Source of the DNA: Octopus vulgaris
Taxonomy: Eukaryota
Direction of reading: 5' to 3'
DNA length: 64,000 nucleotides
Assembly: GCA_951406725.2 (NCBI GenBank)
Contig: OX597815.1
Location: 4,278,001 to 4,342,000, forward strand
The notes beneath the pieces are model-generated. The model ran no database searches. It was not told the origin of the DNA and saw only the letters and a list, made by a program, of their open reading frames with translations. Positions 1-64,000 of the stretch are shown one piece after another; position 1 is the stretch's first letter; each line of letters starts with the position of its first letter. A program made the translations under genes and the position numbers.

Positions 1-214
1 AGTGCTATCGGGAAGCATTGCCTGTTCGGGATAAACTCTACAGGCACGGTTCCAGATGCACCGGATTTTTTTTTTTTTTACACGATCCCTTTTGATTGGA
101 ATTTTCTCTTCCCTTCTTTTTCTGCTTCCTTCCTTTTTCTTTCGAAAATAAAAGCTCTACATTGTATTTTGTCCCTTCTGTGTTCGGTCCTGTGTTGTTA
201 ATAAAGAAAATTAT

Positions 215-302
215 CTATCTACCTAGCTATCTATCTGTCTATCTTTCTGTCTATCTTTCTGTCTATCTATCTTTCTGTCTATCTATCTGTCTATCTACCT
301 AC

Positions 303-333
<31 letters not shown>

Positions 334-510
334 CCTATCTACCTATCTATCTACCTATCTATCTACCTATCTATCTATCTATCTTTCTGTCTATCTATCT
401 ATCTATCTTTCTGTCTATCTATCTATCTATCTTTCTGTCTATCTATCTTTCTGTCTATCTATCTGTCTATCTATCTTTCTGTCTATCTATCTTTCTGTCT
501 ATCTGTCAGT
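215..510. repeat. (TCTA/TCTG)n tetranucleotide microsatellite
   Basis: Directly visible ATCT/GTCT runs; accounts for ORF 96..662. Confidence 0.9.
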
Positions 511-838
511 CTACATGTCACTGTCTTTCTATCTGTCCATGCATTCATTTCCAATTCTCCACGGATACATCACTAACCACAGAGGAAACATTCCTTGCTT
601 GGAAACAGATGTCGGTTGGCCACAGGAAAGGCATCCACCTACAGAACCGTCTGCACCAATAGACTCCGATCCATGCAACCAGTGAAGAGTGGATATTAAA
701 ACGACAAAGTATGTGTGTGTGTGTATATAAGTGTATGTGTAATTGTGTGTATGTTGTGTTTGTATGTGTGTGTGTGTTTCTCTCAACAGCTGTAATATTA
801 ATACATGCCATTTATGCATCGGCACAACAGAGCTATTG

Positions 839-877
<39 letters not shown>

Positions 878-1008
878 TGTATCCAGCCACATATCAGACA
901 AGTTTGAATTAATATCGATTCCTCTCATTCTTCTCGAAATCTTCATTTATACAAATTCAATAAAAATTGGCCTACGCTAACACACACACGCACACACACT
1001 TTTATGTG

Positions 1009-1076
<68 letters not shown>

Positions 1077-1159
1077 ACACACACATCCACACGTTTATGT
1101 GTATCTATATCACACACATATACACACGCGCACACTTATGTGTATCTATATCACACACT

Positions 1160-1190
<31 letters not shown>

Positions 1191-1541
1191 TTTTATGTGT
1201 ATCTATATCACACACACACATATACACACATGCTTGCACACACTTTTATGTGTATATATATCACACTCACACACACTTTTATGTGCATATATATATAAGT
1301 CCATGTATTAAAGATATATTGTGAATGCAATAAAAAAAAATACTTTCTTGGGTGGTTGCCACTCTTTGGAGTGGTTGGTGTTAGGAAGGGCACCCAGCTG
1401 TAAAAACCCTGCCAAAACAGATACTAAAGCCTGGTGCAGTCTTCTGCACAGCCAGCTCCTGTCAAACCGTCGAACCCATGCCAGCATAGAAAGCACATTA
1501 AGTGATGATGATGTTAATTGCATATATATTTTATCATCTGT

Positions 1542-1940
1542 AAGGCGGTGAGCTGGCAGAATCATTAGCACACTGGGCGAAATGCTAGCGGTATTTCGTC
1601 TGCCGCTGCGTTCTGAGTTCAAATTCCGCCGAGGTTGACTTTGCCTTTCATCCTTTCGGGGTCGATTAAATAAGTACCAGTTACGCACTGGGGTCAATAT
1701 AATCGACTTAATCCCTTTGTCTGTCCTTGTTTGTCCCCTCTGTGTTTAGCCCCTTATGGGTATAAAGAAATAGGTATTTCATCTGTCTTTACATTCTGAG
1801 TTCAAATTCTGCCGAGGTCAACTTTGCCTTTCATCCTTTTGGGGTCGATAAATTAAGTACCAGTTGCATACTGGGGTCGATCTAATCGACTGACCTCCTC
1901 CTCAAACATTTTGGGTCTTGTGCCTAGAGTAGAAAAGAAT
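1542..1940 (+). mobile_element. SINE family B, tandem pair (full copy plus headless second copy with a different tail)
   Basis: AAGGCGGTGAGCTGGCAGAA head, B-box-like GAGTTCAAATT, central GACTTTGCCTTTCATCCTTTCGGGGTCGAT..AAGTACCAG block; same blocks at 24601, 33427, 34620, 37960(-), 49183(-). Confidence 0.85.
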
Positions 1941-2128
1941 ATATATCGTTATTTAAAACAGATTATTTTTCGAATGGCATTGTAGGGTAGGTGTGAGAGG
2001 TCAAGTAGAATATATCGGCTGGATATGGTCAGTTTAAATCCGGAAGACACAGTTCTATATTTAAGAGATGAGGAATTGCTTATGTTATTTACATTTGACG
2101 GATATTTGTCCCCATCTTGTTTGTTGTT

Positions 2129-2174
2129 AACATAACGTTTCAGCTGATATACCCTCCAGCCTTCATCAGGTGTC
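2129..2174 (-). ncRNA. Minimal type I hammerhead ribozyme motif (family 1, left arm)
   Basis: Minus strand reads GACAC CUGAUGA A GGCUG gagggtatat CAGCU GAAAC GUU AUGUU: core intact, one helix I mismatch. Confidence 0.7.
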
Positions 2175-2215
2175 TTGGGGAATGAGAACCCAGGTTAGGT
2201 TTGAAATTTCCCCAA

Positions 2216-2261
2216 GACACCTGATGAAGGCTGGAGGGTATATCAGCCGAGATGTTGTGTT
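2216..2261 (+). ncRNA. Minimal type I hammerhead motif (family 1, right arm; GAAA mutated to GAGA)
   Basis: GACAC CTGATGA A GGCTG..CAGCC GAGAT GTT GTGTT; helix I GACAC/GUGUU and helix II GGCUG/CAGCC intact. Confidence 0.65.
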
Positions 2262-2538
2262 AACAACAAACAAGATGGGGACAAATATCCATCAAATGTA
2301 AATAATGTAAATAATGTAAATCTGGAAGAGTTAAAGAGAGTAAGGAACTTTTTGAGGAAAGATTTGGCTTTCACCTTGTGTAAGGTTAGGATTTTTACCC
2401 AAAATGTGTTTCACCCCTTTTTTTCTTTTTTGCTTTCTATTTTAAATTGTTTGGGTGAGGTTATTAAAGACATTCTGCTGCTATTTCTAAATACCCAGTA
2501 ACAATATAAAGGCTCTATTATTATCTCCTCCTCCTCCC

Positions 2539-2571
<33 letters not shown>

Positions 2572-3379
2572 TTAATGTCCTTTTCCCAAACTCCATGGGT
2601 TGGATGGTTTGGTAGGAACTGGCAAAGCTGGAGGGCTGCACCAGGTTCCGTTTGTCTGTTGTGGCAAGGTGTCTACAGTTGGATGCTCTTCCTAATGCCA
2701 ACCATTTTACAGAATGTACTGGATGCTTTACATGTGGTGCCATCTCCAGTGAATACATTAATTCAAACAGCTCTTTGATCTTAATCCAAATCCCAAACCT
2801 GACCAATGTCCATTTTGTCTTTTATTTTTCTGGGATTGTTGCAGTAAGCATTTCCTTTCAGAAGAAGCTATTTTTAGCTTTGGCTAATTCTTGCAGACAC
2901 ACAACAATGGCACCGTTTACAGATCAACTTGGAATCGATTCCTCATTCTATCTCTTTATATCCAAACAGCTAATCTGCTAAATGTCTTCGTCCAAAGATA
3001 CGTATTAACAAGACAAATATAAGAATCGGTTGTTTTATATATTTATTCATTTGCTTATTGTTCAGAACTGGTTGATTTCCGGTCTCGTTCCAACTTCCTG
3101 TAAACCATTTGTCGAAGATCTTCCTGTTTCCATTCAGCAATGTTTATAAGCTGTTCATTTGTCAAACCACAAGATTATTCTTGTTGGATAAAAGACAGTA
3201 AAACTGTTTAATATATTTAAACACATCTCTATTCATTGATCTGTTTGCGTTCAGAACATGTTTGACGATTTTTAAGTAAATTGTAGCTTTCTTCGTTACT
3301 ACTTATCTCTTATTTTACGGCTGACTATTACAGCTTCCATCGTTACAGCATTGGAAATAGACTAAGAACTATAGAGTTA

Positions 3380-3777
3380 CTAGCAGTTATAGCCCGGCGT
3401 TGCTCGGGTTTGTTTCGACCCTTTAGAATTGGAATTTTTGAAAAGTAAAAATTTTGCATTACATAACTTATTCTCTTTAAGTGAACATTTTTCTGGTTGA
3501 AATACACTGAAAAATGGTGACACAGCAGTGAAAAAATCGTAAAAAATAGGGATTTTCATAGAAAAAAAAAGCACCTTTTTGATGTAAATAATTTTTGGTA
3601 TTAACATAGTCCGATTTGAATTTTATCTTCTACGGAATGAAGAGCAAGCCTTCTTCTATCATACTCTCAACTTTGGTCAACTTGTGCCACAGGGTCTCGG
3701 AGGAGATAGTGTTTGTTGAAGGCCACCAAACCTGCCATACACAGACAGACAACTTCAGCTTTATAGAGAGAGAGAGA
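3380..3777 (-). mobile_element. Non-autonomous Helitron (398 bp)
   Basis: On minus strand A|TC...CCCGAGCAACGCCGGG hairpin...CTAG|T; closely similar copy at 57440-57837(+). Confidence 0.85.
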
Positions 3778-4613
3778 TTATGCTAGTTGTCTTCTAATTA
3801 ATGATTCCAGTCATCATCTTTATCGTTTAACGTCTGCCTTCCATACTGGCATGGGTGGAATGGCTTCACAAGAGCCAGCCAGGCAGAAGCCTGCACCAGA
3901 CTTCTGCGACTGTTTTGGTAGGATTTTTACAGCTGGATGCCCTTCCTAACACCAACCACTCAGTGGAGTGGACTTAGTGCTTTTTACATAGCACAGGTGA
4001 GGTCAGTTTTGGCAAGGTTTTTACAGCTGGATGCCTTTCCAAATACCAACCACTTTACAGTGCGGACTGGGTGCTTTTAAGTGGCACCTACACTGACAGG
4101 GTCACCAAGTACCTTGCAGGACAAAAAAATAACATATATATAATATGTATGTATACATAATATGTGTGTATGCATGTAGGTAGGGTTAAAATCCAAGCTG
4201 TATCCTCTTGAAGCACATTTACTCATTTCAGCATTTCAGATCTATATGTAGATGTTATATTTGTGTGGGGTATGCACAAGAGCTGAAAAATACTGGAAAT
4301 TTAGTTATCCATGAAGTGAGTCATCTTAGATGGATGTTCCGTTGAGGTAAGATCAACAACAAAGTACTTCATCCATTGAAAAATGAATGTCATTTAATGG
4401 TACTCCGAATAAAGATACGAGATACTAATAGTTTCATGCATTGGGGACACGAGTCTAGGCAAGGTTTTATAAAACACTTTGTGTGTCCAAGCAAACCTGC
4501 CTAGACACATGTCTCTACAGCAAGAAACTACCTTTATACTGAGAACATTAAATGATATCCATCCATCTGTCTGTCTGTCTGTCTATCTATTGAGAGAGAG
4601 ATAGAGATACATA

Positions 4614-4968
4614 TTCTTTTACTTGTTTCAGTCATTTGACTGTGGCCATGCTGGGGCACCGCCTTTTAGTTGAGTACTTATTCTATTGGTCTCTATTGCC
4701 GAACCGCTAAGTTACGGGGACGTAAACACACCATCATCAGCTGTCAAGCGATGTTGGGCAACAAATACAGACACACAAATATACACACACACACACATAT
4801 ATATATATGCTATGTGCTTTTTTCAGTTTCCGCCTACCAAATTCACTCAAGACTTTGGTAGGCCTGAGGCTATAGTAGAAGATACTTGCCCAAGGTGCCA
4901 CACAGTGGGACTGAACCCGGAACCATGTGGTTCATAAACAAGCTACTTACCACACTGCCACTCCTGCA
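4614..4968 (-). mobile_element. SINE family A
   Basis: Reverse complement of the tRNA-like head GGAGTGGCTGTGTGGTAAG..GGTTCAGTCCC and the ..GACTGAAACAAGTAAAAGA tail. Confidence 0.85.
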
Positions 4969-5387
4969 TACATATATATATAAATAAAATAACAGAAATG
5001 AAATGAGGGCAGTCAAAGATAGTGAAGATGCCGACGACCGCTCAGTTCAAAGTCTCCCTTGACCACAAATGGCCTGAACTCTTTGCATGAACACCACTCT
5101 GTACATAACTCCATGTCCCCCTACATGGCTTTGCTTTTTGAGCCAAAAAATTAACTTAATTTAACTTAACTATGCACAGTTGGACACCGTGGAACATAAC
5201 GTAGACAAGTAAATATTTTGCTCCCCATCAAAAGCTGGTGGACAAAATATAAACAAAAAAGTTACCATTAAGAAATTTGCTCTCAGTGAATTGAATGTTG
5301 TAAGAATGGAAAAGCAGATCGACCTTTTGGGTGAAGGCCTTATCAGGGCTGAGTAAGAAATGAGAAACATTCATGGGTGCACGTGTT

Positions 5388-5820
5388 TATCATCATCATC
5401 GTTGTTTATGTCTGTTTTCCATGCTGGCATGGGTTGGATGGTTTGACTGAGGTCTGGAAAGCCAGAAGGCTGCACCAGGCTCCAATCTCATCTGGCAGAC
5501 TTTCTACAGCTGGATGCCTTTCCTAATGCCAACCACTCCGAGAGTGTAGTGGGTGCTATTATGTGCTACTGGCATGAGGGCCAGCCAGGCGGCACTGGCA
5601 GCGACCATGCTCAAAAGGTGTTTTTTTATGTGCCACCTGCACGGGAGCCAGTCCGGTGGCACTGGCAATGACCAAGCTCAAATGTTGTTTCTCACATGCC
5701 ACCAACACATGTGCCAGTAAGGCAACGATCACGCTCGAATGGTGCATTTTATGTGCCACCAGAACGGGAGCCAGTCAGCGGCCCTGGCAACGATCACGCT
5801 CAGATGGTGCTTTTACGTAT
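5388..5820 (-). mobile_element. Family C retroelement with (GAT)n tail and ~4 internal 66-bp units
   Basis: Shared GAGTGGTTGGCRTTAGGAAGGGCATCCAGCTGTAGAAA block and AACCCATGCCAGCATGGAAAA tail. Confidence 0.85.
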
Positions 5821-7154
5821 GTATATGCATGTATGGATGTATATGCATGTGTCTGTGTAGTTGTATGTGTGTGTATATATATGTATATTTATGTGTGTTT
5901 ATGTATATATATTAACGTACACATGCATACACTCATGTAAATTTGTGTATATGTATGTACATGTTTACGAATGTGTGTGTGTATGATTGTATATTTATGT
6001 GTGTTTGTGTGTATATATATATTTACATACACATGCACTGATGTAAATTTGTGTGTGTCTGTGTGTGTGTGGGTTTGAAACATTCAAAGAAACTGAAAAT
6101 ATTAAAGAATATAAACAATTTTTACAGTTGAAGCTAATCATTTTTTTTTTAGAGCAAATCTCATGTTGTCACGATTGAAGAAAAGGGCACAAGGCCGGGG
6201 GTGGGTGGGTGGAGGGGGAGAGAGAGAGAGAAATAGTGAGAGGGCTTAAGGGTGAGGAAGGAGAGGGGGTGGTGCAGTCACCGTTTTTTTTTAAATTGGA
6301 ACTAAATAAATAAATAAATAAATGGAACGAATGCAGCGGAATGGCTGCCAGTGGCTTTTGTGTGATTCCATTTAAAGTGATTTGACATTGAGGAGGAAAC
6401 ACAATGGAAAGATATAGCGTCCCCATTTTCAGTTCTCAGACTTTCTCACCTCCTCACTCTCACTCGGGGTTCTAACTGATATTGCTCTAGCTCTTCTTCT
6501 CTCTCTCCCTCTCTATCACTCTATTTCTCTTTCCCTCTCCCTCCTCCTCTCTCTCCCTCTTTCATTCCCTCTCTTTCTCTCTCTCTTTCTCTCCTCTCTT
6601 TCTCTCCCTCTCTCCCTCTCTCTCTCTATTTCTCTATGTCTATTTTTCTTTCCCACTCTCTCCCTATACCCCCTCTCTCTTTCTCCCCATCTCCCTCTCT
6701 CTCTCCCACTCTATTTCTCTCTCCCTCTCTCTCTCACTCTATTTCTCTCTCCCTCTCTATCTCTCACTCCCTCTCTCTTTCTCTCTCTCCCCCTCCCCCT
6801 CTCTTGTTAAGACTGTTTTACTCTTTTTGTTGTTTGTTGGTGGTTGTATTGATGTCGGTGATGAGGATGGTTTCACCCCAGGTTCACCATATATAGGTGT
6901 GTACCAAAAAGTGCTGGTGTTGGTGTCACATAAAGAACACCCTTGTGGCACCAGCACCATGCTGGTGCCATGTAAGAAAGTGTGTGTGTGTCACATGTAT
7001 ATAATAAAATAAATAATAATTGGCCGTTTCCGTCTATGCAGATGGTCAATTTAGCTTAGGGGCCACTTAATTGAACATATCAGTGGGCTCCCTTTCTTGC
7101 GTTACATAAATATTTTATATGCATATATCTATGTATATACATACATACATACTA

Positions 7155-7558
7155 CATACAGGGCGGAGGAACTCTTGAGGGTCAACGGCCATCCAATAAA
7201 TGCGTTAAGGCTATCATGTGCGGGGACATAGAAATAATCGGACTAAATACCCGATCGCGCGGTTAAACCATTGGGAGTGAAGGACTCCTAGCCTTTGTTA
7301 GGGCATCCTTCTAGGAGAAGGCAACTCAAGTAACTGGGATAACTCCGACATAAAACCTACGGCTCAGTGGTTACCGATGATGTTGACTTGTTCTTCTTTT
7401 CAGATTATGGCTGCTGTTGCTTAGTGAGTGGGATTGACTCAGTGCACAGCCTTTCCTCACTTTAACAAAAATCTCATTGCACAGACATTGCACGATAACA
7501 ACATTGATTTAGCTTCGTGCAATGGCCATACTCGATAACGAGGGGGCATCCACCATAT
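7155..7558 (+). mobile_element. Probable RTE-related non-autonomous repeat
   Basis: TTAGGGCATCCTTCTAGGAGAAGG..AACTC resembles RTE 5'-UTR motifs; lies between (TA/TACA)n tracts; single copy here. Confidence 0.35.
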
Positions 7559-7909
7559 ATGTATGTATGTGTATATGTATGTATATATGTATGTATATAT
7601 ATATATATATATGTATGTATATATTTATACATACATATGTATGTATATATACATATATATCTATGTGTATATACATACATATATACGTATATATCTATGT
7701 GTATATATATACATATATATGTATATATCTGTGTATATATATACATATATATGTATATATCTATGTGTATATATATACATATATATGTATATATGTGTGT
7801 GTGTGTGTGTGTGTCCTTCTTTCCTTCTTTCCTGAGCGTCCAATAATACTATATTTGTTCCACGTCCTCGCACTGTTGTGTTTTTTTGTGCTTTCTTGTT
7901 TGGATTAAC

Positions 7910-7942
<33 letters not shown>

Positions 7943-8204
7943 GTGTGTGTGTGTATAAGATTGTCGTTTTAGCGTCTACGTCGTCTTCATGCTTCCATGG
8001 ATAAAGCAGAAATCACTGAGGCAGATATTCTGCATCCTGTCATCTTTGCATGGAAGAACAAAGGATGCTGCTCGTCTGTTGTGTGATGCTAATTTACAAT
8101 CCATTGCATGGCATCCACACTACAACACTCTCCTCCTTTTCTCTCCCTCTCTCTCCATCTCTCTCTCTCCTCCACACATGGCTTTCGGCAACCTTTGTTT
8201 CCAT

Positions 8205-8340
8205 GTCAAAGCATTGGAATAAACTCCCTGCCTCAGTTGTTGGCTGTCATGACACTTCATCCTTCAAAAATTCCATCCCTGCTGAAATTCCCCAACATTA
8301 CTCCCAGACATGCTTATGCACCGATTCCTTTTCACGGTTC
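8205..8340 (+). pseudogene. CR1-type LINE ORF2 3' fragment
   Basis: Translates WNKLPASVVGCHDTSSFKNSIPAEIPQHY; homologous to 13071-13421 and 58255-58490. Confidence 0.7.
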
Positions 8341-8689
8341 TTTAATGTTCGCTTTACTGTTTTTTTGTTTTGTTGTATTTTTGTTTTTTCCTATTCCCTC
8401 TCCTCTGCAGATCAATTCTGCCGTTTCTCTTCTGTCTTTACGCTCTGAGTTCAAACTCCACAAAAGCCAACTTTATCTTTCATCTATTCAGGGTCGATAA
8501 ATTAAATACCAGTTATGCACTGGGGCTGATGAAATCGACTACTCCCCCCATTTCCCCCAAAATTTCAACCTTTGTGCCTATAGTAGAAAGAATTATTATT
8601 ATTATTATTATGTTTTTTCCTTCTTTCTTCAAATTTTCTTCCGTTTCTCGCCGAGTGTTTTCCATATTATTATTATTATTATTATTATT

Positions 8690-8765
<76 letters not shown>

Positions 8766-8966
8766 AGGTGGTGAGCTGGCAGAATCGTTAGCATGCTGGA
8801 CAAATTACTTAACAGCATTTTGTCCATCTTTATGTTCTGGCCCTCCCCACCACCTATTTCAGCCTTTGTGCCTGTAGTAGAAAGGATTATTATTATTATT
8901 ATTATTATTTATCATCTTGATAAAGAATATTAAATTTGCACCCTACAAAACTAAAGGGTGACCCAA

Positions 8967-9435
8967 CCGTTTCGTTACCAACCTGGCTGAAACCGGCTCT
9001 GGCTCTCAGTACAAATGCCTTGTTTTCATAATTTCTGAAGTAAAAATCTTCCACCAAACCTTAGTCACAATTTATGTTCCTAACACTAGCTTAATGATAA
9101 CGAAGTTATTTTACTAAATTCTTTGTTATATTTAAAGTAATTGAAAGAAACACAGAGCATCTCAACAGAAATATGGTAACAAAAGGGTTAAAATATATAA
9201 TAGAGAATCAATTCTTAACCCTTTTGATACCAACCTGGCTGAAACCAGCTCTTCTGACTCTGTCGTACAAATGTCTTGTTTTCATAAGTTTTGAATTAAA
9301 ATCTTCCACCAAACCTTAGTCACAATTTATGTTCCTAACACTAGCTTAACGATAATAACTAAGTTATTTTACTAAATTCTTTCTATTATTTAAAATTAAT
9401 TGAAAGAAACACAGAGCATCTCAGTAGCAAAAGGG
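8967..9435. mobile_element. piggyBac-type TTAA MITE, tandem dimer
   Basis: Two ~220-bp units with CCCTTT(C/T)G(T/A)TACC / GGTAAC(G/A)AAAGGG ends joined by TTAA-AATATATAATAGAGAATCAATTC-TTAA. Confidence 0.85.
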
Positions 9436-9480
9436 CTAATGTAAAATTAGTTTTTATCATAACTAAACACAAAACAAACA

Positions 9481-9523
<43 letters not shown>

Positions 9524-9524
9524 A

Positions 9525-9830
9525 TACAGGGCATCACCAACAGTAAATGACATGAAATATGAAAGCAAATGAATTCAGTATGCAAAGAATGGGAGAAACA
9601 AATTGGAAACAGGACAAGTAACATAATGAATGACCCTTCATCAGTTGTCCACTGAGTCTATCTACTCTACATTTCGAGCATTGAACGACAATATTAATCT
9701 TCGGAGACAGATGCTTCAATAAATGCCAAAATAAAATTTGGGATTTATTGAGGGTCAAAGTCGGGAACAAAAACAGGACAGTGGAGACATACAGGGAAAC
9801 CGAAGGAAAACAAACACGGAGGAGGGTCGT
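9525..9830 (-). mobile_element. CUGAUGA-bearing repeat (HHR family 3)
   Basis: Homologous to 45361-45545(+): shared GACCCTC, TTGTCG, TGCTCGAAA and GACAACTGATGAAGGGTC blocks; flanked by (TA)n/(TG)n. Confidence 0.65.
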
Positions 9831-10078
9831 TATATGTAAGTGTGTGTGTGTGTGACATATATGTATGTCTATGTATGTATATATGTGTGTGTGTATAAAA
9901 ATAAATGTGTGTGTGTGTGTGACTGTAGTAATGTATTAATTTTTCCAACAAGACCCAAATATCAGATTATTACTCAATGCTATTACTATTCCCATTTGAT
10001 GGGAATTTTTGCCATTTTTGCTGTCAATTTCCTCATCTCTTTTATCTTTCCTCTTTCTTTCTCTCTTTCCCTTTCTCC

Positions 10079-10132
<54 letters not shown>

Positions 10133-10372
10133 ACCTATTACCCTAAATTAATCCAACATCACTGACCCATTAAAACAGCACAATTTAAAGAGCCTCCTGT
10201 TTTATATATTTATTTATTTTTTTGTTTTATATATATGTGTATGTATATATTTCTTTTTTTTTTGTGTTTCCTTCTCTGCTATTTTGCTCTGCTCTCCCCA
10301 AACAACTTCAGTCACATCAAACCCCCCTGCGGAGGTTTGGGGTGGGGGTGAAGATGATGATGATGGTGGTGA

Positions 10373-10407
<35 letters not shown>

Positions 10408-10899
10408 ATGATGGTGGTGGTGGTGGTGATGGTGGTGGTGGTGGTGTACCAGTGACAGCTAGAGACATTAAGGAAAATACATTGTTTCAAGATGAAACAG
10501 CAGGATTCATCATCATCATCATCATCATCATCCTTACCATAATCATGACCATCACCATCATCCTTATCAGTTTTCACATCGTCATCGTCATCACGATGTT
10601 CCTCATCCATTGTCATCATCCTTGTAATTGTTCACCATAATAGCCGTCATATTAATCACTATAACGATTATAATCCTCGTCATTTGGCGTCGGCGTCATC
10701 GTCATCATCACCATCATCAAACAACAACAACAACAACAGCAGCAGTAGCAGTTGTGGAAGTAATCCCTCCGGATTGCAACATCACATGTCATTCACAGTT
10801 GCCCGCCGCTGCCGCCGCCACCCCCACCACCACTACAACGTTGTGTCATTCCACTCAACCCACCCATACACCACCACCCCCCTCTCGTCATCTCCCAAC

Positions 10900-11700
10900 T
10901 CTCTTCCAACTCAACTCATCTCCAATTCTGCCTTCACCCCCGCATCCCCCCGTTTCTTCCCCCTGCCCCCCACTTCAACCTTCACTTTTTTCTCTTCCTT
11001 CCCTCTCCCTCCCTCCCTCCCTTGTATTTTCCTTCTTTTCTTCTATCTTCCTTCAGTTCCTTTATCTCCCCCCCCCCCACCATTTATTTATTTATGTTTT
11101 ACCTTCGTTGCTCCCCCCTCCCTCCTCTTCTTACTCCTCCTATTCCTCCTCTTATCACTCTCTGACCCCCGCCTCTCACGTTTGTCCGCTCCTTTTTTTT
11201 CTTCCTTTCCTTCTTTCTATTTCATCGTTCTCCTCTCTCTCTCTCTCTCTTTCTTTCTTTCTCTCTTTCCACACTTTTGCCTCCTTACTCTCTTTCTCTC
11301 ATTCTCCTCTTTCCTTTCTCTCCCATTTTCTTTCCTTTACACTTGCCTTCATTTCCCCCCCTTTTTGTTTCATTCTCTCATGCTTGCTTTCATTGTTCCT
11401 TTCTTTCTCACATCCCCCACCACCACCACCTGTCTCTCTCTCTCTCTCTCTCTTCCCTCATTCTCTATATTATCCGTCCCCCATCTCTCTCAGGAACAAT
11501 AGTCTCTTTCCTTCTCACACCCACACAAACGATAGCCCCCTCCCCTCCTCACTCCCTTCCTCCACTTCCCTACCTATTAAGTGCCCCTAATTAACCAATA
11601 CTCCGCCCATCTCCCCTACTTCCCATTATCATTAAAACTCTGACCTCATCCTTAAACCCTCTTCATTCTCTCTCAAACTCCTTAACTTTAGTCCCACTCT
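10900..11700. repeat. Polypyrimidine (C/T) low-complexity tract
   Basis: Plus strand is almost all C/T; accounts for ORFs 10628..11590 and 10684..11502. Confidence 0.85.
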
Positions 11701-11839
11701 CTTCCAGCTATTTTTTTGTTTTTCTTTCTGAATTGAACCTTGGGCAAGTGTTTTCTACTTTAGCCCCAGGCTGACCAAAGCCTTGTGTGTGGATTTGGCT
11801 GATGGAAACTGAAAGAAGCCTGCTGTGTATATATATCTA

Positions 11840-11870
<31 letters not shown>

Positions 11871-11871
11871 A

Positions 11872-12097
11872 TTATTTAGAGATAGTAGTCCCCTTCATCC
11901 CACCATATAAAAGAATTTTCATTTAATACTTACTACTCATTTCTAAATCTCAGCTACACGTGTTTCTTGGGGTTCTTTTACGTTTCCTGAAGCACACAGT
12001 GTTTTACAGGAACCTTTCTTAAAATGTAACCTCAATCATCAGGCCTCTAAATAACCTTATCATAGTTTGATACCAAATATCGAAGGGGACTACTATC
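11872..12097 (-). mobile_element. Short element with 16-bp perfect inverted ends and an internal hammerhead
   Basis: GATAGTAGTCCCCTTC (11881-11896) and GAAGGGGACTACTATC (12082-12097) enclose the HHR at 11952-12045. Confidence 0.75.
11952..12045 (-). ncRNA. Type I hammerhead ribozyme motif with extended helix II
   Basis: Minus strand: GGC CUGAUGA UUGAGGUU..AACCCCAA GAAA CACGUG UA GCU; all core bases present, palindromic helix III, GUA site. Confidence 0.75.
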
Positions 12098-12382
12098 ATC
12101 ATCATCATCATCATCATCGTTTAACGTCCGTTTTCCACGCTAGTATGGGTTGGACGGTTCAACCGGGGTCTGGGAAGCCTGGAGGCTGCACCAGGCTCCA
12201 GTCTGATCTGGCAGTGTTTCTACAGGTGGATGACCTTCCTAACGCCAACCACTCTGTGAGTGTAGTGGGTGCTTTTTACGTGCCACCTGCACAGAAGTCA
12301 GTCAAGGCGGCGCTGGCATTGGCCACATTCGGATGGTGCTTTTTATGTGCCACCGGCACAGGTATCACAACTATTTCCATTC
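12098..12382 (-). mobile_element. Family C retroelement
   Basis: (CAT)n then CGTTTAACGTCCGTTTTCCACGCTAG and the family body. Confidence 0.85.
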
Positions 12383-12499
12383 TCTAAATAAAATATATAT
12401 TTCCTCATCGAGAATAATTTGAACCCCTGTGATGCCGGAATTTTTATTCCCTTATAAATAAAATAATATATATATATATATATATATATTTGTGTATCT

Positions 12500-12917
12500 T
12501 CCTTTCAAGCATTGGGCCTCACAGAGACTAGTCACTGAGTTCCTTTCAGGTGTTGGGCCTGACGGAGGCAATGACCGAGACCTTTGTCATTATGTCCTGC
12601 TTAAGAAGAAGACCCATCATGCTGAGCAAAACCACAGTTATAGCAGACGCTGGTGTTATGCAAATTGGCACTCGTAACAGTGGCACATAAACGCACCCAG
12701 GTGTCACACAAATGGCGCTCATACCAGTGGCATGTAAAGGCACCCATTACACTCTTGGAGTGGTTGGCATTAGGAAGGACATTCAGCCGTAGAAAGCCAT
12801 GCCACATCAGACTGGATCCTGGTGCAGCCTTCCAGCATGCCAGCCCAGTTGAAACCATCCAGCCCATGCCAGTATGGTCTACAGATGTCAAATGGTATGA
12901 TGATGATGATGATGATG
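12500..12917 (+). mobile_element. Family C retroelement with longer 5' region
   Basis: 5' TCCTTT..TTGGGCCT..GACCTTTGTCATTATG block also at 58950; ends in (GAT)n. Confidence 0.8.
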
Positions 12918-13070
12918 TCTGTGTGTCTTTGTGTCTGTGTTTGTCCTCCACCACTGCTTGACAGTTGGTGTTGGTGTTTAAATTGCTTTAACTTAGCAGT
13001 TCAGCAAAAGTGACTAATGCATTAATGACAAAGCTTCAAAACAAAAAAAAAATAAAAAAAGGACTGGTAT

Positions 13071-13421
13071 AATAATAATAATAATGAAATTATTGTATAC
13101 AGTGCTGCTCAGGTGCACCACAACCTGTCAAAAGTGCATATAAAGCATATGCAGTAATGTACAAATGTCTGGGAAGCGAACAGTGTATGAGTCAGATACA
13201 TGCTTGCGCGTGTATGGGGGGGGAGAAAATCAGGTGTAGTGTTGGCGAATCTCAGGAAGCATGGAAGTTTTGAAGGATGCAGTGCTCCGACAACTAACAA
13301 CCGATGCCGGCAGTTTGTTCCACGCTTCAGCAACTCTCAGCATGAAAAAATGTTTCTGAAGGTCATGGAAGGAGCTGTGGTGTTTTCTTACTTTGTAAAC
13401 ATGTCCACGGGTGTTAGATGG
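13071..13421 (-). pseudogene. CR1-type LINE 3' end (ORF2 C-terminus, 3'UTR, (ATT)n tail)
   Basis: Minus strand gives NTRGHVYKV..HFFMLRVAEAWNKLPASVVSCRSTASFK, the TRGH/FF.R/WN.LP/FK signature of CR1-group ORF2. Confidence 0.85.
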
Positions 13422-13546
13422 GTGGAGTATTGATTTGTTTGGCTAAAAATCTTCTAGTCAGTGCTCCAGCATGGCCACAGTCAAATGAATAAAATTAGTA
13501 AAAGATAAGATATTTAATGTTTTTTCAATCATCATCATCATCATTT

Positions 13547-13935
13547 GGAGTGGCTGTGTGGTAAGTAGCTTGCTTACCAACCACGTTTCAGGGTTCAGTC
13601 CCACTATGTGACACCTTGGGTATGTGTCTTCTATTATAGCCTCTGGCCGACCAAAGCCTTGTGAGTGGATTTGGTAGACGGAAACTGAAAGAAGCCCGAC
13701 ATATATATATGTATATGCGTGTGTTTGTATGTTTGTGTCTGTGCCCCTAGCATTGCTTGACAACCGATGCTGGTGTGTTTGCATCCCCATAACTTAGTGG
13801 TTCAGCAAAAGAGACCAATAGAATAAGTGCCAGGCTTACAAAGAATATCTCCTGGAGGTTGAGTTGCTCGACTAAAGGTGGTGCTCCAGCATGGCCGCAG
13901 TCAAATGACTGAAACAAGTAAAAGAATAAAAGAAT
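13547..13935 (+). mobile_element. SINE family A, full length
   Basis: tRNA-like head, internal (TA)n(TG)n, tail GACTGAAACAAGTAAAAGAATAAAAGA. Confidence 0.9.
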
Positions 13936-14619
13936 AATTTAACGTCTGTTGACCCTGCTGGCCTAGGTTGGAGGGTTTGACCATGGCTGGTCAGCTTGAA
14001 GGCTGCACCAGACTCCAATCTGATTCGTTATGGTTTTCCATGGCTGGATGCCCTTCCTAACGCCAACCACTCTGAGATTGTAATGAGTGCTTTTATGCGC
14101 CACCGGATGCCATTTGCATGACATTATTGCAATTCATGTTATTATGGTATATAAATTGTACTTGTCTGTCATTACATTCTGAGTTCAAATCCTGCTGAGG
14201 CCAACTTTTGCCTTTTCCTCCTTTTGAGGATCATGAAATAAGTACCAGTTGAATACTAGGGTCAACCTAATCGATTATCCGCACTCACCCAAAATTTCAT
14301 GCCTTTTGCTTATAATAGAAAGGATTATTATTATTATTATTATTATTGTTCTGAGTTCCAATTCTGCTCAGGTCCACTTTACCTTTCGTCTTTTCAGGGT
14401 CGATAAAATAAGTACCAGTGAGACACTGGGGTCCATATAATCAACTCCCCCTTCCCCCACCCAAATTGCTGCCCTTGTGGCAAAATTTGAAACCATTATT
14501 GTTATTGGGTGTTGCTGGGAATTTTCTTTCCCTTTTTGGCCCTTTATTTTGTTTGTTTACTTTTTTATTTATATTTTTTCCTTTTTCTCCCTGTCTTCCC
14601 CTTTTTCTCTATCACATGA

Positions 14620-15070
14620 CTCTGGAGATAAGCTGTGACTGAGAAGACCCGGCAAATAAAGTGAGTTCACAGCTGTAACCCCTACACCAGTGTTGCATAA
14701 CCAGCCCACCCAAAAGGACCTTGGATCGTAGGGCAACATGCCGTGCTTGAGGAGACCTATTGGGTCAAGAACATCAACATCAATATCAAAATCAAATCAC
14801 AATCAAATGGAAATGGTAGTTGTGATCCCTGTGCTGGCGGCACGTAAAAAGCACCATCCAATTGTGGTTGATGTTAGCTCCCTCTGGCCCTTGTGCTGGT
14901 GGCACATAAAAGCACCCACTACACTCTCGGAGTGGTTGGCACCAGGAAAGGCATTCAGGTGTAGAAACACTGCCAGATCAGACTGGAGCCTTGTGGAGCC
15001 TCCTGGCTTCTCAGACCCCAGTCGAACCATCCAGCCCATGTCAGCATGGAGAACGGATTTTTAAATGATA
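14620..15070 (+). mobile_element. Family C retroelement, alternative 5' region
   Basis: CATAACCAGCCCAC..GTGCTTGAGGAGACC..TCAAG..GTAGTTGTGAT 5' block shared with 50630 and 62160. Confidence 0.8.
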
Positions 15071-15891
15071 GCTATATGGTTTCGGGTTCAGTCCCACTGC
15101 GTGGCACTTTGGGTAGGTGTCTTCCACTATAGCCCCGAGCCGACCGAAGCTTTGTGATTGAATTCGGCAGGCAGAAGTTACTGCCGTCTGTGTATATATG
15201 CGTGTAGGTGCTTGTGCCTCTCCGAAAGAGAGAGAGAGGGATGATGATGAATTCTTCTGTTGGCACCAGGCCTGAAATTGTGGTGATGGTGATGGTGGTG
15301 GTGGTTGCTAGTCATTTGTGTTGATCCCAGTATTCAACTGGTATTTATTTTATTGGCCGCCCCAGGATGAAAGAATGGAGTTGGTCTTGGTGGGATTTGA
15401 ACTCAGAATGCGGAGACCAGTGAAGTGCCACTAAGCGGTGTGCTAAACGCTCTGCCAGCTTGCGACCTGACCGTCGTTATTGACTCGAGAGATGAAGGAC
15501 AAATTACAAAACTGGAGTAGCAACACCTCCTCCTCCTCCTCCTCATTATCATCATCATCATCATCATCATTGTCTTTTGTCATCATATTCATTTAAGCTC
15601 TTATCGTCATCATCGTCATCACCATTATCGCTGTCCTTCACGTTGCCATCGTCATCATTCACCCTTAATGCCTTCCTCCATCACATCATCATCACCATCA
15701 TGTACATTTCATTGTCCACCCCCTCCTCCCCCTCGCCACCACCTCACTAATCAGCGGCACTTCATTACTGCTTCTCGTCAACCCTCTTCCATTTAATTAA
15801 CAACCATTTTGCACTCGCTAACACTTAAATGTACATTAAGTTGCACAGTAATGCATTATTGATCCCACACCATAATCTACCCATTGTATAC

Positions 15892-15894
<3 letters not shown>

Positions 15895-15929
<35 letters not shown>

Positions 15930-16225
15930 TCATATATATGTATATATATATTTTATGTTGTAATATGTAATGTATAGATAAGTGCAGTGTACACTCATAC
16001 AATCACCCTCCACACACACACACACACATGTAAGTATGCGTGTATGTGTGAGTACATATTTGTATATAATATTTTCGTATATATTATATATATATATTTA
16101 TCTTCACATTATGTATGTATGTATGTATGTACATACGTGCGCTTACCTATATTTTTATACATACGTGTGTACATATACATATTATATTGTGTGTGTACAT
16201 ATATTGTTCCTATATATTGCATATG

Positions 16226-16257
<32 letters not shown>

Positions 16258-16394
16258 TATATATACACACACACACACACATATGTATATGCTTATGTTT
16301 TTATACATATATGCATAGTATAGTATATATACATATTATATACTGTATGTATATATGTGTGTGTGTGTGTATATATATATATTTATATATATGT

Positions 16395-16432
<38 letters not shown>

Positions 16433-16506
16433 ACATATATATATATGTAATATATATATAATTTGTATATATGTATAATGTGCATATATATAATATATAA
16501 TGTATG

Positions 16507-16544
<38 letters not shown>

Positions 16545-16550
16545 TGTATG
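15895..16550. repeat. Degenerate (TA)n/(CA)n microsatellite field
   Basis: Directly visible. Confidence 0.9.
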
Positions 16551-17427
16551 TCACATGCCAGCTACGAGCAACAAGTTGCAGCCTTTTTGGAAAAACACCT
16601 TGGCCAAAATCAGAAACTCTGTGGTCTTGTGTGTATGAGAGAGAGCTGTGGGGGGGTAGTGTGATGTGTAGGGAGGGTGGTTGCTAGTTACAGAGGCAAA
16701 TATTATAAACTGTTATGATGGAAAATATGAAAGCAAGAAAGTGGTAGTGATGGTCGTGGTGGAGTGTCAAATGTGTTGATCAAAAGTAAATGAAGAAAGT
16801 AAAAAGAAAAAAAACAGAAAAGTAAGGAAGCAGAAACAAAAAAAATATGAAGCTGTGAGACTAAAAGTGAAGTTCTAGATTGTTCCTTCATCTTCCCATG
16901 ACCACCACCACTACCATGAATGATTCTTAGAGAAGTGTTGGTCTTGGAGTGGTTTATTACCATCTTATTTCCCTCTGGTCTGTTATATTTAATATGTGGC
17001 TGTGTGGTAAGGCACTTGCTTCCGACCCCACATGGTTCTGGGTTCAGTCCCACTCTGTGGCACCTTGAGCAAGGGTCTTCTATTATAGCCAATGTTGGGC
17101 AAAGCCTTGCGAGCAGATTTGGTAGGCGGAAACTGGTGTTGGTGTGTTTACGTCCTCATAATGTAATGGTTCAGCAAAAGAGACTGATAAAATATATACC
17201 AGGCTTAAAAAGAAAACCATGGACTGTGGTCAATTCATCCAGGCAGTGCCCCAGCTTGGCCACAGTCTAATGATGCATTATCTCATGGCTTCAAAATTTC
17301 AATGATATGGTTGCTCATTTTTAGAATGACATTGTTGGTAAGGTGTGAGAGGCTGGATCTGGTTGCTTCAAACATAAAACAGGTAGGAGTTTGTGGTGGA
17401 TATAGTCCATATGTATGTGTGTGTGTG

Positions 17428-17475
<48 letters not shown>

Positions 17476-18124
17476 CACACACACACATATATATGTGTGT
17501 ATGTGTATGTATATATGTGTGTGTGTGTATATATGTGTGTGTGTATGTGTGTGTATTTGTGTGTATATATGTGTGTCTCTGTGTCTGAACAAATCTATCA
17601 AACACAAACATGTGACATGTCAGTTTCTTTTGCCTCGTTTAGAATATAGTGTGGTGACGAGGGTGGTGGTGTGGGGGAGGGGTTAACTCCCCCCCCTCTA
17701 ATGTTGTTGGTGTCTAGAATTACTGGTGGTGGTTGTAGTGATGAAGGGAATGGTAAGAGGAGCCACTTTGGTGGTTGTAGCAGTAGTAGTGAAGATAACA
17801 GATAATGTGTTGTTGTTGGTTTATACAAGCAGTTTACCATATTGCAACAGGTGCTCTTGTAGTCAGGTGAGGATGGATTGAGGAGTTTAACATCCTTGCT
17901 TCTTGTTAAGCCTTTATGCGCACACACATAAATAAGTATACATACACACACGCACACACACACATATATATATATATATATAAAAGAGCAATCACAGAAA
18001 TATATGTACAGATACATTAAAAAATATATACACAGAAATTCATAAACATACATACATAAAAGAACACGTCCTGAAATACAGGCAAACACATACACCGCAT
18101 GCATAAACATATATGCATTCAATA

Positions 18125-18346
18125 TGTGACCGCGTGTGTATCGTTGGCGATTTTTTTTTTTTTTTTTTTTTTCTCTCTCCATCTTCCCTTCCTTGGATCC
18201 TTCCTTTTCCCATGTTTCTGACGAAGATCTCCGCTTGAAACGTTGAATCCTTCTTTCTTTCCTTTCCTGAGCGTCCAATAACACTATACCTGTTCCATGT
18301 CCTCGCGTTGTTGTGTTTTCTCTTTGTGTTTTCATGTTTGGATTAA

Positions 18347-18348
<2 letters not shown>
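18125..18348 (+). mobile_element. HHR family 2 element (Penelope pseudo-LTR-like), ending in (TA)n
   Basis: GTTT CTGACGA A GATC tcc GCTT GAAAC GTT at 18214-18244; body shared with 7815, 18912, 61266, 62953. Confidence 0.8.
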
Positions 18349-18394
<46 letters not shown>

Positions 18395-18568
18395 AAATTA
18401 GAAAATGGAGAAACATACTTAAATCAATAAAACATCAACTATCAGATGATACCCAATCAATACTTTATTACACCAATACATATCAGTAAAGGCATTATAC
18501 AAAATATAAAGTAAATATAAATAGACAAGGAAATAGAAATATAAAATATAATATGTAATTATATCATA

Positions 18569-18678
18569 TCTGACAGCTGTTTCGGCAGTAAGGGCAGTCA
18601 TACCTCATTTAACCTATAAGCCATAAAGGCAGGTATAAATGAGGCATTAACAAGGATGCCCCACGGCCTCTTCAGAGA
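18569..18678 (-). ncRNA. Type I hammerhead ribozyme motif with extended helix II
   Basis: Minus strand: UCU CUGAAGA GGC..GCC GAAA CAGCUG UC AGA; canonical core and GUC site; inner stems GUGGGGCA/UGCCCUUAC and CCUCAUUUA/UAAAUGAGG. Confidence 0.8.
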
Positions 18679-18911
18679 ATTTAATTTGTTATAATTGTTA
18701 AAAAAATTATTTTTCCATATACATATAAATATAAAAATATAAAAATGTAAAATATAAAATCTTGTGCATAAACTCCATAATGCTACACATATATAATACT
18801 CATTGATACAATAATGCAAGGTAAACAAAACAAAATAAAACAAAATATATATCAGTGTATATATTAATATTATATATATATACATACATACACATATATA
18901 TATTTATGATG

Positions 18912-19115
18912 GACCGCGTGTGTATTGCTGGCAATTTTTTTCTTCCGTCTTCCCTTCCTTGGATCTTTCCTTTTCCTATGTTTCCGACGAAGAGCTCCGC
19001 TTGAAACGTTAAATCCTCCTTCTTTCTTTCCTTTCCTGAGCGTCCAATAACACTATACTTGTTCCACGTCCTCGCGTTGTTGTTTTCTCTTTGTGTTTTC
19101 ATATTTGAATTAACT
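18912..19115 (+). mobile_element. HHR family 2 element
   Basis: TTT CCGACGA A GAGC tcc GCTT GAAAC GTT AAA at 18981-19013 (core U4 changed to C). Confidence 0.8.
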
Positions 19116-19204
19116 ATGTATATATATATACATACATACATGCCAGCATGGACAAAGGATGTTAAATGATGATGATGGTGATGATGATGATGACCTTCAT
19201 AAAT

Positions 19205-19660
19205 CTGAGATCTGATCGAAAAGTACCGAGACTGGTACCATAAAATCAAAACTGCAACACGTATCAATTTGATGTGTGATCCCTTTCAAAGTGGTCCCTT
19301 TCTGAAGCTACACACTTTATTCAGTATTGTTTCCATCGGTGGAACCATTCCTGGAACAATCCTTTTTTGGGGACAGCAATCAGCTGCCTTGTTGCATTCT
19401 CTGGGATTTCCCCAATGTCTTGTTCCTTTTGAGTGGGGTTCTATTTTTGCTTTGGTTTCAGGGTTATAATCATAGACCCTTAATTCCTCACCTGTTAGGA
19501 CCATTTTCAAAGAATTTTCATCTTCCTCAACACAATCCAGGAGATCCTGCACAGCAGAAACCTGGTCTTCTTGAAGCAACCAAACTCTCCACACTTTACT
19601 TTACAAGCACTTCTTTACACAATGGAAGAGAGCGAGAACTTAATGTGCATATGTGACCTA
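19205..19660 (-). mobile_element. Internally deleted mariner remnant
   Basis: Minus strand gives VLTGEELRVYDYNPETKAK (TGDETWVY.YDPETK motif), then a C-terminal FQE.FHRWKQY..KCVASERDHFE-like segment, then a TIR-like end. Confidence 0.75.
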
Positions 19661-19661
19661 C

Positions 19662-20067
19662 AGGCGCAGAAGTGGCTGTGTGGTAAGTAGCTTGCTTCAC
19701 AACTACATGGTCCCGGGTTCAGTCCCACTGCGTAGCACATTGGGCAAGTGTCTTTGACTATAAGCCTTGGGCTGACCAAAGCCTTGTGAATGGATTTGGT
19801 AGACAGAAACTGAAAGAAGCCTGTTGTATATGTATATATATATATATGTGTGCGTTTGTGTGTCTGTGTTTGTCCCCCCACCAACCATCGCTTGACAATA
19901 GATGTTGCTGTGTTTATGTCCCCATAACTTAGCGGTTCAGCAAAAGACACCGATAGAATGAGTACTAGGCTTACAAAGAATAAGTCCTGGGGTTAATCTG
20001 TTCGACTAAAGGTGGTGCTCCAGCATGGCCGCAGCCAAATGACTGAAACAAATAGAAGAATACAAGA
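19662..20067 (+). mobile_element. SINE family A, full length
   Basis: AGGCGCAGAAGTGGCTGTGTGGTAAG head through GACTGAAACAA tail. Confidence 0.9.
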
Positions 20068-20861
20068 ATCATCATCATTTTATGTTTGCTTTCCCATGCT
20101 GGCATGGGTTGGACAGTTTGAATGAGGACTGGCAAGCCAGAAGGCTGCACCAGGCTCCAGTCTGATCTGGCAATGTTTCTACAGCTGGATGCCTTTCCTA
20201 ACGCCAACCACTCCGTGAGTGTAGTAGGTGCTTTTTACGTGCCACCAGAACATGAGCCAGTCAGATGGCACTGGCAACGACCACGCTTGAATATTGTTTT
20301 TCATGTACCAGTAAGGCGACGCTGGCAACGATCACGCTCAAATGGTTCTTTTTACATGCCACAGGCACAGGAGCCAGTCAGTGGCCTTGGCATCGATCAT
20401 GCTCGGATAAAACAATAAAAATAGTTCAAGGTCAATCTGCTGCAGTTTTAGCCCCGTTACCATAGCAACGGTCCCAATATTTTTTACTTTAGTAGACCTC
20501 GTTAACATATACAGAAACATACACAAATATATAAAGGGACGTATAAAGAAATGCATGCACACACACACACACACGGGAATTCATTTCCATTCTTTTATTG
20601 GTTTTCCTTATTGGACAGTGGCCATGCTGGGGCACTGCCTTGAATCACATTGGCCCTGATATTGAGTCTGATATCAATCTCGTTTTGGTGATCTGCTAAG
20701 TTATGGGGATATAAACCTGCACTAGTTGCCAAGCAATGAGAAATAGATAAAAAGACACAGACACACATGCATATACACACATGCATACATATCTCCATAC
20801 ACCAACATAATCACTCTTTCACACACATACACACACGTATATATTCTTTTTTTTTTTTTTG

Positions 20862-21236
20862 TACTTGTTTCAGTCATTTGACTGCGGCCATGCTGGAGCA
20901 CCACCTTTAGTTGAGCAAATCGACCCCAGGACTTATTCTTTGTAAGCCTAGTACTTATTCTATTAGTTTCTTATTTGCTGAACTGCAAAGTTGCGGGAAT
21001 GCAAACACACCAGCATCGGTTATCAAGCGATGTTGGAGAGGACACACACACACACACACACGCAGACATATATAGCAGGCTTCTTTCAGTTTCTATTTAC
21101 CAAATCCACTCACAAAGCTTTGGTCGGCCCGAGGCTATAGTAGAAGACACTTGCCCAAGGTGCCACAGAGTGGGACTGAACCTGGAACCATGTGGTTGGG
21201 AAGCAAGCTTCTCACCACACAGCCACGCCTGCGCCT
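20862..21236 (-). mobile_element. SINE family A, full length
   Basis: Reverse complement of the family consensus. Confidence 0.9.
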
Positions 21237-21694
21237 TTTATCTTTTAGCTCACTCAAACACACACACATATACACCTACACACACACACCATCTGCTGTT
21301 TAACTCATACAAACATACACACCTGCACAGGTGTACAAATACACTCGTTTTGTAGTTGCGTATTAAGTAAGCTTCTGTGCACACACACACACACACACAC
21401 ATCCTAAGTTTAGATACATAGTCTTGTATCTTACTTGTTTTACTCATTAGACTGTGGCCATGCTGGGGCACTGCCTATATGCTTACAAAAATAATATACA
21501 TAATTCACACACACAGACACTGCTACCACTACTATAACAACCACCACAGCTAACACCACCACCACCACTACTACCATCACTACTACCACCATCATCACCA
21601 CCACTACTACTAGTAATACCACTACCACCACCATTACTACTACTACTACTACCACCATCATCATCACTACTACTAGTAATACCATCACCACCAT

Positions 21695-21745
<51 letters not shown>

Positions 21746-22165
21746 AGCAATATAATAGAAAACTCTTCCAACAGCTTCTATAATAAGGACAAAGAACTTT
21801 CAGCCACGGAAAAACCCTGGAACTTTCCAAGAATGAATTCTCAATGTTTCAAGAACAAGATGGAATTGTTTTTGTTTTGCCATAGTTCAGCCTGATTTTG
21901 GCAAACAAACAGCTGTTTTAGGGGGACAACATTAGTCAATACTATTGACTGCCCCCTCACCCCCAGTACTTAACTGCTAGATTAGTTTATGAACCCCTGC
22001 CCAAATGTAGGAAATGCAAAATTAACCCCAGCAGGATTTGAACTCAGAACAGTGAGTCACAAGAAATGCTATAAAGCAGCTGTTCCCAACTGCACCTCCC
22101 ACGGCGGCATGTGTCCCTCATGCATCCTTCTGGTGGCACCCCCAACAGTCTCCCCCCTATAAATA

Positions 22166-23016
22166 AAGGGTGGTGCAAAAGTAGGTATACAGTTATGAAA
22201 AAAATGAAAGCACGCACAATACTCAGTTATTTTCATAAAAAAAGATTAAAAGTTATGATAAGTGTATTATCATAGTTATGACAGGTGTATTATCATAGTT
22301 ATGTAAGTGTATTATCATAGTTATGTTAGATGTATTATCATAGCTATGATAAGTGTATTATCATAGTTATGATAGGTGTATTATCATAGTTATGATAGGT
22401 GTATTATCATAGTTATGATAAGTGTATTATCATAGTTATGATAAGTGTATTATAGTTATGATAAGTGTATTATCATAGTTATGATAAGTGTATTATCATA
22501 GTTATGATAAATATATTACCATAGTTATGATAGGTGTATTGTCATAGTTATGATAGGTGTATCATCAAAGTTATGATAGGTGTATTACCATGGTTATGAT
22601 AGGTGTATTATCATAGTTAAGATAAGTGTATTATCATAGTTATGATACGTGTATTATTATGATTAATGACTGAAAATATCAAAAATGAGGCTAACTAATT
22701 TAATATATGTTAATAATTTTAATGAATTAAGTTTTATAATATTAAATCTCTGAGCGAAGTATAAACAGTAGCTGCACGACATTGTGAAGTATATTTGCCA
22801 CTTAAATGTGGCTAAGCCTTAAGGGTCGATGCTACTGTAGCTTGTAGCCCCAGGAAGCCACCTCCTCCAGCTGGCTATTGACACACTATCTGTGCCCTGT
22901 CAGTATTTGCAAAGGGAAGTAACCCTTCCCATCTCCAGCCTGACGTGATACACACGGACCTGGGTTTCTGGGTATTGACTGGGTACTTACTGCATGTCTA
23001 CTTTTGCACCTCCCTG
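22166..23016. mobile_element. Tc1/mariner-type MITE (TA flanks) carrying a minisatellite
   Basis: TA|AAGGGTGGTGCAAAAGTAG ... CTACTTTTGCACCTCCCTG|TA. Confidence 0.75.
22251..22662. repeat. 23-bp minisatellite AGTTATGATAAGTGTATTATCAT, ~18 copies
   Basis: Directly visible; array contains repeated TTATCATA-GT-TATGATAA palindromes. Confidence 0.9.
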
Positions 23017-23110
23017 TATAATAAATTTAACTGACTTGTTTTGGTGGTGGCCCCCTAAAAGAATCCAGGTTTTGGATTTGACCCTTATATTAAAAAGGTT
23101 ATATCAAAAT

Positions 23111-23530
23111 AGGTATAGGAGTGGCTGTGTGGTAAGTAGCTTGCTTACCAATCACATGGTTCTGGGTTCAGTCCCACTACGTGGCACCTTGAGCAAGTGC
23201 TATTCTACTATAGCCTCGGGCCGACCAAAGCCTTGTGAGTGGATTTGGTAGACAGAAACTGAAAGAAGCCTGTTGTGTAAATATATATATATATATATAT
23301 ATGTATGTGTTTGTTTGTTTGTCTGTGTTTGTCCCCCACCCCCAACATCGTTTGGCATCTAATGCTGGTGTTTATTACGTCCCCATAACTTGGCAGTTCG
23401 GCAAAAAGAGACTGATAGAATAAGCACTAGGCTTACAAAGAATAAGTCCTGGGGTCGATTTGCTCGGCTAAAAGGTGGTGCTCCAGCATGGCCACAGTCA
23501 AATGACTGAAACAAGTAAAAGAATAAAAGA
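23111..23530 (+). mobile_element. SINE family A, full length
   Basis: Head, internal (TA)n and tail all present. Confidence 0.9.
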
Positions 23531-24077
23531 AGACCACTGCTGGAGAGCGTTTTGTCCAACATTGTAATCATCCCCTGACCCTTCTGCCCGTCCCCTGACC
23601 CTTCTGCCAGTTCCAAGCAATACCTGGCAACCAATTTCTCCACTATTAACTAAAAACCAGTACTTACTAGTACCACCACCAAGTACTTTAGAAGAAGAAG
23701 AAGAAGAAGAATTTACTGTGTTTCTGCTGCCTTGTTGGCTAGCTGACTATTTGGTTGGCCGATTCCACTCTGGCAGCAACAGAGAGAGAGAACAGACACC
23801 TTGCAATCAAGCGTCTCTCTCTCTCTCTCTCTCTCTCTACATTCCAGTCTATAGACATACACACATAGACCATTCTTCTGTTCAATTTAGAAAATAAATT
23901 TTATCCACATCTAGCTTCTTTTTTTTTTATTTTCATTTCTTTGTTTTTTTTTGGTTTCACCAAATGGATTGAGGCTATTCTGGAGCACTGCCTCACAGGG
24001 TTTTCATCACAGTCATTGTCTTCTTTCCAACTACTTCTGCTTAACCTTATATGATGTGGGTTAACCCGTGTCTAGAA

Positions 24078-24376
24078 CATGGCTTAGTGGTTAAGGCATT
24101 TGGCTCATGATTGTAATGTCGTGAGTTCAATTCCTGGCAATGTGTTATTCTCTTGAGCAAGACACTTTATTTCACATTGTTCTGTCCACTAGGTTCATAA
24201 AAATGAGCTGTCCATGTAATTCAAAAAGGGCCAGCCTTGGTACATTATGTGTTGCACTGACTCTCCCCGAGAACTACTTTAAGGGTACGCATGTCTGTGG
24301 AGTACTCAGCCACTTGGGCATGCTGTTCCATTGATTAGATCAACTGGAACCAACGCCACCATAAACCAGAGTGCCA
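24078..24376 (+). mobile_element. tRNA-derived SINE with CORE-like centre and D-type tail
   Basis: A box TGGCTTAGTGG, B box GAGTTCAATT, CTTGAGCAAGACACTTTA centre; tail CCCCGAGAACTAC..GGAGTACTCAGCCAC shared with 31160 and partly with 44200. Confidence 0.75.
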
Positions 24377-24600
24377 GTAATAGCAACATGGGTCTGAAAA
24401 TTTTGCCATGAATGAAAAGTCACTGTATGGACAATGATAAAACATATATCAACAGTTTTTAAAATAAGTTATTGGAGTAGGAGTGGCTGTTCTTTACTAA
24501 ACCCCTGCTCAGTTGGGGATATTTGTTTCGTTTGCAAGTTATTTGGTGACATCACCAGGACTGGTGCCATGGAAAGGGCACACAGTATTCTTTGTAGACA

Positions 24601-24832
24601 AAGGCGGCGAGCTGGCAGAAACGTTAGCACGCCGGGTGAAATGCTTAGCGGTATTTCATCGGCGTTACGTTGTGAGTTCAAATTCCGCCAAGGTCGACTT
24701 TGCCTTTCATCCTTTCGGGGTCGATAAATTAAGTACCAGTTACGCACTGGGGTCGATGTAATCGACTTAATACCTATGTCTGTCCTTGTTTGTCCCCTCT
24801 GTGTTTAGCTCCTTGTGGGTAGTAAAGAAATA
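24601..24832 (+). mobile_element. SINE family B, full length
   Basis: AAGGCGGCGAGCTGGCAGAAACG..GTAAAGAAATA. Confidence 0.9.
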
Positions 24833-26142
24833 AGTGTTCTTTGTAGAGTGCTTGGCACTAGGGATGGCACCCAGTCGCAGAAACCCTGCCAAAGCAAACA
24901 TTGGAGCTCAGTGCAGCAGTTTTTCAGTTCTTTAGATGCTGTCAAACCGTCCAACCCATGCCAGCATGGAAAACAGAACATGAGGATGGTGGTGATGATG
25001 ATGATGGTAGTGGTGTTTTGGCTCTCCATCAGTTTTGTCTGACACAAAATGCCAAAATATACCAGCATGACTGGTTGTTTTAATGTAACAGTTTTCACCA
25101 CATGGTGATATGTGTATCTGTGTAAGTGTGACTACCCAGCCACAGGGTCCTGAGTTCAGTCCCACTGCATGGCACCTTACCCAAGTGTCTTCTGCTGTAG
25201 CCTTGGGAGGGAATTTGGTAGATAGAAACTGAAAGAAGCCTGTTGTACATATGTGTGTGTTTGTATCTGTGTTTGTCCTGTACCACTGCTTGACAGCCGG
25301 TGTTGGTGTGTTTATGTCCTCATAACTTAGTGGTTCAGCAAAAACAAACTGATAGAATAAGTACCAGGCTTAAAAAAGACTAGCAATGTATAACAACATC
25401 CAGTAGTCTGATCGATACTGTGATATATATGTGTGTGTGTGTGTTGTTTTGATATCACGTGGTGGTGTCTTTCATTTGGAAGATTCTATGAGAACATGTC
25501 TGTCTATGGAGAAATATTACCTTATTTGGAAACAAGTGAGAGTTGGCAACAAGACCTCCATCTGGCCATTTTGAAAATCTGCAGCAATAAACTCCCCCAA
25601 CCCATGCAAGCATGGAAAAGTGGACGTAAAAACAATGATGGTGGGGGTGGTGGTGATATAAAATGGACTTCCATATAATGTCTATTTATCAAATTGGAAT
25701 CACATGGGATAAGTCAACCTAAGACTAAGGTACTTGCTGAAATTGCCTCAGTAGAATTGAACTCAGAACCACATGGCTACAAAGCAAAACCTCTTAACCA
25801 CACAGCCATGCCTGTTCTGGCCAAGAGTTTTGTAAATTCATTTGTCTGTTTTTCATATTTATTACACATTTTTCTTCTTTTTTTTTGTTGTTGTTGTTGC
25901 AAGAGGAGAATTTTATGTTTGTTTCCAAAATGTTGTTGTTGTTGGGTCTAGACTAAAATAAATTGGGTTAAATACTTTCCAGTGCTTCGTTTCTTAAACT
26001 ACCATTCCTGTTCAGGGTATGGAGTGTCTGACCTTTGCCTTTTTTTTTTTTACTTCTTTGTAGTTGATGACTTAGAGAATCATTAAACGGGGATTGATTC
26101 AATCACCTGTGTTCCTCCTCTTCTACTTACTTGAAAGATATC

Positions 26143-26492
26143 TTCATCACCAACACCATCATCATCATCAATCACCATCATCGCTACCATCACCACCACT
26201 ACCATCATCATCACCACCACCACTATCATCACCATCATCATCATCACCACTACCATCATCATCATCACTATCACCATCATCATCACTACCATTATCACCA
26301 TCAGCTCCATCATCATCAACCACTATCATCACTACCATTATCATCATCATCATCCACCATCACTATCATTATCACCAATACCACCATCGTCATTACAACC
26401 ATCATCATCACCACTATCAGCTCCATCGTCATCATCATCACCACTATCGTCATCATCATCAACAACCATCACTACCATCATCATCAGCATCA
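26143..26492. repeat. (CAT/CAC)n trinucleotide low-complexity tract
   Basis: Directly visible; accounts for poly-His ORFs. Confidence 0.9.
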
Positions 26493-27032
26493 AATCAATA
26501 AAGAAGCTTCTATTTGTTCTAACACCCCCCCCACACCAAATAAGACAAAGCTCTTCCATAACTAACCCCCCCTCCCACTTTAATGACTAAAGATATACAT
26601 CTGAAAATAAAAAGCAAGACAGGCAGTAAGGTCACAGTTGGACTGTCTCTTTTTCATAGATCCATTTAATCAAAGACTTATTTCTTTGGGACAAGAACTA
26701 AAGAATGAATTCTTCTCAGAGTTAGTTGTCCAAGAGTTATAAGAACCATACAGTTCAATATTTAAGAGATGAGGAATTATGAACATTATTTACATTTGAT
26801 GGATATTTCTCCTCATCTTGTTTGTTGTTAATACATTTCTGCTAATAGACACCTTCATCAGGTGTCTTGGGGAAATTTCGAACCTGGGTTCTCACTCCTA
26901 AGGTATTTTTCAATGTAATTATTATTATTATTATTATCATTATTATTATTATTATTCAGGTCATGGCTTGGAATCGAACTCAGAATCTTGGGGTTAGTAG
27001 TCCGCGCTCTTAACCACTACACCACGGACATA

Positions 27033-27099
27033 TGGAGTAGTGGTTAAGAGCACGGGCTACTAACCCCAAGATTCCGAGCTCGATTTCAGGCTGTGACCT
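27033..27099 (+). promoter_or_regulatory. tRNA-like Pol III head (A and B boxes), mirrored on minus strand at ~26957-27024
   Basis: TGGAGTAGTGGTTAAGAGC (A box), GGG-CTACTAA-CCC anticodon-like arm, GAGCTCGATT (GAGTTCGATTCC in the mirror arm) B box; no proper acceptor stem. Confidence 0.7.
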
Positions 27100-27188
27100 G
27101 AATACTAATAATAATAATAGATAATAATAATAATAATAATATCAGAAAATACCTTAGGAATGAGAACCCAGGTTCAAAATTCCCCCAG

Positions 27189-27235
27189 GACAGCTGAGGA
27201 AGGCTGGAGGGGGATATCAGTCGAAACGTTGAGTT
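27189..27235 (+). ncRNA. Minimal type I hammerhead motif (family 1)
   Basis: CTGAGGA A GGCTG..CAGTC GAAAC GTT; core intact, helix I damaged in this copy. Confidence 0.65.
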
Positions 27236-28519
27236 AACAACAAACAAGATGAGGACAAATATCCGTGAAATGTAAATAATGTTATAAAAACCAGTTTTGG
27301 AATGAATGAAGTGATTGGTTATTGGTAGGTGAAGGAAAAAGCAGGACGAACCTGATGTTGGAATCCCCAAAAAGAGCAGATTTAGATCTTGAACACCCCT
27401 ATCTATGCATGTATGGAATGTAGACTGATCCACTTCATCACTTTACCTCTTGTTTCCCCCTATCCTCGCTGTCTAGAAAGTGGGGTGACCATCCCCTTCA
27501 CTTTGCTACCCAGTCCCTGGTGATGGGTTACCCACTAAGCAAAATGAGCAAGTGCTTAAGGTGTCAAGGGAAGGGGGGGGGGGGGGCACAACATAAATGG
27601 TAAATGGTTGACGGCACAAAAGAAATCACTTTAAACCTTGATAAGATAATATTCCAAGCGGTTTATATGATTGGAAATATAATTTTGAAGGGTTTGTGGT
27701 GTCTTAGGGAGGATCTGATCAAGGACTTTGCAATTATAAAAAAAAAAAAAATGGGAGAAAACTTTTCAAAGAAGAATCGGAAAATACAAAAAGAAACATT
27801 CTTTTCCTTCTTACTTTCAGTTTTGTTTCATTTTCAAAAATAAAACTTCATTTTATGGTTTATTATTGTTTATATTTTCAATTACCAATATATGGGGGAC
27901 ACCAAAATCGTTTAAGCACTTAGGGCCTCTATGGGTCTTAATCTGTCCCAGCCATTCCTCCATCCCTGTAGAAAGTGGACCAACCTACCCCATCACCTCA
28001 TTACCTTGTCCCCCACCCCCCTTTTATACTGAACTCTTCTCCTTTTCCTCTCCTCCTCTTCTTGCTCTTCATGTAACTCCCTCCATTGCCATCTTCTTGC
28101 AAATACCAAATCAGTTTTCTCGTTCATTACCTTTAATTACTCTACTCTCACCTCGTTAATTACTACGGTGTCCAACCATAGAGACCATGCCAAAACAGAC
28201 GACTTGGACTTGGTGCACCCCTCCAGCCCTGCCAGTCCCTATCGAACCATCAAACCCACACCATCATTGAAAATGGATGTTAAAAGATGATGATGATGAT
28301 GATATATATATGATAGGGTGAATTTGGTAGATGAAAACTGTGTGGCAGCCTAAGTGCCATGCAGAGGGACTGAACCTGAAACCATGTGGTTACAAAGCAA
28401 GCGTCTTAACCACACAGCCATCTGTGTGGCATGTCTTTAACATAACCCACCGAAAATAGCCAATATCTGGTTCCATAGCTCATCCTCAAGATGCCAAAGG
28501 AATCAACATCAGTATTCTT

Positions 28520-29200
28520 TTTTTTTTAAAGCCTGGTACTGATTTTATCAGTCTCTTTTGGTGAACTGCTAAGTGACAGGGTTGTAAACACACCAACACC
28601 GGTTATCAAGTGATGACAGGGGACAAATGCAGACACACACACACACATACACATATGACAAGGCTTCTTTCAGTTTCTGCTTACCCAATCCACTCACAAG
28701 CTTTTGGTTGGTCTGAGGATCTAATAGGAGACACTTGCCCAAGGGGCCACACAGTGGAACTGAACCCAGAACCATGTGGTTGGTAAGCAAGCTTCTTGCG
28801 ACATAGCCACGCCTGTGCCTGTGTGTGTGTGTGTATGTGTGTACAACAAGCTTCTTTCAGTTTCCATCTACCAAATCCACTCACAAGGCTTTGGTCTGCC
28901 TGAGGCTATAGTAGAAGACACTTGCTCAAGGTGCCATCCAGTGGGATTGAACCCGGAACTACGTGGTTGGTAAGCAAGCTTCTTACCACAAAGCCATACC
29001 TTGCACCTATATATAATATATATATATGTGTGTATACAACGGGCTTCTTTCAGTTTCCATCTACCAAATCCACTCACAAGGTTTTGGTTGGCTTGAGGCT
29101 ATAGTAGAAGACATTTGCCCAAGGTGCCACACAGGAGGACTGAACCCAGAACCATGTGGTTGGGAAGCAAGCTACTTACCGCACAGCCATGTCTGCACCT
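28520..29200 (-). mobile_element. SINE family A, three 5' halves in tandem sharing one partial 3' half
   Basis: CTTCTTTCAGTTTC..CACAGCCA..GCACCT block repeated at ~28660, ~28850 and ~29040. Confidence 0.8.
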
Positions 29201-29504
29201 ATCTTGTGCATTTACCACAAATGAAATATCAATTTTATTCCAAGTAGCAACAAAAATTCATATTTTTGTCTTAGACAATAAACAAAAAAAAAAAAAATAA
29301 ATGAAATCAAAAAAATTAAAAAAAAAGAAAGATGGACAAAGAAAAACGATGTAAATAAACAAATAATAAATAAAAAAGAAAACTCTATATATTCTAACGA
29401 TTATTATCTGAGAGATTTCATTGAGCGTTTGCTGACGTAGGTTGGTGGTGCCCTTGATGGTCGGGTGGAGCAGGATGTGGAATTTGCGCAAAGAAGATTG
29501 ACTG

Positions 29505-30035
29505 GTGTGACTACCATTGCTCTTACTACTACTACTACTACTACTACTATCACCCCTGCCACTATTTCTACTACTGCTACTACCATTGCAGTGACCACTA
29601 CTACCACAACAATCACCACTACCACAGTGACCACTACAACTGCCCCCCTCCACACACACCACTACCACCACCACAATGACCACTACAATCACCAGCACCA
29701 CTACTACTACAACCATCACAGTGACCACCACCACCACTACTACAACTTCCCCACACCACTACCACCACCACAATGACCACTACAATCACCACCACCACCA
29801 CCACTACAACTGACCCCCCCACACACACACCACACACCACCACTATCACCACTACAATCACCACCACCACTACTACTACAACCATCACAGTGACCACCAC
29901 CACTACAACTCCCCCCCCCACACCACTACCACCACCACAATGACCACTACAATCACCACCACCACTACTACTACAACCATCACAGTGACCACCACCACCA
30001 CCACCACCACCACTACTACAACCCCCCACCTCCCC
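29505..30035. repeat. (ACC/ACT)-based compound minisatellite
   Basis: Recurrent CCACAATGACCACTACAATCACC and ACAACCATCACAGTGACCACC blocks. Confidence 0.85.
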
Positions 30036-30544
30036 ACCCCCCGACAGAGTTGCTAACTTTAGTTTATTGCCGGAACAATTATCGACTCTGGTGTAATCAA
30101 TATATTTTTAAACTCACAAGCCCAGCCATTGGTCAGTAAAGTCCGTTCGCTGATGTAGTCTGCTTGCTTTAGTTTCCATCAAGGATCGACTAGAGTTTCA
30201 TCAGCGTCGGCAGCAGCTATTTCCAGACACCACTCAAAGTGTGTGGGTTGACTCTCGTGACCTTCCCTTGATCAATAATAATCCAAGATCTACGCAGTCT
30301 CTTTCTCTCTCTGGCTGTTGTTTCTTTCCTGTTGAGATACAACAAAAAGCTCATCAGTCGCTCACTGCAATTATATACAAACGTCTTTTCCTCATTTAAG
30401 GTTGTGCAGTAGATTTCCAGTAGCGTTGTGTCTTTGAGCAAGACACTTTATTTCACATTGCTCAAAATGAGTTGTACCTGTGATTCAAAGGGGACCAGCC
30501 TTGTCTCATTCCGTCTCACTGAATCTTCCTGAGAACTACATTAA

Positions 30545-31155
30545 CCCTTTTGATACCAACCCGGCTGAAACCAGCTCTGGCTCTGTAATATAAACGTCTT
30601 GTTTTCAAAAGTTCTGAATTGAAATCTTCCACCAAACCTTAGTCACAATTTATGTTCCTAACACTTAGCTTAATGATAACTAAGTTATTTTACTAAATTC
30701 TTTTTTTATATTTAAAGTAATTGAAAGAAACCCAGAGCATCTCAACAGAAATATGGTAACGAAAGGGTTAAAATATATAATAGAGAAACAATTCTTAACC
30801 CTTTCGTTACCAACCTGGCTGAAACTGCCTCTGGCTCTGAGTACAAATGTTTTGTTTTCATAAGTTCTGAATTAAAATCTTCCACCAAACCTTAATCACA
30901 ATTTATGTTCCTAACACTAGCTGAATGATAACGAAGTCAAGACTATTGAAAAGGTTACAAGACGCAATGAAAATTTTAGGAAAACAAAAATAAGAAATAA
31001 GTGGAAATTTTACCGGTGAGTGTGTTAAATTATAAAGCACAAAAATAAAATGACTCTCCCCAGACACAACACATAATGAAGTTATTTTACTAAATTCTTT
31101 GTTATATTTAAAATTAATTGCAAGGAACACCGTAATAAATCCGGTAATGAAAGGG
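30545..31155. mobile_element. piggyBac-type TTAA MITE dimer inserted in a CORE-like SINE
   Basis: TTAA at 30541 and 31156; host SINE continuous across it (GAGAACTACA|TTAA|GAGCATACGTG); second unit carries a ~135-bp insert near 30937-31073. Confidence 0.85.
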
Positions 31156-33117
31156 TTAAGAGCATACGTGTTTGTGGAGTACTCAGCCACTTGCACATTA
31201 GTTTCACCAACAGACTGTTCCATTGATTGGATCACCTGGAACCTGCATTGTCAAAACCTATGGAGTGCCAGCTCATCATCGTTACCATTTAATGTCTATT
31301 TCCGTTGTTAGCATGTCTTGGAGGGTTTGACGAAGAACTGGCAAGCCAGAGAGCTGCACCAAGATCCAAATGTCTGTTTTCACATGGTTTCTGCAGCTCT
31401 CAACCGCTTTGGAGAGTCTACTGGGTGCTTTATACATGGTACCACCACGGGTGCTTTACACATGGCACCAGCATGGGTGCTGTGTGTGGCACCAGCACAG
31501 ATTCTTTACATGTGACACTAAACATGGGTGCTTTTTAAGTGGCACCATCATTCACTTTGTAATTTGCAGTTTCTGTATAATTTCCAAGCCGAATGTCTTG
31601 AAGGCTTCTTCCCATATTTCGTCTCTGTTGCTATATCTTAATGCATTAGACATTTACCGTTTCGCTCAATTACAGACAGCCTACTGATCTTTGTGATGTT
31701 CCACTTCCACAGAATTAGTCTTGAGACATTTGTCCTTCACCAAAGAAAAATTCTCTTTGAAATATCAGCTTTTTTTTTTTATTTTTTGGTTTCTCATCAC
31801 TTTCTGGTTTTATTTAAATTTTTTTTGTGGGATGTTTGTTTTTTCAGGGTCCTTTTTTTCTGCTTTCAACTTAATCGCATAACGAAGTAACTAAGTTTGG
31901 AAAATGATCAGAGTAGCAATTCTGAAACCAATGTCTAAGTGGATTCTTGATTGTTGACATCAGTACCACCACCACCACCACCACCACCATCATCTCATCA
32001 ACACCCTTGTTGTTTATCATCATCAACATCACTGCTATCATCACCATCATTGCCATCATCACCACCATCACCACTGAAATCACTATCGCGACCACCACCA
32101 CCACCATCACCTCCATTATTTTCCATGCTGCCATCATTTGGATGGTTTCACAGGATCTTATGAATGGATCAGAGGCCCACATTTTGCTCCAATATTACAG
32201 TTTCAGCCTAGTTTCTACATCCTGATGGCCCCTTCTCTACTGGTAAGGAAAGGATGATGATCATTCCATTCTGGACAATATCTATTATTCTATTTCATTT
32301 ATTAACATTCTGCTTTAAGGGCAATTTGGCTGCTATTTCTAGTCGGCCTCCTCACAACATAGAACTACATTAACCCTTTTGATACCAACCTGGCTGAAAC
32401 CGATTCTGGCTCTGTAGTACAAATGTCTTGTTTTCATAAGTTCTGAATTAAAATCTTCCTCCAAACCTTAGTCCTGGCTTCCCAGACCCCGGTCGAACTG
32501 TCCAACCCATGCCAGCATGGAAAACGAACTTTAAACGATGATGATAATGACAGTCACACACACACACACATGCTCACACACATACACACGATGGGCTTCT
32601 TTCAGTTTCCTTCTACCAAATCCACTCACAAAGTTTTGGTTGGCCTGAAGCCATAATAAAAAGAAAAAATGCTTGCCCACGATGCCATGCAGTGGGACTG
32701 AACCTGGAACCATGTGGTTGGGAAGCAAGCTACTTACCACACAACCACACCTATTTTTACATCAAACAATTTTGTTTTTATTTGGTTCTCAAAGCTTCTT
32801 TGTCTGCAGAGATCCATGTTTTTAATACCAGTAATTTTCAGTGGGAATATTTCAATTGAACGATTCCAACCCACCCACCCATCCATTTTTCACCACCACC
32901 ACCACCACCACCACCACCACTGCCACTGCCAATACAATTTATCAAAAAATAGTTTTTAGACATTTCTTTTAGAAACCATCCAATTCTAGATCTTCTGCAA
33001 ATTATAACTATTTCAGCATTCTTCGCTGCTTCCAAATATTGGTTCCATAGTATTTCTGGAATAATTGACCAAGCTATTTTCATTTCATCTTCCTGTGTAA
33101 ATTGTTGTTGCTGGCGA

Positions 33118-33420
33118 GCTTCTTCATCATCCTCTTCTTCATCTTCTTTTACTCTTCTTCTTCGTTCTTCTTCTTCTTCTTTCTTCTTCTTCTTTCTTTC
33201 TTTTTTCTTTCTTTCTTTCTTCTCTTTCTTTCTTCCTTCTCTTTCTTCTTCTCTTTCTCCTCTTTCTTCTTCTCCTCCTCCTCCTTCTTCTTCTTCTTTC
33301 TTCTCTTCCTTCTTCTCTTTCTTCCTCTTCTTCTCTTCTTCTCATTTCTTCTTTCTTCTTATCTTTCTCCTCTTCCTTCTCCTCCTTCTCCTTCTTCTTC
33401 AGATTCCCCTCCTCCTCCTC
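33118..33420. repeat. (TTC/TCC)n tract
   Basis: Directly visible. Confidence 0.9.
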
Positions 33421-33426
33421 CGCAAC

Positions 33427-33995
33427 AAGGCTGTGAGCTGGCAGAATCGTTACCAAAGCCAAGCAAAATACTTTGCAGCATTTCAGCCGCCTTCATGTTC
33501 TGAGTTCGAATTCTGCCAAGGTTGACTTTGCCTTTCATCCTTTCAGGGTCAATAAACTTTTTACCAGTTGAGTTCTGGGGGTCAGTTTAATTGATTTACC
33601 ACCCATCCAAAATTGCTGAAATTATTATTATTATTGATTTTGTCTGCAGCTATGTTCTGAGTTCAAATCCCGCCGAGGTTGACTTTTCCTTTCATCCTTT
33701 CAGGGTCAATAAATTAAGTACGAGTGGAACACTGGGGTCGATGTAATTGACCAGTCCCCCTCCCCAAAATTTCAAGGCCTTGAGCCTTCAGTAGAAAGGA
33801 TTATCAAGGCAGCGAACTGACAAAATTGTTGCCACTCGGGGCAAAATACTCTTGTGACATTTCATCTGTAGCTATGTTCTGAGTTCAAATTCTTCCCAGG
33901 TCAACTCTCCCTTTCATCTTTTCGGAGTTGATATAATAAGTACCAGTTGTGTACTGGGGTTGGTCTCATTCACTTATCTCCTCTCCTGAAATTGC
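33427..33995 (+). mobile_element. SINE family B, three copies in tandem
   Basis: TGTTCTGAGTTC(G/A)AAT..CTTTCATC..GTACCAG block at ~33500, ~33655, ~33877. Confidence 0.8.
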
Positions 33996-34325
33996 TGACT
34001 TTGAAATCATCATCATCATCATCATTTATTATTATTATTATTATTATTATTCATCGTTTAACGTCCGTTCTCCATGCTAGCATGGGTTGGACGGTTCGAC
34101 CGGGGATCTGGGAAGCCAGAAGGCTGCACCAGGCTCCAGTCTGATCTGGCAGAGTTTCTACAGCTGGATGCCCTTCCTAACGCCAACCACTCCGTGAGTG
34201 TAGTGGGTACTTTTTACGTGCCACCTGCACAGGTGCCAGGCGAGGCTGGCAACGGCCACGGTCGGATTGGTGCATTTTACATGCCACCGGCACAGAAGCC
34301 AGTCGAGGCAGCACTGGCATCGGCT

Positions 34326-34592
34326 ATTGTTATTATTATTGAGTTGTCTTATTTTTATCACGTGCTTTCACTTCACTACCGAGCGCAGCTCTGTGTGCCT
34401 TGGGCATGTGCTGTGGTTTGTTGTGATGCTCTTATTTTTTCTGTATTGAAAGTGTTTTGCGTAGGATGTGTGCAGTGCCCAGTGGTGCAATTTCCTGTAT
34501 GTTATATATATCTGTTAGCCCTGGTGTTTTTGTTATGTATTTGTCTGAATATTCTTTTATCATACCTTATTCACCCACAATGATAGAAATTA
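34326..34592 (-). pseudogene. 3' end of an RLE-type non-LTR retrotransposon (R4/Dong-like) with (TAA)n tail
   Basis: Minus strand gives IIVG..GMIKEYSDKYITKTPGLTDIYNIQEIAPLGTAHILRKTLSIQ, the P.IVGALG..QK.ALLGTA.ILRK.L C-terminal signature. Confidence 0.75.
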
Positions 34593-34855
34593 TTTATTAT
34601 GATTTATCATCATCATCATCAACGTGGCCAGCTGGTGGAATTGTTAGCAATCTGGACAAAATGCTTAGCAGCATTTCTTCCGTCTTTACATTCTGAGTTC
34701 AAATTCTGCCAAAGTTGGCTATACCATTCATTCTTACGGGGGGAAGGAGGGGTCGATAAAATAAGTGCCAGTCAAGTACGTGGGGTGGGGGTGGGGAGTC
34801 GATGTAATCGTCTCGCCCCCACCCCAACCAAATTTCAGGCCTTGTATCTATAGAT

Positions 34856-35266
34856 TACTCTTTTACTCTTTTACTTGTTTCAGTCATTTGATTGCGGCCA
34901 TGCTGGAGCACTGCCTTTAGTTGAGCAACTCGACCCCGGAACTTATTCTTTGTAAGCCCAGTACTTATTCTATCAGTCTCTTTTTGCCGAACCGCTAAGT
35001 GACGGGGACGTAAACACACCAGCATCGGTTGTCAAGCAATGCTAGGGGGACAAACACAGACACACACACGCATATATATATATATATATATATACATATT
35101 TATGACGGGCTTCTTTCAGTTTCCGTCTACCAAATCCACTCACAAGGCTCTGGTTGGCCCGAGGCTATAGCAGAAGACACTTGCCCAAGATGCCACGCAG
35201 TGGGAGTGAACCCAGAACCATGTGGTTGGTTAGCAAGCTACTTACCACACAGCCACTCCTGCACCT
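34856..35266 (-). mobile_element. SINE family A, full length, low divergence
   Basis: Close reverse complement of 42607-43040. Confidence 0.9.
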
Positions 35267-35577
35267 GTAGTAATAAGTATTGATTTGTTGTGGAAAATAT
35301 TAACTTTATATAATCAAATACATTGGGAATGGTGAGATATTTTACTGTTGTCCCACTTTCCCCACCTCTCCCCCTCTCTCCTTCCTCTTCTTCCCCTTTC
35401 TCCTTCCTCTCCCTCTCCCCCCCTCTCTCTCTAACAATTAGAGTCTGAGCAATGGAGACTATCGGATTCTAACACCTGATGGATTCAGATCATTTCCAAT
35501 CAATGGCAAAGATTTAATTTAGTCACCACGATATGATGATGATGATGATAAGAATCAACTCCAATGCAGCATCGTTA

Positions 35578-35981
35578 TCTTTATATATAAAACTCTAGTT
35601 GTGTGAGTGTCTGTCTCCTACGATTTAGATTCCTAACTACTCCCACATTTTGCGGTGCAGTTTAACCAAAAGTGGGTATCTTATAGTCGTGATTCATATC
35701 GAGCCCTTCTGGGTATTAGCGTGCATCTACGATGAGTCTACGATTTAAAAAAAAAATTTACCATAATTTTTTCCCATTTTTAATGCATTTTTTTTGCTAT
35801 TATATAAGGGAAGTAACTCTCTAAAAATGTATTATTAAATCTCAGAACGTAAAAAGCTACAGTAACACCCCCCCCCTTTGTGGTTAGCCATATTGAGATG
35901 GCTATTATACTTTACGTCTCTAAAAATGCTTATATAGTTATCTCCCTTACAAACCCGAGCAACGCCAGGCGATGCTGCTAG
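35578..35981 (+). mobile_element. Non-autonomous Helitron, second family (404 bp)
   Basis: A|TCTTTATATATAAAA...AAACCCGAGCAACGCCAGGCGATGCTGCTAG|T. Confidence 0.85.
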
Positions 35982-36439
35982 TATATATATATAAAATAAA
36001 GATGTTGATAACGTTGGTCTTTTGCCAGAAAATAGAAAGACAAAAAAATGGTTAAAATGTTTGGTCGTTCATAATAATAATAATACAAGAGTTGTGTGTT
36101 GTTGTTGTTGTATCTGTCTGGTTATTTATCACATCAATGGATGTGATGTTCTCTCTCTTTCTCTCTGATAAACATTGGAAGTGGATTTATGGTCTTAGGA
36201 TCCACCCCCACCCTTTTCTTTTCTGTGCTCTTTTCATTTATTTACTTATTTGTGTGTTTGTGTGGTTGTGTGTGTGTGTGTGTGTGTGTCAGTGTCTGGT
36301 TCTCGTCTTTGGACTGGAGACTGGGGCAGTCCTCCCCTTTGCTTCTTGGCAGTCCTTACCCCTGTCACTCAACCGTGTGCAAAAAGCTGTGAACTTGTAT
36401 AAAAACGACTTAATTTCAAATATACATTGATTTTACAGA

Positions 36440-36888
36440 TTTCAAGTAAAACCAATATCGTAGCTGGGGCCAGTGTCACTTTGACTGGCTCCTGTGCTGG
36501 TGGCACATAAAAAACACCACCCAAACATGGTCGATGCCAGTTCCACCTGACTGGCTCTTGTGCTGGTGGCACGTAAAAAAAGCACCATCTGAACATGGTC
36601 ATTGCCAGATCCATCTGACTGACTCCTGTGCCAGTGGAACGTAAAAAGGCACCATTCAAACATGGTCGATGCCAGCCTGCCTGACTGGCTCCTGTGCTGG
36701 TGGCACATAAAAAGCACCCACTACATTCTCAGAGTGGTTGGCATTAGGAAGGGCATCCAGCTGTAGAAACACTGCCAGATCAGATTGGAGCCTGGTGCAG
36801 CCTTCTGACTTGCCAATCCCCAGTCAAACCGTCAAACCCATGCCGGCATGGAAAACGGACATTAAACAATGATGATGATGATGATGAT
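36440..36888 (+). mobile_element. Family C retroelement with 4 internal ~66-bp units
   Basis: GACTG(G/A)CTC..GTGC.(G/A)GTGG.ACRTAAAAA..CACC repeated from 36483; (GAT)n tail. Confidence 0.85.
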
Positions 36889-37248
36889 TTTCATCTTGTT
36901 TGTGAGGTTCAGCTTCTTCTCTTTCCTGCAACTAAACAAGAAGGTGAGAATCGCTTGGTTAAGATCGAAGCCAGGCATTTCTAGCTGGCCCCTGCCACCC
37001 ATTACACTAACACTTTCTGTTTTTGCTCTGTATAGGGGTTAATCATTGAATCGAATCCTTGCATAAGTTTAGTATAAGTTTGCAGGCTGGAATGGTTTTC
37101 TCCTCTTGCCAACCACTTTGCAATGAGGAATGGGCAGACTTTATTATGCCACCAGCACCAGAAATGCTGAGCTCTCAGACCTAAGTTTACTTGTAGAGTC
37201 TGTCTGAAGTTGGGGAGTATGTTGAGGGATCTTGTTAAAAGGATTTAA

Positions 37249-37713
37249 CCCTTTCAAAACCAACCCGGCTGAAACTGGCTCTGGCCCTGAGTACAAAATG
37301 TCTTGTTTTCATAAGTTTTGAATTAAAATCTTCCACCAAACCTTAGTCACAATTTATGTTCTTAACACTAGCTTAATGATAACTAAGTTATTTTACTAAA
37401 TACTTTGTTATAAAGTAATCGAAAAAAACACAGAATCTCAACAGAAATATGGTAAAAAAAGGGTTAAAATATATAATAGAGAAACAATTCTTAACCCTTT
37501 TGATCCCAACCTGGCTGAAACCGATTCTGGTTCTGTAGTACAAATGTCTTGTTTTCATAAGTTTTGAATTTAAAATCTTCCACCAAACCTTAGTCACAAT
37601 TTATGTTCCTAACACTAGCTTAATGATAACCAAGTTGTTTTACTAAATTATTTGTTATATTTAAAATTAACTGAAAGAAACACAGAGCATCTCAAAATAC
37701 AGTAACAAAAGGG
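37249..37713. mobile_element. piggyBac-type TTAA MITE dimer
   Basis: TTAA|CCC at 37245, internal TTAA-AATATATAATAGAGAAACAATTC-TTAA, GGG|TTAA at 37711. Confidence 0.9.
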
Positions 37714-37739
37714 TTAAATTAAAATGTTTATATCAGAAT

Positions 37740-37920
37740 TTCCTACCATACCCTGAACATCTTGCTTCTCTGAGCATGGACACATTAAAGCTCCAACGTC
37801 TGGCAACTAACTTGGTAGACACCCACAAGATTATCCACCATCATTCCAACAACAACAAGAAAAAACTCAGGCACCTTTTTAAATTCCATATGTCTAAAAA
37901 CTAAGGACAATGTTTACAAA
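37740..37920 (+). pseudogene. CR1-type LINE ORF2 fragment
   Basis: Translates LASLSMDTLKLQRLATNLVDTHKII (L.TL..RR...DL...YKI motif), upstream of the region seen at 58255. Confidence 0.6.
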
Positions 37921-38744
37921 ATTTGGCCAATGTGCTAAGTCAATAACGTAGGCCTTAATGTTCAACTGGTACATAATTTATCGACCTTGATAGAATGAAA
38001 GAGAAAGTCGACCTTGGCGGAATTTGAACCCAGAATGTGAAGACATACGAAATACCGCTAAGCGTTTCGCCCAGCATGTTAACAATCCTGCCAGCTTGCC
38101 GCCTTCATATAATAATAATAATAATACTTTTGATGATTTCGAATTTTGGCACAAGGCCAGCAACAGTGCTCAACTGCTACTAATTTTGTCAATCCTGAAA
38201 GGATGAAAGGTAAAGTCCACCTCAGCAGAATCTGATCTTAGAACATAAAGACCAATAAAATACCACTTTTTTTTTTGGCTGGCTTGCTAACAATTCTGCC
38301 AGCTCATTGCCTTCTGTACCAGTAATTTAATGGGTTCACTTACATCACATTATTCCTCCCACCCATACATATGTTCTCTGTGAGAATTGGCTTGGAATCA
38401 TCACAAAATACTCTAAAAATTGTATAATCAATTTTTCAAGGTTCCGCAAAATATCCAAAATAAATATTCTTTAAATAGTTTTTCCACTGGAAAGTTCCTC
38501 AACCTATTAAAAACCATTATCTTCATTTAGCCATATTTATCATTAATAGGAATTCTTCCAAAAAACATTATTGACTTTTAAGTTTTGCCTTTGTTGGTGT
38601 GTGTGGGTGTGGGCATCGTGTGTGTGTGTGTGGGTGTGGGCATCATGTGTGTGTGTGTGTAGCTTTAGTATCTATGTGGTAAATCCACAATCACGTGAAC
38701 CCCACGCATCTTATATATGCGTGTGTGTATATATGTTCAGGTAT

Positions 38745-39178
38745 ACAGTGTGTGTATGTATATATACATGTATGTATATGTTAATGTGTGTGTGTATGTA
38801 CATATGTGTGTGTGTGTGTATGTATATATATATATATGTGTGTATATATATATATGTATGTATATATATATGTATGTATGTATATATATATGTATGTATA
38901 TATATATATGTATGTATATATATATATGTATGTATATATATATATATATGTATGTATATATGTATGTATATATATATATATGTATGTATATATGTATGTA
39001 TATATATATATATGTATGTATATATGTATGTATATATATATATGTATGTATATATGTATGTATATATATATATATGTATGTATATATATATGTATGTATG
39101 TATATATATATATATGTATGTATGTATATATATGTATGTATGTATATATATGTATGTATGTATATATATGTATGTATG

Positions 39179-39218
<40 letters not shown>

Positions 39219-39316
39219 TATGTATTTATATATATGTATTTATATATATATATGTATATATATATGTATGTATATATGTATGTATATATGTATGTATATA
39301 TGTATGTATATATGTG

Positions 39317-39347
<31 letters not shown>

Positions 39348-39391
39348 GTATATGTATGTATGTATATGTATGTATGTATATGTATGTATGT

Positions 39392-39432
<41 letters not shown>

Positions 39433-39470
39433 TATATGTATGTATATATATATGTATGTATATATATATT
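38745..39470. repeat. Long (TA)n/(TATG)n compound microsatellite
   Basis: ~700 bp of alternating purine-pyrimidine sequence. Confidence 0.95.
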
Positions 39471-40044
39471 GAGAGAGAGAGAGGTGCACACAACATCATG
39501 TGTTGATAGACACCATTGCTGCTGGTGTAGCCATTTTATACCGCACACATAAATCTATATACACACACCTGCACAGCTGACTACGGATACAGAAGTGCAT
39601 GTACACACACCTACACACACACACACACTACAAATTGCCACACACACCCACACACACCAATAGCTATACAACTGAGAGATTATACACCTACATCACATTA
39701 CGAATGGGTGTATAAAGACAGGCATACATAATACACACACACACATATATATATATATACATACTCAGTAAAAGAGACTACACATAGAGATAGAAAGGCA
39801 AACACACACACACACACACACACACAACAGCACACTTACTCAGCATACTATAAACAGACGGACATATACACACACACCTTCACTCACAACGTATTACAGA
39901 TATACACAAACACCTACACGAGAGATAGACAACTTAAACACACACAGCAACAACTACATGAATATCATACTTTATACACACACACATATACACATGGGAA
40001 TATCGTCTTTTGACATCCATCTTCTATGCTGGCATGAGTTGTGT

Positions 40045-40086
<42 letters not shown>

Positions 40087-40549
40087 TAAATTAGAGATAA
40101 AACCACTATTAGGCAAATCAAACAGTGAAAATCATAAGCCAATACATAGAAATAAAATTAATTAAAAAATATATATCTACACATGCAGGTATAAGTCAGA
40201 GATGTTTAAGGCCTCTAAGCGATGGATATATCCAAAGGTGCACTTTTCTTTACTAATTAAAGAATGGGTTACTAGTGCAAAAGACATTTCTTTTTGTTAT
40301 TTTTCCTACATTTTCTTCTTGTCTCTAGACAGATAGATACAGAGGTGGGTATGTGGTAAGAAGCTTGCTTCCTAACTACATGGTTTCGGGTTCAGTCCCA
40401 CTGCGTTGCAGCTAGGGCAAGTGTCTTCTGCTATAGCCTTGGGTTAACCAAGGACTTGTGAGAGGATTTGCCAGATAGAAACTGAAAGAAACCCTACGAG
40501 TGTGTGTTTGTGTGTGTATATACACACACACACATATATATATATCACC

Positions 40550-41105
40550 TTCATCATCATTTAATGTCTGTTTTCCATGCTGGCATGGTTGGACAGTTTG
40601 ACTGAGCCGGTCAACTGCACCAGGCTCCAATCTGATCTGGCAAGGTTTCTACAGCTGGATGCCCTTCCTAACATCAACCACTCAGATTGTAGTGGGTGCT
40701 TTTTATGTGCCATCGGCACAGGAGCTAGTTGCAGGTACTGGCATCGACCATGTTCAGATTGTACCTTTTATGTGCCATCAGTATGGGAGCCAGCCAGGGG
40801 GCACTGGCATCAGCCATGTTTCGATAGTGCTTTTTACGTTCCATCAGAACAGGGGCCAGTGAGGGTTTACTGGCATCAGCCATGTTCAGATTGTACCTTT
40901 TATGTGCTATCAGCATGGGAGCCAGCCAGGGGGCACTGGCATCAGCCACATTTTGATAGTGCTTTTTATGTGCCATCAGAACAGGGGCCAGTGAGGGTTT
41001 ACTGGCATCAGCCATGTTCGGATGGTACTTTTTCCTTGCCACCAGCATGGGAGCCAGTGAAACAGACCTGGCATCAACCGCTTTCGTATGGTGGCAAAAA
41101 ACATC
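40550..41105 (-). mobile_element. Family C retroelement with 6 internal units in a 132-bp higher-order repeat
   Basis: CATGTTC recurs at 40749, 40881, 41013. Confidence 0.85.
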
Positions 41106-41416
41106 CATCTAAAGTGAGCCATCAAATGACAGACAACTTTGAAGGTCCACTACGATTACACATCTCCTGAAATATGTTAAGCATGCAACGCACACGCGCG
41201 CACACACAAAGTAGTGATGAGAATGAGGACTAATCACCACTCATCGCTGCCGACCGAATTCTCTGCTGACCCAGTTCGGTGTAGAATTAGGAACCTTTTC
41301 ATCACCAAGCAAATCATCACTTCAGCTATGTTGCTGTTCTGTTTGGACAACTAAAATATTTTGAGGTTAAGCGGAATTAAATGGAATTAGGAAAAAAAAA
41401 TCTTTGTTTCAAAATA

Positions 41417-41982
41417 TTGGGTTGTCCGGAAAGTTCTTGCCGATTTATAGTAGCTTACCTTTTGACTTATTTTAGAACATGGTTGAGTCCATAAAATAGG
41501 ATTTGACTACACCTCCATTTAGAGCACAGTTTAAGCTATCTTTTCGTGGAAGAGGGTTTATGTTCCTATAGCCTGTGTTAATTCTGTAACCCTTTAAAAT
41601 GGAAAATAAGAAAGTTCATTTACGGCACTTGATGCTTTGGGAACCAGACACAAATTGCTGCAGCTTGGCTGGGATGTGTTACCCCACCCTCCATATTCAC
41701 CAGATATTGCTCCTTTGGATTTCCACTTATTCAGGTCTCTGCAGAATAGTCTTAATGGCAAAAATTTCAATTCCTTGGATGACGTAAAAAGATACCTTGA
41801 TGAATTCTTTGCCATGAAACCACCTCAATTCTGGGAAGAGGGTATTTTCAAGTTAAAGGAAAGATGGAGACGCATTGTGCAACAAAATGGTTCATATTTG
41901 GTTGATTAAAAATGTAATGGCAAGTATTTATTGACCTTTTTCTTTCCTTTAAAAATTGGCATGAACTTTCCGGACAACCCAA
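41417..41982 (+). mobile_element. Internally deleted mariner transposon with intact TIRs
   Basis: TA|TTGGGTTGTCCGGAAAGTTC...GAACTTTCCGGACAACCCAA|TA. Confidence 0.95.
41599..41909 (+). pseudogene. Mariner transposase remnant (N-terminus joined out of frame to C-terminus)
   Basis: MENKKVHLRHLMLWE then LGWDVLPHPPYSPDIAPLDFHLFRSLQN..LKERWRRIVQQNGSY (YSPDLAP.D motif). Confidence 0.92.
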
Positions 41983-42606
41983 TAGTATGAAATAAAGACA
42001 ATTATATATAAGGTCGATTAAATTGATGGAGTCATTATAAATATGACCCTCACTACCTAACAGAAATATGGAACTTATACAAATGCACACACACACACAC
42101 ACACACATGCACACACACGCACACACATGCACACACTGTGAACAGTCAGGAGATGAGGCAAAACAATTCCAAAATTTATTACAGTCAAATTAGTTCTAAA
42201 TATAATAAATATGCATTGATAAACAGATTATCTCAATTGAATTATTTCAAAATATCGTCGTCATCGTTAGCAGGGTTTAACGAGCAGCAGAATTGCATGA
42301 GGCTGTGGCGTCTCAACTTTGTCATGATTTCCATGGCTGGATCCTCTTCGTAACACCAAACACTTTACAGAGCTTTGTTTCGTGGCACCAGCACCAGTGA
42401 GGTTACCAAGCAACAGAGCAACCGAAGGCAAGGAAAAATCCCTGTGCCTCCCCACTGGATGAAGGGAAGTACATGAAGGTGGTGGCTTCATGATGGGAAT
42501 GGAATCATAGCAGATGGCTGAGAATAAGACTGACATATTATCCAGTGTGCCCTTCTTTTCTGAATGCAGTACAATAAAAGTTGAGAGGGGTTTGATTGCT
42601 ATTTCT

Positions 42607-43040
42607 AGGCGCAGGTATGGCTGTGTGGTAAGTAGCTTGCTAACCAACCACATGGTTCCGGGTTCAGTCCCACTGCGTGGCATCTTGGGCAAGTGTCTTC
42701 TGCTAGAGCCCCGGGCCGACCAATGCCTTGTGAGTGGATTTGGTAGACGGAAACTGAAAGAAGCCTGTCGTATATATGTATATATATATATATATATATA
42801 TAAGTGTGTGTGTATATGTTTGTGTGTCTGTGTTTGTCCCCCTAGCATTGCTTGACAACCAATGCTGGTGTGTTTACGTCCCCGTCACTTAGCGGTTCGG
42901 CAAAAAGAAAAAAGAGACCGATAGAATAAGTACTGGGCTTACAAAAAGAATAAGTCCCGGGGTCAAGTTGCTCGACTAAAGGCGGTGCTGCAGCATGGCC
43001 GCAGTCAAATGACTGAAACAAGTAGAAAGAGTAAAAAAGA
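42607..43040 (+). mobile_element. SINE family A, full length (reference copy)
   Basis: A box TGGCTGTGTGG, B box GGTTCAGTCCC, CTTGGGCAAGTG centre, internal (TA)n(TG)n, A-rich tail. Confidence 0.9.
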
Positions 43041-43990
43041 AATAAAGTCTCTAAAAACTCCCTGCAGTAAAAATGGTTAAATCATTAAGAATCGTACAGT
43101 AATTAAATATAAATTACATCGTTATGTTTGTAATTTGAAAACCTTAGCAGAGATGTACCCTGACAGATTCTTATGGACATGTAAATTCTGTACCCGATAG
43201 AGTAACAGGACTTCCCCCCACCCTCGGCTGAGAGGCCACCCTCGTTGTCCGACTTCGTTAACCATGTTAAAATATGAAGGCAGCCGGTCAAATTACTTTG
43301 CGTTAGGCTTTAAGAGAAAGGGGTATAAGCCGAAGTCTGAAGGAAATCATCAGACAGTGACGATGGTGGGTGGGTGATGATGGTGGTGGAGGTAGCTGTG
43401 GTGGTGGTGGGGGAGATGATGTGGTAGTTAGAGGTGGTTGGTTTCACTGCAAAATGTATTCATTCAGATGGTGCTCATGAATGAGACCTCTGTTTGGGTG
43501 CTCGCACACGCACACGCGCACATATATATATGTGTGTGTGTGTGTATTGATTGTGACTATGATGATGGGTGGTGGTGAGGGGTTTTATTTCTGTGGGGTG
43601 GGTGGCGGAGGCAAGTAGGGTGGAATTAATTAACTCAACATTAGATTAGAGTGATGAAAACTGTATTGTTTGGTTTTGGCTTCGTTATATATATATATAT
43701 ATATTTTTTTTTGTAGTGGGGAATGTGGAAATTTTTACATCTGTTAATGACTGCACACACACACACACACACATATCCATATGTGCAGATTAAACTCACA
43801 TAAGCAGCGATAACATTGCATCAACACAGACAAAGTTACACAAACATAAATAAACACACCACTCACAAACACATCCGTTCAAACTCCTTTTTTTGTTTTA
43901 AATTTAATATTTTTGAGGGTTGGGACCTGCTTCCAAAAGTGAGTGTTTGTGTGTGTATTTATATTACACATAAGTATATAATGTGTGTGT

Positions 43991-44351
43991 GTGGAGGCAC
44001 AATGGCCCAGTGGTTAGGGCAGCGGACTCGCGGTCGTAGGATCGCGGTTTCGATTCCCAGACCGGGCGTTGTGAGTTTTATTGAGTGAAAACACCTAAAG
44101 CTCCACGATGCTCCGGCAGGGGATGGTGGCGATCCCTGCTGTACTCTTTCGCCACAACTTTCTCTCACTCTTACTTCCTGTTTCTGTTGTACCTGTATTT
44201 CAAAGGGCCGGCCTTGTCACTCTCTGTGTCACGCTGAATATCCCCGAGAACTACGTCAATGGTACACGTGTCTGTACCGTTTCACGAGCAGGCTGTTCCG
44301 TTGATTCGGATCAACCGGAACCCTCGTTGTCGTAACCGACGGAGTGCTTCC
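43991..44351 (+). mobile_element. tRNA-derived SINE family D (head 1 + tail 1)
   Basis: A box TGGCCCAGTGG, B box GGTTTCGATTCC; head shared with 50291. Confidence 0.85.
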
Positions 44352-44401
44352 ATAATGTGTGTATGTATGTATGTGAATTTTTAGATATATATATATATTA
44401 C

Positions 44402-44611
44402 TCATTTACTTGTTTCATCATTTGACTGCGGCCATGCTGGAGCACCGCCTTTCATCGAGAAAATTGACCCATGGACTTATTCTTTGTAAGCCTAGTACTT
44501 ATTCTATTGGCCTCTTTTGCCAAACCGCTATGTTACAGGGACGTAAACACACCAGCATTGGTTGTCAAGCAATGTTGGGGGGGGGGGAGACAAATACATA
44601 AACGAACACAC

Positions 44612-44656
<45 letters not shown>

Positions 44657-45056
44657 TATATACGACGGGCTTCTTTCAGTTTCCGTCTACCAAATCCACT
44701 CACAGGGCTTTGGTCGGCCCGAGGCTATAGTAGAAGACACTTGCCCAAGGTGCCACGCAGTGGGAATGAACCTGGAACCATGTGGTTGGTAAACAAGCTA
44801 CTTACCACAGAGCCACTCCTGCGCCTTATATATATATATATATATATTCTTTTACTCGTTTCAATCATTTGACTGCGCCCATGCTGGAGCACCGCCTTTC
44901 ATCAAGCAAATCAACCCCAGGACTTATTCTTTGTAAGCCTAGTACTTATTCTGTCGGTCTCTTTTACTGAACCGCTAAGTTATGGGGATGTAATCACACC
45001 AGCATTGACTGTCAAGTGATGGTGGGGGAAGGGAACAAACACAAACGCACACACAA

Positions 45057-45060
<4 letters not shown>
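44402..45060 (-). mobile_element. SINE family A, full copy plus adjacent 3' half
   Basis: Family consensus on minus strand at 44402-44826 and 44848-45060. Confidence 0.85.
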
Positions 45061-45097
<37 letters not shown>

Positions 45098-45157
45098 TAT
45101 GTTGGATCGTTAGCCCCTACACGCAATTTTTTTCTCTCCTTGTTTCTTTTCTGTGTA

Positions 45158-45195
45158 TCTTTCTGTCGAAGAGCATAGGCTCGAAACGTTAAAGA
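45158..45195 (+). ncRNA. Minimal hammerhead motif with CUGUCGA core variant (family 2b)
   Basis: TCTTT CTGTCGA A GAGC atag GCTC GAAAC GTT AAAGA; perfect helices I and II; same variant at 60297-60334(-). Confidence 0.7.
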
Positions 45196-45360
45196 CTTTT
45201 TCTATTTCTATTCCTGAGCGCCATACTAATACATTGTTTGTTTGTACTCCACCTGCCTTTGTTTATTTTCGTAAACCTTTCCGTTATATATATACATATA
45301 TGTATGTATGTATTTGGTGTGAGCGTTTGTGTAAAGAATATATATATATATATATATATA

Positions 45361-45545
45361 TCACCAATCTCGACCCTCCGCAAGTTCGCAAATTTTATTT
45401 AATTTGCTTTGCGGGAGCAACTGTTTTACCGAAAGCATATCTTGTCGTGAAATGCTCGAAATACGGATTAGCAAAAACAGCCGACAACTGATGAAGGGTC
45501 GTTCCTTGTGTTGCTTGTCTTGTTTTCCATTTGTTTCTTTTGTTG
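45361..45545 (+). mobile_element. CUGAUGA-bearing repeat (HHR family 3)
   Basis: Homologous to 9525-9830(-). Confidence 0.65.
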
Positions 45546-45961
45546 GGCAAGTGTCAAAGCCTTGGTAGTGTCTTTGGCAGATGTGTGTCTGTGCTTGTCC
45601 CCCCCCCACTGCTTGACAAATGGTGTTAGTAAGTTTATGTTCCCGTAACTTAGCAGTTTGGCAAGAGAGACTGATGGAAGATGAACCAGTATTTAAAAAA
45701 AAAAATTAAGTATTGGCATCGATTCATGAGACTCAAATTTCTTCAAGGCATTGCTCCAGCATGGCTGCAGTCTAATGACTGAAACCAGACGAAGATAAAA
45801 GAAACAAGTGATGTAGTTTTGTTTCTGCTCTTTCATGAAATCTTGTCTGGCCATTGGGAAACGAGTAAGGGTTAGCAACAGCAAGGGCACCCAACCAGAG
45901 AACAATCTGCCTCAACAAATTCTGTCTGACCCATGAAGAATCTTGAAAATGTGGACATTAA

Positions 45962-46180
45962 CCCTTTAGTGTTCAGATAATTCAATCAAAGATAATGCCT
46001 ATTGATTCCCATTGATTTGAATTAATCATGCATTATCTCATATCTTCAAGATCTTGATGGTGTAATTACTTAATGTAGAATAACATTGTAGGGTAGGTGT
46101 GAGAGCCTGGATCTGGTCAGTTTGAACATAAAACAGATTAACTATTTTGGCCGGATATGGCCAGTTTAAATACTAAAGGG
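45962..46180. mobile_element. piggyBac-type TTAA MITE, second family
   Basis: TTAA|CCCTTTAGTGTT...AATACTAAAGGG|TTAA, splitting the GGAC.TTAA-(GAT)n tail of a family E element; fragments near 1975 and 17270. Confidence 0.85.
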
Positions 46181-47186
46181 TTAATTGATGATGATGATGA
46201 TGATTTTAGTCTTTTATTTACGATCAAACTTTTGGTAAATCCTAGAATCAAGTGTTCCAGTTTTGGCCGCCAAGCCAACCAAACGTGGTCTGTTTCAGTC
46301 GACAGTTTGCCTTTCATTGTCAAATGTTATTAGTCTGTCATTGTTGCTGCTGATAATTAGAGACAATTAAACATTAATTGTTTGAAAATTTACTTTAGAT
46401 CTGTCTGTATAAATTTGATATAAAATGTTCAGTCGAAACGATGCCATCTGATCTACAGCAATGAGAGAAACTTGAAGGAGACCGGTTAATTATTTTTTTT
46501 AATTGTTAGACAGATAACTTTTATTGTTTATCAAATAAAACTAATTACGATCGGACAGTTTGTTTTTAGTGAGAGATGTATAAATACACACACACACACT
46601 GTGGTGTGTATATATATGATGTTAATACAGTGTGTGTTTATAGTGATGTGGACGTTTCGTTGTCTGTCTGTGTGTCTGCGGAAGTGATGTTGGGTGGATG
46701 TTTGTATGTGTGTGTGTGTGTGTGTGCATGTATGCATATGTATGTGCATGTGTGTATGCATGAATGTATGCATGCATTGTGTACATGTGTGTGTGTGTGA
46801 AATTTAATGCTTGCATGTGTATCAGTCAAAACCATTGTAATTAATAAAATATTGGACAGCCAACATTTAGAACCTGGTTAATATATTGAAGGATCAATTA
46901 ACAAACTCGTTAAAGCAGAGGAGAAAATGTAGTATGTACAGTATGTTCCGGCCCACTGCAGTGTGAGTTCAAATCTCATCAAGGCAAGGTCTACATTTTC
47001 TCCTTTCAGGGTCAATAAATAAAGTATCAATCTGGAATAATGAAATGATAGAATTGGTAGAGCATTGGACAAGAATGCCTTGTGGTGTTTCTTCTGTTTC
47101 TTTGCATTCTTGGTGAGGGTGACACACTGTTCTCATTTGGCATTTTGGTCACGTTTTTTTTTTGATGTCCTGTACCCATATATGCA

Positions 47187-47989
47187 TATCATCATCATCG
47201 TTTAACGTCCGTTCTCCATGTTTGCATGGGTTGGACGGTTCGACCGGGGATCTGGGAAGCCAGAAGGCTGCACCAGGCTCCGGTCTTATCTGGCAATGTT
47301 TCTACAGCTAGATGCCCTTCCTAACGCCAACCACTCCGTGAGTGTAGTGGGTGCTTTTTACGTGCCACCCGCACAGGTGCCAGGCGAGGCTGGCCACGGT
47401 CGGATTGGTGCATTTTACGTGCCACCTGCACGGAAGCCAGTCGAGGCGGCACTGGCTTTGGCCACGATTCGGATGGTGCTTTTTACGTATCTCCAGTCCA
47501 GGGGTCCTGGCATCTGCCGGGTGCCAGTCATAGGATTGGTTCAATTTTGATTCCAATTTCGATTTCACTTGCCCCAACAGGTCTTCGCAAGCAAAGGGGT
47601 GTGTGTATATATATATATATATATATGCATGTATCAAAATGAAAATCAAATTGAAATTGTAGTTAAGGTACCCATGCCGGTGACACGTTAAAAGCACCGT
47701 CCGAACATGGCAGATGCCAGCGTCGCCTGACTGGCGTCCGTGTCGGTGACACATAAATGCACCAACCGATCGTGGCTGTTTGCCAGCCTGCTCTGGCCCC
47801 TGTGCCAGTGGCACGTAAAAAGCACCCATTACACTCACGGAGTGGTTGGCGTTAGGAAGGGCATCCAGCCGTAGAAACACTGCCAGATCAGACTGGAGCC
47901 TGGCGCAGCCTTCTGGCTTCCCAGACCCCAGTTGAACCGTCCAACCCATGCTAGCATGGAAAACGGACGTTAAACGATGATGATGATGA

Positions 47990-47990
<1 letters not shown>
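47187..47990. mobile_element. Two family C elements in divergent inverted orientation
   Basis: 47187-47600(-) and 47633-47990(+) around a short (TA)n. Confidence 0.85.
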
Positions 47991-48027
<37 letters not shown>

Positions 48028-48557
48028 AACATACATATAGATAAAGCAATGGAAACTACTATGGGTGATCCAATTGTGTTCTGGAAACCCTTTACCTGAT
48101 GACATACCAGTTCAGCACTATTGCTGGATTATATTTATGTGCAATATTTAGATAATAATATGTGTAATATGTGAAACACTCTGCTGTTTATTCCATCTTT
48201 TTGTATCTTGTATATCCAGTAAAAGGGGCATTTGTGTTCTATGATAGCATATGGTAGCCAATAACTGCAGAGGAGCTTGGCAATGCATGTTATAAGGATA
48301 TTATTGCAAATAATATTAAATAGATGTGTGTGTATTTAAATAGATAAATGGATAAATGAGAGTGTGTGTATATTGTGTATGGGTATATACACTTAGGCAA
48401 GTACACATATTGTCACAGTTATACATCCACAATATATGACTGGTACACACATTTCTTAATTAATCGCAGGCACAAACACACACAAAGCTGCAAGTGTGCA
48501 TACACACCCACACACACACACACACAGATATAAATGTACAAACACATAGCTACGCAA

Positions 48558-48571
48558 CGCCACCTGGTGGC
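48558..48571 (-). promoter_or_regulatory. Candidate CTCF-type site
   Basis: Minus strand GCCACCAGGTGGCG matches CCASYAGRKGGCR, in non-repeat DNA. Confidence 0.4.
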
Positions 48572-48927
48572 TATGCTCAGTCATTTAATCAGTTCGTTAG
48601 TCTCATGGTCATGATGTCTACGACAAATTAGTAAATAGACATTTGTAGGGGTTCTGTAGTAAGGGGGGGGGAGAAGCAGGAATGGCGGTAGGGACACAGA
48701 CACACACACACATACACACACACACACACACGCAAGCATACAAACACAAGTACAAACACACACACACACACATAAAGAAGTACACACACACACACATAGA
48801 CACCAACACATAGATTTGTGTTTGGTGGATGTTGAAGCTTTAGGCAAACACAGCAGAAGATGAGGTGAGGAAGGTTATCCAAACTGAGAATGTGTGTGTG
48901 TGTGTGCATAGTGGGACTGAACTGAGA

Positions 48928-48975
<48 letters not shown>

Positions 48976-49381
48976 AGTGGGACTGAACTCAGATTGAACT
49001 CAGAATTCCACCATTTCAAAGAGGAGGATATTTGCCCAAACTTCCAAATGGCTGCAAAATAAACTTCTAAACGACAGAGCCCTGCCTGCACCTCTCTAAG
49101 AAGGGCTGCTTGTCTGGGTGGCTGGCTGGATATAGGGTCATGGTACTCCATCAGTTACGATGACGAAGGTTTCAGTTAATCCTATTTCTCTACTACCCAC
49201 AAGGGGCTAAACACAGAGGGGGAAAACAAGGACAGACACACGGATTAAGTCGATTATATCGACCCCAGTGCGTAACTGGTACTTATTTAATCGACCCCGA
49301 AAGGATGAAAAGCAAAGTCGATTCCACGCTCCTGAGAACCCTGGAATTTCCAAAGCAAGACCCCACCACCAGATGCAGTTT

Positions 49382-49648
49382 CATACATACTATCCATCCA
49401 TCCATACATACCATGCATCCATCCGTCCATCCATCCATCCCATGCATCCATCCATACATCCATACATACATACATACCATGTATCCATACATACATACAT
49501 ACATACATACCATCCATCTATCCATACATACCATTCATCCATACATATATACCATCCATACATACATACCATGCATCCATCCATCCATCCATAAATACCA
49601 TGCATCCATCCATCCATCCATCCATCCATCCATCTCATGCATCCATCC
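49382..49648. repeat. (ATCC/ATAC)n microsatellite
   Basis: Directly visible. Confidence 0.9.
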
Positions 49649-50147
49649 CTAAACTATCTTGGTTTCACACATATGAATAAGCCATCTTACAAATGAACTC
49701 AATGGTTAATAGGCTGACTGCGAGAGAGAGAGAGAGAGACTGTATTTGTGTGAGTGTGTGGAGAGACAGATGCCTGACGATGGTTGATGGTAAAAGACTA
49801 AATGTGGCAAACACATACATCTTCATATCTCAGCCTGGTTCCTCCCCCGCCTGCTCTTCCTTCTTTAATGCCAAAGGTCAGACATATATCACACCATCTC
49901 TCTCTCTCTCCCTCTCTTTCCACCTTACCATTTCAGTACTTTTGCCCAGGGCATGTCTCTGCACATTTTCCTCACCTTCCCCGCCAGCCTCCCTTGCGGT
50001 CTGCTTTCTGTCTTTCTACACAAACAGAGATTCTTTTGTTTAAAATTATTCAACTCCCAGCAGGATGCACTTTAAGCTTCTCTCATTAAGGAATGCAATG
50101 AATAATAAAGAAAAAAGACACAGATTTCAATGTCTGCTTTATCTCTG

Positions 50148-50206
<59 letters not shown>

Positions 50207-50290
50207 TTAAAATGTAAAGACTTCAGTGTAAACAAAAAGGAATAATTTGAGTACTTAAAAACCTGAGGTTAAAGCCATATTTATATATAA

Positions 50291-50589
50291 GTGGAGGCAC
50301 AATGGCCCAGTGGTTAGGGCAGCGGACTCACAATCGTAGGATCGCGGTTTCGATTCCCAGACCGGGTGTTGTGAGTGTTTATTGAGCGAAAACACCTAAA
50401 AGCTCCACGAGGCTCTGGCACGGGGAGGTGGCGATCCCTGCTGTACTCTTTCGCCACAACTTTGTCTCTCTTTCTTCTGTTCGCCTGCTCGCTTAGCCAG
50501 CGGGGTGGCATCATTTGAAGGCTAAAACAATGCAAAGCACATTGTGAGCAGCGATGTGTAGCAACATCTGATAGACTGGTCGGTCACGG

Positions 50590-50592
<3 letters not shown>
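50291..50592 (+). mobile_element. tRNA-derived SINE family D (head 1 + tail 2)
   Basis: First ~180 bp match 43991; the remainder does not. Confidence 0.8.
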
Positions 50593-50628
<36 letters not shown>

Positions 50629-51559
50629 CATAACCAGCCCACTCATAAGTACCTTGGGTCGTAGGGTAACATGCTGTGCTTGAAGAGACCGATTGAGTCA
50701 AATACATCAAAATCAAACAAATGGAAATTGTAGTTGTGATCCTCATGCCGGTGTCACGTAAAAAGCACCCACTACACTCTTGGAGTGGTTGGCATTAGGA
50801 AGGGCATCCAGCTGTAGAAACTCTGCCAGATCAGACTGGAGCCTGGTGCAGCCTCCTGGCTTCCCAGACCCCAGTCGAACTGTCCAAGCATGGAAAACGG
50901 ACATTAAACGATGATGATGATGATACACACACACACACACACACCAGATTAAGCACATAAATGTGAAACAAGGTACAAAAAATAGAACTTGAATACTGGG
51001 GGTAGAGTAATATGGGTGTATGTATGTATGTATGTGTGTGTGTATATGTATTAGAAGAAATAAGGTACTCAGAAATCTGGATGGTTTTATATTTATATTT
51101 TCCAGATTCACTCTCACATGCACACACTTTCACTTACGCATACACCCTCATGCATGCATACCCTCACATCCTCACACACCCTCACACACACCCTCACACG
51201 CACACACACACACACAGGTATTTGATGGTCTTTTTACAATTTCTGTCTATCAAATCCACCCTCAACACACTTGCCCCATGGTGCCTTGCACTGGAACTGA
51301 ACTTCAAACCATACAGTTGGGAGGCAGAATTCTTAACCATACATGCACACCTAATCTTTGCCATGCACAGAGGCATGTGTATATATATATATGTATATGT
51401 GCATGTGTGTGTATGAATATATACAATACATACCTATACACACATGCACATACACACCTACATATGCACACACACACACACGCTTGCCTGTCTGTATGCA
51501 TGTAAGTCTATGTATGTAGCTCCAATTTTGAATATGCAGATATATTGACATATGCAGCA

Positions 51560-52072
51560 GCCACACACACACACACACACACACATTCACACACACACAC
51601 GTCCTCACATAAACACAAATCCTCACACACACATACTCATATACACACATGCATCCTCATACATACACGTCTCCACGAACACACCACACACATCCTCTCA
51701 CACATACACACACATCCTCACACATACACAAGCGCACATCACACACACACCTTCACACACACACACACACATCTTCACACACGTGCACATCACACACACA
51801 CACACGTGCACATCACACACACACATACACACACACACGTGCACATCACTCACACATCTTCACACACACACACACGTGCACATCACACACACTCCTTCAC
51901 ACACACACACACATACTCACACACACGTGCACATCACACACACATCTTCACACACACACACACACACACACACGTGCACATCACACACACACATACATCC
52001 TCTCACACACACACACATCCTCACACACACAGCTTCATACACACAGCTTCACACACACACACACACACACGT
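51560..52072. repeat. (CA)n-based minisatellite with recurring CACGTGCACATCAC motif
   Basis: Directly visible; accounts for His/Thr ORFs. Confidence 0.9.
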
Positions 52073-52389
52073 GCCCAGCATGCCAACTCCTTCTGCAAAG
52101 CTAAGAAAACGCATCCCCCCATTCCCAATATCGACCGCAGAAACTTGGCACAGATCAAAGGTGGACGTCTTTTAAATCCATTTCTACCTGAGGAATTAAA
52201 GCCGATATCCAAATATGGATGCAGAGGCAGCACAGAAGGCAAACGCACCGTCTTTCATCATCGACCGTTACATAATCAGAGCAGATGATGGGTGCGTGGA
52301 TTAGGGATGGGGGTTGTCGCTGGTTGTTAAGGACAACGATTTGTATTCCAGTATCTCTTTGGATTGAGTTTGTGTAAGTATATGATATG

Positions 52390-52791
52390 CGTCACCTGAC
52401 TGGCTCCCATGCCGGTGGCACAGAAAAAGCACCCTTCAAGACTGGTCGATGCCAGTGTCACCTGACTGGCTCCTGTGCCGGTGGCATGTAAAAAGCACCA
52501 TTCAAGAGTGGTGGATGCCAGTGCCACCTGACTGGCTCCCATGCCGGCAGCACAGAAAAGGCACTATTCGAGAGTGGTCAATGCCAATACTGTCTGACTG
52601 ACTTCCGTGCCAGTGGCACATAAAAAGCATCTACTACACTCTGAGTGGTTGGCGCTAGGAAGGGCATCCAGCTGTAGAAAACCATGCCAGATCAGATTGG
52701 AGCCTGGTGCAGCGTTCTGGCTCGCCAGTCCTCAGTCAAACTGTCCAACCCATGCCAGCATGGAAAGCTGACATTAAACCATGATGATGAT
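52390..52791 (+). mobile_element. Family C retroelement with 4 internal ~66-bp units
   Basis: CCTGACTGGC at 52395 and 52461 gives the 66-bp period. Confidence 0.85.
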
Positions 52792-53124
52792 GTGTGTTGT
52801 GTCTTTCTTTTATCTTTTCTTTCATTCATTTGACTGTGGCCATGCTGGGGCATCACCTTGAATTATTTTTAGTCAAACAAGTCAAGCCCAGTACTTGTCT
52901 CCCTCCGACTCAGGCAAGCATGTTAAAATGATGATGAATCAGGTATTCTGATTTTGACACAAGGCCAGCACATTTGAGGGCGGCAACTTGTTAGTCTATA
53001 ACATTCACTCCAATCTTTGACTGGTGATTTACTTTATTGATCCTGAAAGGGATAAAGGGTCAGGTTGACCTCAATGGAACTTGCACTTAGGAAATAAAGG
53101 GCTGTAACAAATACCAATGGATGA

Positions 53125-53368
53125 GATGATGATGATGATGATAATATTCATCTGTCATTGTCGAAGATGACCAAGGACAGATGTAAGAAGACAACAAGTT
53201 ATTGGGGTGTCTGGCGCTGACCTATTAGTCAGATGTATGCTTAGAAGGGCCTGTTGCATATCAGGCACTGATGGGCCGCTGGGACCGAAGGCTCTGGACT
53301 GGCACAGTTTGTATTTTCTTTGTGCAATCCTCTTCTGTTTGGTGGCACCAACAGAGGTGCGACCGCTT
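53125..53368 (-). pseudogene. RTE-type LINE 3' end remnant
   Basis: Minus strand gives HQCLICNRPF*AYI*LIGQ (C..C.R.F.A.IGL.SH zinc-finger-like C-terminus), then GTCATCTTCGA and an (ATC)n tail. Confidence 0.55.
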
Positions 53369-54284
53369 ACATCATCATCATCATCATCATCATCGTTTAA
53401 CGTCCATTCTCCATGCTAGCATGGGTTGGATGGTTCGTCTGGGGTCTGGCAAGCCAGGAGACTGCATCAGACTCCAATCTTGATCTGGCAGTGTTTCTAC
53501 AGCTGGATGCCCTTCCTAACGCCAACCACTCTACGAGTGTAGTGGGTGGTTTTTACGTGCCACCGGCACAGGGGCCAGAGGAGGGTGGCAAACGGCCACG
53601 ATCAGTTGGTGCTTTTAACGTGCCACCGACACGGATGCCAGTGAGGCAGCGAATAATAATAATAATGATAATAATATCAACAACAGTGGTATTTTCTCAC
53701 ATAGAAGGCCAACCATTTGGGGAAGGAATCAGCCTATTAAATGAACTTCAAAGGATTTCAATTGTACTTTATTTTAACAACCCCAGAAGAATGGAAGATG
53801 AAGTCGACAGCATCAGGATTTGAACTCAGAATGCAAAGCATTCTGCCTGCTTCTCCAACATGATTCTGCCAAACTAATAACAAAAACTATGCTGCTGCTG
53901 CTGCTGATGGACTCTCTCCCTCACCCCTCTCTCTCCTCCCTCCCTAACGCCCACTCCACCCTCATCATTCCATGTTCTTACTGTTTCTAACCCAATTCTT
54001 TCCAGTCTAAACAAGGTCATTCATGCTTCATTGACTTTACCAAGTCTGCTATTATTAACAGCTGTTAGTTGTCTGATTATACACCCACATAGCCCACACG
54101 TGTATGTATGTATGTGTATATATATATATATATATACGTGTGTGTATATATTTTAGTTTATACACAGCTACACCCAACAATGCTTTTTATTACCCTCTCA
54201 ATTTTCCATAAGGCTAAAATTTTGTTATCTGCTATGTCCTTCATCAAGTCTTCTGTAATGATAATAATTCCTGTTGTATACTCT

Positions 54285-54392
54285 TTGAACTGAGGAGAAC
54301 AGCGATATGTAATTAATTTAATTTAATTATTTTTAATTATTCTACCATGTTATTTACATGTTGATATCACTGTTTGAAACGATCGTATGCCT
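54285..54392 (+). ncRNA. Type I hammerhead motif with extended helix II
   Basis: CTGAGGA GAACAGCGATAT..ATATCACTGTTT GAAA CGATCG TA; core intact, helix I poor. Confidence 0.65.
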
Positions 54393-54617
54393 GTATTAAA
54401 ATTCTTTCAAATTTTAACATCTTCTCTTCTCCATTTTTTAACATATTTGTTGAGTTTCTAGGGGATATTTTCCCTAAATTCTCATAATACACCTTATATG
54501 TGTGTATATATATATATTTATAAGAGATAATGGTGTCATTGAGACCCAAAGGTGTCAGGTAATGCTGAATAAGTGCTATAGACAGACCAACTATGACTTA
54601 ATTTCTCCTCTCACACC

Positions 54618-54669
54618 GTCTACGATGAAGGGATATAATTAATAAATATTCTAGAAACAGCTGTAGGAC
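54618..54669 (+). ncRNA. Degenerate or variant type I hammerhead motif
   Basis: GTCT ACGATGA AGGGATAT..ATATTCTA GAAA CAGCTG TA GGAC; helices present, core reads ACGAUGA. Confidence 0.55.
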
Positions 54670-54804
54670 CTATCTATAAATGCTCTAATATCTACACAGC
54701 CTTGGGTTTTTATTATCTTATTATGCAAAAAATTCTTGTGTGTGTGTGTGTGGGGCTGATTGCTAGCAAGGTATTGTGTCAGTATATACATAGGTAGATG
54801 GAAG

Positions 54805-55218
54805 CAGGGTGGCTTGTTTAAGAAGTTTGCCTTCCAGCCATGTGGTTCCAAGTTCTGTTTAACTGTGCAGAACCTTGGATGTCTTATACTATTGTCTTAG
54901 GCCAACCAAAGTCTTGTGAGTGGGTTTGAGATGGAAACTGAAAGAAGCCTGTATATCATCATCATTGTGTATGTTCTTGTGTCTTGTTGTCCTGTCATTG
55001 CGTGATAGTTGTAAATGAGCTTCACTGTTATACCAGCAGTGTCAATCAATTCTAATAATTCGTCGAGGCACAGGTAAGTATTACCTTGCTGAGAAACCGG
55101 TAAAGGTTGGTGATAGGAAGCGCATTTGGTCATAGAAGATCTGTCACAGCAAATTCCATCCGACCCATGCTAGCATGGAAAAGTGGACGTTAAAACGATG
55201 ATGATGATGATGATGATG
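54805..55218 (+). mobile_element. Family E: family A head joined to a C-like (GAT)n tail
   Basis: ..GGAAACTGAAAGAAGCC then TATTACCTTGCT..GACCCATGCTAGCATGGAAAAGTGGACGTTAAAACGATG; tails also at ~545, ~25450, ~45830. Confidence 0.7.
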
Positions 55219-55349
55219 TTGAACCTGTTGTTTCACTCCAGCATCAATGCTGGAATCTAATGTCCTGCTACATGGAGACAATAATTCTGTCAAAACCATA
55301 TTTACCGTTTATGGAATTCCAAATAGCATGGGTTTTGCATTTGCTTTCT

Positions 55350-56043
55350 TTCCTAAATTGTTTTCAACTTTTTATTTCTTTTATTTCCATCTGTTTTTTT
55401 TGATTTTTTCCCCCCTTTTTTCTTTAAACATTTTCTCCTCTTCCATTTCTGCGTTCTCTGCTGATATATTTTCTCATTCCACATTCAACCATTTTCTTCA
55501 CTAATATCTCTTTTAATTCACACATTTTCTCCATATTCTTCATTCACTTCTAAAGGTTTGTTTTTGTTCATTTTATCATCCCCCCCCTTTTTTTTACTCC
55601 ATTCTTAATCTTTCCACTCCTCTCTTTCCCCCACACCTCCCATTCTCCTTCCTTCTGCCTGAATCTTCCATTTCTTTTCTCTCTACTTTCCCTTTTCTTA
55701 TTCTTTCTTTCTTTGTTTCTCTGTCTTCTTCATTTTCTTCTCCTTTCTCTCTCTTTCTTTGTCTTTTTCATTCACTTTCTCTTTCACTCTCCCCCTCAAT
55801 ATTCTTATTCTCTCTCTCTCGTCTTCTTTCTTTTCTCTTTCTCTCTTTCCCTCAATGTTTTACTCTTTCTCTCCTCTCTCTCTGTCTCTCTCTCATCTTC
55901 ATTCGCTTTTTCTTTCTCTCCTCTTCAATATCTTATTCACTCTCTCTCTCTTGTCTTTTGCTTTTTCTTCCTCTCTCTCCCTTTCAATGTCTTACTCTCT
56001 TTTGTCTTTCTCTTCTTTATTTCCCCCTCTCTCTTGTCCTTCG

Positions 56044-56089
<46 letters not shown>

Positions 56090-56210
56090 CCCTTCAATAT
56101 CTTATTCACTCTCTCTCTTGTCTTCTTTCCTCCTATCTCTCACTCTTTCTCTCTCTCTCTCTCTTTCTATATATATCTATATATCTATATCTATCTATAT
56201 CTATCTCCCA
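55350..56210. repeat. Polypyrimidine tract with internal duplications
   Basis: CTTCAATATCTTATTCACTCTCTCTC recurs at ~55923 and ~56092. Confidence 0.85.
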
Positions 56211-56835
56211 AATGCTTCTCGGTTTCTCTCCTCACCAACAAACACCTGTCGGATTACCAAGAAGGAATATGGAGATTTACAAGAAAGACTCACCCTGTCT
56301 CTTCATAATTCCTCACTGACTCACTCACATGTTTCCAGTTGCACAGATATCTCACTTAATATTCACCAAATTCATTCTACATCACAGCACAAACATTGCT
56401 GGAATTGATTGTTAACCCTTTACGTACCCTACGCCTGTTTCATGCCAAACCAAATCCACCTGGTTCATCATCATCATCGTTTAACATTCGTTTTCCATGC
56501 TGGCCTGGGTTGGATGGTTCTACTGGGGTCTGGGAAGCCAGGAGGCTGCACTAGGCCCTGATTCTATCATGCAAACCATCACATATTAAGGTGTTCATTT
56601 TCAGAACCCAAACGTGCCCCCCCCCCCACCTCATTATAATTATATACCTATTTATCATCATCAGCAGCAGCAGCAGCATTTAACGTCAGTTTTCCAATGC
56701 TGGCATGAGTTGGACAGTTTGACTGGGGACTGGCAAACCAGTAGGCTGCACCGGGCTCCGATCTGATCTGGTAATGTTTCTACAGTTGGATGCCCTTCCT
56801 AATGCCAACCACTCCGAGAGTGGTTTATTTATATT

Positions 56836-56867
<32 letters not shown>

Positions 56868-57439
56868 TATGTGTGTGTATGTATGTGTGTGTGTGTGTGT
56901 GTTTATATGTTTGTGTGTCTGTGTTTGTCCCCACAACATTGCTTGACAAACAATGCTGGTGTGTTTACATCCCTGTAACTTAGCGGTTCAACAAAAGAGA
57001 CCCAATAGAATATGTACTAGGCTTACAAAGAATGAGTCCTAGGGTCGATTTGTTCAACTAAAGGTGGTGCTCCAGCATGGCCGCAGTCAAATGACTGAAA
57101 CAGATAAAAGAATACAAGAATACATTTCTCTATTCAAGAAATTACTGGTACTTATATATGTAAAACACAATCTTTACACGTGTTTATATATTCTCAGAAT
57201 TGTTTAAAATAAATAAATAGACATAATATAATGTCTAACAGTTGATGCATCTTCTTGCCGTATAAATTAAGGGTAAAACCACTTCTTACCCTCGCCCATT
57301 TATTACGCTCAATAGTGTAATTGCCACGCAATAACCAACACTGGTGTATTAATAATTTGGTATTCTACCAGCAGTATATTGGATAGATACTATCCCTTAG
57401 TTGGATTCACAACCTCTAACTCTCTTTGAATTATATATA

Positions 57440-57837
57440 TCTCTCTCTATATATATAATGCTGAAATTGTCTGTGTATGGCAGGTTTGGTGGCCTTCAAC
57501 TGACACTATCTCCTCCGAGACCCTGTGGCGCAAATTGACCAAAATTGAGAGTATGATAGAAGAAGGCTTGCTCTTCCTTCTGTAGAAGATAAAATTCAAA
57601 TCGGACCATGTTAACACCAAAAATTATTTACATGAAAAAGGTGCTTTTTTTCTATGAAAATCCCTATTTTTTACGATTTTTTGTCTGCTGTGTCGCCAGT
57701 TTTCGGTGTATTTCAACCAGAAAAATGTTCACTTAAAGAGAATAACAAGCTACATAATATGCAAAATTTTTACTTTTCAAAAATTTCAATTCTAAACGGT
57801 CGAAACAAACCCAAGCAACGCCGGGCGATACTGCTAG
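57440..57837 (+). mobile_element. Non-autonomous Helitron (398 bp)
   Basis: A|TC...CCCAAGCAACGCCGGGCGATACTGCTAG|T; same family as 3380-3777. Confidence 0.88.
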
Positions 57838-58254
57838 TATATTTATATATATATATATATATATATGTATAAAACATAATGGACCTAGTGTTCTAATGTT
57901 TATCTGTTGTCTTCTCTTTTCCCCTGCTTCTTTACTCGTAAGAATTCACCCACCCACATCCCATGCGCGCACATGTGCTACATCCTCTTAACAATCGTAT
58001 ATTGCCCGTGTAGAAAGCAGTCTTTCAGCTCCTTTCATTACAAAACAAAGTTTATTTACTAACAAACTGTTCCTCACCTGGTTAATAACACCTCTCTGCT
58101 CTCAGCCTGACAAATATCCTCTCTGTTCGTTTGCCAGTTTTAAAGTTCATATCTAAAGATAAACCACTGCAAACATTGAACACACAATTCACCTCCATTC
58201 ATTTGTGAATCTATTTGTTGATTCAACAACTATTTTAGAGTTTATTCTTTTGTT

Positions 58255-58490
58255 ATTTCATCCACCATCTTTCTAACAATTTCAGGCACCTTTTTGAATT
58301 CCGTATGTCCAACACCCATGGACCTGCTTACAAAATCAAAAAACAACACAGCACCCCATGACTTTCAGGAACATTTTTTCACACTCAGAATGGCTGAAGC
58401 ATGGAATAAACTACCCACATCGGTTGTTAGCTGTTGGGACATTACATTCTTCAAAACATCCAGGCTTCCCGAAATTCACCAACAGTACAC
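58255..58490 (+). pseudogene. CR1-type LINE ORF2 3' fragment
   Basis: HFFTLRMAEAWNKLPTSVVSCWDITFFKTSRLPEIHQQY. Confidence 0.8.
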
Positions 58491-58580
58491 CCCATGCACC
58501 CCCACCAGTTTTTTAAATAACTTTTTCACTGTTTACTTTCTGTTTAATGGAGGCAAAGTGGCTGAGTTCCTTTCTAGTAT

Positions 58581-58950
58581 AGTTCTATATTTAAGAGATG
58601 AGGAATTATGTACATTATTTATATTTGACGGAGTGGTTGGCGTTAGGAGGGGATCTAGCTGTAGAAACACTGCCAGATCTGACTGGAGCCTGGTGCAGCC
58701 TTCTGGCTTCCCAGACCCCAGTTGAACCGTTCAACCCATGCTAGCATGGAAAGTGGACGTTAAACAATGATGATGATGAGATAATAATAATAATAATAAT
58801 AATAATAATATCAAAAAATAGCTTAGGAATGAGAACCCAGGTTTGAAATTTCCCCCAAATACCTGATGAAAACTGGTGGGGATATCAGCCGAAACATTGT
58901 GTTAACAACAAACAAGATGAGGGCAAATATCTGTCAAATGTAAATAGTGT
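58581..58950. mobile_element. HHR family 1 element, left arm and centre replaced by a family C 3' end
   Basis: Left extension at 58581, C fragment ~58630-58780, then (AAT)n and HHR (CTGATGA at 58863, GAAAC at 58891). Confidence 0.8.
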
Positions 58951-59632
58951 TCCTTTTGAGCGTTGGGCCTTGCAGAGACTAAAAGCTTTGTCATTATGTC
59001 AGGTTTGAGAAGAAAACCCCTCTAGCCAAGCAAAATTGCAGTCGTGCCAGATACTGGTGTCATGCAAATGACACTCATGCTAGTGGCATGTAAAAAGCAC
59101 CATACAAACATGGTCAATACCAGTGCCACCTGACTGGCTCCTGTGCCAGTGGTATGTAAAAGGCACCATTCGAATGTAGCCGATGCCAGTGCTGCCTGAC
59201 TGGCACCTGTGCTAGTGGCACGTAAAAGGCGCCATATGAGCGAGGCTGATGCCAGTGCCATCTGATTGGCTCCTGTGCTGCAGAAAGCTTGCCAGATCAG
59301 ATTGGAGCCTGGTACAGCCTCCTGGTTTGCCAGTCCTCAGTCAAACTGGCCAACCCATGCCAGCATGGAAAGCAGACGTTAAATGATGATGTATGTTTTT
59401 TTCCTTATATTTCTTTTACTTGTTTCAGTTATTTTTACTGCGGCCATGCTGGAGCACCACTTTTAGTTGAACAAACCGACCCCAGATCTTATTCTTTGTA
59501 AGCCTAGTACTTATTCTATTGGTCTCTTTTGCCAAACCGCTAAGTTATAGAGATGTAAACATGCCAACATTGGTTGTCAAGTAATAGTGGTGGGCATGAT
59601 GGAGGGACAAACAAAGACATACAAATACACAT

Positions 59633-59879
59633 CATTGCTATTATGCAAAAGTGTCGTAAGTCCAAAACGTTGCTTTTTCAGAAAACGAAAAGATAGTTTT
59701 ACCATTCCATAGCAAAACCGTTGTACTACACTTTGACCAGTTTTGATATCTTGGCACCCGAAACAGCTGGAGATACGATAGTTTGACCAAAAGAACCAGC
59801 TATTGCAAGCAAAAATAAATATTGCAGAAAATACATTTGGCCAAGTTTGGACATATGACAGTTTAATATAATAGCAATG
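59633..59879. mobile_element. MITE with ~35-bp imperfect TIRs nested in a family A SINE
   Basis: CATTGCTATTATGCAAAAGTGTCGTAAGTCCAAA ... TTTGGACATATGACAGTTTAATATAATAGCAATG. Confidence 0.75.
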
Positions 59880-59972
59880 ATATATATATATGTATGTATG
59901 CAACAGGCTTCTTTCAGTTTCCATCTATCAAATACACTCACAAGTCTATAATAGAAGACACTTGTAGCACAG

Positions 59973-60026
<54 letters not shown>

Positions 60027-60101
60027 CAGTAAAATTTAGATTCAGTTGAATATGAAACAGTCGTACTCTATTACCTCTGGATATCCTTGTTGCTTATTTT
60101 G

Positions 60102-60140
<39 letters not shown>

Positions 60141-60296
60141 TCATCATCATTTAACGTCCGTTTTCCATGCTAGCATGGGTTATATATACACACATATATA
60201 TATTTAAAGAATATATGTACAAAAAAAACAAAAGATGAAAATAGGTGTGTAAACAACAAAGAGATGTATTGGTTTAACACTCAGGAAGTGAGAAAG

Positions 60297-60334
60297 TCTT
60301 TTATGTTTCGAGCCTATGCTCTTCGACAGAAAGG
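60297..60334 (-). ncRNA. Minimal hammerhead motif, CUGUCGA variant (family 2b)
   Basis: Minus strand CCUUU CUGUCGA A GAGC auag GCUC GAAAC AUA AAAGA. Confidence 0.65.
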
Positions 60335-60849
60335 AGCACAGAAATAAACAGGGAGAGAAAATATATAAATATATACACACAGATGCAGAAGACACCAAAT
60401 CCGAGGCCCAGGTCTATAGTAGAAGACACTTGCTTTTGGTGCCACACAGTGGGACTGAACCTGGAACCATGGTTCTTACCACCCAGCCCCTCCTGCACCT
60501 ATGTCTGTATTTATACAGATAATCATATGGATGGATGGATGCTTTCATTTTTTTCTCTTCTTCATCTCTTTCCGTCTCCATATCTGTATCTGTGTACAGA
60601 CATTAGTGCTCAACCAATTATCCCCGTGTTTAGCCATCTCACTTTCTCCTCTTCATCTCTCTCGCCTCATCTCTCCACGACAATGGCAAACTTGAAGCAA
60701 TGGAACTAGACTACGTCGCTGCCACCTGCTGCATTTTGTAGCTCATTGCAGTCAAACGGAATTTGCAGCTGCATCAGTAGATGCATTAAGAAGCTATTTG
60801 TCAACTTCTTATATCTATAAACACCCAAACACACACCCAAACACACGCA

Positions 60850-60880
<31 letters not shown>

Positions 60881-60996
60881 TCATACATACACACAAACAC
60901 TCACAAACACTCACACACGCGTATGTAAGATTAATATGAATGGAAAAGATAAAATGTACAATTTAAAAAAATAGATATAAACCAGAATAATATATA

Positions 60997-61667
60997 TTCT
61001 TTTATTCCTTTACTTGTTTCAGTCATTTGACTGCGGCCTTGCTGGAGCACTGACTTTCGTCGAGCAAATCGTCCCCAGGACTTATTCTTTGTAAACCTAG
61101 TACTTATTCTATTGGTCTCTTTTGCCGAACCGCTAAGTTATGGGGATGTAAACACACCAGCATCAGATGTCGAATGATGTTAGGTGGGGAGGGGACGGGA
61201 CAAACACAGACACATACATATACATACACATACATATATACATATATATATATATGTCTTTCAAAATGTGACCTCGTGTGTACCGTTGGCGATTTTTTTT
61301 CCTTTTTTTCCTCTGTCTTCCCTTCTCTGGATCTTTCCTTCTCCTATGTTTCCAACAAAGAGCCCCGCTTGAAACGTTAAACCCTCATCCTTTCCTTCTT
61401 TCCTGAGCGTCCAATAAAACTATATTTGTTCCACGTCCTCGCGTTGTTGTGTTTTTTTGTGCTTTCTTGTTTGGATTAACTATATATATATATATATATA
61501 TACGACGGACTTCTTTCAGTTTCCGTCTACCAAATCCACTCATAAGACTTTGGTTGGCGCGAGGCTATAGTAGAAGACACTTGCCCAAGGTGCCATGCAG
61601 TGGGACGGAACCTGGAACCAATGTGGTTGGTAAACAAGTTACTTACCACACAGCCCCTCCTGCACCT
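60997..61667 (-). mobile_element. SINE family A interrupted in its internal (TA)n by an HHR family 2 element (61266-61480, +)
   Basis: SINE halves flank the insert, with TA runs on both sides. Confidence 0.85.
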
Positions 61668-62159
61668 ATGTCTGTATTTATACAGATAATCGTATGGATG
61701 GATGGATGGATGGATGGTTTCATTTTCCTTTCATGGTTGGCTCTTCCTCCTCCTCCTCCCCCTCCCTATATATCTACACACACACACACACATGCTGAGT
61801 GGTTGCTGAGGATGAGAAGGAAAATTATTTCCAAATCTCCATAAACTAATCCAAGAAGTGCAGATCAAAAATATTTTTTGTTGCTCTGTGGTGAGGAGCT
61901 TGCTTCCCAACCAAGTGGTTCCAGGTTCAGTCCCACTCCATGGCACTTTGGGCAAGTGTCTTCAACTACAGTCCCAGGATGAATAAAGCTTAGCGGGTAG
62001 ATTTGGTATATGGAAACCATGTGTGAGCATGTCACGTGTGTGTGCGTGCGTGTATATATATGTGTGTGTGCGCATGTATATGTGTGTTTGTGTGTGTACA
62101 TGTGTGTGTATACACATATATGTACATATGTGTATATATGTATAAATATATATGTACTT

Positions 62160-62625
62160 AAGTGTATTTGAAGAGATCCATTGAGTCAAGTACACCGACA
62201 TCAAAATCAATGGAAACTGCAGTTGTGATCCCTGAGCCGGTGGCATGTAAACAGCATCATCTGAAGGTGGCCGATGCCAGCGCCACCTAGATTGGCTTCC
62301 GTGCCGGTGGCACGTAAAAAGCGCTATCCGAATCGTGACTGATGCCAGTGCCGCCTCGACTGGCTTCTGTGCCGGTGGCATGTAAAATGCACCAATCCGA
62401 TCGTGGCTGTTGCCTGCCTTGCCTGGCACCTGTGCAGGTGGCACATAAAAAGTACCCACTACACTCATGGAGTGGTTGGCGTTAGGAAGAGCATCCAGCT
62501 GTAGAAACACTGCCAGATCAGACTGGGCCTGGTGCAGCTTCCTGGCTTCCCAGATCCCGGTCGAACTGTCCAACCCATGCTAGCATGGAGAACGGACGTT
62601 AAACGATGATGATGATGATGATGAT
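62160..62625 (+). mobile_element. Family C retroelement with 4 internal units
   Basis: Family body and (GAT)n tail; very similar to 34050-34325(-). Confidence 0.85.
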
Positions 62626-62668
62626 ATATATACACATATGTACATATATATGTACATATATGTGTATA

Positions 62669-62705
<37 letters not shown>

Positions 62706-63010
62706 ATATATATATATATATGTACTTGTGTTTGTCTGTATATAAATACAAACATATATATGTCATCATCATCATCATTGTTCGACCGTACATATATATG
62801 TACTTGTGTGTGTGTGCACACACACACATACATACATATTGAAGAATGGTTGTTTTTTGAATAAATTCTTGCATAAAAGATCATTATTGTAACACGGTGC
62901 ACTAACTTTTTCCTCAACCTGGTATATATGTACTTATGTGCATAAATATGGATTGTTGGCGATTTTTTTTTTCCTACGTCTTCCCTTTCTCATGGACTTT
63001 CCTCTGTCTC

Positions 63011-63050
63011 TTGCTTCTGAAGAAGAGCGTTTGCTCGAAACGTAAACCAA
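63011..63050 (+). ncRNA. Minimal type I hammerhead motif (divergent family 2 copy, core intact)
   Basis: TTGCTT CTGAAGA A GAGC gttt GCTC GAAAC GTA AACCAA. Confidence 0.7.
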
Positions 63051-63280
63051 CCTTTCCTTCCTTCCCTTAGCGTCTGCTAATATTTTACACATACTGTGTT
63101 CTTGCGTTGTTGTTTTTACTTGTTGTGTTTCTTCTTCGTATTTTTTAAATTAATTTATATATATATATATATATATATATAAATGTGTGTGTATGTGTAC
63201 ATGTGTTTGTGCCAGCATGGAAGGCAGACAAACGATGATGATGATGTGTGTGTGTGTGTGTACATATATATGTGTATCTA

Positions 63281-63315
<35 letters not shown>

Positions 63316-64000
63316 GTGTATCTATCTATGTATGTGTGTGTTTGCTGGATCAGGGATGATTTGATGCCAGACAACAAAAATAGCAGAGACACACAGACAT
63401 ACATACAGTAATACATCCATACATGTATACACACTCAGTGATACATAATACATGTACACACACACAACCAGGCACACACCCACCCACTGCCCCTACACCT
63501 CCCCCACCACACAAGCCAACCTCCGGCTCCAATGACAGTCAGATCACTTATTCCAATCTTCTTATTTACATATTTCCTCTTGTTGTGGTTGTTTTGTCAT
63601 AATTATTGACAAGCCAGTGCAGTGTCTGTCATCTTGTTTCATTCCAGTTCATTCCGGTTCGCTCCAGTAAAGCACATTAATAATTAATTTCATCTAAACT
63701 CTGAAATTACATTATCTTCTCCACAGATCGTAATGTCGTTGTCGTCGTTTTTAAATCCTCAACCGATTTTCTGCTGTGATGGCATTAACCTCTTTCTTCG
63801 GTTTCCTTTCTTCTTTTGCCACCTTTTACAATTCACCATTTATACTCCACTACTCCCCCACCACCACCACCACTATTTTAAAATGGTCAGGCCAGAATGG
63901 AGCAGGCTGGTGGCAGAAATGGGGCAGGGGGGTTATATTCCCCCCACCACCACCACTACCTGAGCTTTTGTCAAAGAAGCTTTTGTTACATTTCTCAAAG

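Follow-up and report, generated by a model that had tools for sequence, protein, structure and literature searches.

A palindromic insertion in Octopus vulgaris formed by inverted pseudo-LTRs of an autonomous Penelope-like element whose tRNA-derived head is a likely internal Pol III promoter

According to the available text of two reports, Penelope-like elements (PLEs) insert with a characteristic geometry of inverted arms, a one-sided tail and target duplications (PMC8557442, PMC3846280). The Poseidon element of Anolis carolinensis resembles the octopus element treated here in having a single ORF that joins a reverse transcriptase (RT) to a C-terminal GIY-YIG endonuclease, a hammerhead and a tail that overlap the start of this ORF, AT-rich targets, an inverted 5' copy and a tail at one end (PMC11167929). 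The available part of the same report also describes ATT-type nicking, internal initiation in vitro at the two sites that bound the tail, and a protein-assisted hammerhead that is dispensable for insertion (PMC11167929). In contrast to Poseidon-clade PLEs, the pseudo-LTR (pLTR) of the octopus element opens with a tRNA-derived head containing A and B boxes, followed by (AAT)n; its sense strand lacks T4 runs (TTTT), and short copies dominate. Penelope of Adineta vaga likewise has inverted pLTRs, target duplications of 8–10 bp and an optional tail of ~31 bp, and its pLTR holds the first codons and shows palindromes at the 5' ends and inverted junctions; however, it uses TATA/Inr instead of a tRNA head and has a low copy number (PMC3846280). 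The Schistosoma SMalpha and Sjalpha sequences share a Pol III promoter with a type I hammerhead downstream, but are tandem, non-coding and non-autonomous, and the accessible text of the two reports describes no partner ORF for them (PMC6765202, PMC8490949); in the octopus, both modules are part of an autonomous element. Animal non-LTR retrozymes are short hammerhead-bearing sequences related to PLE pLTRs, which form head-to-tail tandems giving circular RNAs (PMC7229834; bioRxiv 10.64898/2026.07.22.740005, both in part), whereas the octopus copies are dispersed, solo or inverted, and carry a tRNA head. Finally, Cassandra retrotransposons, as far as the available descriptions go, place an internal Pol III promoter in a terminal repeat, but they are non-autonomous LTR elements of plants and the promoter is of the 5S and not the tRNA type.

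The window analysed here is a 64,000-nt stretch of O. vulgaris DNA (contig OX597815.1, positions 4,278,001 to 4,342,000). Self-comparison of this window revealed two arms that are reverse complements at 81% over 526 nt (26777–27287). The inverted arms of ~250 bp proposed in an earlier note on this DNA are thus real, but their centre lies at about 27024 (27023–27025) instead of 27028. A target duplication of 13 bp with one mismatch flanks the structure (26736..26748 and 27281..27293, plus strand) and encloses it completely, so that the palindrome represents one insertion. Its left half, on the minus strand, starts with a PLE tail (26749..26785), which is present in this arm only and continues into the ORF in full-length copies. 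The entire left arm (26749..26915) covers, tail included, the initial ~55 codons of the PLE ORF; it contains the remnant of a hammerhead (26826–26866) with a partly deleted stem II and without the GAAAC segment, and is followed by an (AAT)n spacer (26916..26956) and a tRNA-derived head (26957..27024). This head spans positions +8 to +75 with intact A and B boxes, but positions 1–7 at its 5' end are missing. On the plus strand, the right head (27022..27100, +1 at 27026) has its A box at 27033–27043 and a B box at about 27078–27087 with two changes, both at invariant tRNA positions. An (AAT)n spacer (27101..27140) leads into the tail-less right arm (27141..27280), which again is the start of the PLE ORF (ATG at 27160–27162). 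Within it lies a minimal type I hammerhead (27189..27235, predicted to cut after 27230) whose core is intact; stem I is broken beside the core and retains three of five pairs, the two core-proximal ones being lost. The previously described order of tRNA-like head, (AAT)n and hammerhead-type stretch is consequently present in each arm, but both hammerheads of this copy are damaged; in its decayed state the copy is likely inert. At the left hammerhead, the deletion has left a perfect local hairpin (26845–26866), as would result from a template switch. Taken as a whole, the palindrome is almost certainly an inverted pair of PLE pLTRs in ordinary PLE insertion geometry.

Two further insertions of the family are present in the window. 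One of them (2049..2315, unstranded) consists of two inverted, 5'-truncated arms, of which the left one is tailed, and is flanked by a 13-bp target duplication; its left hammerhead is the only intact one among the five window arms tested. The other (58575..58950, unstranded) comprises a short tailed left arm, (AAT)n and a right arm with a broken hammerhead, and is interrupted by an unrelated repeat at about 58628–58783. As noted earlier, the same extension of ~30 nt opens all three copies (2051, 26752 and 58581); the architecture then ascribed to all three holds for the focal copy with respect to the heads, which are missing at 2051 and 58581. The interrupting repeat belongs to one of several other abundant families of short repeats in the window (D10/D20, D11/D12/D14, D17 and D19), and a general repeat search of the window was dominated by microsatellites.

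How the family inserts was derived from 86 insertions, obtained from the loci of the first 91 hammerhead core matches in contig order after merging matches within one insertion and dropping one segmental duplicate; this sample is by construction selected for an intact core. Head-to-head inverted pairs account for 42 of the 86, and exactly one arm carries the tail in 41 of these 42, which bears out the earlier attribution to Penelope machinery with inverted pLTRs and a one-sided tail. Target duplications with a score of at least 8 were found in 27 of 45 pairs (the 42 inverted pairs and the three window copies) as opposed to 3.5% of 1980 mismatched flank pairs. Some head is present in 53/86 insertions and a head with its A box in 44/86; head parts occur on both arms in 11/86 and two A-box heads in 5/86, and the junctions of inverted pairs vary widely among insertions. 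Two-promoter palindromes arise now and then when insertion is inverted. Retrozymes are defined by tandem units that are joined head to tail and each contain a hammerhead, but the 86 insertions are mostly solo or inverted; no tandem arrays were detected among them, and a few (L086, L144) have a short extra direct arm. A back-joint indicative of circular RNA was absent from the 15 joints listed (190 more exist), in a library unsuited for this purpose.

Several details of the insertions deserve mention in their own right. A 9-nt unit located between arm and tail (about 26785–26800 in the window) is repeated one to four times; despite this variation the reading frame is preserved in 38 of 43 copies. 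Tail-less arms terminate in this repeat, and at one locus (L061:1540–1625) pairing between tail and arm could close a stem-loop around it (z=−1.6), a candidate structure for RT initiation. Furthermore, four head-less copies (L071, L079, L089, L024) lie at the (AAT)n tails of other retroelements, which suggests insertion into such microsatellites.

The earlier note had called for an autonomous PLE with an ORF sharing the arm sequence, and such an element was found: the arms are the pLTR of the genome's own autonomous Penelope/Poseidon-type PLE. Its unit of ~2.6 kb contains, in this order, head, (AAT)n, ATG, hammerhead and tail (both within the first ~55 codons), RT, GIY-YIG and stop codon, and the next head begins about 37 nt past the stop. 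The ORF of ~820 aa thus encodes RT and GIY-YIG, the hammerhead-bearing arm being its first ~55 codons; the family majority frame is open for 819 aa from the ATG of the arm, and a later alignment adds about 36 nt. Arm and tail continue into the ORF at three loci (L184, L191, L198), and the GIY-YIG end of the ORF directly precedes a head at two others (L088, L090). When 30 loci were picked by RT sequence, 23 reached the ORF end and 21 of these then entered a head. One locus, L112, is a direct pLTR–ORF–pLTR copy, from which ~430 nt are deleted. The family frame matches the Pfam model RVT_1 (E=2.4e-10); the 299-aa frame of the endonuclease side had no Pfam match, but its VY..YxG, CxC, H and H motifs align with those of relatives, and all 46 relatives contain RVT_1 plus PF26215/PF28514. 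An 836-aa Anolis protein (P0014) shares 37% identity with the octopus protein over 780 aa. An independent intact protein of 847 aa (P0001) is 55% identical over residues 11–818, and its N-terminus contains the same hammerhead-encoded peptide. P0001 is encoded on a 2758-nt contig and offers a natural test case for the pairing of head and T4 absence; a metagenome scan for relatives with DNA context yielded none.

With one ORF combining RT and a GIY-YIG endonuclease with the CCHH motif, and with pLTRs that are both direct (L112) and inverted and tailed at one end, the family is an endonuclease-containing (EN+) PLE. The zinc-finger linker of Neptune/Nematis is missing from the family frames and present in the genome's other PLE family; according to the available text of PMC8557442, absence of this linker marks Penelope/Poseidon. 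In a quick RT tree the deep forks stayed open and the Neptune-type row formed a long branch. Assignment to Penelope/Poseidon fits by domain layout. Neither the RT-anchored set of 30 loci nor 30 further matches contained a full-length open frame, and the family looks old and decayed. As potential partners of the arms, Neptune/Nematis-type PLEs were considered and rejected: 30 of 150 GIY-YIG Pfam matches were inspected, all of which were Neptune/Nematis-type PLEs or unrelated sequence and none arm-related, and these PLEs served as control. That family (L037, L042 and many of the GIY-YIG matches) has many open frames of 781 aa, is young and, with downstream tandem CCAAT-, TGACGTC- and TATA-like motifs, looks Pol II-driven; the hammerhead pattern was not matched in L037, L042 and other members.

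A genome-wide search (227 contigs, 2.8 Gb) with the core pattern of the hammerhead gave 3726 exact matches, as opposed to 0 for the reversed control. By pattern and folding, the family carries a minimal type I hammerhead in its pLTR as is typical of PLEs; it is intact in 13 of 36 copies of a head-anchored sample. The palindromic AACGUU proposed for this ribozyme belongs to the majority form of the family, where it is self-complementary (−3.5 kcal/mol), although both ribozymes of the focal copy are damaged. Covariance models for tRNA and hammerhead (Rfam), recommended earlier as a check, did not match in four family loci or in narrow regions, nor in the window among the matches listed (150 of 187); Rfam matches to MIR9486 and mir-885 reflect hairpins only and were dismissed. 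Folding z-scores were unremarkable for both hammerhead (−0.6) and head (−0.3). Minimal hammerheads of this type cleave poorly in vitro and only as dimers, according to the part of PMC4209133 available. Since a palindromic insert has one hammerhead per strand, a dimer would require a tandem transcript or two RNAs. At the sole free core position of the hammerhead, position 7 (27198 in the window), about 21% of copies have A for T; this variant exchanges Asp and Glu in the overlapping ORF, and few non-CpG sites of the arm vary more.

The head measures 73–75 nt and aligns without large gaps to tRNA genes of the genome, far above shuffled sequences; the best alignment was to tRNA-Arg (49/75, z up to 7.8) among ten tRNA genes of a limited isotype set. 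As in tRNA-derived SINEs, the tRNA-related head has both A and B boxes, located at tRNA positions 8–18 and 53–61, and the cloverleaf stems are degraded. Accordingly, ARAGORN called the majority head only at the 70% threshold, and no tRNA in the window. The arm follows downstream in 24 of 30 head-anchored loci, and the head is integral to the unit, as had been supposed. A free-standing SINE consisting of the head was rejected, as the six heads without a downstream arm match are mostly accounted for (two represent a single duplicated locus, a third is ORF-linked, a fourth has a few arm letters and a fifth is a fragment) and form no large independent family. The literature searched yielded no PLE whose pLTR is tRNA-derived, and the main text and one supplement of the Octopus repeat annotation paper have no passage on such an element; repeat databases (Repbase, Dfam) may contain the family. 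As such the palindrome follows ordinary PLE geometry; the feature for which we found no precedent in print is a tRNA-derived head carried by an autonomous PLE.

The start of the head is also a preferred end point of the arms. Among 67 arms that reach the head, 38 stop at −8..+5, and the stop rate of 0.085 per nt at this point exceeds that within the head (0.0057) by a factor of 15 and that in the ORF (0.002) by a factor of about 40. A 20-mer of the head has 5148 matches genome-wide, the adjacent upstream 20-mer 848, and DNA contigs from runs with two other organism labels show a similar drop in depth and the same junction. A rough classifier, which misregistered some members of the last class, divided 72 A-box heads into 12 with fold-back junctions, 13 reaching only −7..−5, 6 with an ORF linker and 41 others. 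The junction signature of a longer hairpin reaching −14 was absent from 137 loci, which suggests that templates ended near −7. None of 30 loci picked by the 5' part of the ORF begins at a head and runs through the ORF; only L112 has an in-line head, and it begins ~75 nt inside the preceding ORF end.

A second peculiarity is the scarcity of T4 runs. The sense strand of the majority unit (2.6 kb) contains 0, with 2.9 expected by synonymous shuffling (P=0.026) and 4.2 by base shuffling (P=0.010), and real copies contain 40 in 112 kb, with 237 expected (0.36 per kb, observed/expected 0.17). Control values were 1.0–5.3 per kb for LINEs (observed/expected 0.68–1.83, ten frames of about four families) and 3.4–5.3 per kb for four Neptune-type PLE frames over 1.3 kb; shorter Neptune-type frames ranged from 0 to 5.9 per kb, and one short control frame (L031, 555 nt) has none. 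All 30 further matches inspected for a Poseidon-type control belonged to the same family, leaving no such control. G4 runs are likewise absent from the majority unit (base-shuffle P=0.04, synonymous P=0.29), and we regard the T4 statistic as modest evidence.

Expression was assessed in two RNA-seq runs carrying another organism label (10,467 and 7,586 reads, about 6% of each run). Depth was equal in both orientations, strandedness of the libraries not being shown, and 62–67% of the reads extend into unrelated flanks, mostly by read-through of host transcripts. The end mapping proposed earlier disclosed no pile-up of starts or ends at the head or the cut site in these runs, and no read ends fell on the predicted hammerhead cut. 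Of the listed sequence records that contain the stretch, none is on record as RNA.

On balance, we favour the reading that the palindrome is a head-to-head double pLTR insertion of an autonomous PLE whose tRNA-derived head is a likely internal Pol III promoter; to judge from the sequence, it is about an even bet, or slightly better, that Pol III transcribes this PLE. Transcription would start about 0–7 nt before the head, which would give the RNA a leader similar to that of a pre-tRNA, and could read through the whole unit into a tandem copy, as the sense strand has no T4 run. The PLE protein would nick AT-rich DNA of the ATT type and prime reverse transcription internally at the two sites that define the tail. 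Copying back just ~300 nt to the RNA 5' end may then produce the many short SINE-like copies, and fold-back of the cDNA end at a small palindrome (−7 to +5), or else a template switch, may yield the second, inverted and tail-less arm. The hammerhead is predicted to cut as a dimer only and need not act in making the inserts. Some findings count against Pol III: conservation of the A and B boxes among copies does not visibly exceed that of neighbouring positions, the 5' pile-up coincides with a hairpin (−9.6 kcal/mol), and cleavage at about codon 25 would detach the ATG from the ORF. Moreover, uncapped Pol III RNA is a poor mRNA. The wider proposal, that this protein-coding retrotransposon is transcribed end to end by Pol III from a captured tRNA promoter, was purged of terminators over 2.6 kb and sheds thousands of promoter-bearing short copies by internal initiation, is put forward tentatively, as somewhat more doubtful than an even bet.

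The head could instead be a passenger, namely an old retrocopy of a tRNA, or a short SINE, that came with its (AAT)n tail to lie in the pLTR of an element whose Pol II RNA starts elsewhere, the pile-up and the inverted junctions both arising by self-priming of the palindrome. Head and (AAT)n do resemble a tailed retrocopy; known PLE promoters are, in the available text of the respective reports, of the Pol II type with Inr/DPE (PMC2377424) or TATA/Inr (PMC3846280), and palindromes at pLTR 5' ends and at inverted junctions are known from the TATA/Inr elements (PMC3846280). The fold-back junctions in 12/72 A-box heads agree with self-priming, and L112 required a template starting upstream of the head. 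Yet the pile-up persists at copies without an inverted partner (11/18 also end at the head start), the −14 hairpin signature is missing from all 137 loci, and the T4-free sense strand is left unexplained, so that we consider a passenger head unlikely, if still a serious contender.

The role of the short copies can be viewed differently as well. They outnumber ORF-linked ones about 6:1 by genome-wide 20-mer counts, 44/86 insertions have an A-box head, and in the available text on Adineta pLTR sequence is enough for mobilisation in trans (PMC3846280); the solo pLTRs might therefore be a true PLE-dependent SINE with its own Pol III transcription and trans mobilisation, the ORF mRNA being made by Pol II or by read-through. 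However, solo (n=320) and ORF-linked (n=64) pLTR segments differ by no diagnostic substitution and have the same age by non-CpG divergence (4.5% vs 4.9%), their deletion differences reflecting the selection of the solo sample. A distinct non-autonomous family that shares only the 3' end of its partner was not found; all four parts, from head and (AAT)n to arm and tail, make up the pLTR of the autonomous element itself, which speaks against the separate SINE with a borrowed PLE 3' end originally envisaged. The short copies look like PLE-mobilised SINEs, yet they are not a distinct SINE family. Internal initiation on full-length RNA would yield an identical short product, and the T4-free ORF is unexplained by a pLTR-born SINE, a reading which is compatible with our preferred explanation but in itself improbable. 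Least credible of all, and in our view close to negligible, is the original suggestion that the two-promoter palindrome is itself a mobile functional unit, designed for divergent transcription into two dimerising ribozyme RNAs. The single insertion within one target duplication and the self-complementary AACGUU would suit it, but with two A-box heads in just 5/86 insertions the idea is largely refuted by the varied junctions, and at the focal locus both ribozymes and one B box are damaged.

If the head is the promoter, an animal retroelement would contain a natural Pol III transcription unit that codes for protein, an unusual drive for a protein-coding retrotransposon, and one would have to ask how translation proceeds on an uncapped RNA whose first codons contain a ribozyme. 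With thousands of copies, both the start of the PLE template RNA and the origin of inverted arms by cDNA fold-back become testable. The findings also suggest that automated repeat libraries list some PLE pseudo-LTRs as "SINEs". Should the tentative proposal of end-to-end Pol III transcription be true, a LINE-like element and its SINE would be united in one sequence, which would provide a direct route to the birth of SINEs.
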